DNA from: a virus
Reading direction: 5' to 3' (one strand)
Length of the DNA: 64,000 bases
Virus record (IMG/VR): IMGVR_UViG_3300042309_001835
Coordinates: 1-64,000 of that record
In this document: positions 1-64,000 of the stretch, one piece after another
How positions within the stretch are numbered: the stretch's first letter is position 1
Layout of the letters: each line of letters opens with the position of its first letter
Position numbers and translations under genes: made by a program
The notes under the pieces: model-generated
Database searches by the model: none
Seen by the model: only the letters and a program-made list of their open reading frames with translations
What the model was told of the DNA's origin: nothing

Positions 1-303
1 AATCAGTACAGTGGATATGCGTTACGTGTAGCTGATGTCAGCAGCGACAGCACATACGAACTGGATGGATCGCGGACGATACAACAAAACAGCAGCGGTT
101 TAACATTTCAGGACATATCGGGACATTATGACTATTTGGGCAATGGTCTCAGGGGTCAAATTCAACTGGGTTTGGATGCCCCCAGGGCTTATCAAATCAC
201 AAACATGGGAGGAGTATATAATGGTTCAGGTATTGACGAGTTGATCTATTCGGAGGTCCAGGGTGTACCAATCAGGATGACAATTGGCCAGGTAACGACA
301 TGA
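1..303 (+). CDS. 5'-truncated virion morphogenesis protein (putative head-tail joining)
   Basis: Frame 1 is open from base 1 to TGA at 301-303, with an ATGA overlap into the next gene; function from context only. Confidence 0.5.
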   Translation, partial: NQYSGYALRVADVSSDSTYELDGSRTIQQNSSGLTFQDISGHYDYLGNGLRGQIQLGLDAPRAYQITNMGGVYNGSGIDELIYSEVQGVPIRMTIGQVTT

Positions 304-830
304 CGAAGGTCAGGATCAGATCTGGGATGAACCTGGCATCGGAGTTTGGGGATAAGTTATCGAATGAAATCAGCAAACAGTTACGGGATCAAAAGATCGA
401 TATAAAATTTGACCTGGCCATTGGTTTCAGATTAACCTATAAGGTGAATAAAGACAGTATTACCAAGATCATATCAGAAATCAACGCAAGGGCAATGGAT
501 ATTGTTGCTGGCGATATAGCGGACGCATTGAATGCTGCCATGAGCAGTGGGATATGGTCGGGTCAGGATCCTGATATTGTTGACAGTGGGGCATTGCTAA
601 GGTCATTGAGGGTGACCAGGGAGGGCAGCGACATACGCATCAGTTATTCGGAGCCATATGCGGCATTGATACATTATGGTGGATATGTAACGCCGTACGG
701 CAACAAGTCAGCGGAGCGTGTGTATATACCGGGGAAACCATGGGCAGAATCATTACTGTTTGGCGGCGGACCAATCGCGCAATATGACTATTCGGCTGCG
801 TATAAAAAAGCACTAGCGAGCATGAATTAA
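300..830 (+). CDS. putative tail completion/neck protein
   Basis: DSGALLRSL...YSEPYAALIHYGG...IPGKPW resembles HK97 gp10-like/virion morphogenesis proteins. Confidence 0.55.
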   Translation: MTKVRIRSGMNLASEFGDKLSNEISKQLRDQKIDIKFDLAIGFRLTYKVNKDSITKIISEINARAMDIVAGDIADALNAAMSSGIWSGQDPDIVDSGALLRSLRVTREGSDIRISYSEPYAALIHYGGYVTPYGNKSAERVYIPGKPWAESLLFGGGPIAQYDYSAAYKKALASMN

Positions 831-919
831 CGAGCATCTGTGGGTAAATGGGTATACTGTACAGTACCACCAGGCAGGACATCCAAAGTGCTGTCTGACA
901 TCAGATCAAAGGTTTAGAT

Positions 920-1522
920 ATGAGCAAGTTACCTTTTGTTGTTGAGCCACGGTTGGCACCACGCATCGAACGTATTGGCTCCGAGGATTCTGGTATCATC
1001 GAGATTGAGCGCAGGGGATATTTAACGAGTGGTGAAAAGAATTTTGTACAACAAATTGCGCAACAAGATACGGGCACGATGCGTTTGATTGAGCTTGCTC
1101 GATTGATTTCCAGGGAATACGACTTGGATTTGGAGTTGGCGTATGATTTATTGATAGCATCAATCACGAATCAGGTGCGAGAAGGTGTACGGGAAACGGA
1201 AATCATTGGTAACATTACGAAAGATTACAGCACCCAGGTACAGGATGTAATCAAAGAGATTGCAATTTCAAAATCAAGGGAAGAATTGGTGATGGCGGCG
1301 TGTCTGATCACGCATCGTGTCAACCGTGATTTTGAAACAGCAGACATCATGGAGGTGCATCCTGATATTATCAGCGCACTGGCGGAATTATACCGTGAAG
1401 AAGAAATGAAATCAATTACACGGTTACTGGGTAATTCCGAGGATGCTGCTGACAAGAAAGCTGATGAGGCAGTTAATATCGAGAAGATCGAAAAAAAGCG
1501 CAAGGTGACCCGAGCGAACTGA
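920..1522 (+). CDS. tail assembly chaperone (gpG-like)
   Basis: Acidic helical protein with an A AAA AAG slippery site near its end and an open -1 frame. Confidence 0.7.
   Translation: MSKLPFVVEPRLAPRIERIGSEDSGIIEIERRGYLTSGEKNFVQQIAQQDTGTMRLIELARLISREYDLDLELAYDLLIASITNQVREGVRETEIIGNITKDYSTQVQDVIKEIAISKSREELVMAACLITHRVNRDFETADIMEVHPDIISALAELYREEEMKSITRLLGNSEDAADKKADEAVNIEKIEKKRKVTRAN
1492..1498 (+). promoter_or_regulatory. -1 programmed ribosomal frameshift site A AAA AAG
   Basis: In-frame heptamer; the -1 frame has no stop from 1498 to 2136. Confidence 0.75.
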
Positions 1523-2136
1523 TACCATTCCAGGAATATTACTGGACACTGAAGTATTCGTTTCCGGGCGACCCTGAGTTCAGTGTAAACAACTATTGGT
1601 TATTACCGTATGAGTACATCATAGGAGCCGTCAGGGCTGTAAATGAGATACGGTTCCAAAGGTTACATGAATACGAAAGGCCGTTTGCGATGTTAGCAGC
1701 ACAGCAAGCGGAAATGAATCGCGATGCAAAGAAAAGGCGCAAACCGTTCGATTTGAATGATTTTTACTTATATGTAGACAGCAATACATCAGACATGCCA
1801 GATGGTATCTATGGTGCTGCGGCAAAACGGTTAATTGAACTGGGCAAATACCCGAGTTGGGCGTTGTTTGTGTACAACGACTTGAAAGTAAATGCAAAGA
1901 ACTGTAAGGCACCAAGTGACGATGATCTAGTGCTGATGAATGACACAGCAGTCATACTAGCGCCCAAGGTTATCGATGGTACGTGTCACGGGATGTTGTT
2001 GGCGCTACGTGATGCGAGCAATCGTATCCTGGAGTTTTCTGATATCACGGGTGAAAACACTATGATACTGAGGATGCCATCCATCGAAGGCCAGGTCACG
2101 GCAAACGAGGACGCGCAACTCAGGATAATAGCCTAG
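1498..2136 (+). CDS. frameshift extension of tail assembly chaperone (gpGT-like)
   Basis: The -1 frame reads AQGDPSELIPFQEYYW... continuously into ORF 1690-2136. Confidence 0.7.
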   Translation, partial: AQGDPSELIPFQEYYWTLKYSFPGDPEFSVNNYWLLPYEYIIGAVRAVNEIRFQRLHEYERPFAMLAAQQAEMNRDAKKRRKPFDLNDFYLYVDSNTSDMPDGIYGAAAKRLIELGKYPSWALFVYNDLKVNAKNCKAPSDDDLVLMNDTAVILAPKVIDGTCHGMLLALRDASNRILEFSDITGENTMILRMPSIEGQVTANEDAQLRIIA

Positions 2137-2538
2137 TTAAGCTGCGTCTTTTTCTGGTGCCATTTGTGGTGACCAGTTACCATTAAGCCACTGTCCAATG
2201 CGCCATTCAGCGATTGGGCTGTAGAATGATTGCTGGCGGTACCACGTTTTCCAATCCTGGGAGGCCTTTGAGTGATTACAGGATACGCAAGCTGGTGTTA
2301 TGTTATTGGTGCGATCTGGACCACCTCTGGATTTCGGCCTGATGTGATCTATTGTCAGACTCAGGTCGTCTATTGGCGGTTTGCCGCAATAAGCGCAACG
2401 ATAGTTCCAGGCCCTTTTGATTGATTCTATCCATTGTTTGCGTGCCTCTTTGCGTGTTAAAGCAGACATGTTCGACAAATAATCAGATGGGTACTGGTAC
2501 AATGGCAAATCAACGATGCCATCTAGCCGTCCATTCAT
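2137..2538 (-). CDS. HNH endonuclease
   Basis: CAYCG...TIDHIRPKSRGG...N...CVSCNHSK motif. Confidence 0.9.
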   Translation of the reverse strand: MNGRLDGIVDLPLYQYPSDYLSNMSALTRKEARKQWIESIKRAWNYRCAYCGKPPIDDLSLTIDHIRPKSRGGPDRTNNITPACVSCNHSKASQDWKTWYRQQSFYSPIAEWRIGQWLNGNWSPQMAPEKDAA

Positions 2539-2671
2539 TTGTGTTACTTGTCCGTGAAATACTTATCCGTTAATTGCAATACTGTATGGCAAGTGTCGAT
2601 ATAGCGGACCAAGTGAAGCTCTAGGTTGGCCATGGCTTGGTATTCGACTGTTGATATATGATTCCTAGCGA

Positions 2672-2935
2672 TCAGTCGCCTGCAGGCCGATTACTGTTTA
2701 TTTTTGCCTGTTTTTCCTGTAATCTTTTTGCTAATTTTTCTCGTCTGAAATTTATCAATTGTGCCTGTTTTTCTAGCTCGGCGGACTGCTCTCGTGTCAC
2801 TTCTACGACTTTAATAGAACCGTAATCTGCGACAATTGTGCCAACATCTAAATTGGTGCTATATTCTGCGGCGGCGGGGGAACTCAGTGGATCGGGGCAA
2901 GAAATTACCGGTTCCAGGTCAGCGGGAGTATCCAT
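2672..2935 (-). CDS. hypothetical protein
   Basis: 87-aa ORF filling the gap, C-terminal coiled coil. Confidence 0.5.
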   Translation of the reverse strand: MDTPADLEPVISCPDPLSSPAAAEYSTNLDVGTIVADYGSIKVVEVTREQSAELEKQAQLINFRREKLAKRLQEKQAKINSNRPAGD

Positions 2936-3013
2936 AAGTTAATAGCAACACAATAGTTAACCAATAATCCACTGCAGAACAGGAAACATAGAGCATCCCG
3001 ATAGGCATATGCA

Positions 3014-3466
3014 GTGACGCAACAACTGGTAACATCACCAGAGGTGATATACGACACCTTGACTGGTGACAGTACTTTTATGAGTTATGTTGGAAGTTAT
3101 GTGTTCACAAATAGCAACACAACTCTTGACTCCATCAGTATTTTAAGCCCCGGCCAGGACTTGCCACGCCTGAAATCAGTCAACGGCATGGAAGTAGTCA
3201 TACATGACGTCGGCCCAATCAATCGAATTGACTATATAAGTGACGCATCAAGCAGTCTGGTTACATGGAAGTGCTATTTAATAGCATGGGAAGGAGCAAC
3301 TGGCGGCACACTGATGGCAGCAATGCGCCGCATGATTGAACTATTCAGTGGTGCGCGATCAATTGAAATTACGCCAGCCAGTATTGACGCAGTTGGATCG
3401 GAATTAAGAGCATTAACACAAATTTTGGTTACTATTCCTGAGAATTCTATTGTGATTCCACAATAG
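3014..3466 (+). CDS. putative tail terminator protein
   Basis: 150 aa, directly upstream of the tail tube gene, preceded by the late motif. Confidence 0.5.
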   Translation: MTQQLVTSPEVIYDTLTGDSTFMSYVGSYVFTNSNTTLDSISILSPGQDLPRLKSVNGMEVVIHDVGPINRIDYISDASSSLVTWKCYLIAWEGATGGTLMAAMRRMIELFSGARSIEITPASIDAVGSELRALTQILVTIPENSIVIPQ

Positions 3467-3546
3467 TACACCACTTAGTATTCCAAAATCAACAATTAAC
3501 CATGTAATCGCCAGTAATCAAGCATATTTTGGAACTCTAGGGTAAC

Positions 3547-3602
3547 GGGGTGGTACTGCCCCGGATTGTCCCTTCGCCCCGGATGATCTCCGGCAGGACC
3601 CT
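3547..3602 (+). promoter_or_regulatory. long 5'-UTR hairpin of tail tube gene
   Basis: GGGGT/ACCCT, CTGCC/GGCAG and GGATTGTCC/GGATGATCT pair; ends just before the TTG start. Confidence 0.55.
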
Positions 3603-3603
3603 C

Positions 3604-4215
3604 TTGGCTAATTATAGTGCAGCTTTTGGGTACGACGTGTACATGGTACCCCTGGCCCTTTCTTCTGTTGACACGGCTTTCACTGGCGTTACTGCCGGCA
3701 TTGATGCTAGCGGTGGTTTCATCGATCTTGGCACCAGCAATGCCAATGTCCTGGCAGCCAACAGTACCGTCGCTTATTCTGACGGTATCTTCACCGTTGA
3801 AGGCAGTGCATTCGCCATGGATGGCACTGATGAAATCGTGCGTCTGTATGGCCTGACCAATGCCAGCCTGGAGACTGATACGAACTCCGAGGATATCGTT
3901 ACTTACGACTCTGAGACCAAAGGTTTCAACGTCAGTATCGCTACTTCCAAGACCTGGAGCGTTTCGCTGTCTGGCGTGGCCGACTTCAAGGACGCTGGCT
4001 ACCAGATCCTGCGTCTGACGGAACAGAATACGGTGGCAGACGGCCTGCGTGTGAAGTTCGTGCGTCGTGGCCCCACAGGCACCGAAGAGACGGTGTATGG
4101 CTATGGCACCCTCCAGGGTTACACGGAAGCGATTGAAGCCGGTTCTATCGTGTCCTGGGAAGCAACCGTGCAGGGTTACGGCCCTTATCGCATCGACATC
4201 GATGCCAATGCGTGA
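3604..4215 (+). CDS. major tail tube protein (probable TTG start, MANYSAAF...)
   Basis: TSKTWSVSLSG and VSWEATVQGYG resemble tail-tube family; strong codon bias; terminator follows; upstream of tape measure. Confidence 0.8.
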   Translation: MANYSAAFGYDVYMVPLALSSVDTAFTGVTAGIDASGGFIDLGTSNANVLAANSTVAYSDGIFTVEGSAFAMDGTDEIVRLYGLTNASLETDTNSEDIVTYDSETKGFNVSIATSKTWSVSLSGVADFKDAGYQILRLTEQNTVADGLRVKFVRRGPTGTEETVYGYGTLQGYTEAIEAGSIVSWEATVQGYGPYRIDIDANA

Positions 4216-4244
4216 TATGCAGGCCTGAAGTCAGTCTGTCTAAT

Positions 4245-4268
4245 GGCCCTCCTAACGGGGGGCTTTTT
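4245..4268 (+). terminator. intrinsic terminator
   Basis: GGCCCTCC-TAAC-GGGGGGCT followed by a T-tract. Confidence 0.8.
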
Positions 4269-4336
4269 ATTGGTAAAATATCAGTTTATTTTGGTTTGAT
4301 ATCGGCACTATAAAACATAGGATTGTATAACCGCTG

Positions 4337-7300
4337 ATGGCTGCCAACGATTCCATAGTCCTTGGCATAAAGACAGAGGATCGTGGTGCAGCGGCTGGGC
4401 TTATCCAGGCACTGGAAAAGGCGGGTCCAGAAGCGCGTGACGCATTACTTAATGCGCTTGGTGACAAGGCGGGTAAAAAGGCTAGTCTTCAATTAGTAAT
4501 CAAACCAGCCTTTGAAGGAGAGGACTTAGATAAGGTATTCAAGGGTTGGAATTATTCCCTTCAGGAAACTGGTTCATTACAAGACGAGCTAGCGAAGAAA
4601 GCGGAGCGCCTTCAAGGCATAGAGAAGGGCAGCCTGACAAATCTCAGGGCGCTGGTAAACACATACAAACAGCAGCGAGACGCCCTATCGCCAACGTTAA
4701 CTGCCACTGACGGCCTTGGCCGAAGGGTAAACGTTGTAAACCAAGAGTGGGCGAATGCGAATGCCAAAGTAGAGAAATTCAGCCGCTTATTGAACATAGC
4801 TGGAGCGTCTAATTTCTGGGATCGCATTAAAGCGGAGCTGAATCTGGGCCCACTACTGGCGGCCGGTCGTGCGGTAAGTGACCTGGTCAATACGTTCCAA
4901 AGTTTGTCTATTATATTCGGACAAGTACAGGGCGTATTTAATACTTTTATTGATTCCCTGGGCAGGATACAGCAAGTTGACCTATTGTTCAGAAGTATTG
5001 GTCAAGGACCAGCGGATGTTGCCACTGTTTTCAGCGATTCAACCAAGATTGCCCTGACATATGGCACCAGTCTTAATGTAATCCGAGAGGGCTTTGCCCA
5101 ATTAACACCAGCCGTTGTTGCCGCCGGTGGCAATATCAACGATGTGTCTGGCATTGTGGCTGCTTTGTCAAGCAGATTTGCTGTTTTTGGACTTGGCGCT
5201 GACAAAACACAGCGCATAATGAATGGCGTCATCCAGGCCTTTGGTAAAGGCAAGCTGATGGCTGAAGAATTAAACCAGCAAATAGCAGAAGCCGACCCTG
5301 CGTTTCGTATTGACCTGGTAAATGCCTTAAACAAGCTAGATCCTAAGCTGAAATTAACCACAGCCGGCTTAGGCGAAATGGTGAAGAATGGGGAATTAAC
5401 AAACGATGTGCTGCTTAAGGTGTTGCCTGCGATGGGGAAAACCTCGTCAACTTTTGGCGCCCTGGGCAAAAGTGCGCTTAGTGCGTCTGTTGCATTGCTC
5501 AGGAATGCAGTAACAGTTGAACAGGTCAAGAATCAAATCGCTACACTGAATCAGTTAAACCTGGAGAGTTTAGCCAATCTGTTTAAGCCGTTACTGGGCT
5601 CATTTCTGGCTATTCAAGCCGCCGTAACAGATTTTACTACCGACATATTAAAGCTAGAGGTGACCAGGACTCTGATAGAGATATTTAACAACCTGGCTAT
5701 TGTTATTGCCGCCACAACTGTAGCCATCACGAAGCTGATAACAATTGTTGGAGCCGTCCTTAACCCATTCTTTGGTTTAATAAATGCTGTAGATGGCTTA
5801 CTTGGCGGGCTGATCGGCCTCAGGCCCATTGTGACTCTTATTGGCGTCATTATCGCCGCAAATCTCACTAGAACACTGCTCACTGCTGCCCTTAGCTTCA
5901 AGGCCGTTTCTCAGGCGACTCTATTGTTCGGCAATGTACTGAAATCGACCGCTATTGGCAGCGTAGCTGGCTTCAGGACTGCTATACTTGGTCTGACGAC
6001 TATACTTAATGGCAACTTCCTTGATGGCCTTAAGGGATTCGCCAATGGCATCGGCGGATTCAATTTCCAGCTTGGAAAGACGAAGGGTGCAGCCGGTGCG
6101 GCGAAGGGTGCAACCAGTGAATTTTCTAACATACTGGGCCTTTTGCCGGGGGCATACGCTGATGCTGTTATCGCCCAGGAAGCGTTTAATAATGGCAGCG
6201 ACAAACAAAAGAATAACCTAGACAAGCAGGGCAAAGCTGCAGGTGGCGCGACGAAGGCTACACAGGGAATAGCCACCGCTACTGGCGACGCCGCGGTTGC
6301 TGCTGGAGGCGCTGCTAGCCTTTTTGGCCTAAGCGCCACTGCCCTGGCCGCATTGGCCGTTACTGCCGCTGTCTCAGTTGCTGCATGGAGTGTATACGAA
6401 AAAAGCCTGAAGAGCGCCTGGGAGACGGGTGAAACACTGAAGGCAGGGCTAAAGTCCATAAAACAAGAGCTGGAAAACCAAAAAACCGCACTAGCCAGCA
6501 CCGCAGACGGTACGGACACTTTTGCGAAGGAACTGAAAACAGCCAAGGGTGAAGTAAACAGCATAAAAGCCGGCCTTTTGGCCATTGCTAAATTTGTATT
6601 TCCTGTTTTTACGGTATTTGTAAAAAGCGATGTCGACACCGTAGCTGACATAGCGAATAACCTTGGTGAGGTAAAGACTGTACTAAAGGAAGTAGATATT
6701 GAAACAAACAAAGTAACGACGGATCTGAAAAAGTATAATTCCGAGACCGCCAGCGAAAAAACTACGGCACTACTAAAGGCCAGGGTGACGGCTCAACTGC
6801 AATCATATGATCTTATCATTCAAAAGCTGGGCCAAGTCAGGCAGGAAAAGTTAAAGGAGGCCAAATCTACTGGTGGAGGAGTTAGTCAACAAGAAGCCAA
6901 AGCGTTAAATCAATTAAGCAAAACGCTGGACGAGGCCAAGGCCAAGAGAGAAGCGCTGAGAAAAGAAGCCGAAAGCAAGGGTATAAATATAACGGTAAAT
7001 GACACCGAATTGAAAATAGGCACTCAAAGTCTTGCGTTGCTACAAGAACGAATCAAGACCTTGAAGGCAACAAAAGCAGAGGCAACGATTGGAACAAAGG
7101 GCTACAAGGAGGCCGAGGCACAAATTAAAAGCCTGGAAGGCCTGCTGAAGCTACTTGAATCAGACCCAACCGAAGTCCGAATAAAAGTCAATTACGACAT
7201 AAGTAAAGGGCAACTGGAATCTGCCGTAAGTCAAGCGCAGGCATTGGTTGAGCAATTCAAAGCTCGCCAGGATTTAATAGAATCAGGATATGACATTATA

Positions 7301-9106
7301 AAGGCTGAGATTGGAGCACGAATTACCGCCGCCAAGGATGAGCTAGATGTATTGAAGGACCGAAAGGCCTCCTCAGGCGCAATAAAAGCAAAAGAAGAAG
7401 AAATTGAAGCACTTAAGAAACAGGCAGATAATGTTGAACGTGCGGGGTTAGTCAACAGGCTGAACAGTCTTGGTCAAGCGCAAAAACTAGAGCAAGAAGT
7501 ACTGCGGTTAAAGCAACAGCAAGCCGCGCTAGATATTCAAAACAAAGTCCGCGAAGCAAATATTAAGTTAAATGAAGCTCAGCAGGTAATCAATCAAGCG
7601 GAAGCTGAGCGCAATAAAGCCGTCAGCAGGGGTGTTTCGGGTGAAGCGCTTCAAGGTTATCAGCGTAATGTTGATTTAGCAAGAGAAAACTATGGCCTTC
7701 AGCTTGATATATTGAACGCCGAAAAATCAAGGCTGAATTCATTACGGCAAACGCAATCAATAGAAACTGAAACACTGGGGATAAAGCAAAAGACCGAGGA
7801 AGTTACCTTGAGATCCAAGGTAGCACAACTTGACACAGCTAAAGCAACAGCTCAAACCGCAGTAGCGACGGGATTGATAAGTAATGCCACCCAGGCAGTA
7901 TCCAGTGGTTTCATTCAAGTCGGCGATCAGGTAAAGCAACTCCCTGCCTCGGTTCAGGCTGCTAGCTCCAGCATTCAGGCAAGCGCCGCCACCGCTACTG
8001 CCGCTGTGCTGGGCTCTGCGGAAGCCTATAGCAGGGTTTCGGCCGGCGCGAATGCAGCGACCAGTGCTACTGCCGCCTTAGCCGGCAACATCGTATCATC
8101 CAGCGACAGCGCAAGAAGCAGCGTTGGTCAACTGGGAGACGAGATTGGCGGGGTTGCTGGGGAAGCCGCTAGAGCTTCTTCTGGGTTCAGTGGTATCAGC
8201 AGTGCCGCCCAGGCTATTAACACTCAGCGTTTGGCTGAACTAAAAGCCACTCTTTCGGACTCCAAGGAAGAAGCATCTAATGTTGCTGCAGAGCTTGCAA
8301 ATACTGGTTCAGTCGGCGGCGCCCTGGCTTCGTCTATTCAGCCCTTTACTAACAGCATAAGCGCCACCAAGGATGCCACGAACACCCTGTCCGATTCAAT
8401 ATCCAAACTACCAACAGATGCTGCGGCCGGTCTTTCTGACTCGTTCGAGGGAGCAGCAATCAGTGCGGGCCTAATAGCTAGTGCTGATATTGGTGGATCC
8501 GTTGGTGCAGCAACAAGAAACAGTGGCGCATTCAGAGACAGCATGTTAGGGGCCGAGGGGGCTGTCGATGGTATCAGATCAAAGTTACTAGAGCTTGATG
8601 GCTTAACAGTTAATGTCAAAGTTGGCGTTGAGGGTGGAGTGCCCGCAAGATGGGCTGGCGGTCCGGTATCGGCTGGGACAATGTATCGAGTAAACGAACT
8701 AGGGAAAGAATCGTTCCTGTCTGCTGGCGGCAGGTTGTCTGTTATCAACCGACCGGAAAACAGCACATGGAGACCGCCTACCTCTGGTACGATCATACCG
8801 GCACACCTGACTGCTGCGCTTGACATCCCACGAGGTGGAATCAAGCTGCCATCTGGCGCTTCTTCTCGTCTGCACAGGGCGTCTCGTGCCACCGGCGGCA
8901 GTCGTAATGTCTCCGATGCTGTCAAGGCAATTGCTGTGAATATGGACACTGGTTACTTGGCACGGTCCCAGGCGACTCAGGCGCAGCAATTAGGCAAGTT
9001 AACCATGGCCATAAACGAATTAACAAGAAAGAACTGGAACGTTGATGTAAAAGTCAGGAATACTGGTAGTACAGCTTACTTGGACGCCTTAAACCAGAGA
9101 CTGTAA
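4337..9106 (+). CDS. tape measure protein
   Basis: 1589 aa, Ala-rich helical; QAFGKGKLMAEELNQQIAE tape-measure domain; C-terminal GGPV..G..YRVNE.G.E motif. Confidence 0.93.
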   Translation: MAANDSIVLGIKTEDRGAAAGLIQALEKAGPEARDALLNALGDKAGKKASLQLVIKPAFEGEDLDKVFKGWNYSLQETGSLQDELAKKAERLQGIEKGSLTNLRALVNTYKQQRDALSPTLTATDGLGRRVNVVNQEWANANAKVEKFSRLLNIAGASNFWDRIKAELNLGPLLAAGRAVSDLVNTFQSLSIIFGQVQGVFNTFIDSLGRIQQVDLLFRSIGQGPADVATVFSDSTKIALTYGTSLNVIREGFAQLTPAVVAAGGNINDVSGIVAALSSRFAVFGLGADKTQRIMNGVIQAFGKGKLMAEELNQQIAEADPAFRIDLVNALNKLDPKLKLTTAGLGEMVKNGELTNDVLLKVLPAMGKTSSTFGALGKSALSASVALLRNAVTVEQVKNQIATLNQLNLESLANLFKPLLGSFLAIQAAVTDFTTDILKLEVTRTLIEIFNNLAIVIAATTVAITKLITIVGAVLNPFFGLINAVDGLLGGLIGLRPIVTLIGVIIAANLTRTLLTAALSFKAVSQATLLFGNVLKSTAIGSVAGFRTAILGLTTILNGNFLDGLKGFANGIGGFNFQLGKTKGAAGAAKGATSEFSNILGLLPGAYADAVIAQEAFNNGSDKQKNNLDKQGKAAGGATKATQGIATATGDAAVAAGGAASLFGLSATALAALAVTAAVSVAAWSVYEKSLKSAWETGETLKAGLKSIKQELENQKTALASTADGTDTFAKELKTAKGEVNSIKAGLLAIAKFVFPVFTVFVKSDVDTVADIANNLGEVKTVLKEVDIETNKVTTDLKKYNSETASEKTTALLKARVTAQLQSYDLIIQKLGQVRQEKLKEAKSTGGGVSQQEAKALNQLSKTLDEAKAKREALRKEAESKGINITVNDTELKIGTQSLALLQERIKTLKATKAEATIGTKGYKEAEAQIKSLEGLLKLLESDPTEVRIKVNYDISKGQLESAVSQAQALVEQFKARQDLIESGYDIIKAEIGARITAAKDELDVLKDRKASSGAIKAKEEEIEALKKQADNVERAGLVNRLNSLGQAQKLEQEVLRLKQQQAALDIQNKVREANIKLNEAQQVINQAEAERNKAVSRGVSGEALQGYQRNVDLARENYGLQLDILNAEKSRLNSLRQTQSIETETLGIKQKTEEVTLRSKVAQLDTAKATAQTAVATGLISNATQAVSSGFIQVGDQVKQLPASVQAASSSIQASAATATAAVLGSAEAYSRVSAGANAATSATAALAGNIVSSSDSARSSVGQLGDEIGGVAGEAARASSGFSGISSAAQAINTQRLAELKATLSDSKEEASNVAAELANTGSVGGALASSIQPFTNSISATKDATNTLSDSISKLPTDAAAGLSDSFEGAAISAGLIASADIGGSVGAATRNSGAFRDSMLGAEGAVDGIRSKLLELDGLTVNVKVGVEGGVPARWAGGPVSAGTMYRVNELGKESFLSAGGRLSVINRPENSTWRPPTSGTIIPAHLTAALDIPRGGIKLPSGASSRLHRASRATGGSRNVSDAVKAIAVNMDTGYLARSQATQAQQLGKLTMAINELTRKNWNVDVKVRNTGSTAYLDALNQRL

Positions 9107-9855
9107 TGACCGTAACCATCTCCAGTCTGACCATAGATAAATTAACGGCGCAGCCATTTGGGTATGACGATCAAGGGGTTCTGGTAGGTCGCACTTCGCG
9201 CAAATTCAGCATAACCGGACTGGTTACGCCTAGTGAATGGTTGGATCTCGTAGATATTTACGATACTTGGCGCAACACCAGAATAGACGAACAGGATCCA
9301 GCCATCTCTGGTGTACTCGGTAGCACTGTTGGCTTCAGTGGTACCGGTCCAGGTAGTCAGACATGGACTGATATTGAATGCTGGTTTATCAGTGCGCCAA
9401 GTGCTGAGCAAGCGGGTGCATGGCTGTCTGTAAATGTCGAACTAGTAGACGCAGGGCAAGCCTTAGAAGTAATACTGAAGCAACAATTAGACGAGTCAGG
9501 GCAGAGCGAACTGAAGCCTGATTTTGGTACTATTACGCTTAGCTCTACGACTTTAACATTAACAAAACCGGTTGATACCTATGGTCCAGGCCCAACTCTG
9601 GAATTGACGGCCGCCGGTACCCATTACCTGTCTGGCCCTTTGACAGTATACAAAATAAAAGACGTCGAGGGAACTACAAATTTGGCAGGTTGGGATGATG
9701 TACGCAGTTGGTATGAAAGTCAAATTGTGGCAGTACCACTTACTGGCAGCTATTTTCCAATAAGTCCACCAACTGCGACGGCTGAGCGCAAGATAATCAG
9801 CGGAAGTCCAACGGATGTCTATACGGTGTCGATTCAACTTGGGCTGGTGATGTAA
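9106..9855 (+). CDS. distal tail-like protein
   Basis: Coupled to the TMP stop codon, beta-rich. Confidence 0.55.
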   Translation: MTVTISSLTIDKLTAQPFGYDDQGVLVGRTSRKFSITGLVTPSEWLDLVDIYDTWRNTRIDEQDPAISGVLGSTVGFSGTGPGSQTWTDIECWFISAPSAEQAGAWLSVNVELVDAGQALEVILKQQLDESGQSELKPDFGTITLSSTTLTLTKPVDTYGPGPTLELTAAGTHYLSGPLTVYKIKDVEGTTNLAGWDDVRSWYESQIVAVPLTGSYFPISPPTATAERKIISGSPTDVYTVSIQLGLVM

Positions 9856-9856
9856 C

Positions 9857-12427
9857 ATGACTCTAGACATTAGAGCAACAGTAGAATGCAGCCTGGGCGA
9901 GGTGATCAGTGCTAGCCTGAGTGATGACTACATCCAAGGCAATGGATTGATCAAAACGCAAGGCAGTTGTCTGATAAACGGACTCATAACACCACCTGTC
10001 GGCACTGTTGTTACTTTTGATTACACAAAGGACGGTGTAACCAGGAGTATTCCGCGCAAAATGCGGGTGCTCAGCAGTTTTGCTGACCCGTATCGCAGGA
10101 CGACAGAAGTACAAATGGGTTGTTTACTGACATTCCTGTCAGATGCGAGGGAACCAATCGAATGGAGCGCATTGAACGATCCAAGAAATAGCAACTATAC
10201 CGAAGAAGACAAGAGTATCATTGTGATACCAATAAGCGCAAGTTCTATTGCCCATAGGTGCCTAACAGGCCTGGAAATAGTTCCATTCAACGATCCTGGA
10301 TTGACCAATAGCTTTAGTATCGAAACATTTGACTTCAGTTCGGGGTATGTCAACATCTTGAGTGACTTACTGTATTCGGAGTCAAAATGCGGATATCTGA
10401 ATATGAACGACGAATTGGTTATAATTGATTTATCCCAGGAAGGTGGCACCGGTCCACTGTTGTCTGAAGACAAGATAATTGATATTGGCAGCATAAATTC
10501 CGGCGCGGTTCCGGGTGAGGGTGTAATCGTAAAGTACAATACACTGAAACTGTTTAATTCAGCCGAACTAAAAACTGAGATAAATGAAGCTGGCCAGGAG
10601 GTTCCCGCAGAGACACCAAACCCCTCAAGCAAAGTTCCCGAGTCGGAAGTACTTGCCGCACAGGCAATTGCAAATGGAACAGCTCCAGAAATACTTACCA
10701 CGGAAGTTGGGGACGCTTACCGAAGAATACTGGTAGCCAGAAATGAAGCCAACACAGAAGTGGGGGCTCCAGCTTTTGGTCTGTATAACTACAAGCAAAA
10801 CCCTGGGACGTTGCAAGAAGTAACGCAGACAATAGTCACATCGCATGCACCCTATACCTCAACAAGGAAAAATTATTCAGCAGTTCAAGTTAAAAATCAA
10901 AGTGACGGATCTATATCTTACGAAAACGAAAGACAAACATATGAGCGAACTGTTTCGACAAATGTTCTGGGTATTACTGCCAGTTCGTTGTTTCAAAATA
11001 TAGCCGATGTAGCGGCATCTGTGGGACTTGCTCCACCGAACCCTAATCTGGGTGGAGGTTCGCCAACTATTGTTGAAAAAACATTTGAGTATTTCGATAA
11101 CGGCGACTCGGTAGAGAACGAAATTAAGTACCAGAGTGCAACTCATGTTGCTGCTGAGATGAACCTAGACTGGGCATATCCAATTACGAACGGATACGGG
11201 TACGTGAGTTTTGGCGCTAACATGATTCCCGTTGAACAGGTAACTACAGTGAAGAAAGTTACCGCTGGTATTGAGTCAACTTATACATATTATTACAGGC
11301 TATGGCATCAAACGATAAGTGGACAAATAGCTACGGCCATGGCTTCAAGCTCTAGCAAAATCGACAACGCGCAGGCTGCGTCTGACTATTTCAACAAATC
11401 CGTGTATACCGCCGGAGGCGGCACCAGGCCGGGGGTTGTTTTTGACTATATGACCACCAGTATCAGCTACAAGAGCAGTTTCCCAACAGGTAAGGTCACC
11501 AGAACCACCAGTGTGCTTACCCGGTACGCCGCACCCGCCAATGTTACTAAACCTGCAACGCTCGAGCCACCACCTGAGCCAGGCTCCCCTAAAAAAGAGC
11601 GCAAAATAGGCTTTGCCGACAATGCAGCAACATCAGCAGACTACAGGACAGAGGGTGTGTCGGAAATAGAATTTATTTCCGGCAACTATGGCGCAAAACG
11701 AATTACCGAATTCAGTATGCCATATGCCCCAGATGATAGATTCATAAAATCAGGCGATGAGTACTATTCGGTAAGTTCCGGGGCAGGCTCAAAAGCCAAT
11801 ATTTTTGGTCGCGTACAGAACAGATTGTTGCTGGCAAATAGGTCGGGACTAAATGTAACAACAGTTCCAGAATTATTGCCAAACAACCCTTTTGATCCGA
11901 TAATCATTGAAGCCAATGGTCTGTCGGCGATGTACAGATTAAATGGTACATCATGGTCTATTGACAGTAGCGGAGTTGTTGTCAGCAGCGATGGGCTATT
12001 CTGGGGCGCAGTGGGTGGAACAGGACAGTTCTGGTTCCCGGTTGCTCCTGGTATAACGTCACTTCCAAGCACACCACCTGCTGTTGACGGGCAGGTAACC
12101 GTACCTTATGTTGCCCCTAGTTGGCTGGAAATTATACCAATTACAGCCTCAACCAGAACGAAAGTAGTCGTTACAAGGTTTCAATATTCTTTGAATTTAC
12201 TGACCGAGGCAAGCGTGCCAGTCCATACTGAGATTGTGGCCACTAGGGTAATCAGGTTGGATTCTGTCCAAATCGGGCTTTCTGCTTTGCCTGTCACGGT
12301 AAATCATCTAATAAAAACCTCTGCGGTTCAAATTACCGTAACAGCGCTACCGGTTACGACGCTGCATCCGGTAAAAGCTGGTGCAGTTCAAGTTACTCTA
12401 ACGGCACTGCCCCCGTTGAGCCCATAG
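9857..12427 (+). CDS. tail tip/hub protein
   Basis: 856 aa, second gene after TMP, Ser/Thr-rich. Confidence 0.55.
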   Translation: MTLDIRATVECSLGEVISASLSDDYIQGNGLIKTQGSCLINGLITPPVGTVVTFDYTKDGVTRSIPRKMRVLSSFADPYRRTTEVQMGCLLTFLSDAREPIEWSALNDPRNSNYTEEDKSIIVIPISASSIAHRCLTGLEIVPFNDPGLTNSFSIETFDFSSGYVNILSDLLYSESKCGYLNMNDELVIIDLSQEGGTGPLLSEDKIIDIGSINSGAVPGEGVIVKYNTLKLFNSAELKTEINEAGQEVPAETPNPSSKVPESEVLAAQAIANGTAPEILTTEVGDAYRRILVARNEANTEVGAPAFGLYNYKQNPGTLQEVTQTIVTSHAPYTSTRKNYSAVQVKNQSDGSISYENERQTYERTVSTNVLGITASSLFQNIADVAASVGLAPPNPNLGGGSPTIVEKTFEYFDNGDSVENEIKYQSATHVAAEMNLDWAYPITNGYGYVSFGANMIPVEQVTTVKKVTAGIESTYTYYYRLWHQTISGQIATAMASSSSKIDNAQAASDYFNKSVYTAGGGTRPGVVFDYMTTSISYKSSFPTGKVTRTTSVLTRYAAPANVTKPATLEPPPEPGSPKKERKIGFADNAATSADYRTEGVSEIEFISGNYGAKRITEFSMPYAPDDRFIKSGDEYYSVSSGAGSKANIFGRVQNRLLLANRSGLNVTTVPELLPNNPFDPIIIEANGLSAMYRLNGTSWSIDSSGVVVSSDGLFWGAVGGTGQFWFPVAPGITSLPSTPPAVDGQVTVPYVAPSWLEIIPITASTRTKVVVTRFQYSLNLLTEASVPVHTEIVATRVIRLDSVQIGLSALPVTVNHLIKTSAVQITVTALPVTTLHPVKAGAVQVTLTALPPLSP

Positions 12428-12462
12428 AAAATTTGGAACCATAGATAAGCCGTTTCAACAAA

Positions 12463-12888
12463 ATGTCGACCGTATCTCTATATAACCATACCAGCTCATA
12501 CGTTATGGATCTTGACCTTGACGGATACTCATATTATTTGATGCTATGCGCCAGCAGTACATTTGACGCAACTGATGCAACATTGGCTGATATAACAAAG
12601 ACCGAGGTGGCAGGCGGCAATGGCTACACGACGGGCGGACAAGAATTGATGAATAAAGCGATTACGACTGTAAATACGAACAACGCCAAGTTCCTGGCCG
12701 ACAATGTTGAATGGCCAGTAACCAGCGGCAGCATAACCGCAGATAGTGCTATTCTGTACTACTCTGATGGAAATACCAACCCGCCACTGCTGCATATCGA
12801 TTTTGGAGCATCGATTGAAGTTTCATCGGGAAATTCATTCCTCGTCGGATGGGATCCAGATGGAATAATTGTGCTGGATACACCGTAA
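12463..12888 (+). CDS. minor tail/baseplate protein
   Basis: EVAGGNGYTTGGQ motif of small siphovirus tail proteins. Confidence 0.55.
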   Translation: MSTVSLYNHTSSYVMDLDLDGYSYYLMLCASSTFDATDATLADITKTEVAGGNGYTTGGQELMNKAITTVNTNNAKFLADNVEWPVTSGSITADSAILYYSDGNTNPPLLHIDFGASIEVSSGNSFLVGWDPDGIIVLDTP

Positions 12889-12948
12889 CGAGATTACAAA
12901 ATATAGGAATTATAGCTAAGCAGTACAGGCGTTTCTTCTGTTGTTATT

Positions 12949-13353
12949 ATGGCATTATCCGCATTGATTAGCACGAAAGAACTGCAAAGACAGGCGGAAT
13001 TGTGCCTTGAGGGTAATACAGTCAATGTAATGTTATGCAATTCGAGTGGCAACAGCTTCACCGCAGAAAGCACTGTAGCCGACTGGCAAACGGCAGAAGT
13101 GACTGGGAGTGGCTACGTCAGGTTCAGTCAGACCGTGCAGGCCGGTAGCTACAACTCTGGATTGGCTTCTTACGTCATACCAAATATTGATGCTGCTTTT
13201 GAATGCGACACAACTCCGTTAAGTTACGATAGGATCATTATATATTTTACTGGTGAGACATATATCCACAGCATGCTTTCTGAAAACCCGACAATTTCCC
13301 TGACACCAGGTCAAGCGCAAACCTACCGCATCAGCCTAAGGCAGGACGACTGA
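12949..13353 (+). CDS. minor tail protein, probable paralog of 12463-12888
   Basis: Similar size with matching MLC..S..F and EV.G.GY motifs. Confidence 0.5.
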   Translation: MALSALISTKELQRQAELCLEGNTVNVMLCNSSGNSFTAESTVADWQTAEVTGSGYVRFSQTVQAGSYNSGLASYVIPNIDAAFECDTTPLSYDRIIIYFTGETYIHSMLSENPTISLTPGQAQTYRISLRQDD

Positions 13354-14744
13354 TGTCGTTAAATCTGAATATCAATGTTGACTTTGATGGCTTACTGGAA
13401 TCAGCACGTCAACTGGTAAAAGCAAACAGGCAAAAAATAACCAGAAGGGATAATTCGACTGCGGTAAGGAATACAGCCAGCACAACTATAGCAACAAAAA
13501 ATAAAACACTGGGTCAGACTTACCCCGTAGCGCCACCCCCAGGATTTCCACCAACGCAAGCACCAACGCAATCACGCCCCAGCGTTAATACCGGCACACC
13601 CAGTACAATAAATACAAGCCTTCGAACCCAGACAACATCATCTGGGTCCATGGCAAATCAAAATATTGGCGCCCCCAAAAAAGATTTTTATCGCGGATCC
13701 AAAATAGGAGCAGGGCCTCGACGAGACGGCGAACTGGGATTCTTGCTGCCCTCTGGCCTGACATTTGACACTTCCATTCAAGGACCGTTTGCAGGCTTAT
13801 CGACGTCGCCTATTGATTTTCTTTATGGGGACGCATCTAGAGACGGGGCTTTTTTGGGCAGAGTGAAAGGATATACAAATAACTTTGTGACCAGCCAGGC
13901 GATTCATTTTTCTGATGGTTATCCATCGGCGGGCGTTGACACCCTTATTGACGCACGTCCTCTTTATTCTAGCGATGGCGGCTACCAAGGCGGCTATTTG
14001 ACCTACCCAAGAGCTGATACGTTCGACCAGTTAAACATGCCGGACGCTGAAGCCTCGTTTCTGTATTTATCTCACTTAGTTGCTGCGGGCAGCGCGATAC
14101 GCACAAAATTTATTGAACGCCCAGGAGGTCTCTTTGATAGAGTTTATGCATCTGGAGAAAAAATTAGATCAGTGCCGGGCAGATCGAACAGCAAAGGCTT
14201 CACACTTGAATTTATTGTTAAACTCGCAGCCTCCGAGACGGGCGTCGGCTATTCCAGGGTCATTGCAATTGTTTACGGCTCTGACGAGTACGGTTACGAC
14301 TCCGCAAATGCCTTCAATATACCGTTCTATGTGGAGGCAATTGATGAACTTAACGATAACGGAGCTGGCGCTACGTTTAATGGCTACATAATGAATACAA
14401 AAAGCGATAAAAACTGGTATCGGAACGGTAGCTTTAATCATTTTGCCTTTGTTGTGAAATATGAAGGTCCCGTGTACACCACAGCCTACGTCAATGGAGA
14501 GCGAGTAACCAACATCAGTGACTCTGTTACCTTCCCGCCTGGAATAGAATATGGACGATCCAGACTTTTCGATATAGAAATCCTTATGGACGATGCCAAC
14601 AGAGTCCTAAGAGTCGGCCCGGGTAGCTGGATTGCGACAGGCTACCCCGGCAAGTCAACCTTGAAAGCCTTGCGCTGGACGAACAAGATACTTTATACCG
14701 GAAACTCGTTCAACCCACCAACTGACCTTACATCCTTAGCGTAA
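13353..14744 (+). CDS. tail fibre/adhesin with C-terminal LamG/concanavalin-like domain
   Basis: Pro/Thr linker then FNHFAFV...AYVNG...LRWT...LYTGNSFNPPT. Confidence 0.6.
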   Translation: MSLNLNINVDFDGLLESARQLVKANRQKITRRDNSTAVRNTASTTIATKNKTLGQTYPVAPPPGFPPTQAPTQSRPSVNTGTPSTINTSLRTQTTSSGSMANQNIGAPKKDFYRGSKIGAGPRRDGELGFLLPSGLTFDTSIQGPFAGLSTSPIDFLYGDASRDGAFLGRVKGYTNNFVTSQAIHFSDGYPSAGVDTLIDARPLYSSDGGYQGGYLTYPRADTFDQLNMPDAEASFLYLSHLVAAGSAIRTKFIERPGGLFDRVYASGEKIRSVPGRSNSKGFTLEFIVKLAASETGVGYSRVIAIVYGSDEYGYDSANAFNIPFYVEAIDELNDNGAGATFNGYIMNTKSDKNWYRNGSFNHFAFVVKYEGPVYTTAYVNGERVTNISDSVTFPPGIEYGRSRLFDIEILMDDANRVLRVGPGSWIATGYPGKSTLKALRWTNKILYTGNSFNPPTDLTSLA

Positions 14745-15119
14745 GCCTAGCGACAGGCCCATTAAATCCAAGCACAAGCACGGATCAATTCTTACATTTA
14801 ACAGGATAAGGCGCCTCGCTTGATCTGGTTGATATTTGCCAGGAAATTAGACCCACCAGCAAAATGCTTCACGACAGAAACTCTACTACGTCAGATGCCA
14901 TCGACACCTTAATCATGCAAGGAATAATATAGAGACTGATAATAGCTGGAGTTCAGTATGCCACTGCCAAACGATTACCAAAAAATTAACCTGTTGACCC
15001 AAAGTCAATTGCAAACAAAGGTAAACAGGTATATATTCAACCAACAGCAACTGAATAAAAAAACAGCGGCAGAAATCGCTAAAAGGTTCTAGTTCTTGGC
15101 ATACTAGCGGGCACTAAAT

Positions 15120-15130
15120 GGCGTGATGCC
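15120..15130 (+). promoter_or_regulatory. G-NGA-Y hairpin upstream of scaffold gene
   Basis: GGCG-TGA-TGCC, 8 nt before the ATG. Confidence 0.55.
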
Positions 15131-15138
15131 TGGTAACA

Positions 15139-15876
15139 ATGCCCGAAGACAACAGCAATGCACCCGAGACGAGTGCAGACAACACGGAAGAGCAAAAAGC
15201 GACGGAAACCGCAGATGATCGCAGCTATTCCGAGGAAGAAGTTCAGAACCTGCTGAAGGCGCTGAAATCCGAACGTGAAACGCGTAAGATCTACGAGAAA
15301 GAGGTAAAGGAGAAAAGCGCCCAACTGGAGAAGTTTGCGCAAATCAACCCAAACGAATACCGCAAACTGCAAGAAGAAGCAGCTATCGCTGCGCGTGAAA
15401 AGGCTGCTGCCGATGAGCGCACTGCATTGCTGGAGGAAAAGTACGGCAAACAGGCAGCAGAAGCCGTCCAGCAGCGCGACAGTGCCCACAAGGAACTACT
15501 GGAGTTCCGCAAGCGTTATTCACTGGAAAAGGTATTCTTCTCGGCTGGCGGTCGCACTGATTCCGCAGATGGCGTGTCATTTTTTGACATGTTAGCCAAC
15601 CAAATCGGTGGCCATTTCCGCCTGGAACCCGACAACAGTATTACTGTTGTTGATTCCAACGGTGTGCCGATCCTGGACAAGGAATCCGGCCGCCGGATTA
15701 ACCCTGAAGATTACCTGGGTGGATTCAAAAACCATCCAATCTATGGCACTTTCTTCAAGGGCTCCAAGGGGTCTGGTGCTGGTATCGGCTACGGCGGTAC
15801 CGACACGAATGGCATGACCAGTGAAGACTTGAGCACGCTCAGTCGTGATGAGTTGTTCCTGAAAGCATTTGGTTGA
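15139..15876 (+). CDS. capsid scaffolding protein
   Basis: Acidic N-terminus, coiled coil, G-rich C-terminus, directly upstream of MCP. Confidence 0.8.
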   Translation: MPEDNSNAPETSADNTEEQKATETADDRSYSEEEVQNLLKALKSERETRKIYEKEVKEKSAQLEKFAQINPNEYRKLQEEAAIAAREKAAADERTALLEEKYGKQAAEAVQQRDSAHKELLEFRKRYSLEKVFFSAGGRTDSADGVSFFDMLANQIGGHFRLEPDNSITVVDSNGVPILDKESGRRINPEDYLGGFKNHPIYGTFFKGSKGSGAGIGYGGTDTNGMTSEDLSTLSRDELFLKAFG

Positions 15877-15900
15877 TCCCAGGCTTAAATGTTAACTATG

Positions 15901-15925
15901 GGCCAGCTTTTTGCTGGCCTTTTTG
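15901..15925 (+). terminator. intrinsic terminator
   Basis: GGCCAGC-TTTTT-GCTGGCC-TTTTT. Confidence 0.75.
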
Positions 15926-15950
15926 ATTTTTAGGTATCATAAGTTTGAGT

Positions 15951-16023
15951 ACCCAGCCCTGAGTTGGTTGTGATGACCTATCGGGGAGGGTCTAGCGCTA
16001 ATGAATGAGACATTCATGTAGCG
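15951..16023 (+). promoter_or_regulatory. two G-NGA-Y capped hairpins in MCP leader
   Basis: GGTTG-TGA-TGACC (15966-15978) and ATGAATG-AGA-CATTCAT (16001-16017), each atop a longer stem. Confidence 0.6.
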
Positions 16024-16065
16024 ATTTACCTTTCCTGTTTACGTTCATCTACCCCCATAGGAATC

Positions 16066-16968
16066 ATGGCATTAACTCTTGCTGAAGCCAAGAAGCATTC
16101 TACTAACCCGCAGGAACTCGCGATTATCACCGAGCTTGCTGCTGGTCCCCTGCTGCAAAACCTGCCGTTCCGTGAAGTTCAGGGCAACGGTCTGTTCTGG
16201 AAGCGTGAGGAGTCCCTCGGCGACGTGGGTTTCCGTACGTTCAACGCTGGTTATACCGAAAGCTATGCCACCGTCAAGCAGCACAGCGAAGCGCTGAAGC
16301 TGTTCGGTGGTGACATCAAGGTTGACCGCGCTATCGTCGACCTGGAGGGCCCCGAGGCTCGCGCCTATCAGGTGCAAGCCAAGACCCGTGCAATGCGTCT
16401 GGCCTTTGAGGGCCTGTTCATCAACGGTGACTCCAACGGTAGTGGCGCTGAGTTTGACGGCCTGGCAAATCGCCTGCCCGTTGGCTCCAGCCAGTACATC
16501 GCCAACGGCGTTTCCCCCGCCGCTCTGGACACCGGTGCCCTGGACGAAGCTATCGACGCAGTGGATGCACAAGGTGGCACCAAGTACCTTGTGATGTCCA
16601 AGTCCGCTCGTCGTCACCTGAGCAAGGTGGCTCGCGCCAACGGTCAGATCGACATCGAGCGCAACGACTTCGGCTACCAGCAACTGTTCTACGGTGGCAT
16701 TCCGGTGCTTGAGCTGGATCGCGACCACCAGAACGTTGCCATCCTGGATAGCGATGCCAGCGATCAGTCCATCTACGTGGTGGCCTTCGGCAACGATCTG
16801 CTGACCGGTCTGCAGAACGGTGGCCCTCAGGTGCGTGACCTTGGTGAAGCGACCGATTCGCCCGTCTTGGTTACCCGCGTTGAATGGTATTGCGGGATGG
16901 CTTTGATCAATGGCCGAGCCGCTGCCCGTCTCGCCAACGTGGACGCTACTGCCTCGCTTGTGTCCTGA
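16066..16968 (+). CDS. major capsid protein (HK97 fold)
   Basis: 300 aa; FGGDIKVDRAI, FINGD...EFDGL motifs; strong codon bias; follows scaffold. Confidence 0.92.
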   Translation: MALTLAEAKKHSTNPQELAIITELAAGPLLQNLPFREVQGNGLFWKREESLGDVGFRTFNAGYTESYATVKQHSEALKLFGGDIKVDRAIVDLEGPEARAYQVQAKTRAMRLAFEGLFINGDSNGSGAEFDGLANRLPVGSSQYIANGVSPAALDTGALDEAIDAVDAQGGTKYLVMSKSARRHLSKVARANGQIDIERNDFGYQQLFYGGIPVLELDRDHQNVAILDSDASDQSIYVVAFGNDLLTGLQNGGPQVRDLGEATDSPVLVTRVEWYCGMALINGRAAARLANVDATASLVS

Positions 16969-16984
16969 TCTTACCGAAGCTTCC

Positions 16985-17009
16985 GGGGGCCGCAGGGCCC
17001 CCTTTTTTT
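16985..17009 (+). terminator. intrinsic terminator
   Basis: GGGGGCC-GCAG-GGCCCCC-TTTTTTT. Confidence 0.9.
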
Positions 17010-17142
17010 GTCCAGTTACTTGATCCATGCGAAATATCGGTAGTCACTGGTGGTACTGTTTAGTTGTATGACAAATCCACAACTAGGAACACTAATCTGG
17101 TCGAGCCACGTAACGGAAAACTAACTGGAATGAACAAATTCA

Positions 17143-17976
17143 GTGATTTTATCGTCTTCTGATATCCTTAGGATTGTTTCCAGTGATCCGGTAATCCGGG
17201 TATCGGCACGCGTAAAAATAGTTGAAACCAAGCCTCCGATTGAGACTGTTGATAATACCATCATTTACATTGGGAAATATCCAACCACTTCAGATTTCGA
17301 AGCTACTTGGAATATTTGGATTGCTGATACTTCGAATGAACCGCTGGATATAATCCTGGCGCAACTACAAAAACTGCTGCCAGGATTTACTGTTACTGAT
17401 AATGGCATCGTTATAAAGGCAACCGTAACAACGCTCAGGTCTGCAAATACTGAAACCGCACCAGTACCAGAAGTTAATCGCGAGCAAGGCCTGCTTGCTT
17501 TGCTGCAGGCAAGATTCGATGACCTGAAGCAGTCAATAGAAGATCGGATGCTGATTGTTGGCCCCGGCAGGGCTGGCAAGGACGGAAAACCAGGTCGCGA
17601 TGGCAAAGATGGCAAGAATGGTAAAGATGGCGTCAATGGCCAGGACTTAATTGCGAGTGAAGCTGAACTGAATGACCTGAAAGACGTCTTCACCAGTGAC
17701 GCCCAACGCGGTCAGTTCCTGATGTTTGATGGCGCCTCCTGGGTCGCTCGGTTCGTTCCGCAGATCATCCGAGCCGGTGGAGGCGGCGGTGGCACGGGTG
17801 GCGGAATTGAAGAAGCGCCCATTGACGGCAACTATTACGTCAGGCAAGACGGTCAATGGGTCAATCTGATTGATGCACTGGCTGGCCTTGGCAATATTGA
17901 TGCTGGTGATTTCACGACTGGCCTGGCAGATACCAATAACTCCAGCCAGTTCGATGGTGGAGATTTCAGTCAATAA
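17143..17976 (+). CDS. virion fibre protein with short collagen repeat and fibritin foldon-like motif
   Basis: GKDGKPGRDGKDGKNG then IEEAPIDGNYYVRQDGQWVNL. Confidence 0.65.
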   Translation: MILSSSDILRIVSSDPVIRVSARVKIVETKPPIETVDNTIIYIGKYPTTSDFEATWNIWIADTSNEPLDIILAQLQKLLPGFTVTDNGIVIKATVTTLRSANTETAPVPEVNREQGLLALLQARFDDLKQSIEDRMLIVGPGRAGKDGKPGRDGKDGKNGKDGVNGQDLIASEAELNDLKDVFTSDAQRGQFLMFDGASWVARFVPQIIRAGGGGGGTGGGIEEAPIDGNYYVRQDGQWVNLIDALAGLGNIDAGDFTTGLADTNNSSQFDGGDFSQ

Positions 17977-18005
17977 CAGGAAAACTATTCTGATTCACGA
18001 AAAGC

Positions 18006-20588
18006 ATGACCACGCCTTCGCCCAGAAATCCAATCAGAATTGCCCGTGGTCTGTATGCAGATCTGTTGGCATCTGTAGCGGATCTTGGGGAAGGTGAAAT
18101 TTGTTTTGCACAAGATCAAGACACGTTATATGTAAAAGAGAATGGCGCTCTGACACTGGCCTCCGGTGGCGTCAGTTCATCTTTGGTGCGTGAAATAATT
18201 GGCATTGATCAAACTGGCGAACCGATGGGTCACGCCAATCGCGCAGATAGCAACATTTCATTTGACAGCGGCGAGCGAGTATTCACAATTGAGCCGACCA
18301 GTGCATCATTTGACGTATGGTGTCGCGGCATTAAGCACACATACTTCAGCGAGCAAACTGTAACTATACCTGATGCGACTGGGTTGTATTATGTGTATTT
18401 TGATGAAAATGGTGTTCTGCAATATCAGACATCATTCTTTGATCTGGAATACCAGGCGCCAACGGCTTACATTTACTGGAACGGCGATACGAACCAAGCT
18501 GTATATTTTGGCGATGAACGTCACGGCATTGTGCTGGACTGGCAGACACATGAATACCTGCACAGGACACGCGGTGCTGCGTTTGCAAGAGGACTGGAGC
18601 TGGTAAGTTACACCGTAACTGGCGGCGGTGCAATAAATGCAGATGCGCAAGTCAGTCTGGAAAATGGAGTATTTTTTGATGAAGACATTGAAGTAGATGT
18701 CACCCATTCCGCTGATCCTGTTTCTAATACATGGCAACAAGATTTACAGGGGCCCGCGCTGATCCCGGTTTTATGGAGAAATGCTACTTCGTGGACACTT
18801 GATGTCGCTTCTGAATATCCACTGAAGGCTGGTACCCTCGGGCCGCAATATAACCTAGAGGGGATTGGTGGATCATGGAGCGCAGTTGATGTTGGTGCTA
18901 ACAAATATGTCTGCGTATTTGTTATTGCTACAAACAACTTAAACCACCCTGTTGTCTGTATTCTTGGTCAGAAGCAGCACAACAACTTAGCTGCCGCTCA
19001 AACCGAGACTTGGTCTACGCTTAACCTGACGGGATTCCCTTCGCTTGAATTCAGACCATTATATCAACTGATCTATCAATGCGGTGCATACGGCAACGCA
19101 ATCGCCGCCAGACTCAGGGGCGTCTCTGACCTGCGTTACACGCAAGCAGGCATTTCAATTACCGGCCAGGTGGGTGCGACAGGTCCAGTGGGCGCTACTG
19201 GCGCTATTGGTGCCACGGGTGTTGGAGAGACCGGTCCTACCGGCATCGAGGGACCAACAGGTATTACCGGACCCGTGGGCCCGACTGGGCCGATTGGCAT
19301 TACCGGGCCAACTGGAGTGGATGGTCCGACTGGAGCAAGTGGCCCAACTGGACCGACTGGGCCCATTGGTGTCACTGGTGCTACTGGTGTGGTCGGTCCC
19401 AGCGGACCCACTGGGCCAACTGGCCCTACAGGCCCTATTGGTATCACTGGCGCCACTGGTATCGAAGGACCAAGCGGCCCCACCGGGCCTACGGGCCCCA
19501 CGGGTCCAACTGGACCAATTGGAATTACTGGCGCCACTGGTGTAGTTGGCGTGTCCGGCGCCACCGGCATTGTCGGTCCCAGTGGTCCCACTGGCCCTAC
19601 CGGTCCGATTGGCTCAACTGGCCCAACTGGTGTTGCTGGTATCAGCGCAAGTGGCAGAATTTGGTATTTTGCGCAAGCAGCTTCTGATATCAGTGGATAT
19701 GAAACATTGCAGCCAGATTCGCCCGATTCGGCGCCGCAAGATGATATGACCGCTGTTGTCACTAGCTCCAGTGGTGAGGTACTGATCAATGAGTTTGCCA
19801 CCGCCGTTGGTGACCCCGATCTCGAAGAACTGCCAACCGGTGAGTATGAGATTCGCTTTTGGGGCTATGTATCGAGCAACGATGGCGACACGCGGCTTGT
19901 GTTCCGTGTCTACAGACGTGCTACGAATGGCACCGAAACTCAGTTATTCTATTTGGATTCACCTGAGATTGATGCAACTGCAGCCAGTTACTATAATGAA
20001 ATCCTGGTCAACACTCAGCCCAATGTAATCGACCCCAGCGACCGTATTGTAACAAAAGTATACGCAAAGACCACCAGCAGCAGCAATATAACTGCACACT
20101 TTGTGCATTCTGGTACAACGCCTAGCTCCTGGAGGACCGCTGTTACGTTGGGCTATGTGGGCCCCCAGGGCCCAACTGGTCCAACTGGCGTAGATGGACC
20201 GACTGGCCCTGTTGGCATTACTGGAGCGACTGGTCCAGGGGGCCCAACTGGTCCAACTGGCGTAGATGGACCGACTGGTCCTAGCGGAGCAATTGGCGTC
20301 TCTGGCGCGACCGGACCGACCGGCGTTGTTGGCGTAACTGGTGCTACAGGTGTCGTTGGCATTACCGGCGCCACTGGGGCTGTTGGTGTAACGGGCGCCA
20401 CAGGGGTCGATGGAGTCACTGGAGCAACGGGTGTTGTTGGCGTAAGCGGTGCTACCGGTCCCACTGGCGTCATAGCGGATGGCAATAAAGGAGATATTAC
20501 CATTTCAAGTAATGGTATGTTATTAACAGTTAATCCGGTCGTTTATGGCCGACTTCTTGCTGCCCAGTACGGTGCAGCAATGCCCTGA
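18006..20588 (+). CDS. collagen-like fibre protein
   Basis: Two long G-X-T tracts; N-terminal [13 protein letters not shown] attachment-type motif; C-terminal DGNKGDIT motif. Confidence 0.85.
20168..20278 (+). repeat. 39-bp exact direct repeat within collagen tract
   Basis: GGGCCCAACTGGTCCAACTGGCGTAGATGGACCGACTGG at 20168 and 20240. Confidence 0.85.
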
Positions 20589-20606
20589 CCCCCGCCTGTA
20601 GTCATC

Positions 20607-21059
20607 ATGGCCGCAAACACCTCACCGATCTGGACGCTGACCCCCAACGTCTCAGGCGCTGACATCACAAACACGGTTGCAAACGTCAACACCAGCGCCC
20701 CCGGCACCATCGGGACCAACTGCTTCCTGGCGTTCACTTCCGGCGCAGACGGCTCCTATCTGCAAAAGATCCGCTTCTCCTTCGTTTCAACCACTGGTGT
20801 TATCTCTCCCGTCGCCACAACATTGCAGGTGTATTTGTCCACCATCAACACTGGTGCGACAACTTCAGCCAACACTGACTTGATCGCTCAAGTCCATGCC
20901 GCACCGCAAACAATTACGCTGGTCACAGCAGCACCATACCCGATTGAAATTCCTTTGAATTTTGCAATCCCGACCAGCAGGTACATCTTAGTAACCCAGT
21001 CCGTTGCTCAAACCACCAACGCCAACTGGCACGCAGTTGTAATCGGGGGTAACTACTAA
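20607..21059 (+). CDS. fibre-associated small virion protein
   Basis: Thr-rich beta protein between two fibre genes. Confidence 0.55.
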   Translation: MAANTSPIWTLTPNVSGADITNTVANVNTSAPGTIGTNCFLAFTSGADGSYLQKIRFSFVSTTGVISPVATTLQVYLSTINTGATTSANTDLIAQVHAAPQTITLVTAAPYPIEIPLNFAIPTSRYILVTQSVAQTTNANWHAVVIGGNY

Positions 21060-22003
21060 TGCTCAACCTATTTGACATTCCAAAAGCTCAAACAGGTTAC
21101 TTGAGCGCTTTTCCGGGTTCTTCTTACACTACCAACGAGAACTGGCTGACTTGGGAGAAACCTGCCGGGATTAGCATGATTCACATCATGTGCATTGGCC
21201 CTGGTGGTGGTGGTAGCAGTGGATTTCCAAGCGCTACCAATACCGCCAGGGGAGGAGGCGGTGGTGGTGGAAGTGGCAGCGTTTCAACCACGCTAATTCC
21301 GGCCGCACTATTGCCTGATATTTTGTACGTTCAGCCTGGAGCTGGAGGAAGAGGAGGCGCGTCTTCAACAACTACCAGTAATGCTGGAGTAAATGGCTCG
21401 AACAGTATTGTCTCCATAGCTCCCATCAATACGGCTTTTTACAACGTTTGTGTCGGGAATAACGGAAGTCCGGGTGGCGCAGCAAGTGCAACAGTTGTCG
21501 GCGGCGGCGGCAGCGCGGGCAGCGCTATTACGGTAGCTGGTAGTTGCCGCATGGCCTCGCTAGGAATTTTTACTAGCTTCGCTGGACAGAATGGTGCTGC
21601 AGGCGGCGCAGTTGCTAACGGAGCAGGTGCCTCAATTACCTATCCCACAACCGGGATACTTTTATCTGGCGGTGCTGGAGGAGGTGGGGGTTCAACTGGC
21701 GCGGGCGGCGCTATCGCAGCGCCCTCCCTTCAATTTGATACTTTAATCCTTTTCACAGCATTATCAGGAGGCGCCGCTGGCGCAACCGCGGGCAACGGCT
21801 CTCCTGGGCACCGGCGACATACTCCCCTGCTGTCTTGTGGTGGAAGTGGCGGCGGCTCCAATAGCGGCAATGCGCTCGGCGGTCACGGCGGCACCGGCGG
21901 GCCTGGCTCCGGCGGTGGCGGTGGCGGCGCTGGTGGAACAACAGGCGGCGGTGGCGCGGGCGGCAACGGCGGCCCCGGCCTAGTGCTGATTCACTCGTGG
22001 TAA
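21059..22003 (+). CDS. glycine-rich fibre tip protein
   Basis: W.KP.G...GGGGGG...GGNGGPGLVLI glycine-rich domain. Confidence 0.75.
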   Translation: MLNLFDIPKAQTGYLSAFPGSSYTTNENWLTWEKPAGISMIHIMCIGPGGGGSSGFPSATNTARGGGGGGGSGSVSTTLIPAALLPDILYVQPGAGGRGGASSTTTSNAGVNGSNSIVSIAPINTAFYNVCVGNNGSPGGAASATVVGGGGSAGSAITVAGSCRMASLGIFTSFAGQNGAAGGAVANGAGASITYPTTGILLSGGAGGGGGSTGAGGAIAAPSLQFDTLILFTALSGGAAGATAGNGSPGHRRHTPLLSCGGSGGGSNSGNALGGHGGTGGPGSGGGGGGAGGTTGGGGAGGNGGPGLVLIHSW

Positions 22004-22094
22004 GCCGGAAAGCCTGATGCAAAAACTGCGGTGACAGCCAGTTACCGCAGTATAGTCGCCATCCGCTACACTGTAACCAGATTCAGACCAGCGC

Positions 22095-23702
22095 ATGCGC
22101 TTACATTTGGTCGGCATATTCCACACCAAGCATAAAGCATCATTTAGCCACTGCGCCTTTACCGGTAAAGCGCTGCGCTTTCCCAAGATGATGCAAAAAT
22201 ATGGTCATCATGTCATTGAATACAGCAACGAAGGCAGTGAAAGCACGGCGGACGAACACGTGCAAATACTGAATGCCAGTGAGTTTGATGCACTGTATGG
22301 ATCACGCAAGTCAACTGACTTTTATGGCGACGATGCCACTATAGGAAGCGCTGGACATACTGCTTTTGAATCTCGCCTGGTTGATGAACTCAGGGAACGC
22401 ATTCAACCTCAGGACATCGTGTGTCATCCGTTTGGCCACGCCCACCAGCGCCTGATGGAAGAATTCCCCGATAACCAACATGTAGAAACCGGTATTGGAT
22501 ATCCGACGCTGATGCCATCCAGCTTCAGGATATTTGAAAGCTATGCCTGGATGCACTACCATCAGGGCAAGGAAAACAGAAATGGTCGCAACTATGAATG
22601 GGTTGTACCAAATTACTACGACTTGGATGATTGGGATCCGAACTACGAGCCTGGTCAATACTACGCGTTCTTGGGACGTATCACCAGCCTGAAGGGCATG
22701 GATACGTTGCGTGCCATGGCTGACTACCTGAGGTATCCAATCGTCCTGCACGGCCAAGGGAGCCCAGACAAGTGGGCTCATCCCAACATCGAATACAAAG
22801 GCCCCCTGAGTGGTCGTGCCCGCAGTAACTTCTTGGGTGGTGCCAGGGCGCTGCTTGCACCAACGGTATTTACTGAGCCATTTTGTGGCATGGCCGTTGA
22901 GGCAATGTTGTGTGGGACGCCTGTCATCTCAGTGGATTACGGGGCGATGACGGAAACCGTGCAGCCGGGGATGGGTTTCCGTTGTCACACCCTGCAGGAC
23001 TGGTTGGAAGCAGCCGATGCGGTTGGCGACCTGGACAGGAAGTTTATCGCCGATACCGCCCGTGCCAAATACAGCCTGGAAGCGTGTGGTGCCAAATACG
23101 ACAAAATCTTCAGGCAAATAAATGATCTGTATCGTAAGGGATGGTACGAAGTAAGTTATTTCAACTATACGGAAATCGAAACAGAAGAAAAGCCCTTTGC
23201 TGATCGCCTGGCGGCATGGATAAAAGAAAACATCGGTCCAGTCCATTGCCTGGATATTGGATGCGGTCCAGGGACGTATGTTCGCTCACTTCGTAATCTC
23301 GGATTGGAAGCCGTTGGTATTGATATCGATGAACGCGTCGACAGCATACCGCATCTGTATCGACGTAGCATGTTTGACAGCAAGGCGACGGCAGAATTGG
23401 TGCTATGTCTTGAGGTCGCCGAACATATTGACAAGGAACTATCAGCAGAGGTTGCTCGCTCTGTATGTGATAGCGTCAGGAAGCCAGGGATCTTGATATG
23501 GTCTGCGGCCCACCCAGGTCAAGGCGGCGTCGGACACATTAACTGTCAACCAAAGGAATTCTGGCAGGAACTGTTGGAAGTCAATGGTCTTGTCCGTGAC
23601 GAAGAACTTGAATCGGAAATGATCGAGGATTTATCGAATGGTTACCATATGGGATGGTTCGTTCAAAACGCAATGATTTTCAGGAATAACTCAACCCAGT
23701 AA
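22095..23702 (+). CDS. GT4-type glycosyltransferase fused to class I SAM methyltransferase
   Basis: FLGRI...KG, EPFCGMAVEAMLCGTPVI (GT-B); LDIGCGPG, CLEVAEH (MTase). Confidence 0.85.
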   Translation: MRLHLVGIFHTKHKASFSHCAFTGKALRFPKMMQKYGHHVIEYSNEGSESTADEHVQILNASEFDALYGSRKSTDFYGDDATIGSAGHTAFESRLVDELRERIQPQDIVCHPFGHAHQRLMEEFPDNQHVETGIGYPTLMPSSFRIFESYAWMHYHQGKENRNGRNYEWVVPNYYDLDDWDPNYEPGQYYAFLGRITSLKGMDTLRAMADYLRYPIVLHGQGSPDKWAHPNIEYKGPLSGRARSNFLGGARALLAPTVFTEPFCGMAVEAMLCGTPVISVDYGAMTETVQPGMGFRCHTLQDWLEAADAVGDLDRKFIADTARAKYSLEACGAKYDKIFRQINDLYRKGWYEVSYFNYTEIETEEKPFADRLAAWIKENIGPVHCLDIGCGPGTYVRSLRNLGLEAVGIDIDERVDSIPHLYRRSMFDSKATAELVLCLEVAEHIDKELSAEVARSVCDSVRKPGILIWSAAHPGQGGVGHINCQPKEFWQELLEVNGLVRDEELESEMIEDLSNGYHMGWFVQNAMIFRNNSTQ

Positions 23703-23785
23703 AATACAGGAAGAATATATACAGAATAGCGCCATTACCACTACGAGGCGGATTCTACTTAACACCTACCATCAGGAGAATTAAA

Positions 23786-24145
23786 GTGGCTCAACGCTCT
23801 ACCGGTGTCTTCCCCAGGGAAAAGTTTGACCTGGATTCCGCAATGGAAGTGCAGTGGGATAACACCACGCAGTCGCCGATCCCCCTGAACAGCGTTAACA
23901 CCTGGAGGATTATTGTCCTCGGGGCAGACGGTCTTGGAGAAGGCGGTGAAGGCGGCTACATCCGCGTCAGCACTGGCGGCAAGCAAACGGTCTTTTATGG
24001 TGAAGACATCGACGCCAATGGTGTCGGAATTGCTCACGTTCGTGGGTCCAGCATCGAAGATGGCCAAAACGGAACATCGTGGGACTATTACAACGGAGCT
24101 TCCGCAGAGGCGGTTTACCTGGATGCTGTCGACAACGTCGGCTGA
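23786..24145 (+). CDS. small virion protein paralog 1 (putative capsid decoration)
   Basis: Shares termini with 24236-24586; own late motif and SD. Confidence 0.6.
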   Translation: MAQRSTGVFPREKFDLDSAMEVQWDNTTQSPIPLNSVNTWRIIVLGADGLGEGGEGGYIRVSTGGKQTVFYGEDIDANGVGIAHVRGSSIEDGQNGTSWDYYNGASAEAVYLDAVDNVG

Positions 24146-24235
24146 ATAGGTACTCTAAATTAGGAATCGCGTCACTACTCCACGAGGCGGATTCTGTTTA
24201 CCTTCATTCCCTTTCTTTCTTTCTAGGAGATTATC

Positions 24236-24586
24236 ATGGCTCAACGTTCTACTGGTGTTTTTCCCCGCGAGAAGTTTGACCTGGATGCTGCCATGGCAGT
24301 GACCGCCACCCCGACCGCCGCAGGTCTCGACCTGAAGACCATCAAAACTATTCGCGTGGTGGTTATCGGTGCCGGTGGCATTGACAATGGTGGTACCAAC
24401 AAGATCACCGTCAACGTGGGTGGTGAGTCTGTTGTTTTCAACGCCAACGACCTGGATGTCAACGGCGTTGGCATCGCCCATATCCGTGGTTCGCTGTGCG
24501 ACGCTAACAACAACGTTGACTACGATCTCGGTGGCACCGCAACCCTGGTTGCCTGCTACATCGACGCCGTGGACAACGTCGGCTGA
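24236..24586 (+). CDS. small virion protein paralog 2 (putative capsid decoration)
   Basis: MAQRSTGVFPREKFDLD...DAVDNVG; MCP-like codon bias; terminator follows. Confidence 0.6.
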   Translation: MAQRSTGVFPREKFDLDAAMAVTATPTAAGLDLKTIKTIRVVVIGAGGIDNGGTNKITVNVGGESVVFNANDLDVNGVGIAHIRGSLCDANNNVDYDLGGTATLVACYIDAVDNVG

Positions 24587-24603
24587 TAATGCCGTTGCGG
24601 ATG

Positions 24604-24626
24604 GCGCCCCTCCGGGGGCGCTTTTT
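24604..24626 (+). terminator. intrinsic terminator
   Basis: GCGCCCC-TCCG-GGGGCGC-TTTTT. Confidence 0.8.
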
Positions 24627-24696
24627 AATGCAATCAGATCACTCAGGCCAGGTAACTCGTGAGCCTAGGAATAATACTAGTGTTCGTGCTACGGTC

Positions 24697-25059
24697 ATGC
24701 ATCTTAACAATCGGCCTGTCTATTTTGTGAAAGGCTCTCGCCGCAAGGCGGCATATTATACGGTGCATATGCGCGAACTGATCGCCGATGGATGGACACA
24801 GGAGCAGGAAATCTCCTCGCAACCAGAAGCTCTAGCACCGGAGCATGTCGCCAGCACGGTGCCCGAATCGCTCGAAGAAGCTATCCCATTTGAATCAACC
24901 GAGGAAGAGCTAATCGAAGAGGAGGAACAGGTCAAGGGGATTGATCAAATGACAAAAGCAGAGCTGATTGTCTTTGCTCAAAGCAAGGGCGTCGAATTCA
25001 AGCAGTATGCAACAAAGTCTGACATCATCGAGGCCTGCCTGGCGGCACAAAATGGTTGA
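24697..25059 (+). CDS. protein with C-terminal Rho-N/HeH-like domain
   Basis: DQMTKAELIVFAQSKGV...TKSDIIEA; start re-assigned to ATG 24697. Confidence 0.55.
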   Translation: MHLNNRPVYFVKGSRRKAAYYTVHMRELIADGWTQEQEISSQPEALAPEHVASTVPESLEEAIPFESTEEELIEEEEQVKGIDQMTKAELIVFAQSKGVEFKQYATKSDIIEACLAAQNG

Positions 25060-25237
25060 GTTCACCCACAGTGAAGGCCCCAGAATCCTGGAAGACGGCA
25101 CGAATCTGGACAAGGACATTATTTCTGCTGTGCCGCGAATTCAACATCGCAGCATTACTGATCCTGTTGGTGACGGTAGTCTGGGCGATCCGGGGTATCA
25201 GCCAGGACAAAGAAACCTTGATGGTTCTGAACTGTAA
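25052..25237 (+). CDS. hypothetical protein
   Basis: MVEFTHSEGPR..., overlaps the upstream stop. Confidence 0.5.
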   Translation: MVEFTHSEGPRILEDGTNLDKDIISAVPRIQHRSITDPVGDGSLGDPGYQPGQRNLDGSEL

Positions 25238-25285
25238 GTTGCGGAATCTTCAGGAACACTAGTAAAAGATTTTGCTGCTGTCGCC

Positions 25286-25381
25286 ATGGCATTACCGTTG
25301 GCTATTGCTAAACAGTTCAACGGTAAGAAGCCGATGAAGAAAGGCGGCAAAGCAAAACCAAAAGGATCGGGTAAACGCTAA
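25286..25381 (+). CDS. 31-aa basic peptide (not in ORF track)
   Basis: MALPLAIAKQFNGKKPMKKGGKAKPKGSGKR; late motif upstream; TAATG coupling. Confidence 0.55.
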   Translation: MALPLAIAKQFNGKKPMKKGGKAKPKGSGKR

Positions 25382-25677
25382 TGGCTGCCAAGAAACGCAG
25401 TACCGCTGATTTTTACGCCAACAACCCAGAGGCGTATAAAAAGAAGCTGGCGTATGATAAGAAGCGTAACGCCAAGCCCGATCGCAAGGAGTATCGCGCC
25501 GAGCTGGCACGTGAACGCCGCGCACGCGGCATCATGGGCAAAGGAGGGCCTGACGTCAGCCATACCACCGATGGCAAGTTCAAGCTGGAGAACCCCAAGA
25601 CAAACCGCGCCAGAAACGGACACGGTGACAACAAGCGCCTTGCGCCTGGCAAGGGTACCAAGAAATCAAAACGCTGA
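25381..25677 (+). CDS. basic HNH-like protein
   Basis: GPDVSH...ENPKTNRARNG. Confidence 0.6.
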   Translation: MAAKKRSTADFYANNPEAYKKKLAYDKKRNAKPDRKEYRAELARERRARGIMGKGGPDVSHTTDGKFKLENPKTNRARNGHGDNKRLAPGKGTKKSKR

Positions 25678-25685
25678 GGTCTGTT

Positions 25686-25850
25686 ATGGCAAAGCCCCGT
25701 GGACTGTATGAGAACATCCGCCGCAAGCGGGATCGAATTGAAAACGGAAGCGACGAAAAAATGAGGCGTCCCGGCAGCAAAGGTGCCCCCAGTGCTGCTG
25801 ATTTTCGCGCTGCAGCAAAGACATCACAGAAAAAGAAGAAGAAAACTTAG
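25686..25850 (+). CDS. 54-aa basic protein (not in ORF track)
   Basis: MAKPRGLYENIRRKRDRI...MRRPGSKGAPSAADF. Confidence 0.65.
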   Translation: MAKPRGLYENIRRKRDRIENGSDEKMRRPGSKGAPSAADFRAAAKTSQKKKKKT

Positions 25851-25885
25851 TAACTGGCAAACTAATAACGGAATTGGGTGGCAGC

Positions 25886-26074
25886 ATGACTGGAATCATC
25901 GCTTTTATCGTGACCAACGGCCCCGAGATCCTCGGTGTACTATTTGCTGTTCACGCGGCGGCCCTGGCAATCGTAAACCTCACGCCAACGCCGAAAGACA
26001 ATGATGTGGTGGCTAAATACTACCGCATCCTTGAGATCTTGGCTGGTATTGTTACGCGCCTGTCAAAGGACTGA
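25886..26074 (+). CDS. putative holin
   Basis: Hydrophobic, IVNLTPTPKDN motif, in lysis cassette. Confidence 0.65.
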   Translation: MTGIIAFIVTNGPEILGVLFAVHAAALAIVNLTPTPKDNDVVAKYYRILEILAGIVTRLSKD

Positions 26075-26367
26075 GCCGATCGGATGAACGTTGGCTGCTG
26101 CGCTTTTCTACACGCAGCGAACGGGAGGAAGCCGAGCGTCTGATTGAAAAAGCTGTATTTTACAAAACACTTAGCTCACGCATGGCGGCGGAAATCGCCC
26201 GCGTAAAGGCTGAGATGGAGCAGAATGAGCCAGCAGAAAAGCCAACAATAATTGAACATGAAATCGATAAGAGCATACAGACGGGTGACCCCGCATTGCT
26301 GGGTGGCGCCATCAGTATTCATGCTCATTATAGGAAGACTGATATTATGGTCGACCCATGGCAATGA
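26071..26367 (+). CDS. hypothetical lysis-cassette protein (start uncertain: CTG 26071 or ATG 26182)
   Basis: Frame open from 26035. Confidence 0.45.
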   Translation: MSRSDERWLLRFSTRSEREEAERLIEKAVFYKTLSSRMAAEIARVKAEMEQNEPAEKPTIIEHEIDKSIQTGDPALLGGAISIHAHYRKTDIMVDPWQ

Positions 26368-26654
26368 ACCCTCAGGAACCATCGGTATCTCATATTGAGA
26401 TATATCACAAACTGGGAACGCTTGAGGGTAAGCTAGATGCGCTGATTACCAGGACAACTGAATACCGTAACGACCTGCAAACTGCATTCGAAAGGCTGAC
26501 GAAAGTAGAAAACCGCATGGCGTGGGCAATGGGTGCGGCAGTCGTCATAAGTACACTTGTACCGATACTGATAAATATAATCAGCAGCGGCTTCCACATG
26601 AGATTTGAACAAAAAGACCTGCCGCCAAAGGCATCCATAATCAACAGGATTTAA
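26364..26654 (+). CDS. coiled-coil plus TM membrane protein (XhlA/holin-like)
   Basis: Coiled coil followed by WAMGAAVVISTLVPILI. Confidence 0.55.
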   Translation: MNPQEPSVSHIEIYHKLGTLEGKLDALITRTTEYRNDLQTAFERLTKVENRMAWAMGAAVVISTLVPILINIISSGFHMRFEQKDLPPKASIINRI

Positions 26655-26682
26655 GGTAAACTATCCCGCAAGATAGTTAAGC

Positions 26683-27822
26683 ATGACTTACACAACCTGG
26701 GGTGAAGTTGCTAGACTTGCTGGTATAGCTGGCGCTAAATACCCCGAACTTGTTGCGGCTCAGTGGGCCCTGGAAAGCAATTGGGGCAAAACCATGAGTG
26801 GCAAGAATAATCCATTTGGGCTAAAGGGCAAGGGTCAGTCTGTCGAGACCACCGAATTTATCGATAACAAAGAAATCAAGCTAGTTGATGAGTTTGCTGA
26901 TTTTGATGATCTATCAGAGGCGATCAAATACTTAGTGGACAGGTGGTACAAAGATTTCCGTGGCTACAAAGGCGTGAATAATGCAGAAGACCTCAAGGGC
27001 GCTGCAAAGATGCTTGCATCCGAAGGCTATGCCACTGATCCCAAGTATGCAAACAAGTTGATCGAAATAATCAACAAGAATAGCGCCCCCGTGGAAGCTC
27101 CCACGCAATCTAGTCAGACGATTTCCCTGTCGGAGGCTGCCAAGTGGGATACGGGGCTGCCGCATCAGAGGAAGGCATGGCAGAACCTGCAAGCTACGCT
27201 GACAAAGGGGCAATTGCTCACTTTTGCCAAGGAGTTCCGTCAGGCATCAGTCACTCAGAAGCCGATTGAGGGTAAAAAGCAACCAGCCAATGTTCCATAT
27301 TTCTATCAGCGCGACAGCAAAACTGGACATGGCGAAAGGTCGTGCCAGTCGTCAGCTATTGCAATGGTGATCAAGTACTTGAATCCAAAGCTGATTACTG
27401 ATGACGACAACTATCTGCGGCTTGTGCTTAGGTATGGTGACACGGTATCCCAATCAGCACATCAAAAGGCACTAGACAACCTTGGGCTGAAACACAGCTT
27501 TCGCATGAACGGCTCAGAAAAGGACCTTATTCGTATTCTGGATTCAGGTTATCCAGTTCCGATTGGAATATTGCACAAGGGATCAATCGCGGATCCAACT
27601 GGTGGCGGACATTGGGTTACCGTTACTTCTTATGACGATAAATACTTCTATGTAAATGATCCATTCGGTGAACTGGATTTAATCAATGGTGGATACCTGC
27701 TGGCTGGACCAACTGATGGCAAGCAACAGAAGTATACCCGCAAAAACTTGATGAAACGTTGGTTAATCAGCAACGACTCTGACGGTTGGTATTGGGATTT
27801 AAGCGAGAACAAAAGACAATGA
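26683..27822 (+). CDS. endolysin: glucosaminidase plus C39-like peptidase
   Basis: AQWALESNWG...NPFGLKG...GYATDPKY; C-terminal SCQSS...GGGHW...VNDPFG. Confidence 0.85.
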   Translation: MTYTTWGEVARLAGIAGAKYPELVAAQWALESNWGKTMSGKNNPFGLKGKGQSVETTEFIDNKEIKLVDEFADFDDLSEAIKYLVDRWYKDFRGYKGVNNAEDLKGAAKMLASEGYATDPKYANKLIEIINKNSAPVEAPTQSSQTISLSEAAKWDTGLPHQRKAWQNLQATLTKGQLLTFAKEFRQASVTQKPIEGKKQPANVPYFYQRDSKTGHGERSCQSSAIAMVIKYLNPKLITDDDNYLRLVLRYGDTVSQSAHQKALDNLGLKHSFRMNGSEKDLIRILDSGYPVPIGILHKGSIADPTGGGHWVTVTSYDDKYFYVNDPFGELDLINGGYLLAGPTDGKQQKYTRKNLMKRWLISNDSDGWYWDLSENKRQ

Positions 27823-28082
27823 AATCGCAGTTCATCTTGCCTTTCTTGCCTGGGTACATGTTCGACGGGTCGCGAGTCGTGTCGACCGGAACTGCGCTAC
27901 AGCCAACGCAACATATACACCCAGAAACAGGAGAACTGGTGTACTATGTCAGGCCAATCTTCAGGTGCGGTGGAACCTATGTTGGCATGTACATCCGCCA
28001 CGCTGGCATAGTAGGCTGGATAAACAGTCAGTCTTCCAGGTCTATTGAATCGTCTGATTCGGAGTCATTACCTGAAACATAA
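27819..28082 (+). CDS. hypothetical protein
   Basis: ATGA-coupled to the endolysin. Confidence 0.5.
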   Translation: MKSQFILPFLPGYMFDGSRVVSTGTALQPTQHIHPETGELVYYVRPIFRCGGTYVGMYIRHAGIVGWINSQSSRSIESSDSESLPET

Positions 28083-28519
28083 GACAGTCCTGGGATGGCT
28101 TCAACGAGATTTCTCATGTATTGATGAATACGAGTTTCATCCCAGTTGCACTCATTGTACAACCTGGAGCTTAGTTCGTTCAGCGCCATGGAATGGTTGC
28201 CGGTCCACGTTTTCCGCTCCAGGGCATCTTCCTTGACCCTGTTTACATTCATCAGTATTTCAAGCTCGGTATTGATGTCATACTGATCAATAACCAGCTC
28301 GGTATGACTTACTCTATCCCTGTCGATCAGCCATAGCGACATCTTGAATACATTTGCTATGGCCGCAAGGATACCGTTGCCGACAGCAGTTATCAACGAA
28401 GAAAAGGAATTTGCTATAAAATGAACCACTGAGATGAGTGAATTAAACAGCAATTCCAGGAGCTCAATCAGCTCTTCGCCGAAGTCACCGATTATGTCGT
28501 ACATGATGTTTTTCATCAC
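28028..28519 (-). CDS. hypothetical protein
   Basis: Coupled to the helicase stop. Confidence 0.6.
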   Translation of the reverse strand: MMKNIMYDIIGDFGEELIELLELLFNSLISVVHFIANSFSSLITAVGNGILAAIANVFKMSLWLIDRDRVSHTELVIDQYDINTELEILMNVNRVKEDALERKTWTGNHSMALNELSSRLYNECNWDETRIHQYMRNLVEAIPGLSYVSGNDSESDDSIDLED

Positions 28520-30285
28520 TTGAACCGCGAGCTTTTGAACACGTTAACATGTTGCATAGTGTCGTCTGCCTTCAGACTGGCGGTGTGATAATCCAACTGA
28601 ATGACTGACATTTGGACAAATCCTTGTACTGTCGTGATTTGTTCTTGTGGCGGCGATCCCTCCCAGAACGCCTGTCGGCCGCGTACCTTAGAATGCCAAA
28701 GCTCAAGCTTTTGATCTGACGGTTCTCCTTCTACCTGGCGTTGCTTCCGAACAAGCCATACAGCGTGGGAGACATGGGACAGGGCGTCTGTACCCCTGAT
28801 CTGATCAAGCTCGGGTGGCTTTGGCTGGGACTTCATGTCTTCCTGTTCCCTCTTGATTCCAACGGTGTTCATCTGCGCCAGTACGAACAGATCAATGTCC
28901 AGCTCCTTGGCTGCGGTCATCAGTCGATAGGCTCGTTCTTCAAGCATGGCAGCGCCATCCCTGGCTGCTTTGTTATGGCGTGACAGTACGTGGAAGTGGT
29001 CCAGCACGACGGCCCTGAGTTCCGGCTTGCGGGCCTTCATGGATCTCATCGAGTTCACCACCGTGTCCACGCAAGCACCCCAGGGGGCTTCAATAATCAA
29101 CTCTCCATTGCAATTCTGCAGTTCACAGGCCAATGTAACCAACAGGTTGGCGATCTGTTCCTTATCTTCGGGATTTGGTACCTGAAGCTCACCGATGCTC
29201 ACGTAGCCAAGACCAGTACCTGATGACCGCCAGTGATAACCGTGCTTTCCAAGTAATTTGCGGCTAAGTGACGACAGCAATCTGGCTTCGATTTGGGTAT
29301 AATCAAGCTCGGCTGATATGAAGCCAACAGTTAACCCTTTACTGCACAAAGCAGTTGCTATCTGGCAGCCAATTTGTGTTTTACCAATACTGGTTCTGGC
29401 GGCCAGGGTAAACAGCCTGCCTCCGCATGGCTTGTTGGGTTTTGCATACTCAACGCCACCCTCTATGTCAAGGTCGATTGCATCTATGCCAGTAGATGCG
29501 GGTCTGGCCAACTGAGAAAATGCAGAGACACGATCGATCCAGTTTTGACGCTGCCCTCCGGGATCACCGATAATCACATCCAACAGGCCAACTGCCTGCC
29601 CTTGGTTGCCAATGCTGCCACGCATCATGCCGACACCTTCCATGGCACGTTGCTGCAGGTACTCAAGCGCCTCCTCGAGCTTTGTATCCGCCTTTATGTT
29701 TTGCTTTGCTGCATGCAATGTTTCTAGGTACAAGGCTCTGACGCGCACTTGCTTCAACACGTCAAGAGCCGTATGCCACTCCGACTTGGCATCACCATAG
29801 CAATTGATCAATTCTGGATCAGCTAATTGGGTTATGGTCTGGTTGAAGTCCATGATCGACACCGATCTTGAGGCGTCGTTCAGGTTTGTGTAACTTGCAA
29901 TCAGCGATTCTCTGGATATCAATTGGTTGGATCGCTGGCCAGTAAAAGTCAAGTCTATTTCTTTCGCAATTGCCTTGAAGCAATCATCCGACCACAGTGA
30001 TATAGGCACCAGTTGACCGTGCCCCATGCCAAATCCTGTTCTCAACTCACCCCAAAGTTCTCTTGCCAGGCCAGACGGTGACGACAGAGTGCGACTTAGC
30101 ACAACTGCTTCCTGTGTCAGCGTGTCTTCCCTTTCCTGTGTACTAGTTGGCTGCAGCTTATCGACTATGCGTGCTACATCCATAGCCGATGTAACAGCTT
30201 TTGTCATGCAGCTTATTATTTTGCCGCCATCTGTTTGAAGCAGGCCAAGGTCAACGGCCTTTTGCAGGTAATAGGGCAGTGTCAT
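28516..30285 (-). CDS. dnaB: DnaB-like replicative helicase
   Basis: Walker A AARTSIGKT, FISAEL, VVLDHFH, LAQMN, IRGTDAL. Confidence 0.85.
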   Translation of the reverse strand: MTLPYYLQKAVDLGLLQTDGGKIISCMTKAVTSAMDVARIVDKLQPTSTQEREDTLTQEAVVLSRTLSSPSGLARELWGELRTGFGMGHGQLVPISLWSDDCFKAIAKEIDLTFTGQRSNQLISRESLIASYTNLNDASRSVSIMDFNQTITQLADPELINCYGDAKSEWHTALDVLKQVRVRALYLETLHAAKQNIKADTKLEEALEYLQQRAMEGVGMMRGSIGNQGQAVGLLDVIIGDPGGQRQNWIDRVSAFSQLARPASTGIDAIDLDIEGGVEYAKPNKPCGGRLFTLAARTSIGKTQIGCQIATALCSKGLTVGFISAELDYTQIEARLLSSLSRKLLGKHGYHWRSSGTGLGYVSIGELQVPNPEDKEQIANLLVTLACELQNCNGELIIEAPWGACVDTVVNSMRSMKARKPELRAVVLDHFHVLSRHNKAARDGAAMLEERAYRLMTAAKELDIDLFVLAQMNTVGIKREQEDMKSQPKPPELDQIRGTDALSHVSHAVWLVRKQRQVEGEPSDQKLELWHSKVRGRQAFWEGSPPQEQITTVQGFVQMSVIQLDYHTASLKADDTMQHVNVFKSSRFK

Positions 30286-30286
30286 G

Positions 30287-31315
30287 TCACAGTTCGTCGT
30301 CGTATATCCAGGTAACCTTGCGGCTATCTTCTGGCTCTGGTACATCTGTTGGCCATGAGCTTAGCTGGTATTTCATCCTGAACCTGGCGGGGTCCAGACC
30401 AGCATCACGGATGCGTTGTTCTGTTTCTATGATTCTGTCGTTGAATACATGTTCCTTGCCTGGGTCTGCTCTTAGTGTATTGAAATACATGTAGTGCAGA
30501 TTTTCGTATTCATCAATAGTCCTTCTCATGCTTGCCTTGATAATAACTTCGTCACTACGATCCTCTTCTTTTACCGCTTGCGGTTTTTCGTAGTTCAAAC
30601 CTTCATTGTAAAGTGAATAGACGTTCTGATACTTTTTAGTTTGAGGCTGGCCAATGCCAACGATGCTTTGAAGTGTTTTACTGGTGTTCTCTTTCGACCA
30701 GAATACAGAATGATCAACTCCAGCCTTGAGTACAGAGAAGAACCCCTTGTAATCATGCGACTTGTGTCCAAGTGCTTTTATATGCAAATCGACTGCCTTC
30801 AGGAGCTGAGCGCTGAGTCTATTTATTTTCGCATAATTAACTGGCCTGTATTCATTCCACGCATTTGTAGCTTCATCAAAGTAATTTGCCCGCGCTTTTG
30901 GCGGCGCAACTTTCTTCTTGACCTCCTGATAGGGCTGAAGCATCTGCTCCTCTACGATTGCCCTTGATTCTGCATCAACTTCTCTTAGGCGGCGCAATAT
31001 CGGCACTGGATCATGTAGGATGATATGTTCTGGAGTACCGGATACCAGGCCAAGCTCTTTCAGGTCGGCCATGCAGCGAATCCTGGTCGCTCTATGTATG
31101 CCTATCCTGCGATCAAGGACTGTCCTGCAGATCGGACCAAACTGTACTTGATTGGCAAGAACAATCCAAAGAAGTTTACTGTTTGGCGTTAAATCGTCGC
31201 ACAACAACAACTCCAGGGGTGCCTTTGCATAGACAACTGGCTCCCATGGCGTGTCCTTGGAGACGGAGATCTTCACGAGCGGGGACGGTTGTGTACCCAC
31301 ACTAGCGACCGGCAT
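30287..31315 (-). CDS. putative replication initiator (HTH N-terminus)
   Basis: LTPNSKLLWIVL...LKELGLV HTH; directly upstream of helicase, next to iterons; the ORF-track N-terminal extension is translated repeat DNA. Confidence 0.6.
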   Translation of the reverse strand: MPVASVGTQPSPLVKISVSKDTPWEPVVYAKAPLELLLCDDLTPNSKLLWIVLANQVQFGPICRTVLDRRIGIHRATRIRCMADLKELGLVSGTPEHIILHDPVPILRRLREVDAESRAIVEEQMLQPYQEVKKKVAPPKARANYFDEATNAWNEYRPVNYAKINRLSAQLLKAVDLHIKALGHKSHDYKGFFSVLKAGVDHSVFWSKENTSKTLQSIVGIGQPQTKKYQNVYSLYNEGLNYEKPQAVKEEDRSDEVIIKASMRRTIDEYENLHYMYFNTLRADPGKEHVFNDRIIETEQRIRDAGLDPARFRMKYQLSSWPTDVPEPEDSRKVTWIYDDEL

Positions 31316-31359
31316 CAAAGCAGGCAACCGGCATTTGTTAAGACTTGCTGCAAAAACAG

Positions 31360-31585
31360 GTTGCATTTTGCGACAGTGTTGCATTTTGCGACAAAAACAC
31401 GTTGCATAGTGCGACAAAGGCCGTCGCTTTTTGCAACACGGGTTGACGCTTTTTGCAACATGCCGTGCGGGATTGCGTTGCAAAATGCGTCACTTAAAAA
31501 GAAGCTCTTAGCTTTAAGATACTTGTCTACGGTTTTAGGTTTACTTCTTACTGTAAAAGAATAGAAAATATTAAGAAAAGAAAGC
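31360..31585. repeat. candidate replication origin: six 15-bp iterons plus AT-rich tract
   Basis: GTTGCA-N4-GCGWC at 31360, 31378, 31401, 31477 and inverted at 31423, 31445; AT-rich 31495-31585. Confidence 0.7.
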
Positions 31586-31620
31586 GCGTACGCGCTGGGG
31601 CGGGTTGGTATGGTGGTGAC

Positions 31621-31956
31621 ATGGGAAAGACCAAGCCACTGACAGCCGCAGAGCAGGCAGCCCTTGAGGAGGGGTGGCTGGAAATCGGCGAGTCCCTGGC
31701 CGCCACGATCCTTGTCGGGAAGCGCACAAAAAAATGGGCATGGAGCCTGATTGGGTCGCTTGGGCTGTACAAGCGATGGATGATTGATTTCTGGGTCGAA
31801 CGGTATCAAGATGAACATCCTGAGCTGAATTCGCCAGTTACGAAGGCGAAAGAGGGGCCCAGCAGGGACTGGCTGGCGCAGCGAAAATCAAAGTTCACAA
31901 AACGTGACCAAATAAAAGAGGCCCTTGAGTTGCTAAATGCCAGGACGAACCGCTAG
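31621..31956 (+). CDS. hypothetical protein
   Basis: SD GGTGGT, first rightward gene after the origin. Confidence 0.6.
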   Translation: MGKTKPLTAAEQAALEEGWLEIGESLAATILVGKRTKKWAWSLIGSLGLYKRWMIDFWVERYQDEHPELNSPVTKAKEGPSRDWLAQRKSKFTKRDQIKEALELLNARTNR

Positions 31957-31979
31957 AGTGAATCATCTGACAAATCGTC

Positions 31980-32753
31980 ATGCCCGACTGTATCCCCAAT
32001 CTCGCAGGTGTCGCAACTAAGAATCTGGTTGAGACGATTGGAACTGGCAGCTACAAAGCAAGTTATATCAACTGGGCTCGGACGTTTAACCTGCTGCATG
32101 AGCATGCTCCCGGCTGGTACCTGGATGTAGTCCTGTCGCCGGAAGGAGCCGCTGTCTGGCGGGCACCCGGCAATGGCGGTTATCTGATGCTGCGGTTCTG
32201 CCATGTCGATGGCACGTGCCTGGCTCCAGCGCCGCAGGCGATCATGGACAACCGGAACGGGTCCATTCCGTTCGACAAGATTTCCGCCAGGGATGTGACC
32301 GACACGCACCGCCGTGGTGGCTGCATGCTGGCTGCCATGACATTTGGCCTGGCGGTTGAGCTGTGGGCGAAGATGCCACTGGAGAGCGGCTACGGACAGG
32401 CCCCTGAGGGCGACGCTACGGCCCCTGTAAGCCCCGTAAGCGGCATCCGTGCCACTACTGCGCCTGCAGCCCCCGCAGAGGCCTTCACGGCCGAAAAACA
32501 GGCCACTATGCAGGACTTCCTGGAGGCCTGTCTGGAAAAGGGGCTGTCGCCAGTGGCGGCAGATAAGTTGCTTGAGGTGATTGGCTCAAATTACGCCGGA
32601 GGAATCAAAACCCTTGCCAGCAAGACAGAAGCATGGGTGGTTGAGCAAAACCAGAAGGCGAATCCCGAGGAATCGGCGCAGCCTCAACAGGAGAAGCCCG
32701 CCAAGGCCGTAAAAAAGACTCCCACACAGAAGTCGAATCCAGAAGCGTACTGA
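31980..32753 (+). CDS. Sak3/DUF1071-like single-strand annealing protein
   Basis: SYINWA...QAIMDNRN...DVTDTHRR...FGLAVELW. Confidence 0.75.
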   Translation: MPDCIPNLAGVATKNLVETIGTGSYKASYINWARTFNLLHEHAPGWYLDVVLSPEGAAVWRAPGNGGYLMLRFCHVDGTCLAPAPQAIMDNRNGSIPFDKISARDVTDTHRRGGCMLAAMTFGLAVELWAKMPLESGYGQAPEGDATAPVSPVSGIRATTAPAAPAEAFTAEKQATMQDFLEACLEKGLSPVAADKLLEVIGSNYAGGIKTLASKTEAWVVEQNQKANPEESAQPQQEKPAKAVKKTPTQKSNPEAY

Positions 32754-32874
32754 AGAACGCTCAGCACTTCCCAAGGCTGGAGGATTCACAGCAACGCACC
32801 AAGATGGATTTCATTGACTGGGCGGCCCAGTTCTTTGCAAAGGAATTCCATGGTGTGATCATAAGAGATTATAA

Positions 32875-32898
32875 AGAGCCTTAGACAGGCTCTTTTTC
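32875..32898 (+). terminator. intrinsic terminator
   Basis: AAGAGCCT-TAGAC-AGGCTCTT followed by Ts. Confidence 0.6.
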
Positions 32899-32930
32899 TC
32901 GTCTATCATTCTCTTGACTGTTCCCGACCA

Positions 32931-33728
32931 ATGTCGAAAAGCTTGAGCAACGAAATTACTGCTTGGATGAACGCCGCAGGCAGTAAGCCGGTCTTGAGTA
33001 AAGAAGAAATGCTGATCATCGCAAAGAAGATTAAGTCACACGAGGTCGGGAGCCCAAAGTATAAGTTCTATGTGAACAAGTTGGTGTCTCATAATTTGAG
33101 ACTGGTTATCAGGTCGGTCCACTTGTACATGGACGGCAAGATGAAGAAAGGATGGGGAGGCCCGGAGACGCTCGATCTGCTACAGACAGGAGCGCTCGGC
33201 CTGATAAGGGCTGCAGAAAAGTATGACCCAGAAACTGGTTATACTTTTGCCACATACGCAACCTACTGGATCAGGTCTTTTGTCGGTCGTTACGCGATCA
33301 AGGCATCCAGTATATTTCATATACCGGAAAATGCCTGTCGTGATGCCTACTCCTTCGAAAAGTACGGATTCGTCAAAAACAAAAGCCACAACGTGAGTGA
33401 GGCGTTGACGAAACTTGTGCGCTCCGCTCAAGCGGTAATCTCTGTCGACGCACCACTAGGCGAAGATGGCGATATTTCGATCATTGATTGCCTAGAAAGT
33501 AAGTATCCGCCCAGCACCGAAGGCGCGGCTCGTTTTTCGTGTGAAATGGATGATCTGATCCAAGCGGCAGGGCTAAGTGACGATCAGGTCAAGGTACTGG
33601 AAAACCTGTTCATAGATGAGATGAAAGTTAAAGACATAATGCACGCCAATTCGATCTCCAGGGTAAAGGTTGCGGCTTTGCGTGAAACCGCCCTTGAGAA
33701 ACTCAGGCGGATTACCCCTGCGGCATAG
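32931..33728 (+). CDS. RpoD-like sigma70 factor
   Basis: NLRLVI, DLLQTGALGLIRAAEKYDPETGYTFATYATYWIR, SVDAPLGED. Confidence 0.92.
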   Translation: MSKSLSNEITAWMNAAGSKPVLSKEEMLIIAKKIKSHEVGSPKYKFYVNKLVSHNLRLVIRSVHLYMDGKMKKGWGGPETLDLLQTGALGLIRAAEKYDPETGYTFATYATYWIRSFVGRYAIKASSIFHIPENACRDAYSFEKYGFVKNKSHNVSEALTKLVRSAQAVISVDAPLGEDGDISIIDCLESKYPPSTEGAARFSCEMDDLIQAAGLSDDQVKVLENLFIDEMKVKDIMHANSISRVKVAALRETALEKLRRITPAA

Positions 33729-33794
33729 CTGCCGGTCGGGTGTAACCAGTTCACCAAAACTCGATATAATGTACTGTAGGCCCCAACTTAAACG

Positions 33795-34145
33795 ATGGCT
33801 ACCATTAGTATTGCAGGAACCGTAACTGGCCGCGCCGGTGAATCGCCGGTAACCGTGAAGACCTTTGAGACTGGCGACCCTGTTGCCAGCTTCTCTGTCG
33901 CTGACCGCGCTTACGTTTACACGAAACCTGGCTCTGAACGTCAGGGACAGTTCTATCGATGCGAAGTGCGGGGCAAGACCGCCGAAATCGTGGCGGAACG
34001 GATCAAGCGCGGTGATAAAGTCGGTGTTTCGGGTCAGCTCGTGCAGCGAATGTACAACGAAAAGCTGTTCCTGGACATCAAGAATGCTTCCGTTACCTTC
34101 CTTGAGGATCGAGCTAAAGGCGAGGAACAGGAACTTCCCTTCTGA
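33795..34145 (+). CDS. ssb: single-stranded DNA-binding protein
   Basis: OB-fold motifs, acidic ELPF tail. Confidence 0.9.
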   Translation: MATISIAGTVTGRAGESPVTVKTFETGDPVASFSVADRAYVYTKPGSERQGQFYRCEVRGKTAEIVAERIKRGDKVGVSGQLVQRMYNEKLFLDIKNASVTFLEDRAKGEEQELPF

Positions 34146-34165
34146 GGTATCCTAGACTTAGACAC

Positions 34166-34199
34166 AACGGCCAGGCGTAGCCTGGCTGTTTTTCTTTTT
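34166..34199 (+). terminator. intrinsic terminator
   Basis: ACGGCCAGGC-GTA-GCCTGGCTGT followed by a T-tract. Confidence 0.75.
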
Positions 34200-34208
34200 G
34201 GAGTAGTT

Positions 34209-34688
34209 ATGTACCAGTCGCCGAGGATCGATGAGATTGCACCTGGGGCGTGTGGGTTACTGATGGATGAAACGCCGATGTTGTTGGCCTCAAATGTAAG
34301 GCCATATGTGATTGCAATACTGTTACATCGCGGCGCTGTACGCCGCCACGAAATCCAAGCTAGTTTGGTACCCCATTGTTCGACCAGCGATTTGAAAGTT
34401 GGTGGATGGGATCCACTCAATGAAGATTACTGTGAAAATACCAGACTTGAAGAACTGATCGATGAAGCACTTGGCGACCTTGTTAGTGAAGGTATCCTTC
34501 GATACAACGAAAGCCAAGATCTATGGGTTCTAACTGGTGGCAATATTTCTGCAATTATTTCCTGGGCCGCAGCTACTGGAGCAAAGTTGCCTCAGCATCT
34601 TATAATGGAGTTAACCAGCAAACGATTCAACCGTATTCCAGACTATGTTAAGCCAGACTATGCAACCAACCAAGAAGTCAAAGTCTAA
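34209..34688 (+). CDS. winged-helix-like hypothetical protein
   Basis: ALGDLVSEGILRY..., SD GGAG. Confidence 0.55.
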   Translation: MYQSPRIDEIAPGACGLLMDETPMLLASNVRPYVIAILLHRGAVRRHEIQASLVPHCSTSDLKVGGWDPLNEDYCENTRLEELIDEALGDLVSEGILRYNESQDLWVLTGGNISAIISWAAATGAKLPQHLIMELTSKRFNRIPDYVKPDYATNQEVKV

Positions 34689-34905
34689 GGCAGTCCCTGA
34701 CCACAAAAGACTGGCGGGGCCATCTTTTCCACTGCCGATCTTTCGCAAGGGAACGATGGTTCAGGTCTATTTGGGAGCCGGTTGGAGTACTGGGCGCGTC
34801 ATAGCCAGCAAGCAAGATCAGTGCCAGGTTACGCTAACGATGGGTAACCGGACAATTACCGTATTTGACGCCAGGTCGATTCGCCAAACTGAAAGCAATG
34901 ATTGA
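34645..34905 (+). CDS. small SH3-like hypothetical protein
   Basis: FRKGTMVQVY...W..GRV; probable ATG near 34660. Confidence 0.5.
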   Translation: MLSQTMQPTKKSKSKAVPDHKRLAGPSFPLPIFRKGTMVQVYLGAGWSTGRVIASKQDQCQVTLTMGNRTITVFDARSIRQTESND

Positions 34906-35341
34906 TACACAACAGGAGATCTCTAGGGTTTGCGATGATATCAAAAACCTGTTGCTGCAAAAGAACGAAAAGTACGGAGATTCTGCGCTGAATCCATCCA
35001 GGATCTTCAGCAAGGCGGACACCCGTGAGCAGTTGTGCGTCAGGATTGATGATAAGCTAACGCGCATCGCCAAGGGCGTAGGTTTATTGGCAACAGACGA
35101 GGATGTCCTGCAGGATCTGATAGGTTATCTGGTTTTGTTGAAGATATCCATTTCCAGGACTGATAACACAAAAACAGTTCAACCGGCGCCGGTTGATCAG
35201 TGGGATGGCTCTGATATTGAGCCATATATGAAGAACTGGGCTGAATTCTGGAATACTCAAGACAAGCGTCAAATGGATGCAGTTAATTCAGATGACGCAG
35301 AAGTACTTGAGCTGCACACTTCCGGCGATAGATTCGGCTGA
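34898..35341 (+). CDS. DUF1599/nucleotide-modification-associated domain protein
   Basis: LLLQKNEKYGDSAL...RIDDKLTRI...DLIGYLVL. Confidence 0.75.
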   Translation: MIDTQQEISRVCDDIKNLLLQKNEKYGDSALNPSRIFSKADTREQLCVRIDDKLTRIAKGVGLLATDEDVLQDLIGYLVLLKISISRTDNTKTVQPAPVDQWDGSDIEPYMKNWAEFWNTQDKRQMDAVNSDDAEVLELHTSGDRFG

Positions 35342-35696
35342 TCACGTATTGGTCATCAAAAGACCGTTGTTCTCGAAGGCACGTCCACGACTAACCAGAA
35401 CCGGTCACGCATTCATGCCGCCAGCCTATAAACTGGCGCAAGCGGAGATGCGTAAGCTGATCCGTGAGCAATGGGATTATGGCCCCTTGGAAGGCCCCGT
35501 ATCACTGAAGCTGATCGTCAAGGGTGAAGGCCGGGGAGATACGGACAACATCGCTGGGGCGTTTATGGATGCCGCCCAGGGAATCCTGTGGATCGATGAC
35601 CGGGTCAGTGTAATACCAAAGCTGTCAATTGAATGGCAGAGGGCCGCCAAGGTTGATTCGGAATGGATCGCAATCATTCATCACACCTCCGTATAA
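35277..35696 (+). CDS. rusA: RusA-like Holliday junction resolvase
   Basis: KARPR...GDTDNI....DA.QG..W.DD. Confidence 0.8.
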   Translation: MQLIQMTQKYLSCTLPAIDSADHVLVIKRPLFSKARPRLTRTGHAFMPPAYKLAQAEMRKLIREQWDYGPLEGPVSLKLIVKGEGRGDTDNIAGAFMDAAQGILWIDDRVSVIPKLSIEWQRAAKVDSEWIAIIHHTSV

Positions 35697-35718
35697 TGTA
35701 GATTATAAGCGACACGCA

Positions 35719-36570
35719 ATGGCGACGGTAGCTTACAACCAACCTGATCCCGACTACCGCAGAGAGCTGGGGGAGAATCAAAGCTACCTTAAGAATATCT
35801 TAATAAGTCCAGCTCATTACAGGGCTGGCAAAAAGAGAAAGTTCGCTCCTACCATCAACATGGAGATCGGCTCTGCTTTGCATTGCCTGGTCCTGGAGGG
35901 CAAGGAGGAGTTTGATCGTCGCTACATGCTGAAGCCGGAAGACATTTCCCTGGCCACCAAGGAGGGAAAAGAATGGAAGGCAAGCCAAAAAGGTAAAACA
36001 ATCCTGACGAATAACGAAAAAGAAAAGGCCTGGGACAGCGTTCATGGCATGGCCGAATCACTACTGCGCCTGGAGTGGTTCAACCAATCCCAGGTCGATT
36101 ATCGCAAATACAACGAGCTGTCTATTTACTGGGAAGCGGATGGTATTCCCTGCAAGGGGCGACTTGACAGACTGGTCGACATGGGCGATCATTTGATGAT
36201 ATTGGATCTCAAGAGCACCGATTCGGTCGAATATAGCACCTTTCTTAAGAAGCTGGTAGGTGGCATGAATTATCTGTTTCAGTCGGCATGGTACGCAGAG
36301 GCCGCCAGTCTTGCGTATAACAAACCATGCAAGTTTGTTTTTGCCGCAATCGAAAGGACGGAACCGTGGACATTGTCTCTGTTTGAGATTTCAGATGAGA
36401 TGATGGACGAAGGTAATCGTCAGATCAAGCGAGCGCGGCAGTTGTTGAAAAAGTGTTTAGATGCCAAGGATTGGCCTCGACCAGAGGTTTGCTATAATGT
36501 ACTGAGCCTGCCAACTTGGTACCGCTCACCAGTTTCGAACTACAGCCCCGAATTTGAGGACTTGTTCTGA
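35719..36570 (+). CDS. RecE/exonuclease VIII-like PD-(D/E)XK nuclease
   Basis: GSALHCLVLE, CKGRLD, DLKST, Y..Q.AWY. Confidence 0.85.
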   Translation: MATVAYNQPDPDYRRELGENQSYLKNILISPAHYRAGKKRKFAPTINMEIGSALHCLVLEGKEEFDRRYMLKPEDISLATKEGKEWKASQKGKTILTNNEKEKAWDSVHGMAESLLRLEWFNQSQVDYRKYNELSIYWEADGIPCKGRLDRLVDMGDHLMILDLKSTDSVEYSTFLKKLVGGMNYLFQSAWYAEAASLAYNKPCKFVFAAIERTEPWTLSLFEISDEMMDEGNRQIKRARQLLKKCLDAKDWPRPEVCYNVLSLPTWYRSPVSNYSPEFEDLF

Positions 36571-36776
36571 TGAGCAATCAACAAAGCGTAAACATAGGCA
36601 GCGCCAGTGGAACCACACTGCTTGGTGTTCTGTTTGTTGGACTGAAGTTGACTGGTTACATTAACTGGCCGTGGGTGTGGGTGTTGTCTCCATTCTGGAT
36701 GCCCCTGGCAATAGTGTTGGCCCTGGCCCTCCTTGCCTTTATCGTTTACGCAGTAGCCTCTATCGGTAAGAAGTGA
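36570..36776 (+). CDS. small membrane protein
   Basis: LKLTGYINWPWVWVLSPFW. Confidence 0.75.
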   Translation: MSNQQSVNIGSASGTTLLGVLFVGLKLTGYINWPWVWVLSPFWMPLAIVLALALLAFIVYAVASIGKK

Positions 36777-36778
36777 TC

Positions 36779-37549
36779 ATGGCCACAGAAAAAACCATCA
36801 GGCCAGTTCGCGCCTCTGATCTTCTTAGCCTGGACGAAAGGTTGACGGTAAAAGTTCTGGACTGCTACGCCGACCCCGAAAGGGCGACTTGGCAGGCCGG
36901 TAAGAATGACTACTCCGAGGTTCCTATCCACGAGGTCAAGCCCCTGAAGCGAGAAGAGGCTGGCAAGTGGATTGTTGACCACTTGCTGTCGGGCGAGAAG
37001 GGGCACTACGGCCCACTGGAACACCCACAGATAACACTGTCTTGTGCCGGTTATGTGCACAGTGTCATAGTGCAAGCACGCACGCATCGAATCGGCACTT
37101 CGTGGGATGTTCAATCTCAGCGGTATACCGGCAAGCGTGTCCTGAGGGTTGCTGACCGCGAAATTGACGTGGAAGACGTTTTCTACATCAGGCCGCCTGG
37201 TCTTTACACAAATCGACAGGGCAAGAAGTATGAGTGGACCAAAGAAAACATTGAAGACAAAAGAGGCAAAATAATTCTTGCCTGTGAGGATTACGCCAAA
37301 GATTACAAAAATGGCTGCTCCGAAGAGCACATTCGCGATTACCTGCCTCAAGGTATCAGGCAAAACTTTGTTGTATCATTCAACCTGAGGTCCGTGTTGC
37401 ATTTCATGGATCTCAGATCCAAGTTAGATGCACAACTGGAGATCGAGGCACTATGTGAGCAGTTTATACCAATCCTGAAGGATTGGGCTCCATCTGTGTG
37501 GGGTTACTATGAAGCGAAACGCTTGCACAAGGCCAGGCTTTCACCGTAA
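36779..37549 (+). CDS. thyX: flavin-dependent thymidylate synthase
   Basis: GHYGPLEH, QARTHRIGTSWDVQSQRY, NLRSVLHFMDLR. Confidence 0.93.
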   Translation: MATEKTIRPVRASDLLSLDERLTVKVLDCYADPERATWQAGKNDYSEVPIHEVKPLKREEAGKWIVDHLLSGEKGHYGPLEHPQITLSCAGYVHSVIVQARTHRIGTSWDVQSQRYTGKRVLRVADREIDVEDVFYIRPPGLYTNRQGKKYEWTKENIEDKRGKIILACEDYAKDYKNGCSEEHIRDYLPQGIRQNFVVSFNLRSVLHFMDLRSKLDAQLEIEALCEQFIPILKDWAPSVWGYYEAKRLHKARLSP

Positions 37550-37578
37550 AACCAGTATTGGTATAATAGTTTACGCAG

Positions 37579-38217
37579 ATGAATGAAAAAGAACCAGTGT
37601 CCGACTGGCCAGAATCCAAACCAATAAAAGGTGATGCTGGCCCTATTTACGGGTTTCGGCGTGGCTATCGTGTCAAGGATGCTGGCCGCCATGAAAGCGC
37701 TGACCAATTCAATTGCTTCCAGAAATTCCTGTTGCTTCAAGGTACCAGGGCGTTCTCTGACCTGGAAACCGTAACCGGCCATTGTGCTCCATCTTTATCA
37801 AGATGGGCTTCAACTTACAACTGGCAACGCCGTGCTGCGGCTTACGACAAGGATCAACTTGCTATTGTATGGAAAGAAGCCGAAAAGTTCCAGAAAAATA
37901 CCCACAGGGAAGCAATCGTAGAATTCAGGGAGTCGTCCGAACGCCAAGCCAGGATGATGGCACGCGTCTCAGAAGATCTGTTGCGCGTGCTTGGCAAGCG
38001 CATTGAAAAGGCGGAAGTCGAGGGCGAGGAGGTGCCGATGGCGCTGGTCTCAGGCTTGTTGCGTGCCGCTGCTAACATAAGCGAGCAATCACGCCAGTCT
38101 TGGGCCAATTCGCTGGGCATCAACGAGATGCTTGAGATGGTTGATTCCGAGATGACCAAAGCAAACGTTGAGGATGTAACCGATGTCGACGCCTACGAAA
38201 TCCCAATCGATGAGTGA
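37579..38217 (+). CDS. putative terminase small subunit
   Basis: HTH with RWAS.YNWQ.RAAAYD, two genes upstream of TerL. Confidence 0.65.
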   Translation: MNEKEPVSDWPESKPIKGDAGPIYGFRRGYRVKDAGRHESADQFNCFQKFLLLQGTRAFSDLETVTGHCAPSLSRWASTYNWQRRAAAYDKDQLAIVWKEAEKFQKNTHREAIVEFRESSERQARMMARVSEDLLRVLGKRIEKAEVEGEEVPMALVSGLLRAAANISEQSRQSWANSLGINEMLEMVDSEMTKANVEDVTDVDAYEIPIDE

Positions 38218-38413
38218 AGACTTCCCGGTTATCGTTACGATAAACGAGGATGACTCCATTACAATTGAGTGGGACGAGAATCATCCAGTCACATCGGTTT
38301 TCAATACATGGACCGAAAAGGACTTCCTGGATTCAATACTGAATGGCTGTAAAGATGTGATTGGCGAAGAAGAATACGATAGAATAAAGAAAGAGCACCT
38401 TCCCAAGGAATAG
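38210..38413 (+). CDS. hypothetical protein
   Basis: MSEDFPV...ITIEWDENHP. Confidence 0.55.
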   Translation: MSEDFPVIVTINEDDSITIEWDENHPVTSVFNTWTEKDFLDSILNGCKDVIGEEEYDRIKKEHLPKE

Positions 38414-39931
38414 ATGGCTACCAGAGCTGGCAAACAATTCCTGGAAAAAGCTGGCTCAGATCGCGAAATGGTTCGCGAGTTGAGAAGGGTAAAAACCCAA
38501 AAGAAGGAAGGCGGACAGCAAATAGTCTTGCATCAATTCATAAAATCAGTATCTCCCAATTACAAGTTCTATAAAGTACACGCAGAACTGACAAAACAAC
38601 TGCAGGCCATCATTGATGGAAAATGCAAGAGGCTTATTATACAGGTGCCGCCACGTATTGGAAAGTCATACCTGTCCTCTAAGTTATTTCCTGCTGCTTA
38701 TCTACTGGCCCACCCAGACAGATATGTCGGCCTAGTATCCTATAGTGCTGAACTTGCGGAGGGTTTCTCTAGGTCGGCGCGGGACTACTACAGGCAAGCT
38801 GGTGGTACATTTGATCCGTACAAGCAAGCTGTCAATGACTGGGGAACGCAGGGCGGTGGCGGCCTGTGGGCAGCGGGTGTTGGCGGTGCTATTACTGGTC
38901 GATCGGGTCACCTGTTAATTATCGATGACCCGGTCAAAAACAGAGAAGATGCCGACAGTCCCAGGGTGATGGAAAAACTATGGGATTGGTATACGTCAAC
39001 CCTGTATACACGGCTTGAGCCAAATGTCGGTTCAATTGTCGTAATTCAGACGAGATGGAGTGAAAACGACCTGATCGGACGATTGATTGAATCAGAGATG
39101 AATGTATCCGAGAAAGGTCGAGAGGGCTGGACAATTCTTGATTTACCCGCTATATCCGAGGATCCGGGTTCCAGGCCACCTTTACCGGAGCACTGCAATA
39201 TAGTAACTGATTGGCGAGAGGAGTCTGGTCTGGCATTATGCCCACAGCGATATGGAATCGACGAATACGAGCGCATCCGCGAGGCAATTGGCACAAGGGA
39301 TTTTGCGGCACTGTATCAGCAAAGACCGGCGCCAGAAGGTGGTAATATGTTCGATCCGACTTGGTGGCAGTATTATGACCAACTAAAAGAACTGCCTGAA
39401 TTTCAACGCGTTATCCTTAGTGTTGACTGTACCTTTACAAATACAAGTTCCAGTGACTATGTCGTTGGCAGTGTCATAGGACAAGCTGGCAACAGTTTCT
39501 ACGTGCTGGATATGGCCAGAGAGAAATTGGACATTATTGGTACTATCAATATGATATCAAGGATGTATAAGAAGCACGCATTAAGCGGAACGGTTATCGA
39601 GCTAGCTGCTTCTGGATATGCTGCATATCAGTTACTGCAAAAGAAAGTACCTGGCCTCATTGGTTTCAAGCCAGAGAAATCAAAAGTAGCTCGCGCTGCT
39701 GGCATCGTGCCAATAGTAGAGGCTGGTAATGTCTATTTGCCAGCAAGTGCTCCTTGGCTGGACGTATTTATGAACGAATTCAGCCTGTTTCCTGCCGCAA
39801 AGAATGACGACATAATCGACTCAATTGGTATGGCCATTAACTACATGTCGCAACGCACTGTTCCTGTTATGACTGAGGTAAGCTGGGGAAGAGGAACTGC
39901 CTTACCGGCAACACCATACAGGATTGACTAA
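38414..39931 (+). CDS. terL: terminase large subunit
   Basis: PPRIGKS Walker A, LLIIDDPVK Walker B, TRW, nuclease SVD...NDDIIDS. Confidence 0.95.
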   Translation: MATRAGKQFLEKAGSDREMVRELRRVKTQKKEGGQQIVLHQFIKSVSPNYKFYKVHAELTKQLQAIIDGKCKRLIIQVPPRIGKSYLSSKLFPAAYLLAHPDRYVGLVSYSAELAEGFSRSARDYYRQAGGTFDPYKQAVNDWGTQGGGGLWAAGVGGAITGRSGHLLIIDDPVKNREDADSPRVMEKLWDWYTSTLYTRLEPNVGSIVVIQTRWSENDLIGRLIESEMNVSEKGREGWTILDLPAISEDPGSRPPLPEHCNIVTDWREESGLALCPQRYGIDEYERIREAIGTRDFAALYQQRPAPEGGNMFDPTWWQYYDQLKELPEFQRVILSVDCTFTNTSSSDYVVGSVIGQAGNSFYVLDMAREKLDIIGTINMISRMYKKHALSGTVIELAASGYAAYQLLQKKVPGLIGFKPEKSKVARAAGIVPIVEAGNVYLPASAPWLDVFMNEFSLFPAAKNDDIIDSIGMAINYMSQRTVPVMTEVSWGRGTALPATPYRID

Positions 39932-39935
39932 GGTT

Positions 39936-50448: not shown

Positions 50449-50817
50449 TTGCTTAAAACAATCAGCCTGCTTGGCGTTGCTTCGCTGGTCTTCTCATCAT
50501 TCAATCCAGCACAAGCAATCAACAAGCAATGCACTACGGCCTCTTATTATGGCCATGGTGATGGTTTTCATGGTAAAAAAACCGCTAATGGGGAACGATT
50601 CAATGGACATGGCATCACCACGGCCCATCCTCGCCTGCCATTCGGATCCATGCTCCTGGTGTTCAACCCTGACACAGGAAAATCTGTAACAGTTCGTGTC
50701 AATGATCGCGGCCCGTATGCTCATGGCCGTGGGTTGGACCTGAGCTACGGCGCCTTCCTGAAGGTGGCCAACCCCTCGCAGGGGACCGCCAAGGTCTGTT
50801 ATACGCGGCTAACTTGA
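50449..50817 (+). CDS. rlpA: RlpA-like lytic transglycosylase with signal peptide
   Basis: ASYYG...FHGKKTANGE...TTAHPRLPFG...VRVNDRGP...LDLS. Confidence 0.92.
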   Translation: MLKTISLLGVASLVFSSFNPAQAINKQCTTASYYGHGDGFHGKKTANGERFNGHGITTAHPRLPFGSMLLVFNPDTGKSVTVRVNDRGPYAHGRGLDLSYGAFLKVANPSQGTAKVCYTRLT

Positions 50818-50856
50818 CGCCGAACAGCTAATGTGGGGGGGACTCCCCCCTTTTTT

Positions 50857-51351
50857 ATGGTTGAGTTTTTCTTTACACCCGCGCAACGTCAGCGTGCCCT
50901 AGAGGAGGCCACAAGGCGGCAGGACTCCAATCAAAGGCTTGGGCGCAAAGGTCGCAACAAGGGGCCTACAACGGGGCCAGAGGCCCTGGAAAAGCACAAA
51001 ATAGGAGCCGGGGCAGAGTTAGCGGTAGCAATTTATCTTGGACTTGAGGAATTTGTATTTCAGGATACGAATCCCGTCAGGGGGTCTTCCGATTTGCCTG
51101 GAAAGATCGATGTAAAGTGCAGGCCTTGTCATCATTGGGATTTATTGGTACAATTGGATGACGACCTTGAAAAGACCTATGTGCTAGTTACGATACAACA
51201 CAGGCGTATATTTATCCATGGATGGATTCATGGCTCCATGATCCCCAAGGAATGTATAAAAGAGTACGCCCCAGGAAGACCCTGTTACAGCATCCCACAA
51301 TCAAACCTGAAACCAATTGAGGACTTGAAATGTCAGGCGGAAGCTGCTTAA
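50857..51351 (+). CDS. PD-(D/E)XK-like hypothetical nuclease
   Basis: GAGAELAVA...IDVK...HGWI. Confidence 0.55.
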   Translation: MVEFFFTPAQRQRALEEATRRQDSNQRLGRKGRNKGPTTGPEALEKHKIGAGAELAVAIYLGLEEFVFQDTNPVRGSSDLPGKIDVKCRPCHHWDLLVQLDDDLEKTYVLVTIQHRRIFIHGWIHGSMIPKECIKEYAPGRPCYSIPQSNLKPIEDLKCQAEAA

Positions 51352-51515
51352 GTCGTCATGATTGCTGGCTCTCCTGGGAAGAACAAGATGGAGAGGAGTT
51401 TGCTGTTCTTAACTTTTCGGATGACCTGATATCCCAGCTTGGATGGGAAGAAGGGGACGAGTTAGACTGGACCCAAAACGATAATGGCTCAATTTCCATC
51501 GCTAGGCCAAAATAA
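51330..51515 (+). CDS. AbrB/MazE-like small protein
   Basis: QLGWEEGDELDW. Confidence 0.55.
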   Translation: MSGGSCLSRHDCWLSWEEQDGEEFAVLNFSDDLISQLGWEEGDELDWTQNDNGSISIARPK

Positions 51516-52388
51516 TGGACAAGCCGCTGCACATGCGCGAGTTAAGACAGAAAGTCGCTGAGCGAATGTGGAGCGTTTGTCGGTCAGAACTTGATCCAGT
51601 TGAGCCGCCGCCGGTAATATATGCCATGACAGAAACGGCGATCAATGAGATATATATGAATATCGATAAGATGCTAATGCAAACCATAAAGGACAGACTT
51701 GAGAGGCTGATATGACCGATGAAGAAATCATAAAGACAATCCACGCTAAGATCCGTGACCACGAGGTCCGAGTCGCCATCGTGTCTGGTACCCTGGGTCT
51801 GGCAATCCTGACCGGAATCTTCCATGCAATTCATCTCAACCACACCTTGCTGTCTCGATAGCTTGACTCAAGACGAGCGGGATGAGCTGAATGTATTGAA
51901 GGCAGCGATCAGTTACCTGCCCAGCACGGTCCACCCTGCTAAGATGATGCGGTTCACTCAGCTCTGCGCCCGGTGCCTGTGTGGCAAGGGCGATCCCTCT
52001 TGCTAATGACAAATAACCTTGAACACAACAAGGATGGTTTTGCGATCAAATATCGCATTGGCGACTATATGAATTACTTGCGATTTAACGATACAACTGC
52101 ACAGCGCTCCATTTCTAATATTGCTATATTTTTGATTGGATGTGGATTTGGTCGCTCGGCCGTCATCCAAGGACTTAGGGACGCAGCGGACCAGATGGAG
52201 TCAGATTGGAACTGATCCCCTGGCGGAACGCGTCTAGACCCCGGCACCGTAAGACCCACCATTGGTGCCTGGGTCAATTCTGAACAAATCCCGAAGATCT
52301 TGACACCATGACAAGCTGGGGTCTATGGTTGAGACACAGGCAAGCAACCTGTTGTTATGCAATCAAATCCCACTGCTCTGATTAAAAA

Positions 52389-52826
52389 ATGGAACGAATC
52401 CTTGATTTCTGCGACGTAACAAGCTGCGACCTCAGTCTGTCCGGCCCAGGCCTGGTACTAAGGTTGTCTCAAGGGGATGTTGTCACGAAAATCAGGATCG
52501 GTACTGACAAATTCGCAGAAACCCACCCGCCAGTAAAAGCGATCACAAACACTGTCAGCGTGACACCAGCCGCAACAGGCCGCCAGCAGGCCGTAGTTGG
52601 ACTAATTGAGAAGGCTACATCAGTGGCACTCGCGGGCAGATCCAAGCGCGTACCCCAGCGTCGACTGAACGAACAAGACGTTAAGGAGATCAGACGAAAC
52701 TGGGATGCAACCGTAAAAGCCTGCGGTTCCAAAAATGCCGCCGCAGAGCAACTTGGACGCATCTATAACTGCAGCGCCAAAAACGTATATGCAATTATTT
52801 ACAGATATTCATGGGTGAACATCTGA
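52389..52826 (+). CDS. C-terminal HTH protein
   Basis: LNEQDVKEIR...LGRIYNCS...IIYRYSW. Confidence 0.6.
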   Translation: MERILDFCDVTSCDLSLSGPGLVLRLSQGDVVTKIRIGTDKFAETHPPVKAITNTVSVTPAATGRQQAVVGLIEKATSVALAGRSKRVPQRRLNEQDVKEIRRNWDATVKACGSKNAAAEQLGRIYNCSAKNVYAIIYRYSWVNI

Positions 52827-52913
52827 TGGTCCGCTAGACTGGGCACGCGGCAAAGGGTTGCCGTGTGTGAGGAGAGTGCTAAACTGGCGCTGGCCATGAG
52901 CTAGCGCTTTTTT

Positions 52914-53270
52914 ATGTCTAACGAAATCGGTCGGCAATCCTGCATGGTTATCACCCTGGATGACTACAAGTTTCAGCTCGAGGATGCGAATGAGCCGGAT
53001 GGGTTTGCTGAATACAAGGGAAAGATGGAAGTGTCTTATGATGGAGAATTTCTTGGTATAGACGTCTGGGAAGCTCCAGTTAACAGTGATTTTATCGATT
53101 CGCCTGTTCAACAAATAACTCTTGCTGGCCCAGATCAGGCTAACCTGCTGGTGGGTGCGATCCTTGCTTTGTTGGAATCTTATGGTCATCAGACTGTACT
53201 AGATGACGAGGATATCCAGGAGGAGTACAAGCAATTGGCAGAGGAGGCCCAAGGCACAGTATTCAGGTAA
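52914..53270 (+). CDS. acidic hypothetical protein
   Basis: 118-aa ORF. Confidence 0.55.
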   Translation: MSNEIGRQSCMVITLDDYKFQLEDANEPDGFAEYKGKMEVSYDGEFLGIDVWEAPVNSDFIDSPVQQITLAGPDQANLLVGAILALLESYGHQTVLDDEDIQEEYKQLAEEAQGTVFR

Positions 53271-53278
53271 ACTTTTGT

Positions 53279-53515
53279 ATGGACACGCAGCCATTAAAAC
53301 GTACCTGGGACACCCCCATCAGGGAGCGATGGAATGCCCCTATCCATCACTGCCTAAAGGCTATTGATGGCCACGTTGATTTGTACCTGAAGACAGGCGA
53401 TAGGTGGCACATCGAGCAGGCCAACTTTCTGCGTTCTTATGTAGGGCGACTAAAGACCTGGATTCATGAGGAAGAAGACTGCCTGAAGTATCGCAACGCA
53501 GAAGACACCGAATGA
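53279..53515 (+). CDS. hypothetical protein
   Basis: WDTPIRERWNAPIHHCLKAID. Confidence 0.55.
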   Translation: MDTQPLKRTWDTPIRERWNAPIHHCLKAIDGHVDLYLKTGDRWHIEQANFLRSYVGRLKTWIHEEEDCLKYRNAEDTE

Positions 53516-53970
53516 CTTTCGGGTCGAAGTCCAGTTTCTTTGTGCCATTTTATCATTGTATCTTGACGTAGCGGACCGCGATCAAAATAAACCTTGAAGT
53601 TCTGGTGGCTGGCAAGTTCAACCAATTCACGCACGCTGCCACTGTGCCTAAGTCGTTCGTGTATAACCAGCTCTGGACGTTGGTCGTACAGCTCCCCGTA
53701 TGCGTTGTATTCAGTCATTAGCTGTGGTCCGAATAGATGGCGTTTACTTGGATTACCGATATTCTACCCATGTAAATGAAATACTGTTGCGCGTGTGACA
53801 ATTTAATGTGCTGTTAATCGGCTCGCAAGATCTTGTTGCATTCACCGAATGGTTTAGTAATCGACGGGCATGGTTCAGAGGGACCGTAGATTAACAAATC
53901 CTGGAATGCCAGCACCAGAACCAGTACCGCAATGTAGCTGATACTCATCAATATCATCAGCCCGTCAATG

Positions 53971-54114
53971 CTACCGCTTGCGCTTTTTCTTTTTGCTAGA
54001 TGCGGCTTGACTAAGAGCAATTGCTTGAGCTTGTTTTGGGTCACGGCCTTCCTTGATTAGTGTGCGGATGTTGCTGCTGATCGTTTTCTGACTGGGGCCC
54101 TTCCTTAACGGCAT
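53971..54114 (-). CDS. 47-aa basic protein (not in ORF track)
   Basis: [35 protein letters not shown]... Confidence 0.65.
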
Positions 54115-54220
54115 TCGCGTTCTCCAGGTGATCGTAAGCTAGGACCCATACGATTGTCAACAAGGTCCCCAGTAATACGATACCTAATCCGATTGCAATA
54201 TCCCACGGGAACTCAGTCAT

Positions 54221-54511
54221 CTACCATAACTCCTTGTTAGCCCAGTAAGCACCGGAAAGTTTTCCACGTGCAATATTCTTTGCGTGCCTACTTTTGAAAG
54301 ATTCACGCCTTGCTTTGTCTTTAGCAGAATCACTGGCACTAGGTTTACCCGCTGTAGTCATTTTTTGATCGCCAAAACGTACCAGTTTCACGGTATCGCC
54401 ATCTTTCGCGAGAACTACGCCTTTTTTTGTTGGATGGTCAGGGGTTCGCTTCGGCTTGTTGTAACCCTCTAGACCATATTTTTCGAGACGGGGATCCTTC
54501 TTTTTGGCCAT
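54221..54511 (-). CDS. basic late protein
   Basis: GYNKPKRTPDHPTKK...VRFGDQ...AYWANKELW; late motif upstream. Confidence 0.7.
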   Translation of the reverse strand: MAKKKDPRLEKYGLEGYNKPKRTPDHPTKKGVVLAKDGDTVKLVRFGDQKMTTAGKPSASDSAKDKARRESFKSRHAKNIARGKLSGAYWANKELW

Positions 54512-54579
54512 GGAATCACGAATCCGATTCCTTAGATTTCCTGAATGCGTCCCTATAATGCCTTAGGTGCAACAAAGAC

Positions 54580-54891
54580 TTGCCGTACAGCGACCTTGAC
54601 ACGCAAAGGCAGCCCTGCCGAGCACTTCAAAAAAGAAAAGATATGGTTAACAGCGCCAAGGAGAAACCCTGTGCACATTGCAATCAGAATTACCCACGTC
54701 CTGTAATGGACCTGCATCACATTGACCCATCCAAGAAGGGGTTAGAAATATCTAAATTGGTGTACAGGTGCAGTTACAGTGCGCTCCAGGAAGAAATAAG
54801 TAAGTGCGTCCCACTCTGCGCCAACTGCCACAGGATGGTCCACGCCGGACTAATTGAACTGGAAGACCCGGAAATCCAGCCAAAAGAATAA
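54580..54891 (+). CDS. HNH endonuclease-like protein
   Basis: CAHC...DLHHIDP...KCVPLCANCHR. Confidence 0.8.
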   Translation: MPYSDLDTQRQPCRALQKRKDMVNSAKEKPCAHCNQNYPRPVMDLHHIDPSKKGLEISKLVYRCSYSALQEEISKCVPLCANCHRMVHAGLIELEDPEIQPKE

Positions 54892-54899
54892 AGAATAAA

Positions 54900-54980
54900 T
54901 GGCCTCAACGAGAGTCGAACTCGTACACCCTGCGGCGGCGCATTTTAAGTGCGCTGTGTCTACCGTTTCACCATGAGGCC
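54900..54980 (-). tRNA. tRNA-Leu(TAA)
   Basis: Cloverleaf: GCGCA-CT-TAA-AA-TGCGC, long variable arm, GTTCGA. Confidence 0.9.
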
Positions 54981-55056
54981 TGGTGCTCCCTGCGTGGATC
55001 GAACACGCCTAAGGTCGATTATGAGTCGACTGCATTCACCAGATTGCTAAGGGAGC
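54981..55056 (-). tRNA. tRNA with CAT anticodon (elongator Met or Ile2)
   Basis: GTCGA-CT-CAT-AA-TCGAC, GTTCGA, encoded CCA; no initiator features. Confidence 0.88.
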
Positions 55057-55173
55057 AGCAACCGTCACACTGTAGCCGATGCGGGTCGTCTTTGTAATAT
55101 CCTCGTCCCATGATCTCCTGTAGACGGTTGCCACCGGGCACGCTAATGTCCACCTAAGGCCCTGCGACCTACA

Positions 55174-55548
55174 ATGCCCCGTCCAATCAAGCCACGTTCA
55201 AGCCGTCGCCGCCTGCAGGGACAGCGCATCCTAAGCTTTGTCGCAACCCATCAAATCGATGGCAACGGCATCCAAGGTGTTACGGCTGCCAGGAAATTCG
55301 TATCACAAAATAATGTTTGCTATCCGGCAATCATTCGCGTTCATCGCAACAGGTATACAATCGACAGTTTTTTCCTCGCGGAAAAGGGAATGTTCGGATT
55401 GGCATATGCTGAATTCAATTGGATGGTATTTCCGTGCCTTCGGCAACTGGTCGAAAAAATTGGCCCAAGAGAGCTTTTCACTGACTTGGGCCTTTATGAT
55501 TGGGCTTCCGAAGAAGAGAGCTACAGGGCGGAATACGCTTTTATCTAA
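55174..55548 (+). CDS. hypothetical protein
   Basis: 124-aa ORF. Confidence 0.55.
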   Translation: MPRPIKPRSSRRRLQGQRILSFVATHQIDGNGIQGVTAARKFVSQNNVCYPAIIRVHRNRYTIDSFFLAEKGMFGLAYAEFNWMVFPCLRQLVEKIGPRELFTDLGLYDWASEEESYRAEYAFI

Positions 55549-55967
55549 GCGACCCTAGTTAGCCTGTTTCCGAAGTTGAACTTATAGCCCTCGACGGTTT
55601 GATCCTGACAGGGCTCCATGTATGTTCTGAAGCAACAAATCTTGTTGATTGCCGTGGTGTCAACGCCAAACTCTTTGGCAATGTCACCCTGCTTTTCACC
55701 CAAGTGGGCCCTTAGGCGAATTTCGTAAATCTGACGATCGCTGAAAAAGCCTTGCTTGCGTCCACGCTTGACTGGATCGACGCTCACGGGTGGCCGACGC
55801 ATAACACGTCTGACAACGCGGCCAGGAGTGCTGGCCGAAACGTCTGTAATCCTGGCTATGCTGTCATAGTCATAACCTTGGCACCTCAGGTCCCAAATGC
55901 GGTCTTCTTTGGGAATGGAAACTCTTCCTCTTGCTCTGGTCATGGTTTCGGGTAATGGGTATCCCAC
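55545..55967 (-). CDS. double-HTH DNA-binding protein
   Basis: YDSIARITDVS; QGDIAKEFGVDTTAINKI. Confidence 0.7.
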   Translation of the reverse strand: MGYPLPETMTRARGRVSIPKEDRIWDLRCQGYDYDSIARITDVSASTPGRVVRRVMRRPPVSVDPVKRGRKQGFFSDRQIYEIRLRAHLGEKQGDIAKEFGVDTTAINKICCFRTYMEPCQDQTVEGYKFNFGNRLTRVA

Positions 55968-56069
55968 TGCCCTTCTATCTTAGACGAATACTGGAGGGAA
56001 GCAACCCCCGGCCCGCCGCAGTGTTACAATTTATTGACACGCCACATCAGGCGTAACCGTTGCATTACG

Positions 56070-56240
56070 TTACAATCCCCTTGTTTCATAGTATCCACGA
56101 TTTAATTGAACCCAGAAAGCGGATGCTTCAATGCGCTGGCTCCAGGCTTCTGGGTCCGATGGGTCGTGGATATTTTGCAGATATATTGGCGGGAACATTG
56201 AACGCTTCCAGGCCCTGAAGGCCCAATAAATATAGCCCAC
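56070..56240 (-). CDS. possible 56-aa protein (not in ORF track)
   Basis: GTG-started open frame MGYIYWAFRAWKRS... Confidence 0.35.
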   Translation of the reverse strand: MGYIYWAFRAWKRSMFPPIYLQNIHDPSDPEAWSQRIEASAFWVQLNRGYYETRGL

Positions 56241-56271
56241 GCTATTGCAGACAAACTAGCATAGATTACCA

Positions 56272-56373
56272 GCGCCCAGACGGGAATCGAACCCGCATCG
56301 TAGTCCTGTCATATAGCATTGCGTCCAACGCATCAGCCAGGTACCGACCTGTCCAGTTGGTTCGGACTGGGCG
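56272..56373 (-). ncRNA. tRNA-like RNA with enlarged anticodon arm
   Basis: CGCCCAG/CTGGGCG acceptor stem, GCGGG-TTCGATT-CCCGT T arm, extended D and anticodon arms. Confidence 0.7.
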
Positions 56374-56374
56374 A

Positions 56375-56448
56375 CGACTCAGACAGGACTCAAACCTGTG
56401 ACCGACCGCTTAGAAGGCGGTTGCTCTATTCAACTGAGCTACTGAGCC
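56375..56448 (-). tRNA. tRNA-Arg(TCT)
   Basis: ACCGC-CT-TCT-AA-GCGGT, canonical D arm, T loop TTTGAGT. Confidence 0.88.
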
Positions 56449-56461
56449 ATTAGTCAGGCAG

Positions 56462-56527
56462 GGCGTCTTACCGTATCGGGCGGTATCTCCTGGCTATGTG
56501 CCAGGCGTGTTCCTTACACCAAGACGC
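56462..56527 (-). ncRNA. miniature tRNA-like RNA (CAT at loop centre)
   Basis: GCGTCTT/AAGACGC, GTGT/ACAC, CCTGG-CA-CAT-AG-CCAGG, ACCG-CCCGATA-CGGT. Confidence 0.6.
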
Positions 56528-56529
56528 AG

Positions 56530-56916
56530 TGACCCTCCTGTTTGTGCATCATCCAGCGTCCTGGGGCTAAGCATAGAGGGTGTTTGCACGGATCTAACCT
56601 GCGATCCGTAAGGGGTACCTTCTCCCTAAGGGGCCCCGCCGGGTCCGGGACGGTTGGTCAACCGTATGCAGTCCGTCGAGCTTGCCAAGTGGGTCGAGGG
56701 CTCAACCGTGGACTAGACGGGCGGAGGTGATCAACCCTCCGGCCTGGAAACCCAGGACTTCACGCAGGTCAACAACGATCGAAAATTTCCGATCCAGAAT
56801 CGACGCAGTGCCCATTCCTGTTGACTGCACCCCGCCGACAGAGCAGCGTGGGGGGTTAACAGAAGGATTGGGCGTGACCGGATACAAAAGTAACCAGACA
56901 GTGGCCCAACCTCTGT
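56530..56916 (-). ncRNA. series of structured RNA modules, including a tRNA-like one at 56715-56836
   Basis: Contiguous GC-rich stems, no credible ORF. Confidence 0.55.
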
Positions 56917-56923
56917 CACTAAC

Positions 56924-56932
56924 AGTATACCA
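56924..56932 (-). promoter_or_regulatory. extended -10 promoter TGnTATACT
   Basis: TGGTATACT about 7 nt upstream of the first RNA module. Confidence 0.65.
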
Positions 56933-56937
56933 CAAAG

Positions 56938-57465
56938 TCAGTCCACGTTGACTGCCATCTCAGACCTGATTTGCTCAAAGTCGATTGGCCTGTAGTCCGT
57001 ATGTTCTACGCATACGCATCTGTATCTGAGATCGGGCTCATCTTTCTCATCCAAGACTTGTCGGTAATGTAAATGTCCATGGATATTGCCCTTGTACCTG
57101 ATGACTCCACAAGTGTGAACAGGAATATGCGTCAGGACATAATGATCCAGGTAATGACACCCTCTGATGTCATCAAAATATTTCACATAGTCCTGTAGCT
57201 TGAAAATATCATGATTTCCTCTGATTAGAATCTTCCTGCCATTCAGCCTTTCTAGACACTTCAGTCCACGCCTGGGAATAGCCACGTCTCCAAGGTGGTA
57301 AACTTTATCCTTGGGGCTAACGGTGTTGTTCCAGTTGTCGATCAATGCTTCATTCATTTCATCTACGTCATCCCAGGGCCTGAGCTTGGAGCCGTCGTCC
57401 CTGGTGAATCGGCAGACGCCGCCATGCCCGAAATGTGTATCAGAGATTAAGAATGTCTTCGTCAT
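56938..57465 (-). CDS. calcineurin-like metallophosphoesterase
   Basis: SDTHFGH, HLGD, GNHD, HGHLH. Confidence 0.9.
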   Translation of the reverse strand: MTKTFLISDTHFGHGGVCRFTRDDGSKLRPWDDVDEMNEALIDNWNNTVSPKDKVYHLGDVAIPRRGLKCLERLNGRKILIRGNHDIFKLQDYVKYFDDIRGCHYLDHYVLTHIPVHTCGVIRYKGNIHGHLHYRQVLDEKDEPDLRYRCVCVEHTDYRPIDFEQIRSEMAVNVD

Positions 57466-57966
57466 TACAGGAATTGTTCCATTAAGCTCACCTTAGCTTG
57501 ACAGGACGAGATGATGGTATAAGTTGTTATCGCACTCTGACTTTACAGCAGGATGACCCCCAGGACTCCAGTCGAGGTACTGCCCGCCAAGCCAAACAGT
57601 GACTACCGAGCCACCTATCGCTTGGACGGTGAGGTGTCTAAGCTGAACGTCAATGCTGCAAGTTACTACGAAGTGTGGCTTATTGTAAAGCGCACGTATC
57701 CAATGGCCTCTGTGGTTGCCATTTTGCTTGTGACCGTCTAAGGTCCGTCCAATGTTCGCAATGATCAACAAATGAATGGATAACCTGGTAGAGATCACGT
57801 CAGCCCTGATCGAAACAGGCAACCGCAGTCCCCGCGCTACGGCAATCGCTGTACTCAGGGCACTGTCCGCAACACTGAGGATTTATCCAGATCCAGGCGA
57901 CCTTAATCTGGAGGACTGCGCCGACTGGATTGACTCACAGCTTGAACAAACTAAACCATTCAAAAA

Positions 57967-58329
57967 ATGAACCCTAGTACACTTGTTGCTGCTGGCTTCG
58001 CCAACGAACTGGCTGAAGTCCTGGAACTTAAACTGTTGGGAGTTGATGCTGTTGGTGAAAACTCTTGGGACGATCATGCGCGTCAAGTCCTGGAGGGATA
58101 CCACAAGACTCTTGACCGGGGCGTGTCGACGTATCTACCGCTTTGGCGTTCACTTCATGAAGCCTATAGCTCAATCGACAGAACCAGCCCGCCGTATGTA
58201 ATCTTTTCCGCGCTGATCACGGCTTTCTGCGATCGAATGGAATCGGATTTCCCTGTGCATGAAATAGATAAAAGCGTTTTGATTGGTTACTTGCGTGACG
58301 AAGCGGAAAAAGCACTGGTTTGTGAGTAA
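57967..58329 (+). CDS. hypothetical protein
   Basis: ATGA-coupled to the upstream small gene. Confidence 0.55.
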   Translation: MNPSTLVAAGFANELAEVLELKLLGVDAVGENSWDDHARQVLEGYHKTLDRGVSTYLPLWRSLHEAYSSIDRTSPPYVIFSALITAFCDRMESDFPVHEIDKSVLIGYLRDEAEKALVCE

Positions 58330-58694
58330 TGAAGAGTAAATCGAATCGTCTTGGATTGAATCGAGACGATATGATGACATCCGCAGCCGTTCTGTTTCGT
58401 TTGGCAACAGCCCTAAGGAAGAACAATTTACCCAAGATCACACCAGATGAACTCGACCACATGGCCCGCACCATCAGAAAGAAGGCAGATTCTAAGTAGA
58501 ACTATGCCGCGAGCGCCCCACGAGAATGGAGCGCCAATCGTCACTCCGGCGTGCTGCCCTGCCTGGAAGGCTATCAGGAACCAGCTTGATTGGTATCCTT
58601 TTGCTGATTATCCAGATCATGTTTGCATGCCATGTATCGGCCAGTGGCGCGTTAACCAGTGCCCGTCATGTGGCGCTGATGTTCGCATGTCTGT

Positions 58695-58994
58695 ATGGAG
58701 GCTGCCTTGACCAACAAGCGTCAGTTCAACCAACCCCCGCGTGAACTGTTAGAGCAGTGGGTTGAAGAAGCCGATCAAAAGCTGACGACCCTGGAGGCAT
58801 GCCAGCACGTCGCTCAGAAGGCCTCTGAGTGGGGTTTCGCCACAGCACTGTGCCCTGACCCCAATAGCCTGAAACAACGCGCCCTGAGGGGCCTGGAGCG
58901 CATCAAGAACCTTGGTGTGGTATCGACATGGGTGGGCAAGGACGTATTTCAAGTAATCGAGGAGGCCCTGGAGAGTCTGCCAGACAATACATAA
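58695..58994 (+). CDS. divergent member of paralog family A
   Basis: PPRELLEQW...SEWG...SLKQRAL...IEEALESLPD. Confidence 0.6.
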   Translation: MEAALTNKRQFNQPPRELLEQWVEEADQKLTTLEACQHVAQKASEWGFATALCPDPNSLKQRALRGLERIKNLGVVSTWVGKDVFQVIEEALESLPDNT

Positions 58995-59079
58995 GCAATA
59001 CTAATGGTTTGAGGTATTGACCTGCGGGTGTCTAGCGGATAATTTAGATATGTCCTTAGACGCCAACAGGCTCTTAGCC

Positions 59080-59961
59080 ATGCAGATCACCAAGCCCATG
59101 CTCGCCGGAACCTATGACGCCTGTAAGGCGCGTTTCCCTTATATGGCGACTCCCAAGATTGACGGCATCCGTTTTGTCATGGTCGAGGGTGTTGCCCTGA
59201 GTCGTTCGTTTAAGCCGATCCGTAATGCTTACGTGCAAAGCACGCTAAGGAGCTGCTTGCCGGATGGCGTTGACGGCGAATTGACTTGCGGTGATACGTT
59301 CCAGTCGTCATCATCGGCAATCATGTCAACCGATGGCACGCCGGATTTCAATTGCTGGATTTTTGATTATGTCGACCCGTTTAGCGATATCGTAGCACCC
59401 TATCGAGATCGGATCACTGATCCAGCGCTAGTTGAACTGGAAACTGAGCAGTTCATTACCATCCTGAAGCCAGAACTGGTTGCCAACGAACAGGAGCTGC
59501 GAGCAGTAGAAGAACGTTACCTTGATGCGGGGTTTGAGGGCGTAATGGTGCGTGACCCGGATGGAGGGTACAAGTTTGGCCGCTCCACGGTCAAAGAGAA
59601 CACTTTACTGAAAGTGAAGCGTTTTGTTGATGACGAAGCAATCCTGGTCGGAGTGCTGGAAAAGCAGCACAACATGAACCAAGCCATGCAAGATGCGTTT
59701 GGGCGCACAAAGCGCTCTACCAGTCAAGACGGCAAAGTTGGTGCCAATACTGCTGGTACGTTGGTCGTGCGTAACGCAGATGGCGTTGAGTTTGGTATCG
59801 GCACAGGGCTCGATGAGGCCATGCGTGCTAAAATTTGGTCCAATCCTGGTGAATTCGTTGGCATGATGGTTAAGTACAAGTATTTTCCCGTTAGCGTCAA
59901 GGAGAAGCCGCGACACCCTGTTTTTCTGGGATTTCGCCATCGCGATGATATTTCGTCATGA
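59080..59961 (+). CDS. ATP-dependent DNA ligase
   Basis: KIDGIR motif I, DGEL, FEGVMVR, LLKVK, RHPVFLGFR. Confidence 0.93.
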   Translation: MQITKPMLAGTYDACKARFPYMATPKIDGIRFVMVEGVALSRSFKPIRNAYVQSTLRSCLPDGVDGELTCGDTFQSSSSAIMSTDGTPDFNCWIFDYVDPFSDIVAPYRDRITDPALVELETEQFITILKPELVANEQELRAVEERYLDAGFEGVMVRDPDGGYKFGRSTVKENTLLKVKRFVDDEAILVGVLEKQHNMNQAMQDAFGRTKRSTSQDGKVGANTAGTLVVRNADGVEFGIGTGLDEAMRAKIWSNPGEFVGMMVKYKYFPVSVKEKPRHPVFLGFRHRDDISS

Positions 59962-60300
59962 ATGCCTCGCTTCTGATCTTCTATTTGCTCTTGTTGTACA
60001 TTGCATTACTGCAAGCTTCTCAGTAATGCAAGTTACACCACTGATCCTGTTCTCTGTAGATGAACAAATGCCACCAAACGAATACCGACGCAACGCACGT
60101 TTTGATTCTTTGGCAGAGTATGACCACCTTGCTAAGTCAGACGACTTCATCGAAGTAACCGAATGGCACAACGGTGAAGGTTTTGATGTACACCTTAGTA
60201 CCAATGCTGGTGAACAACGTATGTCATTTAGCTGGGGTGAGTACCAAGCATTGAAAGCAACCCTTGGTGACTGGGCTGAAAACAATCTGGAGGATGAAAA

Positions 60301-60621
60301 ATGACTAATCAACACCCGATTACCCCACCACTCGAGCTGTTAAATAAGTGGAACAACCTGCCATTAAGCAATCAAGAGATCCTTGTGATTGTCGCCCAAT
60401 GGGGCGCCGACCAGGAGCTGGCGGCGTGCTGTGAGTGGCTGGAAAACCAGCCTCAGTGGATGGAAGATCTTCGTTCTGCCCGCCGCCCCAAGCTGCCGAG
60501 CTTGAAGGAACAGGCGCTGAAAACGTTGCAAAGGCTGTCCAAAGATGGATTCCCCTGCAACTATCAAGAATACTCTGATTGGGACACCATCCGCCGCGCA
60601 CTGGAGGCGCTACCTGAATGA
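60301..60621 (+). CDS. paralog family A member 1
   Basis: MTNQHPITPP...AQWGADQEL...RRPK.PSLKEQAL...IRRALEALPE. Confidence 0.75.
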   Translation: MTNQHPITPPLELLNKWNNLPLSNQEILVIVAQWGADQELAACCEWLENQPQWMEDLRSARRPKLPSLKEQALKTLQRLSKDGFPCNYQEYSDWDTIRRALEALPE

Positions 60622-60965
60622 CTGACAACCACCCGATTACCGTCCCCGCTGGATCCATCACCGGATGGAAACTGCTTTATTGTAATTATCAAGGGGATCT
60701 TTCTGAAACCGAATATATTGTCCTAAAATCCGCTCAATGGGGCGCCGACAAGGAGCTGGAGGCGTGCTGTGAATACATTGCCATGAAAGGCAAATGGTTT
60801 GCTGACTCACATTTTCGCTTGAAGGAACTTCGCGCCGCCCGCCGCCCTAAGCCATCGAGCTTGAGGGAGCAGGCGTTAGAAGCCATGCACCGCAACTGGA
60901 ACCCACGCAACAGCGACGACTTCGACATTATCCGCCGCGCACTGGAGACTCTGCCCAATGACTGA
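60618..60965 (+). CDS. paralog family A member 2
   Basis: Same four conserved blocks. Confidence 0.75.
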   Translation: MTDNHPITVPAGSITGWKLLYCNYQGDLSETEYIVLKSAQWGADKELEACCEYIAMKGKWFADSHFRLKELRAARRPKPSSLREQALEAMHRNWNPRNSDDFDIIRRALETLPND

Positions 60966-61308
60966 CCAACATCCCATCACCCCACCGCCGGAGCTGGTGC
61001 AGCAGTGGTGGGAGCAAGCCGATCAGTATCAAGACGATCCAAAGACTTACTTCGACTTTATAGTTACCGAAGTAGCCCAATGGGGTGCGGACCAAGAATT
61101 GAAAGCTGTTTGTCAGCTTTTGTTTTCAGACCCGTCAGTTACCTATACCCTTTCCGACATCCGCGCCGCCAGGCGCCCTAAACCGCCGACGCTGAAGGAG
61201 CAGGCTTTGGAGCAACTGGACGGAATCGCAACTGTATTTCGTATGACTCACGGTGGCAACATCGTGTGCGACAAAATCCTCGCTGCTTTGGAGGCGCTAC
61301 CCGAATGA
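60958..61308 (+). CDS. paralog family A member 3
   Basis: Same four conserved blocks. Confidence 0.75.
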   Translation: MTDQHPITPPPELVQQWWEQADQYQDDPKTYFDFIVTEVAQWGADQELKAVCQLLFSDPSVTYTLSDIRAARRPKPPTLKEQALEQLDGIATVFRMTHGGNIVCDKILAALEALPE

Positions 61309-61490
61309 AGCCAGCGCATAAACGGGCTCTCCGTTGCTTTCTTCTTGAGAAACTCCGCGAAGTGACGTGTCTACAGTTAAGCGAACTAGCCGAAACTCAT
61401 GACTGCCAGCCGTTTGATATGGCTGAACAATTTGAGATTGAGGTTGGACGTATTGAAAAACTCTTTTGTTACCCGCACTACGATGGCTGA
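61305..61490 (+). CDS. hypothetical protein
   Basis: ATGA-coupled, MKPAHKRALR... Confidence 0.55.
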   Translation: MKPAHKRALRCFLLEKLREVTCLQLSELAETHDCQPFDMAEQFEIEVGRIEKLFCYPHYDG

Positions 61491-61740
61491 ACCTATCTCC
61501 CCCGCCGCGCAGGCGGTGCTACGTGCCTACATGAACAACTGTGGTTGGCTAGACGGCCCTCTCAAAAAAGACTACCAATGTGCCGCCGCCGTCCTGCGAG
61601 CTGCTGCGAATCAGGTGGTGCCACCCAGCCTTGAAACAGAGTTTTACGATCGCAATCCAAGTTTGACGCTGCAAAAAGCGGTGGAGATCCGCCAGCGTCT
61701 GCTCGCCATCGCCGCCGAACTGGAGGGTAACAATGTGTAA
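61483..61740 (+). CDS. paralog family B member 1
   Basis: SPAAQAV...LRAAANQVVP...LLAIAAELEG. Confidence 0.7.
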   Translation: MAEPISPAAQAVLRAYMNNCGWLDGPLKKDYQCAAAVLRAAANQVVPPSLETEFYDRNPSLTLQKAVEIRQRLLAIAAELEGNNV

Positions 61741-62023
61741 TAAATCGCAGGGTTTTTACGGTTTGGACGGTATGCTTTCCCCCGCTACTCAAGCAATCAT
61801 GGTTGCCTGGGAAAGCGAATGGAGTAAGGGAAGTTTTTGCCATGAAGAACGCTCCGTGGCCGCTGCACTCCGCGCTGCGGCGGATCAGGTGGTGCCGGAA
61901 GAGGATTCCTACGAAGGGGGATTCTCAGATTCACTTGAGCACCAATGCCGAGCATCTGAACGCAGACTTGCTCGCGCCGAACTCCTTGCTCTCGCCGCCG
62001 AGCTGGAGGGTGGCAATGACTGA
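61733..62023 (+). CDS. paralog family B member 2
   Basis: SPATQAI...LRAAADQVVP...LLALAAELEG. Confidence 0.7.
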   Translation: MCNKSQGFYGLDGMLSPATQAIMVAWESEWSKGSFCHEERSVAAALRAAADQVVPEEDSYEGGFSDSLEHQCRASERRLARAELLALAAELEGGND

Positions 62024-62546
62024 CTTTCGTGCGCTGTGCGCTGAGCTGGCTGATTCCGTAGAGCTGTTGCTTGAAATGCGGAGCAATGATCGACCGATGC
62101 GGGTAACAGAGGATCGCCTTAACCGCGCCCGCGCCGCCCTGGAGGCCCAGCCCGAGCCGCAGGGGCCAACGGATGAGGAGCTAGAGGATTTCGCACTGCA
62201 AAATGGTGGTGGCTATTTCAACTGCGACTGCCAGGAAGAAGCTGACATTCTCACCCGGAAACACATGAGCAACTATCGCGCCGTACTCACCCGCTGGGGC
62301 CGCCCCGCCATCGAGCCGGTGCCGGTGAGTGAGGGGATGCCTGGCCCGGAGGATGTAAACGACGATGGCGAAGTATGGGTCGAAGAGCCCGCTTACGATT
62401 ATCCGTTGGGTGACACTGGCGATTACGACAGCGAGCCCGGCAGATGGGTGCTAAAGCCGCTCTCGTCCCTTGATAAGCGCTTCAAACGACGCTGGCTCCC
62501 CCACTCGGCGTTGCCGGTGCCTGGGGTGGAGGGTGCCGATGGCTGA
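62016..62546 (+). CDS. modular hypothetical protein (MTDFRALCAEL...)
   Basis: RARAALEAQPEPQGPTDEEL, RWGRPAIEPVPVSE, WLPHSALPVP blocks. Confidence 0.65.
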   Translation: MTDFRALCAELADSVELLLEMRSNDRPMRVTEDRLNRARAALEAQPEPQGPTDEELEDFALQNGGGYFNCDCQEEADILTRKHMSNYRAVLTRWGRPAIEPVPVSEGMPGPEDVNDDGEVWVEEPAYDYPLGDTGDYDSEPGRWVLKPLSSLDKRFKRRWLPHSALPVPGVEGADG

Positions 62547-62852
62547 CGCCCTGCTTGCCCTCGCCCTACTGCTCGCCCTCGGCGCAGCGATTGAGCTGTG
62601 CATCAAGGCGATCTTCGTGCGCCTGCTGCCGTTGCTGCTGAGGTTGCCTGGTAGTTAAACAACCGTACCATCATTTCAAAATGAAAGCAGAAGTCCTGTA
62701 TGACCCGCTCGCTAACACCTACTGCTGGAAGCTGTGGACAGGTCCAGACGGCATTGACGAATATCGTGGTATCGCAGCCTCTATTGGAGAAGCGTTTGAA
62801 GCGCTGATTAGAGCAGAAACCATTAACTCTCTTCATTACACAGCATAAAGCA

Positions 62853-63167
62853 ATGACCGAAACCAGACAACTCTCTGACCTGGCGATGGACTTTGACACC
62901 AAATACAAAGTTAACGAAAAGCCCGTCAAGCAACAGGAGGAAAAGTTAGCAGAATACCACTTAAAGTACTGCGGGCCACTCTGGCAGCGCATTGGCGGTA
63001 AGACAGGGCCATACGACCTGGGGCCAGGCGAGATCGCAAGTATTTTGAGACTGATCGCTGACGAGGCAGAGCATCGCGGCGAAATAGACTATGGCCGCGA
63101 TCCGGGGGAAACTGTTGACTGGCTGCGTTCTCAGGCTATGATTGCAGAGTCCGCCATAGGCCTTTAG
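62853..63167 (+). CDS. hypothetical protein
   Basis: 104-aa ORF. Confidence 0.55.
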   Translation: MTETRQLSDLAMDFDTKYKVNEKPVKQQEEKLAEYHLKYCGPLWQRIGGKTGPYDLGPGEIASILRLIADEAEHRGEIDYGRDPGETVDWLRSQAMIAESAIGL

Positions 63168-63172
63168 CCATC

Positions 63173-63571
63173 ATGAGACACAGCTTGACCTACGAGTCAC
63201 TCTTGGCTGACCAGGAGCGTGCCCGTAAAGCATTTGGTTATATGATACGCTCTTGGCGTATCAGGAACAAGTGGACGCAGTACACTGCTCACAAATGGGC
63301 AAAAGAGGCAGGTTTTGAAGCCATTTCATACGGCAATCTGTCTTGCATTGAACAAGGCAAGGCCGGTGAGTTACGCCAGAAGGCGTTCTTCCAATTGGAA
63401 GAATTGAACAGGCGCCTCAATGCCAAGGATTGGGGAAGCGTTAAAACACAAGAAATCAAACAAAAATTGGAGCACTCTCAGCCACTGATTGATGACGATG
63501 GCAAGCTTTGGGATGCTGTTGATTTTTGGGCTTGCTACGTTGGTTACAAAGCAACCCCGAAGGTTTGCTAA
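63173..63571 (+). CDS. XRE-like HTH protein
   Basis: FGYMIRSWR...WTQ...LSCIEQGK. Confidence 0.65.
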   Translation: MRHSLTYESLLADQERARKAFGYMIRSWRIRNKWTQYTAHKWAKEAGFEAISYGNLSCIEQGKAGELRQKAFFQLEELNRRLNAKDWGSVKTQEIKQKLEHSQPLIDDDGKLWDAVDFWACYVGYKATPKVC

Positions 63572-63623
63572 TGAATAACTGATTTCCGCTATTGTTTAAC
63601 CTAAGCATCGAAACTTCTTCAAA

Positions 63624-64000
63624 ATGAAAATCAAAAACGGATTCATCGACCCTGCTTATGCCACCGTTGTTGCCGGCGCAGTCTTGCTACTCGGTCTTGT
63701 CTTTGTAGGTGGACCAATGTATAATGTGTGGCAACAATCTCTTGCCGGTAAGGCAGAACTACAGAAGGCAGAATACACTCGCCAGGTAGCAGTTCTGGAA
63801 GCACAAGCAAAGAAAGATAGTGCTCAGCTAAATGCTGATTCTGAGGTGATTCGTGCGGGTGGCGTTGCCAAAGCAAACCAAATCATTGGTGATTCCCTGA
63901 AGGACAACCGCGAGTACCTCCAGTATCTGTACATCACTGGGCTGGAAGAAGGTTCCAGCAAAGGTAACGTAACCGTCTACGTTCCCACTGAGGGTGGAAT
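63624..64000 (+). CDS. 3'-truncated membrane-anchored coiled-coil protein
   Basis: MKIKNGFIDPAY-TM-GPMYNVWQQSLAGKAEL...; open to the window end. Confidence 0.7.
   Translation, partial: MKIKNGFIDPAYATVVAGAVLLLGLVFVGGPMYNVWQQSLAGKAELQKAEYTRQVAVLEAQAKKDSAQLNADSEVIRAGGVAKANQIIGDSLKDNREYLQYLYITGLEEGSSKGNVTVYVPTEGG

Follow-up and report, generated by a model that had tools for sequence, protein, structure and literature searches.

The window analysed here is a stretch of 64,000 nt of an IMG/VR virus record (IMGVR_UViG_3300042309_001835), and all positions below refer to it. At positions 56272-56932, the minus strand carries a promoter, a structured RNA of about 390 nt, a non-decoding tRNA-like element, a tRNA-Arg(UCU) gene, and a further tRNA-like element whose anticodon arm is long. 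This locus is a non-coding operon of an S-CBS2-like cyanosiphovirus. The source virus record is 75.5 kb in length and is rated complete; it has genes for terminase, portal protein, and ribonucleotide reductase, and its primase is 43-46% identical to those of the Synechococcus siphoviruses S-CBS2 and S-CRES1-3. The DNA sequencing runs that contain the locus are lake-water metagenomes. Glutamine riboswitches, which are a cyanobacterial and cyanophage trait, are present in related loci. The neighbour of the operon is a gene for a phosphoesterase of 175 aa (56938-57465, minus strand; phrog_547, E = 2e-49; weak PdeM-like match). HNH endonuclease genes are common in the loci that bear the RNA.

The sequence TGgTATACT is found on the minus strand at 56932-56924, 3′ of the stop codon of the phosphoesterase gene. 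A sequence-only reading of the window had proposed a promoter here. It has the form of an extended -10 promoter, and it lacks a -35 match, which is why a two-hexamer promoter scan missed it. A TAnnnT -10 box lies 6-7 nt ahead of the conserved 5′ end of the RNA (GAYAGAGG) in 26 of 27 homologous loci, 15 of the 27 have the TGn extension, and a terminator-like hairpin is often present upstream of the box. Since the -10 box before the RNA 5′ end is conserved, the RNA seems to be a transcription unit of its own, with a transcription start predicted at about 56917-56920. The same reading had found about 650 nt without a credible ORF. It was confirmed that the minus strand has no credible ORF from the promoter to about 56235; the longest ORFs have 77, 89, and 62 aa, and none of the three has a Pfam match at E ≤ 1. 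A protein-coding role was rejected: the ORFs are short and match no family, and indels and compensatory pairs abound in the alignments. A tmRNA, an RNase P RNA, and a group I intron were also rejected (no tmRNA call by ARAGORN and no Rfam match). The operon probably ends at a terminator-like hairpin followed by a T-rich run (56235-56252, minus strand), which comes from a consensus scan whose count of terminator-like sites in the region is not above chance.

The tRNA-Arg(UCU) is canonical, and its boundaries are 56375-56448 by Rfam (RF00005, 63.8 bits) and 56373-56449 by ARAGORN (minus strand), in agreement with the tRNA assigned to 56375-56448 by eye. It is the only call of ARAGORN and Rfam in the locus. 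A permissive Rfam scan of 54500-57500 (E ≤ 10) matched nothing else in the locus, and blastn of the region against 50,697 phage records gave the tRNA-Arg as the sole match, at 88-90% identity to the tRNA-Arg of cultured cyanomyoviruses. A plasmid collection gave one irrelevant match, in Piscirickettsia. The single-sequence fold of the locus is only modestly better than those of shuffled sequences (z = -2.28). Thus, the case made here rests on comparison with relatives.

It was found that the tRNA-like element at 56462-56527 (minus strand), which had been taken for a mini-tRNA, is a conserved cloverleaf called by neither ARAGORN nor Rfam. It begins 4 nt after the stem of the abiF-like hairpin described below. 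Its acceptor stem has 7 bp, its D arm is short and lacks GG, and it has a T arm and an anticodon-like loop CACAUAG with A at position 33; a C-G pair can close this loop to 5 nt. Because of A33, the closable loop, and the lack of GG in the D loop, this element cannot decode. In 19 sequences, eight of its 15 pairs have compensatory changes, which fall in the acceptor, anticodon-like, and T stems. In 19 of the 48 family clusters that have the GCNCAAAC anchor, ARAGORN calls its better-preserved homologues as tRNA-Ile, tRNA-Met, or tRNA-Val. Every one of these tRNAs starts 12-14 nt beyond the anchor, which places it 2-4 nt past the hairpin. In 44 of the 48 clusters, the anchor is followed by a T-loop-like motif.

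The second tRNA-like element (56272-56373, minus strand) starts 1 nt after the tRNA-Arg. It has a perfect 7-bp acceptor stem, a D-like arm, and a canonical T arm (GGUUCGAUUCC), and in place of a normal anticodon arm there is a long stem that contains an inner hairpin (a 29-nt insert). ARAGORN did not call it, with or without the intron option. Homologues exist in two other phage contigs, L282 and L104, and the comparison of the three contigs gave 32 consensus pairs, 11 of them with compensatory changes. Its acceptor stem and T arm covary, and the element, earlier read as a tRNA with an oversized anticodon arm, is conserved in these contigs. RNase P recognises the acceptor stem and the T arm of tRNAs. 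I therefore infer that the tRNA-shaped units are RNase P cleavage handles.

How widespread is the RNA of about 390 nt that precedes these units? Loci were collected with the neighbouring phosphoesterase as bait and with RNA patterns. Profile searches located the RNA family in about 100 IMG/VR loci, which form 63 clusters at 95% identity, and about 470 nt upstream of the tRNA-Arg are conserved among the fetched loci. Modules are gained, lost, and reordered among the relatives, and the smallest forms have about 60 nt and the largest about 500 nt. S-CRES1 and S-CRES3 gave no match to the 5′ core of the RNA.

The 5′ core (56763-56917, minus strand; model R1, 96.2 bits, E = 1e-25) consists of a long-range helix P1 (56904-56911 with 56866-56873), a hairpin M3 with the invariant loop region UGCUCUGUCG (56830-56851), and a helix M4 enclosing two inner hairpins (56763-56828). 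In alignment A5 of 14 core sequences, 98.8% of the cells are paired, as compared with 86.7% in the shuffled and 29-45% in the slid controls, and there are 45 double-change cells versus 11.2 in the shuffled control. The covariance model R1, built from A5, gave 65 matches in 64 sources. In alignment A6 of these 65 matches, 98.7% of the cells are paired (81.5% in the shuffled control) and all 24 pairs of the core have compensatory changes, although A6 is itself fitted to R1. The core has no Rfam match at E ≤ 10.

Domain D2 (56663-56762, minus strand) has the hairpins CCUGG/CCAGG and GGAGG/CCUCC followed by a pseudoknot-like unit, in which CCGU/ACGG, AGUCC/GGACU, and UGAGC/GCUCG surround the conserved loop CCUCGACCCAnUUGGCAA. 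Alignment A7 of 14 D2 sequences has 28 pairs, with 98.0% of the cells paired versus 89.6% after shuffling and 35 double-change cells versus 12.2. Domain D3 (56581-56668, minus strand), which consists of four hairpins, was found in only five clusters; alignment A9 of these five sequences has 25 pairs, six with compensatory changes, and the support for D3 is weaker than that for the other domains. Most of the modules outlined in the sequence-only reading can be recognised in this architecture: the rod at 56859-56916 is helix P1 of the covarying core, and the hairpins at 56585-56714 belong to D2 and D3, both covarying. The tRNA-like RNA with a large insert at 56715-56836 has to be given up, as this interval spans M4 with its inner hairpins and the first D2 hairpins. 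The covariation in the family is far above that of the shuffled and slid controls, and the locus almost certainly belongs to a real structured RNA family.

The last hairpin of the RNA (56532-56580, minus strand), earlier described as a rod at 56530-56581, is very probably a homologue of the abiF RNA. The abiF RNA (AbiFr or RCd22) is the antitoxin that binds and silences the AbiF HEPN RNase, and the two form a type III-like toxin-antitoxin system of abortive infection. This system is widespread and has been proposed to be the ancestor of Cas13. In Clostridioides difficile, RCd22 has two abiF motifs, as opposed to one in the phage RNA, and it binds and neutralises the AbiF toxin (bioRxiv 10.1101/2025.04.15.648962). 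A review of PbAbiF covers the AbiF-AbiFr complex (PDB 8VZ6) and the processing by the toxin of its own RNA (PMC12737573).

When 56520-56600 was scanned alone with permissive filters, the abiF family RF03085 was the only Rfam match. The score of 16.5 bits (E = 0.67) is below the gathering score of 37 bits; the match covers the full model length (1-37) and retains both stems and CAAACA. The hairpin has a 6-bp outer stem, a 3-bp inner stem UGC/GCA, and a 3′ internal loop CAAACAG, following the plan of the abiF RNA, which has a 6-bp outer stem, a bulged A/U, a 3-bp inner stem, and a 3′ internal loop CAAAYN. The change of the inner stem from AGC/GCU to UGC/GCA is compensatory, and the outer stem covaries across the family. 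In nine family members (L079, L221, L239, L231, L087, L209, L249, L086, and L265), the aligned position passes RF03085 at 48.2-55.7 bits. The 11-nt terminal loop CUCUCAACGAU of the abiF RNA is absent from the present hairpin, which instead has a 23-nt loop composed of UUAGC, a CCAG/CUGG hairpin, and AUGAU. Thus, the binding of AbiF could be altered or lost. This long-loop form occurs in most family members, often with an even longer inserted hairpin. At the homologous position, 7 of the 48 family clusters were recognised as having the canonical loop in its exact form (GCCTCTCAAC). The bacterial abiF RNA is followed by a terminator and the toxin gene, whereas the phage hairpin forms the 3′ end of the RNA of about 390 nt and is followed by a tRNA-like element.

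Is the toxin gene present in the phages? Abi_2 (PF07751) was found neither in the complete genome of the source phage nor in five related virus records. In bacteria, the exact core AGCCTCTCAACGATGCNCAAA is present in at least 119 contigs of several phyla, and four of five control bacterial genomes carrying the exact motif have an Abi_2 gene. AbiF-like ORFs were sought with a profile built from 48 bacterial ORFs downstream of the core. Among the matches listed and the family members fetched earlier, 123 viral loci have the canonical core, and such an ORF was found in two of them. In the same 123 loci, an ARAGORN tRNA lies 12-18 nt after the core in 67, of which 42 are tRNA-Arg(tct), and a T-loop-like motif follows the core in 15 further loci. 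Thus, the phage has an RNA homologous to a bacterial antitoxin RNA and has no toxin gene, which is one mark of a phage antitoxin-RNA mimic. A literature search found no publication on AbiF with Synechococcus and defence systems, and no published natural phage countermeasure to AbiF.

Parts of this arrangement exist in cultured phages. In S-SRM01, a promoter and an abiF motif (49.3 bits) are followed after five bases by a tRNA-Arg, and elsewhere a P1 module (31.3 bits) stands alone just ahead of a tRNA-Asn. S-CREM1 has an abiF motif (52.2 bits) 4 nt before a tRNA-Gly in its tRNA cluster. The abiF motif is also present, with no tRNA beside it, in about 34 mycobacteriophages, among them LittleE (49.9 bits). 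Of the modules, S-CBS2 has just P1 and a CCCG...CGGG leader hairpin, in the terL-sigF intergenic region ahead of sigF. The abiF motif was not found in Syn33 and S-RIM8, which have a tRNA-Arg. The S-CREM1 study presented its abiF sRNA as the first one from a cyanophage and listed it as no more than a 37-nt Rfam match of unknown role (PMC9964418), and a 2025 review regards the role of the cyanophage abiF sRNA as unconfirmed. The suggestion of an undescribed system went too far; the system is not wholly undescribed, since the abiF motif is an Rfam family and has been annotated once in a cyanophage.

There is a weak hint that the RNA of about 390 nt is transcribed. The RNA libraries of three studies yielded contigs that fall entirely within the predicted RNA (56618-56904, 56656-56890, and 56692-56853); the hint is weak because contigs cannot show ends, strand, or level. 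The near-identical RNA-library contigs cover neither the flanking genes, the abiF-like hairpin, nor the tRNA-like elements. Contigs matching 56400-56446 were rejected as the tRNA-Arg of other organisms, since they continue into unlike sequence.

What could such an operon do? I give an even chance to the reading that RNase P releases from the operon an RNA that acts as a decoy of the AbiF antitoxin. The extended -10 promoter would drive a transcript of about 690 nt. The RNase P of the host, together with 3′ trimming enzymes, would cut this transcript at the three tRNA-shaped units, namely the non-decoding tRNA-like element, the tRNA-Arg(UCU), and the long-armed tRNA-like element. The cleavage would free the modular RNA of about 390 nt with the abiF-like hairpin at its 3′ end, and this hairpin would mimic the antitoxin and keep any AbiF of the picocyanobacterial host inactive during infection. 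The sequence-only reading had already pictured a small-RNA operon freed through tRNA-shaped ends; the promoter, the non-coding nature, the multiple modules, and the tRNA-shaped junctions are borne out, and the processing is predicted from the shapes of the junctions. Its idea of decoys gains concrete backing in one respect, because one module is homologous to the AbiF antitoxin and the phage is without the toxin gene. For the targets that it had named, PrrC, VapC, PARIS, and anticodon nucleases, no evidence was found.

An extension of the decoy model is that the whole operon is a multivalent anti-defence cassette, in which each swappable module mimics a different host RNA and soaks up a different defence protein. 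Besides the abiF-like hairpin, the candidate modules would be P1, the UGCUCUGUCG hairpin, the D2 pseudoknot, and the two non-decoding tRNA mimics, with RNase P and RNase Z setting the pieces free. This extension is doubtful at present.

Several explanations do without AbiF or without defence. The modules, the abiF-like hairpin among them, might be leader or processing elements of a general kind in phage tRNA operons and other early transcripts, which would set RNA stability, guide cleavage by RNase P or RNase E, or modify the polymerase. The hairpin indeed lies at a fixed distance before a tRNA or a tRNA-like element, P1 and the CCCG...CGGG hairpin precede the protein gene sigF in S-CBS2, and P1 alone precedes tRNA-Asn in S-SRM01. 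Since P1 and the leader hairpin occur in these other settings, some modules may be general leader elements. The abiF motif of LittleE, which has no adjoining tRNA, speaks against the decoy. However, the same 21-nt core is also conserved immediately ahead of Abi_2 genes in bacteria from several phyla, and such agreement between phyla suggests a shared protein partner more than a generic role in processing. Moreover, the bacterial abiF RNA has been shown experimentally to bind the toxin, and Syn33 and S-RIM8 process their tRNA-Arg without the abiF motif. A purely processing role without a tie to AbiF or defence is thus considered unlikely. It is also conceivable, with a still smaller probability, that the RNA acts with a phage protein, as a cis leader or as the RNP partner of the phosphoesterase or of another RNA-binding protein, with the abiF-like hairpin serving as the handle of that protein. 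Many loci have about 10 nt between the end of the RNA and the start codon of the phosphoesterase gene that follows it, which mirrors the motif-then-gene layout of abiF, and the gene adjoins the RNA also in loci found with the RNA as bait (L086/L092 and L090). This linkage is inflated because most loci were fetched with that gene as bait. In addition, the RNA of the present locus and of L003-L006 lies downstream of the gene and has its own promoter, L083, L087, and L089 have the RNA without the gene nearby, and the phosphoesterase is not a HEPN protein.

Could the RNA instead act as a whole? It is phage-borne and lies beside tRNAs, a genomic setting that GOLLD and ROOL share (PMC5737381). Many of its unpaired nucleotides are conserved, and it has multistem junctions and a likely pseudoknot. 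An ornate RNA of this sort would use its full length of about 390 nt for self-assembly or catalysis, with the abiF-like hairpin as a structural piece. However, no model of GOLLD, ROOL, or another large RNA matched at E ≤ 10, and the modules are swapped, lost, and reordered among relatives of about 60 to about 500 nt. Because of this swapping, independent modules fit better than one integrated fold, and an RNA acting whole is very improbable. Decay is the least credible of the explanations. The tRNA-like elements do resemble degraded tRNA-Ile or tRNA-Met genes, and HNH genes are common in these loci, as would suit degenerate tRNA genes and mobile-element scars without function. On the other hand, the degenerate elements keep their pairing through compensatory changes, the promoter is conserved, and the family spans 63 sequence clusters. 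Given the covariation, functionless debris is strongly disfavoured and has hardly any probability left.

The proposed decoy of the AbiF antitoxin offers a directly testable candidate, a toxin-less abiF RNA at a tRNA junction in more than 100 viral contigs. If confirmed, it would show that phages use tRNA-processing enzymes to mature anti-defence RNAs. If the multivalent extension were true, tRNA-linked modular RNA arrays would be a general counter-defence strategy of phages. P1, M3, M4, and D2 are new, strongly covarying RNA motifs without an Rfam family, and they may hint at further RNA-protein conflicts.

Among the known systems, the abiF RNA of S-CREM1 is likewise cyanophage-borne and lies shortly before a tRNA. 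It is a bare 37-nt match, whereas the present hairpin is a long-loop form within an RNA of about 390 nt, and the S-CREM1 paper draws no link to the missing toxin, the tRNA junction, or a larger modular RNA (PMC9964418). GOLLD and ROOL are large, ornate non-coding RNAs that are likewise phage-associated and tRNA-adjacent (PMC5737381). The present RNA is smaller, modular, and rearranged among relatives, and the GOLLD and ROOL covariance models had no match at E ≤ 10 in 54500-57500 or at E ≤ 1 in seven related loci. The tRNA cluster of phage T4 contains stable non-tRNA species, and MALAT1/mascRNA is a case of RNAs matured at tRNA-like ends. In both cases, a non-tRNA RNA shares its transcript with a tRNA or tRNA-like element and is set free by the enzymes of tRNA processing, as is predicted here; neither has homology to the present RNA. 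Another parallel is phage PhiTE, which escapes ToxIN by means of pseudo-ToxI, an RNA of its own that mimics the ToxI antitoxin RNA. Pseudo-ToxI is likewise a toxin-less phage RNA related to a type III antitoxin RNA of the host. It protects PhiTE, and the phage abiF-like RNA may protect in a similar way. If the likeness is confirmed, the phage abiF-like RNA would be the second known class of phage antitoxin-RNA mimic: pseudo-ToxI targets ToxN with tandem repeats that are cut by the toxin, whereas the phage abiF-like RNA would target the HEPN protein AbiF with a single hairpin at a tRNA junction.

It was found that two modules of the RNA family stand on their own in the cyanophage S-CBS2 (GU936714), namely the leader hairpin UUCCCGCUCUGC...GCAUCGGGC and P1, the long-range helix of the 5′ core. 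They lie in the terL-sigF interval (1447-1560), ahead of the phage sigma-factor gene. Because these two stand ahead of the sigma-factor gene without the rest of the family, some modules of the family may be general leader elements.

Upstream of the RNA, a block of the type TGCCTnCCTACGGnCG is conserved about 15-35 nt 5′ of the -10 box in many related loci (L188, L221, L258, L037, L079, L231, L275, L265, and L262). The block could be a substitute for a -35 element or a regulator site; a SigF-like sigma factor is encoded by these phages. In the window, the block is absent, and the end of the phosphoesterase gene occupies that position.

Several viral contigs (L537, L542, L455, L456, L459, and L481) have the 5′ half of a tRNA-like sequence, GTCTCAGTAGCTCAGT...CTGCCTT, directly 3′ of a canonical abiF hairpin. 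Past the anticodon region, this half gives way to an unrelated AT-rich sequence. ARAGORN makes no call here, and the element may be a tRNA gene that is split or interrupted by an intron. In the second tRNA mimic of the window (56272-56373, minus strand), the inner part of the long anticodon arm (about 56305-56340) has the sequence UGAUG...GGACGC...CUAUA, which is invariant in all three homologues. This sequence could be a motif bound by a protein, perhaps a kink-turn.

Some related loci have a glutamine-II or glutamine riboswitch within 1-2 kb of the RNA, usually adjoining an opposite-strand tRNA (L086 3930-3986, L035 3818-3872, L024 4172-4224, L249 8154-8210, L221 667-720, L037 5165-5217, and L006 5353-5484). 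Between the two tRNA groups of the window lie genes for an HNH endonuclease and a helix-turn-helix protein (54580-54891, plus strand, and 55545-55967, minus strand); the RNA is flanked by HNH genes in L083, L087, and L089 as well. Sub-threshold matches to the Rfam family Plastid-ycf2 on the plus strand (54983-55056 and 54899-54980) were rejected as artefacts, being antisense to tRNA-Met and tRNA-Leu. According to the ORF list, the region from 58695 to 64000 has arrays of short paralogous genes with the common blocks WGADQEL... and RAARRPKP....

The abiF motif was also found in Mycobacterium phage LittleE (1208-1243), where it scores 49.9 bits, above the Rfam threshold of 37 bits. About 34 related mycobacteriophages share the motif, which is flanked by small hypothetical genes and has no neighbouring tRNA. 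In some of the mycobacteriophage records, genes annotated as "hypothetical protein" overlap part of the abiF motif.

What the first reader, a model, noticed from the sequence alone, without database searches (positions are those of the whole stretch)
56272..56373. 102-nt tRNA with intact acceptor and T arms but an elongated anticodon arm
Seen: a 7-bp acceptor stem, canonical TTCGA T arm and extended D stem (CCGA.CC/GGTCGG, loop AACTGGACA). The CCTG/CAGG stem encloses about 30 extra nt, including a TGCGT-TGG-ACGCA hairpin with TGG at its tip. It lies 1 nt downstream of tRNA-Arg. Inference: the elbow is preserved but decoding geometry is not, as expected of a tRNA mimic or a tRNA with a small intron. 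Intact stems argue against simple decay.
Basis: partly seen in the sequence, partly recalled or inferred. Interest (0 to 1): 0.7.

Follow-up and report, generated by a model that had tools for sequence, protein, structure and literature searches.

The report
Anticodon-less tRNA mimic in phage operon
This 102-base phage gene folds like a tRNA, but a conserved rod-shaped arm sits where the anticodon should be; it belongs to an apparently undescribed family of non-decoding tRNA look-alikes in uncultured freshwater phages, often made next to RNAs that resemble a bacterial antitoxin.

Summary
On the minus strand, 56373 to 56272, there is a 7-bp acceptor stem, a U8, a D arm with GG in its loop, a canonical T arm and a discriminator. 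It starts 1 nt after tRNA-Arg(UCU). ARAGORN and the Rfam tRNA model do not call it.

It is neither a decaying gene nor an intron-bearing tRNA. About 29 distinct relatives lie on about 48 IMG/VR phage contigs. They keep the tRNA body with many compensatory changes. None has a canonical anticodon loop (5-bp stem, 7-nt loop, U33).

- Short forms (~76 nt) seal the arm with a roughly 7-bp stem and a YGCU tetraloop.
- Long forms (~101 nt), like this one, carry a longer arm ending in a covarying 6-bp hairpin capped by GACG.

I found the family in no GenBank phage, in no Rfam family, and in none of 150 other sampled cyanobacterial genomes.

Half of the members lie just downstream of an abiF or abiF-like RNA, the antitoxin RNA of the AbiF HEPN RNase toxin.

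Most likely the host tRNA enzymes cut it out and its arm is the working part, possibly as an anti-defence decoy. That function is inferred, and I have no RNA evidence for the element itself.

This scan has already noted other sealed-anticodon phage tRNA mimics on other DNA.

The parts
56367..56373 (-). 5' strand of the 7-bp acceptor stem (RNA positions 1-7); C1 pairs with G72
   Evidence: Sequence read. Pairs 1-7 with 95-101 are 100% paired in 20 members, and 5 of 7 change on both sides.
56365..56366 (-). Connector U8 and C9
   Evidence: U8 is invariant. Position 9 is G in six relatives and is left unpaired by RNAalifold.
56345..56364 (-). D arm (RNA 10-29): a stem with one bulged or mismatched layer and a 9-nt loop carrying A14, A15, G18, G19 and A21
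   Evidence: Loop residues are invariant, though partly forced by the search pattern. The pair 15-25 switches between C-G and U-A.
56300..56344 (-). Payload arm in place of the anticodon arm (RNA 30-74): base pairs 30-74, 31-73 and 32-72, a 3' bulge, the CCUG/CAGG stem, an asymmetric internal loop and a terminal hairpin
   Evidence: Base pairs 31-73 and 32-72 covary, and the outer stem has one G-C to A-U change. RNAalifold predicts the same arm independently.
56316..56331 (-). Terminal 6-bp hairpin of the payload arm with a GACG loop (RNA 43-58)
   Evidence: 100% paired in 7 long forms, and 4 of 6 pairs change on both sides. It is also present in L038 and L071.
56297..56299 (-). Short variable region GAU (RNA 75-77); U77 is the candidate partner of A15
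   Evidence: G75 and T77 are invariant in 20 members.
56280..56296 (-). T arm (RNA 78-94): 5-bp stem and a UUCGAUU loop
   Evidence: 100% paired, and 3 of 5 pairs change on both sides. The G-U cells fit this strand only.
56272..56279 (-). 3' strand of the acceptor stem plus discriminator C; no CCA is encoded and the next base is U
   Evidence: The trailer starts with T in nearly all members.
56375..56448 (-). Canonical tRNA-Arg(UCU), 1 nt upstream of the element in the same transcript direction
   Evidence: ARAGORN; Rfam tRNA model, 63.8 bits.
56532..56580 (-). Diverged abiF-like hairpin RNA upstream in the same non-coding stretch; its enlarged loop holds a second GACG-capped hairpin
   Evidence: Full-length but weak match to Rfam abiF: 16.5 bits against a gathering score of 37. 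The same variant is conserved in L010, L113, L196, L203, L007 and L009.
56235..56252 (-). Terminator-like hairpin with a U-rich tail, 20 nt after the element
   Evidence: Consensus scan only.
56922..56932 (-). Extended -10-like box (TGnTATACT) that would start the roughly 650-nt non-coding stretch
Evidence: The consensus scan did not call a full promoter.

Best explanation
The element is the gene of a non-decoding, tRNA-shaped RNA. It belongs to a conserved family carried by uncultured freshwater phages that are probably cyanophages.

Shown:
- The acceptor stem, the T arm, the D arm and the nucleotides that build the tRNA elbow are kept under selection.
- The anticodon arm is replaced. Short forms have a sealed stem of about 7 bp with a YGCU tetraloop. 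Long forms, as here, have a longer rod with an internal loop and a GACG-capped hairpin.
- The element is often packed 1-2 nt behind a real tRNA.
- Half of the members lie just downstream of an abiF or abiF-like RNA.

Inferred:
- It is transcribed with tRNA-Arg from the promoter-like box at about 56930.
- Host RNase P and a 3' tRNA-processing enzyme, probably RNase Z, cut it out. It is then probably given a CCA tail.
- The tRNA body therefore serves as a handle for processing and stability, like an engineered 'tRNA scaffold'. The arm is the working part.
- My best guess for the job, at roughly 0.3, is titration of a tRNA- or RNA-directed host defence factor. It would act together with the co-transcribed abiF-like antitoxin mimic.
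For: Non-decoding:
- ARAGORN with default settings and the Rfam tRNA model do not call it. In a 120-nt search at E up to 10 only the T arm matches.
- None of about 29 distinct relatives has a canonical 5-bp stem and 7-nt loop with U33.

Selection on structure:
- 20 members: 95% of cells paired, 10 of 18 pairs changed on both sides, 0 of 500 shuffles as high, and slid controls at 32-50%.
- 7 long forms: 94% paired, and 15 of 29 pairs changed on both sides. RNAalifold finds the same fold.
- The elbow and core nucleotides are invariant.

Strand: the wobble cells are G-U. None of the 240 cells in the acceptor and T helices is unpaired, so no A-C occurs there.

tRNA-type processing: in five independent contexts the element lies within a few nt of a real or ARAGORN-called tRNA (Arg, Ile, Pro, Leu, and a Cys-like call with anticodon ACA). 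The spacer is 1-2 nt where read exactly. The trailer starts with U and no CCA is encoded.

Phage-specific, as far as searched:
- 596 Gb of prokaryote genomes gave 48 pattern hits, about the chance number. Only one is real, on a 3.3-kb scaffold that resembles phage contigs.
- 0 of 150 other Cyanobacteriota genomes match.

Link to abiF:
- The Rfam abiF motif, at 54.7 bits, sits 3-4 nt upstream in L095 and its like.
- 15-16 of 30 members have the abiF-like 3' half within 400 nt upstream on the same strand.
- Abi_2 genes occur in 19 of 201 sampled cyanobacterial genomes, one of them with an abiF RNA.

Upstream part of the stretch: contigs from RNA libraries of three studies cover 56618-56904. The tool notes that presence in an RNA library does not by itself show transcription.
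Against: - There is no RNA evidence for the element itself.
- No partner protein is known. No protein gene is conserved next to all members.
- The discriminator base varies (C, A, U), and the payload arms differ between subgroups, so one common ligand is not assured.
- The invariance of the D arm is partly forced by the search patterns I used.
- The abiF association holds for about half of the members only. The window's own abiF-like element scores far below Rfam's threshold.
Confidence: 0.6

Rival explanations
1. It is pure punctuation. The tRNA shape only recruits RNase P and RNase Z to cut neighbouring RNAs (tRNA-Arg, abiF-like RNAs) out of the precursor. The released mimic has no job of its own, like mascRNA at the MALAT1 3' end.
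For: It lies directly behind abiF RNAs (3-4 nt) or a few nt behind tRNAs. It is the last unit before a terminator-like hairpin.
Against: - Where a real tRNA already follows the abiF-like RNA, the mimic is not needed for cutting (window, L010, L196).
- Several members stand alone behind a terminator-like hairpin (L038, L041) or a -10-like box (L112, L121).
- The arm sequences (YGCU loop, GACG hairpin, internal-loop motifs) are conserved beyond what a processing signal needs.
- One phage carries two copies with different arms (L104).
Confidence: 0.15
2. It is a charged but non-ribosomal tRNA. It would be aminoacylated by a synthetase that ignores the anticodon and would feed a tRNA-dependent transferase or mislead a sensor of charged tRNA.
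For: The acceptor stem, elbow and discriminator are intact, and the acceptor sequence is fairly conserved.
Against: - The discriminator varies (C, A, U).
- There is no G3-U70, no long variable arm, and no G-1 (upstream base is T or C).
- No tRNA-dependent enzyme gene was seen nearby.
Confidence: 0.07
3. It is a real decoding tRNA, either after removal of a small intron or with an exotic anticodon loop.
For: The tRNA body is complete. At a lowered threshold ARAGORN offers a tRNA-Pro(UGG) reading on a different, poorly paired fold.
Against: - Removing the insert leaves no loop.
- Short relatives have a 4-nt loop.
- The UGG-tipped hairpin is not conserved.
- A 29-nt insert cannot be a group I intron. 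From general knowledge, bacteria lack the archaeal splicing endonuclease.
Confidence: 0.03
4. It is a decaying tRNA pseudogene.
For: tRNA finders fail on it.
Against: There are compensatory changes in every stem, including the inserted hairpin, across phages whose neighbouring protein is only 46-73% identical.
Confidence: 0.02
5. It is a DNA-level site, such as an attachment site or origin that copies a tRNA gene.
For: Phage attachment sites often overlap tRNA genes (general knowledge).
Against: - No tyrosine integrase in the 75.5-kb genome.
- The whole tRNA body is kept, not just a 3' half.
- G-U pairs fit one strand only.
- No cellular counterpart was found.
Confidence: 0.02

Closest known systems
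Canonical bacterial or phage tRNA (Rfam RF00005)
   Same: 7-bp acceptor stem, U8, a D loop with GG, a 5-bp T stem with a UUCRA loop, a discriminator, and tandem packing with real tRNAs.
   Different: No anticodon loop. The D stem has an extra mismatched layer, there is no position 26, and the variable region is 3 nt. It scores below threshold with the tRNA model.
Viral and cellular tRNA-like processing modules: murid herpesvirus 68 vtRNAs and mascRNA at the MALAT1 3' end (from general knowledge)
   Same: Cloverleaf-like RNAs that do not decode, are cut by tRNA enzymes, and are joined to other small RNAs in one precursor.
   Different: Those are eukaryotic, with no sequence relation and no Rfam match here. 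In this family the arm itself is conserved and elaborate.
Engineered 'tRNA scaffold' for expressing recombinant RNA (Ponchon and Dardel 2007, from memory)
   Same: The anticodon arm of a tRNA is replaced by a payload RNA, while the body provides processing and stability.
   Different: That is a laboratory design. This would be a natural counterpart, and its payload function is unknown.
Bacterial pseudo-tRNAs and tRNA mimics: Bacillus cereus tRNA-Other and the tRNA-like domain of YrlA (from general knowledge)
   Same: tRNA-shaped RNAs with non-translational roles.
   Different: tRNA-Other keeps an anticodon loop. YrlA has its ends in the Ro-binding stem, not in the acceptor stem. Neither is related in sequence.
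Other sealed-anticodon phage tRNA mimics noted earlier by this scan (for example e1-4035431 and e1-5820437; AI notes)
   Same: Phage-encoded tRNA bodies whose anticodon loop is closed by a tetraloop or replaced by another structure.
   Different: Those sit behind a PTH2 hydrolase gene and use GNRA or CUUG caps. This genome has no PTH2. This family uses YGCU or a long GACG-tipped arm and goes with abiF-like RNAs.

Membership tests
Canonical tRNA (RF00005) | 7-bp acceptor stem with discriminator | tested here: met
   (100% paired, covarying).
Canonical tRNA (RF00005) | T arm with a UUCRA loop and a D loop with GG (elbow) | tested here: met
   Invariant columns; T stem covaries.
Canonical tRNA (RF00005) | 5-bp anticodon stem with a 7-nt loop, U33 and an anticodon | tested here: not met
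   No member has it. L073 and L101 have a 7-nt loop but A at position 33.
Canonical tRNA (RF00005) | Score at or above the Rfam gathering score (29 bits), or an ARAGORN default call | tested here: not met
   (only a local T-arm match).
Intron-containing tRNA | Removing the insert restores an anticodon loop | tested here: not met
   CCUG would join CAGG directly. Insert-free relatives have a tetraloop.
Intron-containing tRNA | Insert has a group I core or a bulge-helix-bulge motif at position 37/38 | tested here: not met
   The insert is 29 nt. No Rfam intron match. ARAGORN in intron mode does not call it.
tmRNA or tRNA-Sec | Match to the family model, or a tag reading frame or UCA anticodon | tested here: not met
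   ARAGORN -m found nothing. In Rfam, tRNA-Sec reaches 13 bits and the permuted tmRNA model 8.1 bits on the T arm only.
abiF RNA motif (RF03085) | The element itself matches the abiF model | tested here: not met
   No match on the element. The motif lies upstream of relatives, and a weak variant lies upstream here.
Non-decoding tRNA mimic processed by tRNA enzymes | tRNA body under selection without a decoding loop | tested here: met
Non-decoding tRNA mimic processed by tRNA enzymes | Made as RNA, cut by RNase P or RNase Z, and CCA added | not testable with these tools
   Contigs from RNA libraries did not cover the element. The 1-nt spacing behind tRNA-Arg is indirect support only.

The most novel reading that the evidence does not exclude
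The roughly 650-nt non-coding stretch (56272-56932) would be a phage anti-defence RNA operon aimed at HEPN RNases of the AbiF kind, the ancestors of Cas13. The abiF-like RNA would mimic the host antitoxin and silence the toxin. The tRNA look-alikes would serve as decoy substrates or adaptors. These are this anticodon-less one with its GACG-tipped arm, plus the mini-tRNA with an anticodon-like loop. The GACG hairpin, present both in the abiF-like RNA and in this arm, would be a shared ligand for one protein.
Probability: 0.15. Interest if true: 0.85.

Novelty: new variant of a known kind. Interest (0 to 1): 0.62.

Why it matters
Phage tRNA genes are usually read as codon supplements or as replacements for tRNAs destroyed by host defences. 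A conserved family that keeps the whole tRNA body but gives up decoding points to a different use: the tRNA shape as a chassis for another RNA function. The repeated linkage to abiF-type antitoxin-like RNAs gives a concrete, testable lead into RNA-based counter-defence in cyanophage-like viruses. The family is also a natural example of the 'tRNA scaffold' idea used in RNA engineering. It also shows that standard tRNA finders and Rfam miss this class.

Tried and rejected
- **RNA evidence for the element.** One search for runs and one lay of four metatranscriptome runs. Contigs cover 56618-56904, plus unrelated tRNA-Arg look-alikes, but not 56272-56373. These are contigs only, so they show no ends and no CCA.
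- **Mistyped pattern scan.** Wrong spacing returned only chance hits. It was corrected.
- **Prokaryote genome scan.** 48 hits, about the number expected by chance for 17 fixed bases. Only L143 is real.
- **GenBank phages.** blastn with a short and a long form found no match.
- **Literature.** Five searches and three papers opened gave no description of such a family. The supplement of the 2023 IMG/VR structured-RNA catalogue is not held.
- **Conserved neighbour genes.** There is no universal partner. The adjacent phosphoesterase is present in about a third of lineages and looks like the ligase-associated DNA-repair nuclease PdeM, so it is not a tRNA enzyme.
- **PTH2, CCA-adding enzyme and integrase.** None found in this genome.
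- **Kink-turn reading of the internal loop.** The G-A next to CAGG is present only in the window, not in relatives.
- **Hammerhead reading of CUGAUG.** Relatives have UUGAUG, and there is no GAAA.
- **Alternative D pairing GUCC/GGAC.** No covariation, and a mismatch in L086.
- **Weak Rfam raiA-hairpin similarity of the first 12 nt.** Treated as chance.

Full report
**What is there.** The window is part of a 75.5-kb IMG/VR phage record with a terminase, a portal protein, primase and helicase genes, a ribonucleotide reductase and a DNA ligase. The finding lies on the minus strand. Read from 56373 down to 56272, the 102 nt give:
- a 7-bp acceptor stem;
- U8;
- a D arm whose 9-nt loop carries the GG of a tRNA elbow;
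- a 45-nt arm;
- a 3-nt variable stretch;
- a 5-bp T stem with a UUCGAUU loop;
- the 3' acceptor strand and a discriminator C.

No CCA is encoded. One U separates the element from the discriminator of a canonical tRNA-Arg(UCU) at 56375-56448.

ARAGORN at default settings, ARAGORN in intron mode and the Rfam tRNA model do not call the element. In a search of only 120 nt at E up to 10, Rfam matches nothing but the T arm. The minimum-energy fold of the single sequence is only modestly better than shuffles (z = -1.99), so the case rests on relatives.

**Relatives.** I collected relatives in four ways:
- an exact-word scan;
- three degenerate-pattern scans of IMG/VR;
- loci fetched through the neighbouring phosphoesterase gene;
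- a covariance model built on the first members (R1).

Together they gave about 29 distinct sequences on about 48 viral contigs. Two contigs carry a copy identical to the window's. The others come from phages whose phosphoesterase is only 46-73% identical to the window's.

All members share the tRNA body. In the 20-sequence alignment A1 the nucleotides that build the tRNA core and elbow are invariant: U8, A14, A15, G18, G19, A21, U48, G53, U54, U55, C56, A58 and C61. Part of the D-arm invariance is forced by my search patterns.

For the acceptor, D and T helices:
- 95% of cells are paired;
- 10 of 18 pairs show changes on both sides;
- no shuffle out of 500 reaches the observed covariation;
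- sliding the partners drops pairing to 32-50%.

The wobble cells are G-U. None of the 240 cells in the acceptor and T helices is unpaired, so no A-C occurs there. This fits an RNA read from this strand.

**The arm.** No member has a canonical anticodon arm.
- Short forms (74-80 nt) have a stem of about 7 bp, counting G30-C74. It is closed by a 4-nt loop, mostly UGCU or CGCU, and its stem covaries (for example CCGC/GCGG against CUGC/GCAG).
- A few members have other tips, such as a 5-nt loop, or a 7-nt loop with A at position 33.
- Seven long forms of 100-102 nt, including the window, plus two more distant ones (L038, L071), carry an extended arm.

The extended arm runs, from base to tip:
1. 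two to three base pairs at the foot (31-73 and 32-72 switch between C-G and U-A and between A-U and G-C);
2. a small 3' bulge;
3. a 3-4-bp stem (CCUG/CAGG here, CUA/UAG in L206);
4. an asymmetric internal loop with conserved letters;
5. a 6-bp hairpin capped by GACG.

That hairpin is paired in all 42 cells, and four of its six pairs change on both sides. RNAalifold recovers the same architecture without my input. It also suggests that C9 is unpaired and that G30 pairs with C74. This fits the six relatives that have G at position 9.

It breaks in relatives such as L089.

**What it is not.**
- Not a decaying tRNA, because of the covariation.
- Not an intron-bearing tRNA. Removing the insert leaves no loop, insert-free relatives are sealed, and 29 nt is far below group I size.
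- Not tmRNA or tRNA-Sec.
- Not likely a DNA site. There is no integrase, the pairs are strand-specific, and there is no cellular counterpart.

The 17-base D-arm pattern hit 48 places in 596 Gb of prokaryote genomes, about the chance number. Only one is a true member. It lies on a 3.3-kb scaffold binned with a cyanobacterial MAG, and that scaffold resembles the viral contigs. Model R1 found no member in 150 further Cyanobacteriota genomes. Canonical tRNAs score 35 bits or less with R1, and family members 41-95 bits.

GenBank phages hold no blastn match. Rfam 15 has no family for it. I found no description in the papers searched.

**Context.** The element is the last unit of a roughly 650-nt stretch without a credible reading frame. 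The stretch runs from an extended -10-like box near 56930 to a terminator-like hairpin 20 nt behind the element. Contigs from RNA libraries of three studies cover 56618-56904, the upstream part of this stretch, but not the element. The tool cautions that presence in an RNA library does not by itself show transcription.

In relatives the mimic sits a few nt, 1-2 where read exactly, behind tRNA-Arg, tRNA-Ile, tRNA-Pro, tRNA-Leu or a tRNA-Cys-like gene. In others it stands alone behind a terminator-like hairpin or a -10-like box. One phage has two copies with different arms 270 nt apart (L104). Spacing that tight is what tRNA-processing enzymes handle in phage tRNA clusters. This is the main, indirect, reason to think that RNase P and RNase Z release the mimic.

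**The abiF link.**
- In L095, L100, L101, L107 and L073/L088 the Rfam abiF motif lies 3-4 nt upstream of the mimic. It scores 54.7 bits in L095 against a gathering score of 37, and only 27.7 bits in L088.
- The abiF RNA is the antitoxin of the AbiF (Abi_2) HEPN RNase toxin, a type III toxin-antitoxin pair and the proposed ancestor of Cas13 (bioRxiv 10.1101/2025.04.15.648962; PMC12737573).
- In the window a diverged version lies at 56532-56580. The outer stem, the 3-bp inner stem and the CAAAC bulge are kept. The loop is enlarged to 23 nt and holds its own GACG-capped hairpin. The score is only 16.5 bits.
- That variant, with covarying outer stem, recurs in L010, L113, L196, L203, L007 and L009. 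A second variant recurs in L086, L104, L114, L206 and L208.
- In all, 15-16 of 30 mimic copies have the abiF-like 3' half within 400 nt upstream on the same strand, against about 0.05 expected per copy.
- The only two GACG hairpins on the window's minus strand with a G-C closing pair are the one in the abiF-like RNA and the one in the mimic's arm.
- Abi_2 genes occur in 19 of 201 sampled cyanobacterial genomes, one of them with an abiF RNA upstream. Hosts of such phages can therefore carry the system.

**Host.** Three observations point to cyanophages from fresh water, though this is not proven:
- glutamine riboswitches in related contigs;
- a DUF3155 protein nearby;
- the freshwater origin of the runs that hold parts of the stretch.

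**How it most likely works.** Shown: a tRNA body under selection without a decoding loop, a conserved and covarying arm, tight packing with tRNAs, and linkage to abiF-like RNAs.

Inferred:
- The RNA is cut out by host tRNA enzymes and probably CCA-tailed.
- The body gives stability and correct ends.
- The arm is the working part.

The closest functional picture is a natural 'tRNA scaffold'. For the job of the arm I favour titration of a host RNA- or tRNA-directed defence factor, acting with the antitoxin-mimic RNA (about 0.3). The next most likely is a pure processing role (0.15). No protein partner emerged from neighbour analysis. The adjacent phosphoesterase is a PdeM-like DNA-repair enzyme paired with the DNA ligase, not a tRNA enzyme. 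There is no PTH2, no CCA-adding enzyme and no integrase in the genome.

**Novelty and score.** Non-decoding tRNA look-alikes are a known kind (viral vtRNAs, mascRNA, pseudo-tRNAs). This scan has already noted other sealed-anticodon mimics in phages on other DNA (AI notes that I did not test). This family differs from those in three ways: its body, its YGCU-capped or GACG-tipped arm, and its company of abiF-like RNAs. I rate it a new variant of a known kind, with interest 0.62. The structure and conservation are solid, and the function is open.

Noticed in passing
L095:7516-7552 (-); also L100:2503-2534 (+), L088:6010-6041 (-), L087:6051-6087 (+): Orphan abiF RNA motifs (Rfam RF03085, up to 56 bits) in phage contigs with no abiF gene seen beside them. 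In L095, L100, L101 and L107 the motif ends 3-4 nt before the tRNA mimic. They look like phage-borne antitoxin mimics.
   Followed up: partly
window 56532-56580 (-): Diverged abiF-like hairpin whose loop is enlarged to 23 nt and holds a CCAG-GACG-CUGG hairpin. The same variant, with covarying outer stem, is conserved in L010, L113, L196, L203, L007 and L009. It scores far below the Rfam threshold (16.5 bits).
   Followed up: partly
window 56461-56528 (-): A 68-nt 'mini-tRNA', called tRNA-Met(CAU) by ARAGORN only at a lowered threshold. Its anticodon-like loop has A instead of U33, and its T loop (CCCGAUA) is non-canonical. Relatives L086 and L008 have 66-nt versions that ARAGORN calls at default settings.
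   Followed up: partly
window 56618-56904 (-): Large structured non-coding RNA candidate between the promoter-like box and the abiF-like hairpin. Contigs from RNA libraries of three studies cover it (one 100% identical over 162 nt). No Rfam match.
   Followed up: partly
L008:3621-3713 (+) and L009, around 2960-3050 (+): A 93-nt tRNA-like gene directly behind a GGTATAAT or GGTATACT box. It has an acceptor stem, an anticodon-like arm, a long extra arm and a T arm, but almost no D arm. ARAGORN labels it tRNA-Phe(GAA).
   Followed up: no
L104:9426-9505 (-) and L104:9700-9775 (-): Two paralogous copies of the mimic with different arms lie 270 nt apart in one phage. The upstream copy directly follows tRNA-Pro(UGG).
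   Followed up: no
L196:11454-11527 (-) and L203:5012-5085 (-): The tRNA just upstream of the long-form mimic is called tRNA-Cys with the unusual anticodon ACA. It may be another non-standard tRNA.
   Followed up: no
window 56938-57465 (-) and 59017-59961 (+): The 175-aa phosphoesterase resembles the ligase-associated DNA-damage nuclease PdeM (TIGR04123, E 9e-9; PDB 1xm7). An ATP-dependent DNA ligase gene lies 1.5 kb away. This looks like a phage copy of a DNA-repair pair.
   Followed up: partly
L095:6509-6563 (+) and L099:5273-5404 (+): Glutamine-II and glutamine (glnA) riboswitch aptamers in related phage contigs, which suggests cyanobacterial hosts.
   Followed up: no
window 56352-56373 (-): The first 12 nt of the mimic resemble the 5' flank of the Rfam raiA-hairpin consensus (12.4 bits, E 3.9). 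Probably chance.
   Followed up: no
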